DNA from: a virus | Taxonomy: Duplodnaviria > Heunggongvirae > Uroviricota > Caudoviricetes | IMG/VR virus record: IMGVR_UViG_2609459797_000002 | DNA: 14,736 nt | Reading direction: 5' to 3' (one strand) | Shown here: piece by piece, positions 1 through 14,736 of the stretch | Layout: every line of letters starts with the position of its first letter | How positions within the stretch are numbered: the stretch's first letter is position 1 | The notes under the pieces: generated by a model | Told to the model about the DNA's origin: nothing | What the model saw: only the letters and a program-made list of their open reading frames with translations | Databases searched by the model: none | Position numbers and translations under genes: made by a program

Positions 1-851
1 TTTTCAAATTGTTCCGGACTGAGGCCGCCACACCAACTGTGCCGCCGCCACCGATTGTAATCACATTCGATATAATTAAACACCGTTGCCCGCATTATTT
101 CCCGGCTGATAAAGTGTTCTCCATGGATACATTCCACTTTCAGCGAATGAAAGAAGCTTTCCACGCAGGCATTATCGTAGCAGCAACCTTTTGCGCTCAT
201 ACTTCCACGCAGATTATGCCGCTTCAGTTGCGCCTGATAATCTGCTGAACAGTACTGGCCTCCACGGTCCGTGTGAACGATAACGTTCCGGGGCCTCTTA
301 CGCCGCCATAGCGCCATCTGCAGGGCATCGCAGGCCAGTTGCGCCGTCATGCGTGGCGACATTGACCAGCCAATAACGGCACGTGACCACAGGTCAATGA
401 CCACTGCCAGATACAGCCAGCCTTCATCTGTACGTAAGTACGTGATGTCTCCTGCCCACTTCTGGTTCGGGCCACTGGCGTAAAAATCCTGCTCCAACAG
501 ATTTTCTGACACAGGCAGGCCGTGTGCGCGGTAGCTGACCGGGCTGAACTTCCGGGAGGCCTTTGCCCTCAGTCCCTGACGGCGCAGGCTTGCCGCCACG
601 GTTTTTACGTTAAAGGGGTAACCCTGAGCACGCAGTTCATCCGTCAGGCGTGGGGCACCGTAACGCTGTTTTGACCGGGTAAAAGCCGCGAGGACAACGC
701 TGTCGCAGTGTTGGCGGAACTGCTGACGCGTGCTTATCCTTGTCCGCCGCTGACACCACGTATACCAGCCGCTGCGGGCCACCCGGAGCACGCGGCACAT
801 TGCTTTGATGCTGAACTCAGCCTGATGTTTTTCAATAAAGACATACTTCAT
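1..851 (-). CDS. insF: IS3 transposase OrfB (InsF-like, DDE/rve), 3' end truncated by window edge
   Basis: Hand translation of the minus strand gives [36 protein letters not shown]...[20 protein letters not shown]...[19 protein letters not shown], running off position 1. ATG at 851-849 overlaps the orfA stop. Missing from the ORF track because no stop lies inside the window. Confidence 0.85.
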
Positions 852-1147
852 TTCAGGCGCTTCGCGAAGTATGTCGCGGCCTTTTGGAGGATAGCCAGCT
901 CTTCATCCCGTTCTGCCAGCTGGCGTTTGAGACGTGCAATCTCGGTAGACATCTCCAGTTCACGTTCAGAAGACGTCTGCTGATTTTGCTGTTTACTGCG
1001 CCAGTTGTAGAGTTGTGATTCATACAGGCTGAGTTCACGGGCTGCGGCAGTAACACCGATGCGTTCAGCAAGCTTCAGGGCTTCACTGCGAAATTCAGGC
1101 GAATGCTGTTTACGGGGTTTTTTACTGGTTGATACTGTTTTTGTCAT
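848..1147 (-). CDS. insE: IS3 transposase OrfA (InsE-like, HTH)
   Basis: Track ORF 848..1156; the likely real start is the ATG at 1147 ([31 protein letters not shown]...), preceded by AGGTGA. Sequence recognised as IS3 OrfA from memory. Confidence 0.9.
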
Positions 1148-1231
1148 GTGAGTCACCTCTGACTGAGAGTTTACTCACTTAGCCGCGTGTCCACTATTGC
1201 TGTGTAAGATCAAATCTCATCGGAAGAGGGG

Positions 1232-1423
1232 ATGACGACACAGCAGAAAAAAGAAATGGCTGCATTGGTACAGAAGCAAATTGAAAGCCTCAGGGCTCAA
1301 CTGGAGCAGTTGTTAAGGCAGCAGGCAGAGAAAAAGAATAAAGACGCGACAGTTCAGCCTGATAAAAAAGAAGAGAAAAAAGACGATACAAATACCGCTG
1401 GCACCATTGATATTTACGTCTAA
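1232..1423 (+). CDS. hypothetical small protein (63 aa), coiled-coil N-terminus and K/E-rich tail
   Basis: ATG at 1232 preceded by a strong SD (GGAAGAGGGG); followed by an intrinsic terminator at 1438-1460. Protein MTTQQKKEMAALVQKQIESLRAQLEQLLRQQAEKKNKD... Family not recognised. Confidence 0.5.
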   Translation: MTTQQKKEMAALVQKQIESLRAQLEQLLRQQAEKKNKDATVQPDKKEEKKDDTNTAGTIDIYV

Positions 1424-1437
1424 GTGACAGCCGTATT

Positions 1438-1460
1438 GTGGCCCTCATCGGGCCACTTTT
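1438..1460 (+). terminator. rho-independent terminator
   Basis: GTGGCCC-TCATC-GGGCCAC stem-loop followed by TTTT, 15 nt after the stop of the 1232..1423 ORF. Confidence 0.7.
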
Positions 1461-1799
1461 CGCCATCAGCCTTTTCTTTAAAGACATATTATCTTTGTAT
1501 CATTTCTGATAGTTAACATTACAAGATATAAGTAATGGACGCACTCCCAATTAGTCTATTTAAATCGCCACGAGTTTAACTGACAACCCATGATCAATTA
1601 TGAATTGCAACTATTTCTGTAGTCACTTTTGTGGGGACAGTCCACAAAACTGCCAACTTCCGCTTCTTGCTCTTAGCGGACATTAGCATAGGCTATTTAC
1701 CATAACGCCTCATTACGCGCACCGCCCAGACTGACTCAGCGCGTTTCTGGCATATCCCCGGTAAAACAAGTAACAAACCACCCGAAAATGAACACCAGA

Positions 1800-3260
1800 A
1801 ACGCGACTTAAGAATCTACCCTATGAATGGATATGCACTCAACCGAATCGATCTTGGTTTCAATCTTTTTTATCGGGATCAGGCTTCTTTTTAGGTAACT
1901 TCGGGGGCTTAACTTGCTGATGACTTTGCGTTCGGCGCGTAAGCCAGGGATGGTCAGCTTTAGGTTTAACATAGTATTTTGAGCGTAAATCAATACGGGC
2001 ATTATCCACTCGTTCATGGACACTCTTTTCATCATCCAGTGGTATAGGCTCCGGGCCATCAACATACTTTTCCCAGCCCAGCGCTTTCCCGTCATACAGA
2101 ACGTTAATTTCACCGTCAAAGTTCTCGCATACAGTAACAACCGAATGCCTAAGTCGATATCCCCGGCCCTCACTGCGTACCTGAAACGCACTGCTTTTGT
2201 ACTGGAAAGTGAGATTTTTAGACAGAACGCGCTTCGCCTGTAGGCTGAAGATATAACCCAGTTCCTCTTCAGAATGGTGCACATCAAGATGAGCATTATC
2301 AGTAGTACGAGGCGACGTAGCGAACCGGTTGTTATAGGCTTCAATAAAGGTCGGCAACCATGCATTTGCTGTTTCAATATCACTGATATTCTGAAGCCGC
2401 ATTTCTTTGACCAGCCTGTCCTGTAGTGTCTGATTGGCGCGCTCTACCCGCCCTTTTGCCTGCGGGCTGTTGGCATGGATTGGCTCGATGCCCAGTGTCT
2501 TTATCGCACGAGTGAACTGGGTCAGCTCACCTTCCCGCTCTGGGTTATTTACCCTGAATATACTGTGTCTATCAGAGTAGAGAGCGAGCGGTACGCCATG
2601 ATCATTAAGGTAACCCCGGAGGGTTTCCATGTAAGCCCGGGTTGTTTCAGCAGGCACAAAACGCAACGCCATCAACGCACTGGTGGCATCATCAATGAAA
2701 ACGATCAGTGTACATCTGGGGCCTCGATTTTCAAACCAGTCATGAGGTGAGCCATCAATCTGGATCAGTTCACCGTAAGATGGTCGTCGCATGCGGCGTT
2801 GATATATACGGGCAATTTTACGACGGCGTTCACGCCATACCCCCCTCTTCTATCATCCACTTTCTGAGAGTTTCAACGGATAAAGATAAACCGTGTATCT
2901 CGCGCAATTTTTCGCACGCAAACGTAGGTCCAAAATCAGCGTAACGGCCTTTGAGGAGTGAAATTACTGTTGCTCTGAATTCAGTAGAAAAGGAATTATT
3001 AGGACGCTTTCCACGTCGGTGGGAAACCAGACCAGAAGGCCCTTCATTTCTATACCGTTGCACCAGACGTTTAACCTGCCGAATAGAAATGCCAATGCGT
3101 GCCGCAGCTTGTTCCTGAGTAATATGTCGATTAATTGACTCCTGAATAATCTGAAGTCGGTGGAGTTCCTTATGACTCATCGTAACAGTTTCTTTGGTCA
3201 TGAAAAATCCCCCAGAGAATTGTCTGGGGACATTTTAGAATGGTTCAAAGGGGACATTAC
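1800..3260 (-). mobile_element. IS481/ISNCY-like insertion sequence (rve-type transposase); boundaries approximate, inverted repeats not resolved
   Basis: Contains one transposase gene split over two frames (2830..3201 and 1860..2792). Family assignment from the domain pattern HTH N-terminus plus ...GELIQIDGSPHDWFE...FIDDATS... DDE core. I could not locate the terminal inverted repeats by eye. Confidence 0.45.
1860..3201 (-). pseudogene. transposase (HTH + DDE integrase core), frameshifted within a C6 homopolymer at 2840-2845
   Basis: N-terminal frame ends ...LRKWMIEEGGMA* at 2830. The C-terminal frame is open from just downstream of the run (KRGVWRERRRKIARIYQRRMRRPSYGELIQIDGS...). Removing one C/G restores a continuous reading frame of about 445 aa. 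Confidence 0.7.
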
Positions 3261-3969
3261 AGCTTGGTGTTAACAATAGCCTGCTTCTCCTTGCCTTTCG
3301 GCACGTAAGAGGCTAACCTACATGTGTCTGGCATGAAATTGGCCTCAGATTAATGTTAAGCGTCTTGCAGGACGCGTAATGTTAACTGGGGCTTTTCTCT
3401 ACCTGCCGTTGGTGTTCGTGCCCGAGGCAGATAGCCTCAAGCACCCGCAGTCATTCTACTTAACTAAGATTTCCCCGCAAACCGTTTTTGTCCAGCACAG
3501 TAAATATCCAACTAAACCAATGGAGTTCGCTGTATTTACCGCCAGTATTCAATGCACATGACCGCCATGAACACCCCTAAAAAAAGGGCATTTATATATC
3601 CAAATATTAATATCAAAACATCAACTTTTTCCATATACCTTGCTGTGAAGATGATGGGCATACATGATGCGAACAACCAGAACGCAACAAACAAAAACTG
3701 CAATGCGTTTTTCATTATTCCTCCTACAATCAATGTGCAATTACATTTAAACACACCTCAATTTGGCCGGACATATAAATATCTAAACCAGAAAAAATCA
3801 CTTACATAGCGTTACAAACTCTTTAGTCTAAAGGTTCATCGTAAAACATTCCCCATACTTATCAGTCCGTTCCGCGCCAGGTAGCTCATTGCCTTATCTG
3901 GCAACCTGTAATCAGGTTTCCGCTTTTTCAGTTGGCTGGTCGTTTAACCGACATAGTTAACCCATTAAT

Positions 3970-4257
3970 CTAGTTGCCGGATGTTGGTGGATTTTCGCGT
4001 TTTAGTTGTTCATAAAAGTGCACAGCTTTAACCAATTCTTCTGATGTAACCGGGACTGGTGAGGCAGTGAATAAGGCCTGAATTTGATAGTTCGGCCTGT
4101 CGTTACAATCCTCTTTTTTCGGTACATATTTCCAGTCACCAGACCACTACTTCCCCTGAAAGTCCGTAACGCCTTTTTTCACGTAGCGATATCGCCATGT
4201 CACTGGTTTTGCTTGCCCCGCCGTTTCATGCCCTTCCTGATAATTAATCTCGCTCAT
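3970..4257 (-). pseudogene. small ORF (about 95 codons) interrupted by an in-frame TAG at 4147-4149; function unknown
   Basis: Hand translation: MSEINYQEGHETAGQAKPVTWRYRYVKKGVTDFQGK*WSGDWKYVPKKEDCNDRPNYQIQALFTASPVPVTSEELVKAVHFYEQLKRENPPTSGN*. SD-like GGGG upstream of the ATG. Same orientation as the early operon. Confidence 0.3.
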
Positions 4258-4319
4258 TCATCGCCCCACTCATCACAATATGCTTCGACCGGAGTTTTTC
4301 CCGCTTCATAGTCATCACG

Positions 4320-4445
4320 CTAGGATTCGACATCAGCAGCACTTCCACCGCGTAACTCACCATAGTCCATTAATAGTTCATCCCGCTCTTCAAAACTGAT
4401 GTTATATTTAGCTGAACAAAAATCAGCCACTTTGTTCTTCCTCAT
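4320..4445 (-). CDS. possible small protein (41 aa), hypothetical
   Basis: Hand translation MRKNKVADFCSAKYNISFEERDELLMDYGELRGGSAADVES. Weak SD. Below the ORF-track length cutoff. Confidence 0.25.
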   Translation of the reverse strand: MRKNKVADFCSAKYNISFEERDELLMDYGELRGGSAADVES

Positions 4446-4494
4446 CGTCTTTTATTTCGTGGTATGAGTAATTGCAGTAGTTAAAGAAAATTTC

Positions 4495-4605
4495 TTATGC
4501 TCCGTCATGAATTTCATCAGGTGTTGCGTCATCGTCCACTTCGAATACATCCTCAAAATCTCCACCAGCTATTCCCGTTTCAATAATAATTTTGAACTTT
4601 CGCAT
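4495..4605 (-). CDS. possible small acidic protein (36 aa), hypothetical
   Basis: Hand translation MRKFKIIIETGIAGGDFEDVFEVDDDATPDEIHDGA. On the minus strand it is preceded by AGGAGG, then a GCCGCCC-GAAA-GGGCGG hairpin (GNRA loop), then ATG. Confidence 0.3.
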   Translation of the reverse strand: MRKFKIIIETGIAGGDFEDVFEVDDDATPDEIHDGA

Positions 4606-4867
4606 TTCACTACCGCCCTTTCGGGCGGCCTCCTGATGTTCTGAGGGTGCAGAAATCCATCCGGTTAAGGATTAAGTTTTATTTACAGAACTGAATTTAA
4701 TTATTCAGATATACGTATCTGTAACCTTACGAATCTACTCACTGGATGCCTCTTTCATAAAAATAGTCCAGTGGGTTTTATCGTTTTTTCCCTGTTCGTT
4801 GACAGATAACAGGCTTTCTATCTGTCAGTGCCAGAATCTGGCTTACCGGTATTTGCGTTTCATTCCA

Positions 4868-5224
4868 TTAAAAAATCAGAACGCCGTGCGGCCTCAACAC
4901 CCGAAAAGCTTCTTTAAATCTCTGTCGCAAATCATCACGCCAGGCATCTTTATTCAGCCGTCCATATTTCTTTCCCATCCAGGCGTTATCACCAACACGC
5001 TCAAGATGCGGAGGGTCTAATACAACCATCGAAAAAGATGCGTCTGCAAATGATAATGCACGAAAATCTGCGATAATGTCAGGGCTGATAATCAAGCGTC
5101 TCCCATTGCGTAATGTGTATCCTTCTTTTCTGATATCGCTGAATATCGCCCGTTTGTCAGACTTATCGAACCAGAACATGCGGCTGCCACAGCACATATC
5201 AAGAATGGTTGCCGGTGCACTCAC
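4868..5224 (-). CDS. SAM-dependent methyltransferase-like protein (118 aa), probably truncated
   Basis: Glycine-rich motif ILDMCCGSR, then an acidic residue (FSDIR), then VVLDPPH, resembling motif I followed by motif IV (D/N-P-P-Y/H) of amino-methyltransferases. Too short for a full catalytic domain. GTG start overlaps the upstream stop (GTGA). Confidence 0.5.
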   Translation of the reverse strand: MSAPATILDMCCGSRMFWFDKSDKRAIFSDIRKEGYTLRNGRRLIISPDIIADFRALSFADASFSMVVLDPPHLERVGDNAWMGKKYGRLNKDAWRDDLRQRFKEAFRVLRPHGVLIF

Positions 5225-5643
5225 TGCGCCACGTCCTGAAAATTACCCTGATAGAAAGCCAGTATGCGCTGCATAACTTCGCTCTTCCGGCACTCGCGAC
5301 AGATTATGTTTAGGCGACTGTCGTAGCGACGTATTTCTCCGTCAGGTGATGACCAGATAAGGTCCGGATCAACCACAGCAGGTTTCTTCACCTTTGCCCT
5401 CGAGAGTTTTTTGCGGGCGTTTTGCCAGTCCTTACGCGCCTGTTCAGAGGGGAATAACCCGTAGCCGGAGTTGTATACATCGCCACTGGCTACCAGCTCT
5501 CTGGCAAGAACGCTCATCAGATATCTAGTCGCACCTGTTTTAGCTTCCAGTTGCCGTAACGTCTCACGGCCGCTCTGGCGCACGAGTTCCACCACCTGCC
5601 ATTTAATTTTTTCCCGCTCTTCTTGTGTAAAAACTTTTGCCAC
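5221..5643 (-). CDS. hypothetical phage early protein (140 aa)
   Basis: Strong SD (AAGGGGGA) before a GTG start; translationally coupled to the downstream ORF. Basic protein MAKVFTQEEREKIKWQVVELVRQSGRETLRQLEAKTGATRYL...; family not recognised. Confidence 0.65.
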   Translation of the reverse strand: MAKVFTQEEREKIKWQVVELVRQSGRETLRQLEAKTGATRYLMSVLARELVASGDVYNSGYGLFPSEQARKDWQNARKKLSRAKVKKPAVVDPDLIWSSPDGEIRRYDSRLNIICRECRKSEVMQRILAFYQGNFQDVAQ

Positions 5644-5683
5644 CAGTCCCCCTTAAAATTACCTCATGACCTGAAATCAACAC

Positions 5684-6649
5684 TTATCCTCTGAAACCAG
5701 GCGGAATTTCTGTATCCGGTTCAGAAATATGATTAACACAACGCTGTACAGGTGAACGTCCCAGGCGGATGACCAGTTCGTCCCATTTTTCGCGGAGCTT
5801 TGACGGGCTCATGATGTTTTTTACCCAGAATGGATCTCGCTGAACCCGACCAAACATTTCGCAAATTTGTCTGTGGCTTCTGCCATCCAGCATCCGCATT
5901 GTGCGCACGTCATTGGCCCAGGCAGTCCAGTTAGGCTCTTTTGGTCGCATGATCTCGCCATCATCACTGGCTGCCTGTTCGTAGAGACCCACGATCCGCC
6001 CCCAGATCCACTGCGCACACGCCAAATCCTCCCTGCTACCCCACTGGCGTTTTTTCGCACTAAACACAACCGCGTCGGAGTTCCGGGTTAAAGAATCCTG
6101 TTCAGTCGTCTGCGGGTCCGGTTGCGAAGCTTCCGGACGAAAAGTGTTTTTATTCTCTGTAGTAATCTCTGTTGTATTCTCTGTAAGATCATCAGGCCAT
6201 TTTGACCCGATGACATTGGGTCGTTTTGAACCAATGGAGCGTTTCATTTTGACCTCTTCCATCGTGTCATTTTGACCTGATGGAGCGGCGCATTTTGAAC
6301 CGATGGATTCGCTCAATTTGCCACCATCTAAAAGCTCGCTCCCATAGTTGATCGTGTAGAAATTGGTCATATCGCGCTTTGATTTATTGAGCTTTTCACA
6401 ACGCAAAAGCCCCAGCGTTTTCAGACTTGCAAACGCGCGCTTTAACGTTGACTCTGACCAGAATGGGAACTGTTCCAGCCATTGTTCCGTTGTGTTATAA
6501 ATCCAGCGAACACCATCACATTCCATGCCGGAGTTGGTATCTCTCAACCAGTAGTGCAGTTGTTGCAAAACAATGGCTTCGTTTAAGCCAATTTTCATTG
6601 CCAGCTGCGTGTTTATAACCAGTGGGCGTTCAGCAAAAAGAAGGCTCAT
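5684..6649 (-). CDS. phage replication initiation protein with DnaT-like (primosomal protein I) C-terminal domain
   Basis: Track ORF 5684..6703 starts at TTG; I chose the internal ATG at 6649 (MSLLFAERPLV...). The N-terminal part resembles phage replisome-organiser HTH domains. The C-terminus ...VNHISEPDTEIPPGFRG closely matches the E. coli DnaT C-terminus (...SEPDSQIPPGFRG) as I recall it. Confidence 0.8.
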   Translation of the reverse strand: MSLLFAERPLVINTQLAMKIGLNEAIVLQQLHYWLRDTNSGMECDGVRWIYNTTEQWLEQFPFWSESTLKRAFASLKTLGLLRCEKLNKSKRDMTNFYTINYGSELLDGGKLSESIGSKCAAPSGQNDTMEEVKMKRSIGSKRPNVIGSKWPDDLTENTTEITTENKNTFRPEASQPDPQTTEQDSLTRNSDAVVFSAKKRQWGSREDLACAQWIWGRIVGLYEQAASDDGEIMRPKEPNWTAWANDVRTMRMLDGRSHRQICEMFGRVQRDPFWVKNIMSPSKLREKWDELVIRLGRSPVQRCVNHISEPDTEIPPGFRG

Positions 6650-7151
6650 AATTCCATCCAGCTTTTTGTTGGTATTGCTGTCGATACGCAAGCTTGAAAG
6701 CAATTGCTTTTTCTATAAGTTCGTCAGTTTCACGATCCACTACGGCAGGATCAGCAAAAAGCAGTCCGGACTCCACCACATCGCCATATTCTTTGTTTAA
6801 CCCGGCGATCATGCACGTGATGCTTTTTCCGTCAGTAATTTCACGATACAACCTGAAATCACTAATCCGGATAGCCTCCATAATCGCAGGCACTAGCGCC
6901 GTGAACTTTTCACGCTTATCCCTGGTGTCGATAGCCTTCCAGCGTTCGAATATCTTCACTCGATTAACACCAAGCGCTCGCTGATCAACCGCGCCACCTT
7001 CATCTGTGACACGCTGAACATCGATGTTCGGGCGCTCTTTCAAAGCCCAGAATGCTTCAGTGATTAATATCGTCGCCTGCTCCTGTGTCATTCCTGGTCG
7101 ACATATCCAGGCATCCAGAGCCTCACGAGCCTGTTCAGGAGTGATTTTCAT
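6630..7151 (-). CDS. phage early-region protein (173 aa), possibly YdaT/CII-like regulator
   Basis: ATG at 7151 preceded by GGGGTGG; overlaps the dicC stop by 17 nt. It sits where lambdoid and Rac-type phages have the cII/ydaT gene. Family assignment is by recollection only. Confidence 0.65.
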   Translation of the reverse strand: MKITPEQAREALDAWICRPGMTQEQATILITEAFWALKERPNIDVQRVTDEGGAVDQRALGVNRVKIFERWKAIDTRDKREKFTALVPAIMEAIRISDFRLYREITDGKSITCMIAGLNKEYGDVVESGLLFADPAVVDRETDELIEKAIAFKLAYRQQYQQKAGWNYEPSFC

Positions 7152-7365
7152 TGTTCAACCACCCCGCCCGCTTCGTCTTACGATATTCATCATAAACTTT
7201 GGGATCATACTGAAGCTCCCCGCCAGATGCCTCCTGTAGACGCATCGCGCGACCTTCGGGAACTAAATCCCCTTTCCAGCTATAAAGCGAAGCCAAACGA
7301 ATACCTGCTGCTTGTGCAAGTTTTGTTTTTGAACCGAAATACAAAAGAGCGTCAGTTTTAAGCAT
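7135..7365 (-). CDS. dicC: DicC, Cro-like repressor of the division-inhibition operon
   Basis: 76-aa protein MLKTDALLYFGSKTKLAQAAGIRLASLYSWKGDLVPEGRAMRLQEASGG... recognised as K-12 DicC. Divergent from dicA; SD AAGGTG. Confidence 0.85.
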   Translation of the reverse strand: MLKTDALLYFGSKTKLAQAAGIRLASLYSWKGDLVPEGRAMRLQEASGGELQYDPKVYDEYRKTKRAGWLNNENHS

Positions 7366-7448
7366 TTAAAACACCTTTATTGTTAGTCATAACTAACAAG
7401 ATAGATGTTAACAAAAACATAGTCAATACGATTTAGCATTAGCTAACT
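7366..7448. promoter_or_regulatory. dicC/dicA divergent promoter-operator region
   Basis: Perfect-arm palindrome TGTTAGT-CATA-ACTAACA at 7381-7398 and TTAGC-ATTA-GCTAA at 7433-7446, the latter abutting the dicA ATG. dicA has no recognisable SD. Confidence 0.65.
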
Positions 7449-7856
7449 ATGGAAACAAAAAATTTAACTATCGGCGAACGCATCAGGTATCGTCGGAAAA
7501 ACCTCAAACACACCCAAAGGTCTCTTGCTAAAGCCCTGAAAATCTCCCATGTGTCTGTATCACAATGGGAACGGGGTGATAGTGAACCTACAGGGAAGAA
7601 CCTTTTTGCCCTCAGCAAAGTATTGCAATGCTCACCAACATGGATTCTATTTGGCGATGAAGACAAGCAACCAACACCACCTGTTGAGAAGCCAGTTGCC
7701 TTATCCCCCAAAGAACTAGAGCTCCTTGAGCTGTTTAATGCACTGCCAGAATCAGAACAGGATACCCAGCTCGCCGAAATGCGAGCTCGAGTAAAAAACT
7801 TCAATAAACTCTTTGAAGAATTACTAAAAGCCCGTCAGCGGACAAATAAAAGATAA
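7449..7856 (+). CDS. dicA: DicA, HTH-XRE (P22 C2-like) repressor
   Basis: 135-aa protein METKNLTIGERIRYRRKNLKHTQRSLAKALKISHVSVSQWERGDSEPTG... recognised as K-12 DicA; N-terminal HTH. Confidence 0.9.
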   Translation: METKNLTIGERIRYRRKNLKHTQRSLAKALKISHVSVSQWERGDSEPTGKNLFALSKVLQCSPTWILFGDEDKQPTPPVEKPVALSPKELELLELFNALPESEQDTQLAEMRARVKNFNKLFEELLKARQRTNKR

Positions 7857-8022
7857 CATCATCAATGAGTTATCTTTTACCACATCAATTATGTTAGCTA
7901 TAGCATACAAAATCACTTGACCGATATGTTAGTCATGGCTAATCTTGTTTGCATCAACACACCGCACGGTGTTCTCAGCAAACAGTTCCGCTACCCCAGC
8001 GTTAAGGGGAAATGAGGTCCGC
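7857..8022 (+). promoter_or_regulatory. promoter/operator region of the ydfABC-dicF-dicB operon
   Basis: Operator-like imperfect palindromes TGTTAGCTATAGCATACA (7892-7909) and TGTTAGTCATGGCTAA (7927-7942). Candidate -35 TTGACC (7917-7922) and -10 TAATCT (7940-7945) with 17-nt spacing, overlapped by the second operator. Confidence 0.55.
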
Positions 8023-8178
8023 ATGGATACTATCGATCTTGGCAACAACGAATCTCTGGTGTACGGCGTGTTTCCAAACCAGGACGGTACGTTCACCGCG
8101 ATGACGTATACCAAAAGCAAAACGTTTAAAACCGAAAATGGTGCCCGTCGCTGGCTGGAAAGAAACTCAGGTGAGTGA
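8023..8178 (+). CDS. ydfA: YdfA-like small protein (51 aa)
   Basis: ATG at 8023 (MDTIDLGNNESLVYGVFPNQDGTFTAMTYTKSKTFK...). The track ORF starts earlier at a TTG. Matches Qin ydfA in position and by recollection. Confidence 0.75.
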   Translation: MDTIDLGNNESLVYGVFPNQDGTFTAMTYTKSKTFKTENGARRWLERNSGE

Positions 8179-8179
8179 T

Positions 8180-8308
8180 ATGGATTTCGACACAATCATG
8201 GAAAAAGCTTACGAAGAATACTTCGAAGGTCTTGCCGACGGCGAAGAAGCTCTCAGCTTCAACGAATTTAAACAGGCGCTTTCCAGTTCGGCAAAATCTA
8301 ACGGCTGA
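8180..8308 (+). CDS. ydfB: YdfB-like small protein (42 aa)
   Basis: Hand translation MDFDTIMEKAYEEYFEGLADGEEALSFNEFKQALSSSAKSNG. ATG 2 nt after the ydfA stop, SD GGTGAGTGA. Below the track cutoff. Confidence 0.7.
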   Translation: MDFDTIMEKAYEEYFEGLADGEEALSFNEFKQALSSSAKSNG

Positions 8309-8337
8309 TAAGCGAAACAGCACCGCGAGGAATCAGT

Positions 8338-8556
8338 ATGCAGAAACGAGAACCCGTCATCATCGCGCCAGACTATACCGATGATGAACTTTATGAGTGG
8401 ATGCGCCAGAAAATTAATGCAGCGCAGGATCTGAAATGGGCCAATGAAGCCAGGGCTAAGCAGGCTGAAAATCTGTCCGCTCTGGAGCAGGATATCACCA
8501 ATCTGGAAAAAGCAGCGGCATTAAGCATTGCCAGAATGATTACATACCCGCGTTAA
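8338..8556 (+). CDS. ydfC: YdfC-like protein (72 aa)
   Basis: Track ORF; SD GAGGAA; third gene in the dicA-downstream cluster, as in Qin. Confidence 0.75.
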   Translation: MQKREPVIIAPDYTDDELYEWMRQKINAAQDLKWANEARAKQAENLSALEQDITNLEKAAALSIARMITYPR

Positions 8557-8896
8557 TAGCTAACCAACGAAGCTAAGGTTGGTAATTAAGGAGTTCTCCA
8601 CGGGTGAGGTGGAGTGCGTGCGCCGGACACGGGTGAGCATCCGGCACTGACAGTTTACTGAAAGGATATTTCCCTGAAAAGTCAGACCATAACGCGAAAG
8701 CGCACGGCGAGGTAGCTGGTTCATAGATAGCCTGTCGTTAAATTTTCGTCGACCGTGCGCTTCCGGTTGTGGCAACCCGCGAAATGGTGCGGCGGTAAGT
8801 ATGGCGGGGTTATTTCTTCCCCGTTGAGGACACCGGGTTGTCAGGTTGACCATACGCTTAAGTGACAACCCCGCTGCAACGCCCTCTGTTATCAAT

Positions 8897-8954
8897 TTTC
8901 TGGTGACGTTTGGCGGTATCAGTTTTACTCCGTGACTGCTCTGCCGCCCTTTTT
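8897..8954 (+). ncRNA. dicF: DicF small regulatory RNA (ftsZ-targeting antisense sRNA) with its intrinsic terminator
   Basis: TTTCTGGTGACGTTTGGCGGTATCAGTTTTACTCCGTGACTGCTCTGCCGCCCTTTTT matches the DicF sequence as I recall it. GGCGG...CCGCC pairing followed by a T-run. Sits between ydfC and dicB as in Qin. Confidence 0.85.
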
Positions 8955-9123
8955 AAAGTGAATTTTGTGATGTGGTGAATGCGGCTGAGCGCACGCGGAA
9001 CAGTTAAAACCAAAAACAGTGTTATGGGTGGATTCTCTGTATCCGGCGTTAATTGTTAACTGGTTAACGTCACCTGGAGGTACCAGGCACTGCATCACAA
9101 AATTCATTGTTGAGGACGCGATA

Positions 9124-9312
9124 ATGAAAACGTTATTACCAAACGTTAATACGTCTGAAGGTTGTTTTGAAATTGGTGTCACTATCAGTAACCCAGTATT
9201 TACTGAAGATGCCATTAACAAGAGAAAACAAGAACGGGAGCTATTAAATAAAATATGCATTGTTTCAATGCTGGCTCGTTTACGTCTGATGCCAAAAGGA
9301 TGTGCACAATGA
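9124..9312 (+). CDS. dicB: DicB cell-division inhibitor (62 aa)
   Basis: MKTLLPNVNTSEGCFEIGVTISNPVFTEDAINKRKQERELLNKICIVSMLARLRLMPKGCAQ recognised as DicB. SD GAGGA. The track ORF is extended upstream. Confidence 0.9.
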   Translation: MKTLLPNVNTSEGCFEIGVTISNPVFTEDAINKRKQERELLNKICIVSMLARLRLMPKGCAQ

Positions 9313-9500
9313 ATTCAGCATTTGTGCTTGTTCTGACAGTTTTTCTTGTTTCCGGAGAGCCAGTTGATATTGCAGTCAGTGTTCACAGGACAATGCAGGA
9401 GTGTATGACTGCAGCAACCGAACAGAAAATTCCCGGTAACTGTTACCCGGTCGATAAAGTTATTCACCAGGATAATATCGAAATCCCGGCAGGTCTTTAA
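9309..9500 (+). CDS. ydfD: YdfD-like lysis/membrane protein (63 aa)
   Basis: MNSAFVLVLTVFLVSGEPVDIAVSVHRTMQECMTAATEQKIPGNCYPVDKVIHQDNIEIPAGL. ATG overlaps the dicB stop (ATGA). Hydrophobic N-terminus. Confidence 0.85.
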   Translation: MNSAFVLVLTVFLVSGEPVDIAVSVHRTMQECMTAATEQKIPGNCYPVDKVIHQDNIEIPAGL

Positions 9501-9592
9501 AACAGTTCCGTAATAAATATCCGGTTTCATTCTTATATGCCAGCAATGGCAGGGATTTGTTCATCCTTAAATCTGTCATGAGGTTAAAACAA

Positions 9593-12064
9593 ATGAGTAA
9601 AGTCTTTATTTGCGCCGCTATTCCTGACGAACTGGCAACAAGGGAAGAAGGCGCTGTGGCTGTAGCCACAGCCATTGAAGCTGGCGACGAACGCCGTGCT
9701 CGAGCAAAATTTCACTGGCAATTCCTGGAACATTATCCGGCTGCTCAGGACTGCGCTTATAAATTTATTGTCTGCGAGGATAAACCTGGCATACCCCGCC
9801 CTGCCCTCGATTCATGGGATGCTGAATATATGCAGGAAAACCGCTGGGATGAGGTGTCTGCTTCTTTTGTCCCGGTTGAGACTGAATCCGATCCGATGAA
9901 CGTCACTTTTGACAAGCTGGCCCCTGAAGTACAGAACGCTGTCATGGTTAAGTTCGACACATGTGAAAACATCACCGTTGATATGGTTATTAGCGCACAG
10001 GAATTGTTGCAGGAAGACATGGCAACATTCGACGGACATATCGTTGAAGCGTTGATGAAAATGCCAGAAGTTAACGCCATGTATCCGGAGCTTAAGTTGC
10101 ACGCCATTGGGTGGGTTAAGCATAAATGTATTCCTGGTGCTAAATGGCCCGAAATTCAGGCAGAGATGCGCATCTGGAAAAAACGTCGCGAAGGTGAACG
10201 CAAGGAAACCGGAAAATACACGTCTGTTGTTGATCTCGCCCGCGCCAGAGCCAATCAACAGTACACTGAAAATTCAACAGGAAAAATCAGCCCGGTCATT
10301 GCTGCCATTCATCGCGAATACAAGCAGACATGGAAAACACTGGATGACGAACTGGCCTACGCTCTCTGGCCTGGTGATGTGGATGCCGGAAACATTGACG
10401 GCAGCATCCATCGCCGGGCAAAAAATGAAGTTATCGACAACGACCGCGAAGACTGGAAGCGTATCTCGGCATCAATGCGCAAACAGCCTGATGCCCTTCG
10501 CTACGACCGCCAAACTATTTTTGGCCTTGTCCGTGAGCGTCCGATCGACATTCACAAAGATCCCGTAGCACTGAACAAATATATCTGCGAATACCTGACG
10601 ACAAAGGGCGTGTTTGAGAATGAAGAAACAGACCTGGGCACTGTTGATGTTCTCCAGTCATCAGAAACACAAACTGATGCAGTGGAAACTGAGGTATCTG
10701 ATATCCCAAAAAATGAAACCGCGCCGGAAGCTGAACCATCTGTAGAGCGTGAGGGGCCGTTCTATTTCCTCTTCGCAGATAAGGACGGAGAAAAATACGG
10801 TCGCGCAAACAAACTTTCTGGTCTGGATAAGGCACTGGCTGCTGGCGCCACTGAAATCACAAAAGAAGAATATTTTGCCCGAAAAAATGGCACATACACG
10901 GGCTTACCGCAAAATGTAGATACCGCTGAAGATTCAGAACAACCAGAGCCGATAAAAGTTACCGCTGACGAAGTAAACAAAATTATGCAGGCAGCCAATA
11001 TCATCCAGCCTGACGCCGATAAGTTGCTTGCTGCATCACGTGGTGAATTTGTTGAAGGGATTAGTGACCCGAATGATCCGAAATGGGTTAAGGGGATCCA
11101 GACCCGCGATTCTGTGAACCAGAACCAGCATGAATCGGAACGGAACTACCAAAAAGCGGAACAAAACAGCCCAAATGCGTTACAAAACGAGCCAGAAACG
11201 AAACAGCCTGAATCAGTGGCGCAACAGGAAGTGGAAAAAGTCTGCACCGCCTGCGGTCAGACCGGCGGCGGCAACTGCCCTGATTGTGGCGCGGTAATGG
11301 GCGACGCAACATACCAGGAAACATTCGATGAAGAGTATCAGGTTGAAGTTCAGGAAGATGATCCGGAGGAAATGGAAGGCGCTGAACATCCACACAAGGA
11401 GAACACTGGCGGCAATCAGCATCACGATAGCGATAATGAAACTGGCGAGACGGCAGATCACTCAATTAAGGTGAACAGTCATCAAGAAATCACATCCACC
11501 AGCAGGACGTGTGACCATCTAATGATCGACCTTGAAACCATGGGAAAAAATCCTGATGCCCCGATCATCTCAATAGGTGCAATATTTTTCGATCCGCAAA
11601 CCGGAGATATGGGACCGGAATTTAGTAAGACTATCGATCTGGAAACTGCTGGCGGAGTCATTGATCGGGACACCATTAAATGGTGGCTTAAGCAATCACG
11701 CGAAGCGCAATCTGCCATTATGACCGATGAAATCCCGTTAGATGATGCACTGTTACAATTGCGGGAATTTATCGACGAAAACTCCGGTGAATTTTTTGTT
11801 CAGGTCTGGGGAAATGGAGCCAACTTCGACAACACGATTTTGCGCCGTTCATACGAACGGCAGGGGATCCCCTGCCCGTGGCGTTACTACAACGATCGCG
11901 ATGTACGCACAATCGTTGAGCTGGGGAAAGCCATAGACTTCGATGCCAGAACGGCTATTCCATTCGAAGGTGAGCGCCATAATGCACTTGATGACGCCCG
12001 TTACCAGGCAAAATACGTTTCAGTTATCTGGCAAAAACTGATCCCGAGTCAGGCTGATTCTTAA
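9593..12064 (+). CDS. ydfE: full-length YdfE-like protein (823 aa): conserved N-domain, acidic linker, C4 zinc ribbon, C-terminal DEDDh 3'-5' exonuclease-like domain
   Basis: Likely start is the ATG at 9593 (MSKVFICAAIPDE..., SD GAGG); the track starts earlier at a TTG. Zinc ribbon C-x2-C-x8-C-x2-C (CTACGQTGGGNCPDCG, about 11243-11287). Exo motifs: DxE (LMIDLETMG), WGNGANFDNT, HNALDDARY. Confidence 0.85.
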   Translation: MSKVFICAAIPDELATREEGAVAVATAIEAGDERRARAKFHWQFLEHYPAAQDCAYKFIVCEDKPGIPRPALDSWDAEYMQENRWDEVSASFVPVETESDPMNVTFDKLAPEVQNAVMVKFDTCENITVDMVISAQELLQEDMATFDGHIVEALMKMPEVNAMYPELKLHAIGWVKHKCIPGAKWPEIQAEMRIWKKRREGERKETGKYTSVVDLARARANQQYTENSTGKISPVIAAIHREYKQTWKTLDDELAYALWPGDVDAGNIDGSIHRRAKNEVIDNDREDWKRISASMRKQPDALRYDRQTIFGLVRERPIDIHKDPVALNKYICEYLTTKGVFENEETDLGTVDVLQSSETQTDAVETEVSDIPKNETAPEAEPSVEREGPFYFLFADKDGEKYGRANKLSGLDKALAAGATEITKEEYFARKNGTYTGLPQNVDTAEDSEQPEPIKVTADEVNKIMQAANIIQPDADKLLAASRGEFVEGISDPNDPKWVKGIQTRDSVNQNQHESERNYQKAEQNSPNALQNEPETKQPESVAQQEVEKVCTACGQTGGGNCPDCGAVMGDATYQETFDEEYQVEVQEDDPEEMEGAEHPHKENTGGNQHHDSDNETGETADHSIKVNSHQEITSTSRTCDHLMIDLETMGKNPDAPIISIGAIFFDPQTGDMGPEFSKTIDLETAGGVIDRDTIKWWLKQSREAQSAIMTDEIPLDDALLQLREFIDENSGEFFVQVWGNGANFDNTILRRSYERQGIPCPWRYYNDRDVRTIVELGKAIDFDARTAIPFEGERHNALDDARYQAKYVSVIWQKLIPSQADS

Positions 12065-12136
12065 TGTTCAACTGTCGCCGGTTGTGACTGGTATTCTGCA
12101 ACCGGCGCTCGTCTGATGTAAGAGATAAAGAAATCG

Positions 12137-12388
12137 ATGAGCGAAGTAATCATGATTGTCTCTCCCGGCAAATGGGTATCCGAAGAGCAGTTAATTGCGC
12201 TGAAAGGAATAAAAAAAGGTACGTTAAAAAAGGCCCGGGAAAAATCGTTTATGGAAGGAAGGGAATATAAGCATGTCGCTCATGACGGTATGCCATGGGA
12301 TAACAGTCCATGCTTTTACAACCTGGAAGAAATTGATCGCTGGATTGAGCGCCAGGCATCAGCAAGACCAAGACGTCATCTTACTTGA
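12137..12388 (+). CDS. excisionase-like protein (83 aa)
   Basis: Small basic protein immediately upstream of int on the same strand; the ...GREYKHVAHDG... segment resembles Xis-family proteins. Confidence 0.65.
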   Translation: MSEVIMIVSPGKWVSEEQLIALKGIKKGTLKKAREKSFMEGREYKHVAHDGMPWDNSPCFYNLEEIDRWIERQASARPRRHLT

Positions 12389-12407
12389 CTAAAAGCCACA
12401 CTAACTA

Positions 12408-13703
12408 ATGAGAGAAGTTGAAATGAAATATCCGACAGGCGTGGAAAACCATGGAGGGAAATTACGTATCTGGTTTGTTTATAAAGGCGTAAGAGTCAGG
12501 GAAAACCTGGGGGTTCCTGACACAGCAAAAAACAGGCGCGTTGCAGGTGAGCTACGCGCCTCTGTTTGTTACGCAATAAAAACTGGTGTTTTCGACTATG
12601 CAAAACAGTTTCCCTCCTCACGCAATCTGGAAAAATTTGGTGAGACTCGACAAGATTTAACCATAAAAAAACTGGCTGAAAAATTTCTGGCACTGAAAGA
12701 AACTGAAGTCGCAAAAACATCACTCAACACATACCGTGCCGTCATCAAAAATATCCTGAGCATAATCGGTGAAAAAAATCTTGCCTCATCGATTAATAAA
12801 GAAAAATTACTGGAGGTTCGTAAAGAGCTACTGACTGGATACCAGATCCCCAAAAGTAACTATATTGTTACACAACCAGGGAGATCGGCTGTAACTGTAA
12901 ATAATTACATGACAAATCTTAACGCCGTGTTCCAGTTTGGTGTTGATAACGGTTACCTGGCAGATAACCCGTTTAAGGGGATCTCGCCATTAAAGGAATC
13001 AAGAACCATTCCGGATCCTCTTTCGCGGGAGGAATTCATCCGTCTTATCGATGCGTGCAGAAATCAGCAAGCCAAAAATTTATGGTGTGTTTCTGTTTAT
13101 ACTGGCGTTCGCCCTGGTGAGCTGTGTGCACTTGGATGGGAGGACATAGATCTGAAAAATGGAACAATGATGATCAGGAGAAATTTAGCAAAAGACCGTT
13201 TCACGGTACCAAAAACACAGGCGGGAACCAATCGGGTCATTCATCTTATTAAGCCAGCAATCGACGCTCTCCGGAGTCAGATGACATTAACGAGACTGAG
13301 CAAAGAGCATATCATTGATGTTCACCTCAGAGAGTATGGCAGAACAGAAAAACATAAATGCACCTTTGTTTTTCAACCTGAAGTGTCAGCGAGAGTAAAA
13401 AATTATGGTGACCATTTTACCGTTGACTCAATAAGGCAGATGTGGGACGCAGCGATAAAACGTGCCGGACTCCGCCATCGAAAATCATATCAGTCGAGAC
13501 ATACTTATGCCTGCTGGTCGCTGACAGCTGGTGCTAATCCGGCATTTATAGCAAACCAGATGGGCCATGCAGATGCGCAAATGGTATTTCAGGTATACGG
13601 AAAATGGATGTCTGAAAACAATAATGCACAGGTAGCTTTGTTAAATACACAGTTAAGCGAGTTTGCCCCAACCATGCCCCATAACGAAGCAATGAAAAAT
13701 TAA
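12408..13703 (+). CDS. phage tyrosine integrase (site-specific recombinase)
   Basis: 431 aa (426 aa if the ATG at 12423 is used). N-terminal arm-binding-type domain (GVENHGGKLRIWFVYKGVRVRENLG). C-terminal catalytic region with R...HxxR...Y pattern (SRHTYACWS..., ...QVYGKW). Last prophage gene before the host dehydrogenase. Confidence 0.9.
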   Translation: MREVEMKYPTGVENHGGKLRIWFVYKGVRVRENLGVPDTAKNRRVAGELRASVCYAIKTGVFDYAKQFPSSRNLEKFGETRQDLTIKKLAEKFLALKETEVAKTSLNTYRAVIKNILSIIGEKNLASSINKEKLLEVRKELLTGYQIPKSNYIVTQPGRSAVTVNNYMTNLNAVFQFGVDNGYLADNPFKGISPLKESRTIPDPLSREEFIRLIDACRNQQAKNLWCVSVYTGVRPGELCALGWEDIDLKNGTMMIRRNLAKDRFTVPKTQAGTNRVIHLIKPAIDALRSQMTLTRLSKEHIIDVHLREYGRTEKHKCTFVFQPEVSARVKNYGDHFTVDSIRQMWDAAIKRAGLRHRKSYQSRHTYACWSLTAGANPAFIANQMGHADAQMVFQVYGKWMSENNNAQVALLNTQLSEFAPTMPHNEAMKN

Positions 13704-13890
13704 TTTAATATTTATCAAATAGTTGACACGTATGACTCTTGAAATCCATAAATTCAAGCGCAGTGCCCAGCCATCCCGATACTGCTGCTTTCACCAAATC
13801 CTTAGTGCTTCTTTCGTGTTTTTCTATTGTCATAATGGTTATCTCTAAAAAAGAGGTAAGATGCGTACTACTTACTCGCCGTTATTGGTA

Positions 13891-14423
13891 TTATTCAGAA
13901 AAAGTGAGTAAGACTTTGCAGCAATGTTTTTGATCCTGTTCAAATAAACTAATGGCATCAGCAACATGCTGGAAATCAAACGTATGGGTAATTAATTTTT
14001 CTGGTTTAATTAACCCTTTACTTAACCAGTCGATAACGACCGGGAATTTATTTGCATTTAAGCGTGAAGAGAAAATAGAGAGTTCTTTTCCGGTAATTCC
14101 TTGCTGAATCACTTCAGACGGTTCACTGGAGAAACCCATCAATACAATACGTGCCGCTGGAGAAGCCAGCGTTACGGCCTCTTTCAGGATAGAAGGATGA
14201 CAAGCCGCATCAATAATTAATGTCGGCTTGATGCCTTTTTCAGTGAAAATCTCGCCAAGCGGTGTCTGGCTGTTATTAATCGCCCAGTCAGCCCCGCTCT
14301 CTTTCGCTTTTTCCAGTCGTTCATCAATGCGATCGGCAACAATCACATTTTTAACGTTATAGACGCCTTTTAATACCTGAACGATCGTCAGGCCGATTGG
14401 ACCGGCACCATAAACCAGAACGG
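13891..14423 (-). pseudogene. rspB: Zn-dependent alcohol dehydrogenase family gene, 3' portion only; 5' portion separated by IS1 insertion (probably rspB)
   Basis: Minus-strand translation reads ...VLVYGAGPIGLTIVQVLKGVYNVKNVIVADRIDERL...KVLLTFSE* (Rossmann GxGxxG domain). The frame is broken exactly where IS1 begins at 14424. The rspB assignment rests on recalled K-12 gene order intQ-rspB-rspA. Confidence 0.7.
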
Positions 14424-14736
14424 GGTGATGCTGCCAACTTACTGATTTAGTGTATGATGGTGTTTTTGAGGTGCTCCAGTGGCTTCTGTTTCTATCAGCT
14501 GTCCCTCCTGTTCAGCTACTGACGGGGTGGTGCGTAACGGCAAAAGCACCGCCGGACATCAGCGCTATCTCTGCTCTCACTGCCGTAAAACATGGCAACT
14601 GCAGTTCACTTACACCGCTTCTCAACCCGGTACGCACCAGAAAATCATTGATATGGCCATGAATGGCGTTGGATGCCGGGCAACAGCCCGCATTATGGGC
14701 GTTGGCCTCAACACGATTTTACGTCACTTAAAAAAC
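14424..14736 (+). mobile_element. IS1, partial: left inverted repeat and 5' portion; continues beyond window end
   Basis: GGTGATGCTGCCAACTTACTGATTTAGTGTATGATGGTG... is the IS1 terminal inverted repeat, followed by insA. Confidence 0.9.
14479..14736 (+). CDS. insA: IS1 InsA, 3' end truncated by window edge
   Basis: GTG start; hand translation (M)[42 protein letters not shown]...[13 protein letters not shown] matches InsA. The track ORF at 14450..14662 is a different, spurious frame. Confidence 0.85.

What the first reader, a model, noticed from the sequence alone, without database searches (positions are those of the whole stretch)
3970..4660. Cluster of unannotated small ORFs and an amber-interrupted ORF downstream of the early operon
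On the minus strand, in the orientation of the early operon, lie a 36-aa acidic ORF (4605-4495), a 41-aa ORF (4445-4320) and a ~95-codon frame broken by a single TAG (4257-3970). The first is preceded by AGGAGG, then a GNRA-tetraloop hairpin (GCCGCCC-GAAA-GGGCGG, 4606-4628), then ATG. That arrangement could bring the SD close to the start through structure, or it could occlude it. Such positions in lambdoid phages often hold small accessory genes (host-takeover or anti-defence morons).
Basis: seen in the sequence. Interest (0 to 1): 0.5.

Follow-up and report, generated by a model that had tools for sequence, protein, structure and literature searches.

The report
Decayed small genes in Qin prophage
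The three "small ORFs" are broken remains of three conserved small phage genes in the defective Qin prophage of E. coli, each cut short by a single point mutation to a stop codon, so this is ordinary prophage decay and not a set of new accessory genes.

Summary
The ORFs and the hairpin are present at the stated coordinates. The window is the IAI1-type Qin (DicA/DicC) cryptic prophage of E. coli.

The three frames are pseudogenes of three translationally coupled phage genes of unknown function:
- A: DUF7167 / phrog_1997, 60 aa when intact.
- B: phrog_519, 58 aa when intact.
- C: phrog_660, 171 aa when intact.

Each is interrupted at codon 37 by a one-base change of a sense codon: AAA to TAA in A, TGG to TAG in B, CAG to TAG in C. 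B has also lost its ATG, which is GTG here.

Intact copies are common in phages and in roughly 1,200-1,400 complete E. coli genomes, and they evolve under strong purifying selection (dN/dS 0.04-0.16). NCBI's PGAP annotation pipeline already marks A and C as pseudogenes; only B is unannotated.

The AGGAGG-hairpin-ATG arrangement is the conserved start region of the E. coli-clade DUF7167 gene. Its geometry fits a T4 gene 38/25-type "split" ribosome-binding site: 23 nt of spacing falls to 6 nt once the hairpin folds. Distant relatives use an ordinary Shine-Dalgarno (SD) sequence and have no hairpin. No compensatory base changes support the structure, and in this window the gene it served is dead.

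Interest is low.

The parts
4606..4708 (-). Conserved 5' leader that travels with gene A. The homology block with related phages begins near 4708, at the weak A/U-rich hairpin CTGAAT-N6-ATTCAG (4708-4691).
   Evidence: related phages align from query position 53 (window 4708) onward. One search gives the fold.
4629..4634 (-). AGGAGG, a Shine-Dalgarno-like hexamer 23 nt upstream of the ATG of gene A. Its last G forms the closing G.U pair of the hairpin.
   Evidence: Read directly. It is conserved in nearly all E. coli-clade copies and is kept at the ArgO145-type mosaic junction. Its duplex with the anti-SD is -10.3 kcal/mol, and its bases have unpaired probabilities of about 0.25-0.86.
4612..4629 (-). 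Hairpin GCCGCCC-GAAA-GGGCGGU: 6 G-C pairs plus one G.U pair, with a GNRA tetraloop.
   Evidence: -16.9 kcal/mol in 47 nt, z = -3.2; formed with probability near 1; 98.8% of cells paired across 12 distinct sequences, with no change on both sides of any pair.
4423..4605 (-). Gene A pseudogene (DUF7167 / PF23768 / phrog_1997; 60 aa when intact). The internal TAA at 4497-4495 corresponds to Lys-37 AAA in intact relatives.
   Evidence: 49.2 bits against a cutoff of 24.4; E = 2.9e-28, profile positions 1-57 of 57. PGAP marks it 'internal stop'.
4254..4430 (-). Gene B pseudogene (phrog_519; 58 aa when intact), not annotated in RefSeq. The start ATG has become GTG (4430-4428). The internal TAG at 4322-4320 corresponds to Trp-37 TGG in intact relatives. 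Its start overlaps the stop of A, and its stop overlaps the ATG of C.
   Evidence: (76 of 80 viral loci carry an intact 58-aa B).
3836..4257 (-). Gene C pseudogene (phrog_660; 171 aa when intact). Lesions: TAG at 4149-4147 (CAG Gln in L093, CCG Pro in L010); a 90-nt in-frame deletion with its junction near 3986/3985, flanked by an AATCC(R)CC repeat; a second TAG at 3972-3970 (CAG in the reference); a 4-nt deletion near 3938 that shifts the frame. It uses the ancestral TGA at 3838-3836.
   Evidence: PGAP marks it 'frameshifted; internal stop'.
4735..5224 (-). Context: a SAM-dependent methyltransferase pseudogene immediately upstream. It carries a frameshift, which I place at the T-run 4879-4865 by reading the sequence only, and an internal stop. 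That makes four consecutive dead genes.
   Evidence: I did not align it to an intact methyltransferase.

Best explanation
Window 4708-3836 (minus strand) is the decayed remnant of a three-gene cassette, A-B-C. In functional lambdoid phages this cassette lies in the early rightward operon, between the replication/DUF977/methyltransferase genes and the hok-rem-ydfU region.

In the Qin-type cryptic prophage lineage sampled here, each gene was knocked out by a single-base nonsense mutation at codon 37: AAA to TAA in A, TGG to TAG in B, CAG to TAG in C. Further neutral damage followed. B's ATG became GTG. C acquired a 90-nt deletion, a second CAG to TAG and a frameshift. The 36-aa, 41-aa and 36-aa ORFs are therefore truncated leftovers. 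They very probably produce no functional product, and because B and C depend on translational coupling to the gene upstream, the stop in A should also reduce their translation.

Shown here: homology across the stop codons; the ancestral sense codons; intact copies evolving under purifying selection; shared dead alleles with added lesions.

Inferred: the truncated peptides have no function.

The AGGAGG-hairpin-ATG element is the native translation initiation region of the E. coli-clade DUF7167 gene. The most likely mechanism, which is inferred and not tested, is a 'split' ribosome-binding site. The very stable GNRA hairpin is looped out, so the only accessible SD-like sequence (AGGAG) sits about 6 nt from the AUG in effect, instead of 23 nt. 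This is the mechanism shown experimentally for T4 genes 38 and 25. The confidence given here (0.93) is for the pseudogene reading; for the split-site sub-claim I put confidence at about 0.4.
For: Identity of the locus: 100% identical to E. coli strain 81 and 99.8% to IAI1, inside the dicA-dicC-ydaT-like ... flxA-relBE-hokD Qin prophage. DicF and sok RNAs are present in the window.

Homology across the stops: A matches PF23768 at 49.2 bits (cutoff 24.4) and phrog_1997 over profile positions 1-57 of 57. B matches phrog_519 at 2.4e-11. C matches phrog_660 at 5.2e-28.

Intact versions: 60-aa A and 58-aa B in phage vB_EcoS-640R1; 119-aa C in vB_EcoM-606R7 and in L093; 171-aa C in IMG/VR loci.

Each stop is one base away from the relatives' sense codon.

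Selection: dN/dS among intact copies is 0.05-0.16 for A, 0.04 for B and 0.16 for C. Comparisons involving the window are raised to 0.21-0.28, 0.16-0.18 and 0.19-0.30 against the close relatives.

Spread: the viral scan found 340 relatives of A, and the 80 loci kept all encode a protein identical to the intact 60-aa query. 1,942 of 5,426 complete E. coli genomes carry the stretch. 482 of those are at 99% identity or more (the window type). About 1,242 are at 90-95%, and the sampled rows in that band show three annotated CDS. In the one such locus I opened, A and B are annotated intact and C is a pseudogene.

Shared dead alleles with extra lesions: E. coli W, BHD6, IAI1, strain 81, PhiR42_1 and S. 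flexneri all share them; E. coli C has a larger deletion.

Hairpin: stable and significant. It is kept together with AGGAGG at an independent mosaic junction. The 3' arm is fully sequestered while AGGAG is accessible. More distant homologues, in Klebsiella phage, Logan metagenome-assembly contigs (L089/L090), Pseudomonas and a Bacilli metagenome-assembled genome (MAG), have no hairpin and an ordinary SD 7-9 nt upstream. Close T-even phages against distant T4 relatives show the same pattern for the gene 25 split site (PMC3014915).
Against: I have no expression data, so a residual role for a truncated peptide cannot be formally excluded. The N-terminal 36 aa of A would still have a good start region.

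dN/dS on the window branch is raised but still below 1. The genes are short, the pairwise values include the constrained branch, and the numbers are noisy.

For the split-site idea: no compensatory base-pair change was seen. One phage, 606R7, has a disruptive G to A change in the stem with an intact gene A. Three loci keep an intact gene A after a 14-nt deletion that removes AGGAGG and part of the 5' arm. So the element may be dispensable.
Confidence: 0.93

Rival explanations
1. The short ORFs are real, expressed small accessory genes (host-takeover or anti-defence 'morons') of the prophage.
For: They lie in the orientation of the early operon, and the first has a strong SD-like sequence nearby. 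Small acidic phage proteins are often inhibitors. The best fold matches of intact A, none significant, are phage inhibitors p56 and T7 Gp2.
Against: Each ORF ends at a nonsense mutation inside a longer conserved frame. The 41-aa ORF starts at a non-homologous ATG. Related window-type copies pick up further frameshifts and deletions. Promoter-like sites are at shuffled expectation (4 found against 4.3 expected), and none of the 4 terminator-like hits brackets the cassette. PGAP calls two of them pseudogenes.
Confidence: 0.04
2. The in-frame stops are read through, by a suppressor tRNA or programmed readthrough, so full-length A, B and C are still made.
For: There is a single stop per gene in A and B, and two of the three first stops are amber. 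Some laboratory E. coli strains carry supE.
Against: The stops are of different kinds (TAA in A, TAG in B and C). C also has a frameshift and a 90-nt deletion. B has lost its ATG. Amino-acid replacements are elevated on this branch. Natural hosts such as IAI1, W and Shigella are not known suppressor strains (my own knowledge, not tested here).
Confidence: 0.01
3. Hairpin sub-question. The hairpin is not a spacing device. It is either a negative or regulatory element that hides the ancestral SD-like GGGCGGU, or an mRNA-stabilising or processing hairpin, or a neutral passenger.
For: The 3' arm GGGCGGU lies at canonical distance from the AUG. It can pair with the anti-SD at -8.1 kcal/mol, similar to the SDs of hairpin-less relatives at -8.4 and -9.3 kcal/mol, but it is fully sequestered. 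Gene A remains intact in copies with a mismatched stem or without AGGAGG. There is no covariation.
Against: AGGAGG abuts the stem exactly and is retained with it across an independent recombination junction. The folded spacing of 6 nt is optimal. The stem changes seen are mostly C to U, which keep G.U pairing. The phylogenetic pattern mirrors the experimentally proven T4 gene 25 case.
Confidence: 0.45
4. The hairpin is a transcription signal: an intrinsic terminator, or a boxB/nut-like antitermination site.
For: A GNRA-type loop on a G+C-rich stem resembles lambda boxB in outline (recalled from memory, not tested). The nin regions of lambdoid phages contain terminators.
Against: There is no U-tract on either strand and the terminator scan did not call it. 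There is no Rfam match even at E <= 5. It lies 6 nt from a start codon and far from the cro-proximal position of nutR. In some relatives it is translated as part of an extended ORF.
Confidence: 0.03

Closest known systems
DUF7167 family (Pfam PF23768; PHROG 1997), e.g. WP_001224662.1 in E. coli prophages
   Same: Window 4605-4423 aligns over the full family profile and is 90-97% identical to intact 60-aa proteins.
   Different: The window copy has Lys-37 changed to TAA, so it is a pseudogene. The family itself has no known function.
PHROG 519 and PHROG 660 (phage proteins of unknown function), e.g. WP_000753060.1 and the 119- and 171-aa proteins downstream of DUF7167
   Same: B and C match these profiles across their stops and keep the overlapping stop/start junctions of the intact cassette.
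   Different: B has lost its start and carries W37 to amber. C carries two ambers, a 30-codon deletion and a frameshift.
Cryptic prophage Qin of E. coli (dicA/dicC/dicF/dicB, relBE, hokD, flxA)
   Same: Same locus and gene order. DicF RNA and DicA/DicC-type ORFs are in the window.
   Different: This IAI1-type version keeps the replication-to-hok segment, which as I recall is absent from the K-12 Qin copy (not checked here). That segment is itself a run of pseudogenes and IS insertions.
Split ribosome-binding sites of bacteriophage T4 genes 38 and 25 (Nivinskas et al. 1999; Malys and Nivinskas 2009; reviewed in PMC3014915)
   Same: A strong SD lies too far from the AUG (23 nt here; 22 and 27 nt in T4). 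A stable intervening hairpin reduces the effective spacing (to 6 nt here; to 5 and 11 nt in T4). The element is present only in the close clade, and distant homologues have ordinary SD spacing.
   Different: It is in a temperate lambdoid prophage gene and has not been tested experimentally. There is no covariation support, and variants without AGGAGG exist. In this window the downstream gene is dead.

Membership tests
DUF7167 (PF23768) | Score above Pfam's gathering threshold over the whole domain | tested here: met
   49.2 bits against a cutoff of 24.4, residues 2-53 on profile positions 1-60 of 60, with the stop masked as X; phrog_1997 E = 2.9e-28, profile positions 1-57 of 57.
DUF7167 (PF23768) | Uninterrupted reading frame of about 60 codons (a functional member) | tested here: not met
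   TAA at codon 37 where relatives have AAA. PGAP marks it 'internal stop'.
PHROG 519 (gene B) | Significant profile match and an intact 58-codon frame with an ATG overlapping the stop of A | tested here: not met
   The profile match is met (2.4e-11; intact B gives 4.5e-23). The frame is not: the start is GTG and codon 37 is TAG instead of TGG.
PHROG 660 (gene C) | Significant profile match and an intact frame (119-171 aa) | tested here: not met
   The profile match is met (5.2e-28; intact C gives 4.2e-75). The frame has two TAGs, a 90-nt deletion and a 4-nt deletion.
T4 gene 38/25-type split ribosome-binding site | Strong SD more than about 15 nt from the start codon, with no accessible SD at canonical distance | tested here: met
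   AGGAGG lies 23 nt upstream; the only SD-like sequence at canonical distance (GGGCGGU) has an unpaired probability near 0.
T4 gene 38/25-type split ribosome-binding site | Stable intervening hairpin that reduces the effective spacing to about 5-11 nt | tested here: met
   a 7-pair stem formed with probability near 1, leaving 6 nt (AGUGAA) before the AUG.
T4 gene 38/25-type split ribosome-binding site | Structure maintained in evolution (compensatory changes) | tested here: inconclusive
   98.8% of cells paired, but no pair changes on both sides. Only C to U changes giving G.U at two positions, and one A.C mismatch.
T4 gene 38/25-type split ribosome-binding site | Destabilising the hairpin lowers translation, and compensatory mutations restore it | not testable with these tools
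   This needs reporter fusions or structure probing.
Phage moron (autonomous accessory gene cassette) | Own promoter and terminator flanking the gene(s) | tested here: not met
   promoter-like sites are at shuffled expectation (4 against 4.3), and no terminator brackets the cassette. The genes overlap in a stop/start coupled series within the early operon.
Intrinsic terminator | G+C-rich hairpin followed by a U-tract | tested here: not met
   the hairpin is followed by AGUGAAAUG and the scan did not call it.

The most novel reading that the evidence does not exclude
The E. coli-clade DUF7167 gene of lambdoid prophages is translated through a T4 gene 38/25-like split ribosome-binding site: AGGAGG, a looped-out GNRA hairpin, 6 nt, then AUG. 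As far as I know, that arrangement has been demonstrated experimentally only in T-even phages. The intact 60-aa, very acidic product is a small inhibitor-type early protein.
Probability: 0.3. Interest if true: 0.3.

Novelty: already known. Interest (0 to 1): 0.12.

Why it matters
It matters little for biology. It documents textbook decay of a cryptic prophage, and two of the three genes are already flagged as pseudogenes in RefSeq.

Three small points have practical value:
1. The middle gene (4430-4254) is an unannotated pseudogene of a well-conserved 58-aa phage protein.
2. Small-ORF hunters should not count these frames as candidate microproteins.
3. The intact cassette is present in roughly a quarter of complete E. 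coli genomes, is under strong purifying selection and has no known function. Its SD-hairpin-AUG leader is a cheap, testable candidate for a split ribosome-binding site outside the T-even phages.

Tried and rejected
- **Known RNA element.** Rfam gave no hit in 3700-4900 even at E <= 5. The only Rfam hits in the window are sok and DicF, elsewhere.
- **Upstream ORF coupling.** The 16-codon uORF MDFCTLRTSGGRPKGR* (4660-4610), which ends 4 nt before the ATG, is rejected. Its ATG is AGG or GTG in nearly all relatives.
- **N-terminally extended gene A.** Some databases list 87-aa forms, which would make the hairpin coding sequence. This is rejected as the native start. The majority haplotype has an in-frame TAA directly before the ATG, the window has an in-frame TAA further upstream, and the Pfam and PHROG profiles begin at MRKFK.
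- **The 93-aa form P0004.** Its N-terminal extension lies next to an IS66 insertion, which I infer replaced the leader.
- **Terminator or nut-like role for the hairpin.** There is no U-tract and the position is wrong.
- **Function of A from structure.** The AlphaFold model has pLDDT 78 and a beta-beta-alpha-beta-alpha layout, but the best PDB Foldseek match has E = 1.3.
- **Annotation and literature.** NCBIfam and Pfam give nothing for B or C, and no paper mentions DUF7167.
- **Wider species diversity to test hairpin covariation.** The genome-contig scan found only 4 loci, so the family is narrow and the test stays inconclusive.
- **All three first stops at codon 37.** I considered whether this is meaningful. 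With few transition-accessible nonsense sites (three Trp codons in B; Gln, Trp and CGA codons in C), I judge it a coincidence.

Full report
**What is in the sequence**

On the minus strand the window has ORFs at 4605-4495 (36 aa, MRKFKIIIETGIAGGDFEDVFEVDDDATPDEIHDGA), 4445-4320 (41 aa) and 4257-4147 (36 aa). The frame that starts at 4257 stays open to 3970 apart from one TAG.

Upstream of the first ATG lie AGGAGG (4634-4629), the stem-loop GCCGCCC-GAAA-GGGCGGU (4629-4612) and AGUGAA. The 47-nt context folds at -16.9 kcal/mol, with z = -3.2 against dinucleotide shuffles.

**Where the window comes from**

Megablast finds the stretch at 100% identity in E. coli strain 81 and at 99.8% in IAI1. It sits inside the Qin-type cryptic prophage. 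The gene order is dicB, dicA and dicC; then a ydaT-like gene, an O-like replication gene and DUF977; then a methyltransferase pseudogene, this region and an IS1202-like element; then ydfW, flxA, relBE and hokD. Rfam finds DicF (8898-8949, plus strand) and sok (3446-3275, minus strand) in the window.

PGAP already annotates 4605-4423 as 'DUF7167 family protein, internal stop' and 4257-3836 as 'hypothetical protein, frameshifted; internal stop'. The methyltransferase just upstream is also a pseudogene.

**The ORFs are fragments of longer conserved genes**

I translated through each stop and scanned the products against family profiles.
- The first frame matches Pfam DUF7167 at 49.2 bits (cutoff 24.4) and phrog_1997 over the whole profile (E = 2.9e-28).
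- The second matches phrog_519 (2.4e-11).
- The third matches phrog_660 (5.2e-28).

Intact versions exist in sequenced phages:
- vB_EcoS-640R1 has a 60-aa gene A and a 58-aa gene B. B's ATG overlaps A's stop (ATGGCTGA).
- vB_EcoM-606R7 and an E. coli contig (L093) have a 119-aa gene C whose ATG overlaps B's stop (ATGA).
- Of the 80 IMG/VR viral loci kept from the scan, all of which encode an intact A, 76 have an intact 58-aa B. About two dozen carry a 171-aa C, which is the full phrog_660 length (4.2e-75).

**Each stop is one base away from a sense codon**

Nucleotide alignment gives the following.
- A, codon 37: GCA TAA GAA here, GCA AAA GAA/GAT in relatives. This is Lys to ochre.
- B, codon 37: TCC TAG CGT here, GCA TGG CGT in relatives. 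This is Trp to amber.
- C, codon 37: AAG TAG TGG here, AAG CAG TGG in L093. This is Gln to amber. L010 and 606R7 have CCG at this position.

There are further lesions. It then reaches the ancestral TGA at 3838-3836.

**Selection**

| Gene | dN/dS among intact copies | dN/dS, window against close relatives |
|---|---|---|
| A | 0.05-0.16 | 0.21-0.28 |
| B | 0.04 | 0.16-0.18 |
| C (first 95 codons) | 0.16 | 0.19-0.30 |

They fit real genes that lost constraint on the window's branch. The sequences are short and the estimates are noisy.

**Distribution**

- 1,942 of 5,426 complete E. coli genomes carry the stretch.
- 482 are at 99% identity or more, and the sampled rows in that band are annotated with one or two features, not three.
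- About 1,242 are at 90-95%, and the sampled rows in that band show three annotated CDS. In the one such locus I opened (EJN001), A and B are annotated intact and C is a pseudogene.
- Six window-type copies share all the primary lesions: strain 81, IAI1, W, BHD6, 'phage' PhiR42_1 and Shigella flexneri.
- BHD6 and S. flexneri have an extra frameshift in C. E. coli C has a deletion that fuses the ydaT-like gene to the middle of B.

This is the signature of progressive neutral decay of a fixed cryptic prophage.

**The SD-hairpin-ATG element**

Homology with other phages starts about 100 nt upstream of the ATG, near 4708, so the leader belongs to the gene A module.

Evidence that fits a functional start region:
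- In an independent mosaic context (ArgO145 and Stx2a phages) the junction lies just 5' of TCAGGAGG, so AGGAGG plus the hairpin stay with the gene.
- The majority haplotype has an in-frame TAA directly before the ATG, so MRKFK is the true start. The window's little upstream ORF is not conserved.
- In the predicted ensemble the hairpin is formed with probability near 1. Its 3' arm, which contains the only SD-like sequence at canonical distance, is fully sequestered, while AGGAG is accessible.
- Folding reduces the SD-to-AUG spacing from 23 nt to 6 nt.
- More distant homologues have no hairpin and an ordinary SD 7-9 nt upstream. These are in a Klebsiella phage, two Logan metagenome-assembly contigs, Pseudomonas and a Bacilli MAG.
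- This matches the experimentally established split ribosome-binding sites of T4 genes 38 (22 to 5 nt) and 25 (27 to 11 nt), including their restriction to close relatives (PMC3014915).

Evidence that weakens it:
- Across 12 distinct sequences, no pair changes on both sides. There are only C to U (G.U) changes at two positions, and one A.C mismatch in 606R7.
- The loop varies: GAAA, GGCA and GUCA.
- Three loci keep an intact gene A after a 14-nt deletion that removes AGGAGG.

So the split-site reading is the best mechanistic guess but is unproven. In this window it is a relic in front of a dead gene.

**Function of the intact genes**

The function is unknown.
- NCBIfam and Pfam give nothing beyond DUF7167.
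- No paper in the library mentions DUF7167.
- The AlphaFold model of A has pLDDT 78 and a beta-beta-alpha-beta-alpha layout. It has no significant PDB match; the best is E = 1.3. The top hits, which are not significant, happen to be small acidic phage inhibitors (p56, T7 Gp2). I treat that as a lead only.

**Verdict**

The interpretation as candidate accessory small genes is not supported for this window, although the ancestral genes are real. The finding is ordinary and largely already annotated.

Noticed in passing
window 3446-3275 (-), junction at 3276/3275: This is a hok/sok locus. There is an Rfam sok hit and the mok leader (…RLASYVPKGKEKQA) is present. The hok ORF is cut exactly within its ATG by the adjacent IS1202-like (ISEsa1-family) element, and that element's own transposase gene is truncated.
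   Followed up: partly
window 4497-4495, 4322-4320, 4149-4147: The first nonsense codon of each of the three consecutive pseudogenes is at codon 37, so the stops are 175 and 173 nt apart. I judge this a coincidence, given how few transition-accessible nonsense sites there are, but it is odd.
   Followed up: partly
L005 2885-2887 (phage vB_EcoM-606R7): Gene B carries the same Trp-37 TGG to TAG change on a clearly different flanking haplotype, while A and C are intact there. This is either a recurrent mutation or a small gene-conversion tract.
   Followed up: no
window 4257-4225; L006 2380-3015 (ArgO145): Gene C is mosaic. Proteins of 211 and 239 aa in Stx2a/ArgO145-type phages share only about the first 7 residues (MSEI[ND]YQ) and the start junction with C, then continue into unrelated Ead/Ea22-like sequence. 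A recombination joint lies just inside the gene.
   Followed up: no
window 4879-4865: The methyltransferase ORF 5224-4868 ends at a T6 run (CTGATTTTTTAATGG). This is probably the homopolymer frameshift that PGAP reports for this pseudogene. The terminator scan flags the same spot, but I think that hit is spurious.
   Followed up: no
window 3754-3536 (-): A 72-aa hydrophobic ORF (MFKCNCTLIVGGIMKNALQFLFVAFWLF…) lies between gene C and the hok leader. It has no Pfam or PHROG hit and no PGAP annotation. Phage records annotate an ORF on the opposite strand here ('hornerin'), which looks dubious.
   Followed up: partly
L096 (Collinsella sp. MAG contig JAIHTM010000290.1); hits H37/H43 (Actinobacillus phage vB_Apl-pPE4): E. 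coli-prophage-type A-B-C sequence appears in a Collinsella MAG contig (protein A 98% identical) and in a phage attributed to Actinobacillus pleuropneumoniae (about 88% nucleotide identity). These are probably a binning contaminant and a host misattribution respectively.
   Followed up: no
L103 1076-1843 (E. coli C); L001 2462-4632 (strain 81): Other Qin copies show different large lesions. In E. coli C a deletion joins the ydaT-like gene to mid-B. In strain 81 an IS66 insertion replaces the segment from dicB to the ydaT-like gene. The Qin prophage is being eroded independently in different lineages.
   Followed up: partly
L087: One IMG/VR locus contains two copies of the leader plus the start of gene A. 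The hairpin variant there is GCUGUCC-GGCA-GGGCGG and there is a poly-G stretch upstream. This may be a duplication or an assembly artefact.
   Followed up: no

Follow-up and report, generated by a model that had tools for sequence, protein, structure and literature searches.

DicF is a textbook example of a prophage small RNA, and it controls cell division, metabolism and EHEC virulence. In northern blots with a DicF probe, species of 190 nt and 53 nt were detected, which confirmed the findings of Faubladier (1990) (Ragunathan et al. 2023, PMC10448788). The 190-nt DicF owes its 5' end to RNase III; it is lost in an rnc mutant and accumulates upon inactivation of RNase E. The 53-nt DicF requires RNase E. 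The same study found no internal promoter before dicF and showed that terminated and read-through transcripts are both present in vivo (PMC10448788). The spacer that precedes dicF has been called a long untranslated region (PMC5069750).

Two other described systems are close to this arrangement. The Hfq-dependent sRNAs that RNase E releases from 3' UTRs or from within operons, such as CpxQ, SroC and SdhX (PMC9438474), each form the end of an mRNA segment; that is, they share the terminator of the segment and obtain their 5' end from RNase E. In HK022, a lambdoid phage without N, the early-operon leaders contain the putL and putR RNAs, which are structured, act in cis and lie upstream of terminators. 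A put RNA is about 70 nt long and has two stem-loops, and it is found after both pL and pR.

The window analyzed here is a DNA stretch of 14,736 nt from a virus of the Caudoviricetes (IMG/VR record IMGVR_UViG_2609459797_000002), and all positions given below refer to it. It contains a lambdoid early-left operon of the Qin/Tritos type with dicA (7449-7856), ydfABC, the spacer, DicF, dicB, ydfD and an exonuclease gene, which is intact (835 aa). The ydfC ORF occupies 8338-8556 with its stop codon TAA at 8554-8556, and the spacer starts directly after it. DicF was recognized as a match to Rfam RF00039 at 8898-8949 (76.7 bits), and the sRNA with its intrinsic terminator, a hairpin of -15.9 kcal/mol followed by a T-run, extends over 8898-8950 on the + strand. 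In RefSeq, the identical locus carries the same gene names. The viable phage Tritos shows the same arrangement with 98% identity over the spacer, and mEp460, which is also viable, shows a related one. The sequence in Fig. S1B of PMC10448788 corresponds to about 8714-8949 of the window, apart from text-recognition errors; the 190-nt dicBF precursor of K-12 (Faubladier et al. 1990; PMC10448788) comes from the same locus and has essentially the same sequence. We found no promoter-like site on the + strand within 7800-9200, and the spacer sits on the operon strand between ydfC and dicF with no promoter in between.

The preliminary description of this DNA had presented 8557-8896 as a 340-nt non-coding spacer between ydfC and DicF, without a credible ORF. 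The ORF list, the placement of RF00039 and the state of the only long frame bear this out. This frame is an antisense ORF (8560-8895, - strand) of 111 aa, 15 of which are Arg, and it had been regarded as an artefact. It gave no match in Pfam. In 84 of the 108 sequence variants that had a tblastn match to it, the frame was split over two or three frames or truncated, and the broken cases include variants that are 98-100% identical in DNA and differ by an indel of 1 nt. No frame is conserved among the variants. It is true that RefSeq annotates a hypothetical protein of 54 aa (WP_001331716.1) on the antisense strand in some genomes and that hypothetical proteins are annotated over the region in several phage records, but the substitutions keep RNA pairing instead. 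The 54-aa protein is probably spurious, and the spacer almost certainly does not code for protein, whether through the 111-aa antisense ORF, its 54-aa version in RefSeq or a small ORF in the sense direction. ARAGORN found no tRNA or tmRNA in the window or in the related loci, and the tRNA clan of Rfam was unmatched. The Rfam scan that had been suggested as a check left the spacer without any family: Rfam 15 gave no match within 8557-8896 at the gathering score or at E values up to 10, and none for the homologous regions in other genera.

The GC content of the spacer is 53.2%, that of ydfABC 47.4%, that of the downstream region about 41-43% and that of the whole window 46.4%. The spacer is indeed richer in GC than its flanks, but the difference is moderate and does not deserve the word "strikingly" that had been used for it. 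The inverted repeats that had been quoted are also present, but their coordinates were off by one base. That is, GCGCACGG lies at 8700-8707 and CCGTGCGC at 8753-8760, and both belong to a 13-nt, 92%-complementary repeat (8695-8707 / 8753-8765). CCGGA lies at 8623 and TCCGG at 8640, and GGTTG at 8836 and CAACC at 8866 are within a perfect 9-bp repeat (8835-8843 / 8863-8871). The folding energy of the + strand of the spacer gave z = -2.1, with 2 of 100 shuffles folding as well, and that of 8766-8880 alone gave z = -1.8. The view that the spacer is highly structured therefore gains little from these marginal thermodynamic values but is supported by the comparison of homologues, and it is on this comparison that our claim of structure rests, because the folding energy is only marginally unusual.

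When the spacer was compared with phages by distant blastn, its parts were found to occur separately. In positions of the query, 21-215 occurs in phiSTEC1589-Stx1c and 30-102 in phi367, whereas 210-332 occurs in cdtI, Ayreon, Stx2c phages, 2H10, Salmonella F1055 and an Actinobacillus-labelled phage, and 221-317 in phages P1 and P7. In a set of 99 distinct upstream flanks, moreover, the points at which resemblance to the window is lost lie at about 8577, 8599, 8617 and 8677. Because of this separate occurrence of the parts and these breakpoints, we treated the spacer as four modules, A1, A2, P0 and B.

The ydfC-proximal 3' UTR (8557-8595, + strand) shows only a weak hairpin at about 8563-8583, predicted by MFE; comparative support for it is absent, and the breakpoints at about 8577 and 8599 fall here. 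In module A1, the predicted hairpin A1a (8596-8614, + strand; CTCCAC/GTGGAG with the loop GGGTGAG) holds the first copy of the direct repeat CACGGGTGAG and is also found in phages phi367 and phiSTEC1589. The predicted hairpin A1b (8622-8645, + strand; GCCGGA/TCCGGC) has the second copy of CACGGGTGAG in its loop. One variant (L087) retains the stem of A1b with an altered loop, and another (L123) has a deletion of exactly one 29-nt repeat unit. Module A2 (8647-8685, + strand) is predicted to be a hairpin with CTGAC/GTCAG around two inner helices. The folds of A1 and A2 should be taken as predictions, the variation being too sparse for covariation.

Module P0 is a long hairpin (8695-8765, + strand) in which 8695-8710 pairs with 8749-8765 around a variable insert (8711-8748), and its stem has 16-17 bp with one mismatch and one bulge. 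In other loci, long stems of other sequence (GAGAGCA.../...TGCTCTC) stand directly 5' of module B, and P0-equivalent stems were found in the cdtI, Citrobacter, Erwinia, Izhakiella and Trabulsiella types. We rejected a long-range pairing of 8754-8761 or 8616-8623 with 8988-8996; it comprises 8 bp only, and the downstream copy has a pairing partner of its own in other phage types.

The remaining 115 nt of the spacer (8766-8880, + strand), module B, form a multi-helix domain closed by helix P1. In our model, the module has 33 pairs in five helices, that is, P1, P2, P4, P5 and the pseudoknot P3, and a fold of the single sequence by MFE yields P1, P2, P4 and P5 unaided. Helix P1 (8766-8773, GTTGTGGC / 8873-8880, GCTGCAAC; + strand) is paired in 96% of the cells and shows compensatory changes in 5 of its 8 pairs, for example GTTGTGGT/ACCACAAC in cdtI. 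The commonest pairs of this helix include U-G and G-U, which would be mismatches on the other strand, and we therefore assigned the fold to the operon (+) strand. Helix P2 (8777-8781 / 8788-8792, + strand; CCGCG/TGCGG with the loop AAATGG) is paired in 95.9% of the cells, with one-sided changes only and no compensatory pair. Hairpin P4 (8805-8809 / 8819-8823, + strand; CGGGG/CCCCG with a pyrimidine-rich loop) is variable in sequence. The hairpin is nevertheless kept through at least 10 different stem sequences, and compensatory changes occur in 3 of its 5 pairs in the model-fitted alignment. Helix P5 (8835-8843 / 8863-8871, + strand; GGGTTGTCA/TGACAACCC) shows compensatory changes in 6 of 9 pairs, and its variants include GGGTAACCA/TGGTTACCC in Izhakiella, GGATTGTCA/TGGCAATCC in Citrobacter and GAGTTGCCA/TGGCAACTC in the phage P1-type.

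The 19-nt loop of P5 holds the invariant GGTTGA, the 3' strand of P3 and CGCyTrAG. Helix P3 (8799-8804 / 8850-8855, + strand; GTATGG/CCATAC) is a probable pseudoknot because its 3' strand sits in this loop, and it is paired in 99.8% of the cells. One pair of P3 covaries, from U-A to C-G in the phage P1-type copies, with U-G intermediates. Of the other five pairs, four are the same in all sequences and the fifth is unpaired in one cell only, and targeted scans of viral contigs for P3 variants gave only two uncompensated singletons. The unpaired stretches GGCGGTAAG, CACC, GGTTGA and CGCyTrAG are invariant in module B, although this invariance is partly imposed by the search patterns used. They suggest that the module has a conserved partner.

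We examined covariation in an alignment of 73 distinct module B sequences, which were taken from 120 viral-contig loci and from 17 loci of a set with one genome per species. In the model-fitted alignment (nested part), 95.9% of the cells were paired, and compensatory changes were found in 15 of the 33 pairs. Shuffles gave 4.1 +/- 1.4 compensatory pairs, and none of 500 reached 15; when the register was slid, just 34-56% of the cells paired. The result was similar with MAFFT only: 95.1% of the cells paired and 12 of the 33 pairs had changes on both sides, against 4.0 +/- 1.4 in the shuffles, and slid registers paired 33-57%. Structural covariation among homologues, the lack of which had been named as what would speak against a structured spacer, was thus found. 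The model has an effective sequence number of 1.4, as the sequences are close relatives, and these counts therefore represent few independent events.

RNAalifold on the MAFFT alignment returned a different, weak consensus of -14 kcal/mol with 2 compensatory pairs. We did not adopt it as the main model, since it is weak and made of invariant columns; its helix 8793-8796 / 8832-8835 may represent an extra or alternative helix. A local hairpin between GGTTG (8765) and CAACC (8773) was also rejected. It pairs in 86.5% of the cells, compared with 96% for helix P1, and two of its pairs are broken, in 19 and 23 of the 73 sequences, respectively. The conservation profile within a single type was uninformative, as close relatives are uniformly conserved.

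These results bear on the possibility that the fold of module B is incidental and that the stretch owes its conservation merely to being carried along with DicF by prophages that spread recently. In keeping with such an explanation, identity exceeds 95% for most copies and the thermodynamic z-scores are unremarkable. However, helices P1, P4 and P5 show compensatory changes, the P4 hairpin persists through its many sequences (at least 10), and module B is kept beside unrelated sRNAs and flanks in lambdoid and P1-like phages and in several genera. We therefore disfavor this explanation as very improbable, and we think that module B is a discrete conserved five-helix domain, probably with a pseudoknot.

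Module B is widespread. Among 5426 complete E. coli genomes, it was found at 7776 places in 4034 (~74%), with up to 7 copies per genome, and canonical DicF was found at 6401 places in 3969. It also occurs in 495 plasmids, mostly P1-like, of Escherichia, Salmonella, Klebsiella and Shigella. It is present in seven genera of Enterobacterales, namely Escherichia, Shigella, Citrobacter, Serratia, Trabulsiella, Erwinia and Izhakiella, and three MAGs labelled as other phyla that contain it probably reflect binning contamination. Among the matches listed, none had an annotation over module B. In cdtI, the Stx2c phages, Salmonella F1055, P1 and P7, module B is 75-88% identical, and its flanks there cannot be aligned. 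The suggestion that the spacer could hold an independent RNA element thus proved fruitful, as 8766-8880 is a discrete domain that moves independently of the remainder of the spacer and of DicF.

Phages of the cdtI, Stx2c, F1055 and Erwinia types carry module B in the leader, immediately downstream of a pL-like promoter (TTGACA-16-CATAAT, at 2184-2211 of locus L003), and in phage P1 about 45 nt separate it from the upstream Pban promoter. In all 133 copies with enough downstream sequence (79 distinct downstream sequences), a terminator hairpin with a T-run ends 36-118 nt after helix P1, and in most copies a single-stranded stretch of 12-31 nt lies between helix P1 and the terminator. The downstream hairpins belong to at least 10 unrelated seed/terminator types. 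These include DicF, the cdtI type, the phage P1 type GCCCATCTTCGGGTGGGC, the short GGCGGAAATGGATATCCGCC and long forms in Erwinia and Izhakiella. From the occurrence of so many unrelated sRNA types after it, we regard module B as a conserved 5' domain joined to variable sRNA "business ends". In phiSTEC1589, a small hairpin (GTTGTG-AATA-ACAAC) takes the place of the module B core while the stem of helix P1 is kept, and the DicF-like sRNA of this phage is preceded by module A and P0 without the module B core. Module B is therefore not required for making a DicF-like sRNA.

The published length of the precursor can be laid on these modules. Counting 190 nt back from the 3' end of DicF (8950-8954) leads to 8761-8765, the base of P0. 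For an end at 8950, the calculation 8950 - 190 + 1 gives 8761, which is within the 3' strand of P0 and 5 nt before helix P1. We placed the cut in P0 because of the published length of 190 nt; the published figure marks the cut by a coloured letter only. By this count, RNase III probably cuts in P0, at about 8761-8765, and so generates the 5' end of the 190-nt DicF. Between module B and DicF there is a single-stranded A/U-rich linker of 17 nt, GCCCTCTGTTATCAATT (8881-8897, + strand), and RNase E, on which the 53-nt DicF depends (PMC10448788), cuts at its 3' edge. Downstream of DicF, 8960-8972 and 9093-9105 form a perfect duplex of 13 bp, and this stem, rather than the spacer, is probably where RNase III cuts to form the 3' end of the 72-nt DicF. 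The preliminary description had taken the spacer for the structured 5' part of the DicF precursor, and both the count of 190 nt, which reaches P0, and the sequence match to Fig. S1B support this. That the spacer is the leader of the DicF precursor is already known.

We propose the following pathway. The spacer is the untranslated ydfC-dicF leader of the repressor-controlled early-left (dicBF) transcript in a lambdoid phage of the Qin/Tritos type. RNase III would cut the P0 duplex (8695-8765) and so part the ydfABC mRNA from a 190-nt "pro-DicF", which would consist of a short tail with a 5'-monophosphate, module B (8766-8880), the 17-nt linker and DicF. RNase E would then cut the A/U-rich linker at 8897/8898, giving the 53-nt DicF. 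In such a precursor, module B would fold compactly and leave the seed region after it unpaired, would set the geometry between the 5'-monophosphate end made by RNase III and the RNase E site, and would be bound by a host factor that is itself conserved. That module B sequesters the DicF seed was considered and rejected, since such pairing is not conserved, the seeds differing among the types.

We infer that module B serves as a cis-acting pro-domain of DicF-family precursors because it is invariably linked to a processed terminator sRNA, because it is the body of an intermediate that is stable in vivo, and because it sits between two nuclease sites. This role for the module is proposed tentatively, with slightly less than even confidence. 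It is not obvious why a simple processing scaffold should need invariant unpaired stretches or a pseudoknot. The explanation as a whole, that is, a DicF leader built of the RNA modules A1, A2, P0 and B together with the RNase III/RNase E pathway and the pro-domain, seems to us reasonably probable, even though phage P1 has no P0-like stem transcribed upstream of module B and phiSTEC1589 has a DicF-like sRNA without module B.

The position of module B also fits a different role, in which it would act in cis to allow RNA polymerase past the neighbouring sRNA terminator, either like put or as a local attenuator. In phages without N, it would then set the ratio of the terminated sRNA to the expression of dicB/kil, recE and xis. 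Module B always lies 12-31 nt or more upstream of an intrinsic terminator in an operon that must continue, it stands in the leaders of repressor-controlled early operons (after a pL-like promoter, or after Pban in phage P1), and terminated and read-through transcripts both exist in vivo (PMC10448788). Moreover, no N-like ORF was found at 146 copies of module B, 121 of them with at least 1.5 kb upstream; none was detected among the small ORFs tested against PHROGs, where the N of phiSTEC1589, which lacks module B, was detected as a control, although N proteins are so diverse that this is weak evidence. Against read-through, the module B model found no match in HK022 (22.5-32.5 kb, filters off, best E >2), and its architecture is unlike the two-stem put RNA. 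Each phage has one copy and none on the pR side, even at loci that cover the cro side, and the early-left operon of Tritos has no further convincing terminators on the + strand, so that processive antitermination is not required. By eye, we saw no conserved complementarity to the 5' arm of the terminator, and the GGCGG that module B shares with the terminator is absent from that of phage P1. We consider a read-through element unlikely, if worth keeping in mind. It is rather doubtful that module B represents a new class of antitermination RNA in N-less lambdoid phages and the ban operon of phage P1, and equally so that the first terminator after derepression is a point of choice between an early sRNA and the rest of the early operon.

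Module B might instead be a product in its own right. RNase III and RNase E would then free it as a stable RNA of ~137 nt (8761-8897) with a function in trans, such as that of a protein decoy, a sponge or an anti-defence RNA, and the downstream sRNA would be a mere neighbour. Across phage types, the module varies less than the sRNA after it, and it contains loops and junctions that are invariant. In E. coli it is also more numerous than canonical DicF (7776 places versus 6401), and it stands in early operons, where phages place functions of host takeover. On the other hand, none of the 133 copies lacks a downstream terminator sRNA, and the freed fragment would have no protective 3' hairpin past helix P1. 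We know of no published detection of such a fragment of ~137 nt, and we regard a trans-acting product as decidedly unlikely. Module B also resembles an aptamer in its closing helix, multi-helix junction, pseudoknot and invariant unpaired bases, and a terminator follows it after 12-31 nt. As a riboswitch-like element that senses a metabolite, an ion or temperature, it could control this terminator. In line with this, the MFE fold of the 190-nt RNA pairs the GCGGCGG of module B with the 3' arm of the terminator, and RNAalifold hints at possible alternative helices. However, this alternative pairing is not conserved, as the phage P1 terminator has no GGCGG/CCGCC. Rfam yielded no family at E values as high as 10, and the genes downstream vary with the phage type and include none related to a ligand. 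A sensor of this kind is thus highly improbable.

Our preferred reading, the pro-domain of a DicF-type precursor, is of interest because the yield of active DicF depends on the processing of the ydfC-dicF leader. If the 190-nt DicF is confirmed as a folded domain plus DicF, P0, P3 and P5 become precise experimental targets. Confirmation would also suggest that many different prophage sRNAs share one module of biogenesis or control, and would add an unannotated RNA family that is present in ~74% of complete E. coli genomes, often in multiple copies. If control of read-through were the true role, module B would be a second RNA-only solution, after put, to antitermination in an early operon.

Compared with what has been described, the part that is probably new against Rfam and the accessible literature on the locus is that the 3' 115 nt of the spacer are a discrete, conserved and probably pseudoknotted domain. 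Within the same literature, it is also undescribed that the domain is common to lambdoid and P1-like phages and precedes many terminator sRNAs. As far as their accessible text goes, the K-12 DicF papers treat the 5' 137 nt of the precursor as anonymous sequence, report no conserved fold or pseudoknot, and make no mention of the element before other sRNAs, in P1/P7 or in other genera. A text search of the literature for the core sequence of module B gave unrelated primer hits only.

STnc100 (RF02076)/PasD is another non-coding module of prophages that lies on the same transcript, after DicF and outside the spacer. It matched 8947-9156 with 31.6 bits, which is below the threshold, and its outer stem (8960-8972 / 9093-9105) is probably the second RNase III site. 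A preprint on Pas-sRNAs deals with other loci. The "dicF-like region" of phage P1 (NC_005856, 68791-68892) overlaps the 3' half of module B and the terminator that follows it. That is, the likeness between phage P1 and E. coli lies in module B and not in DicF; the DicF model of Rfam misses the sRNA of phage P1, which is unrelated.

DicF resembles CpxQ, SroC and SdhX in the features described above, but in the precursors of those sRNAs the sRNA is not directly preceded by a conserved domain that folds separately, and RNase III does not first excise a pro-sRNA from them. Module B likewise resembles putL and putR of HK022 in its place in an early-operon leader upstream of a terminator, but unlike the put RNAs it is 115 nt long, is closed by a helix, combines a multi-helix junction with a pseudoknot, and is present as a single copy.

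Downstream of DicF, the sRNA at window 8898-8950 on the plus strand, the comparison with Rfam gave an STnc100-like match at window 8947-9156 on the same strand, whose score was below the threshold (31.6 bits versus 47). The outer stem of this stretch is a perfect 13-bp long-range duplex in which GAATTTTGTGATG at 8960-8972 pairs with CATCACAAAATTC at 9093-9105. Its location agrees with the published 3' end of the 72-nt DicF, which is made by RNase III and lies at about 8969.

Among the compared loci, phage cdtI (L003, about 2690-2790) and L140, L141, L033 and L049 possess, on the 3' side of the sRNA terminator, an almost perfect stem, ACAACAGAgAAGAGCA ... TGCTCTTcTCTGTTGT, that is about 20 bp long. 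This stem, which closely follows the terminator, holds a further structured insert and is similar in sequence to P0, the long hairpin directly 5' of the conserved 115-nt RNA domain (module B). We think that it is likely to be an additional RNase III substrate.

Upstream of module B, in the loci of the Erwinia/Izhakiella type, the insert in the P0-like stem holds a pair of hairpins whose loops, GCAGGTTCAATTCCTGC and GTCCGTTCAATTCGGAC, resemble those of canonical tRNA T arms. These hairpins are located at about 4390-4500 in L140, at about 2230-2340 in L141, and also in L049, and neither ARAGORN nor Rfam called a tRNA or an Rfam RNA at them in these three loci. The variant L123 has a 29-nt deletion homologous to window 8599-8627, that is, exactly one of the two repeat units bearing CACGGGTGAG is lost.

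The core of module B itself is absent from phage phiSTEC1589-Stx1c (L142, 2700-2760), where the P1 stem closes a tiny loop, GTTGTG-AATA-ACAAC, immediately 5' of a DicF-like sRNA. The site has the appearance of a boundary at which the module B domain was cleanly excised or inserted. The phage has an N protein gene.

Within module B, GTTGAGGACACC (window 8823-8834, between helices P4 and P5) is closely similar to GTTGAGGACGCG in the dicB ribosome-binding region (9109-9120), and their bases 1-9 are identical. The likeness may be due to chance, because the P4-P5 interval varies among other phage types. Some RefSeq genomes carry an annotation antisense within the spacer between ydfC and DicF, namely the 54-aa hypothetical protein WP_001331716.1 (window 8560-8724, minus strand). 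This annotation is probably spurious, since its reading frame is not conserved.

In L004 (PP818812.1, 'Actinobacillus phage vB_Apl-pPE4'), the unit of linker and sRNA 3' of module B is tandemly duplicated at about 2600-2800. The region, with DicA, YdaT, Kil and exonuclease VIII, resembles that of lambdoid phages of E. coli, a surprise given the stated host. The MAG contigs L132, L133 and L137, labelled Bacillota, Veillonella parvula and Collinsella, contain copies of the P1 or E. coli type that are identical to those in enterobacteria, and these labels most likely reflect binning contamination rather than true host range.

The match to the sok antitoxin RNA (Rfam RF01794, 99.8 bits) at window 3275-3446 on the minus strand points to a toxin-antitoxin locus of the hok/sok type in the prophage region that also carries the spacer. 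In cdtI (L003), Rfam matched C4 antisense RNA, at 68.4 bits, and beside it isrK, at 60 bits, within 40-228 on the minus strand, on the pR side, in the early-right region; this pair is a P1-type immunity RNA module within a lambdoid phage.
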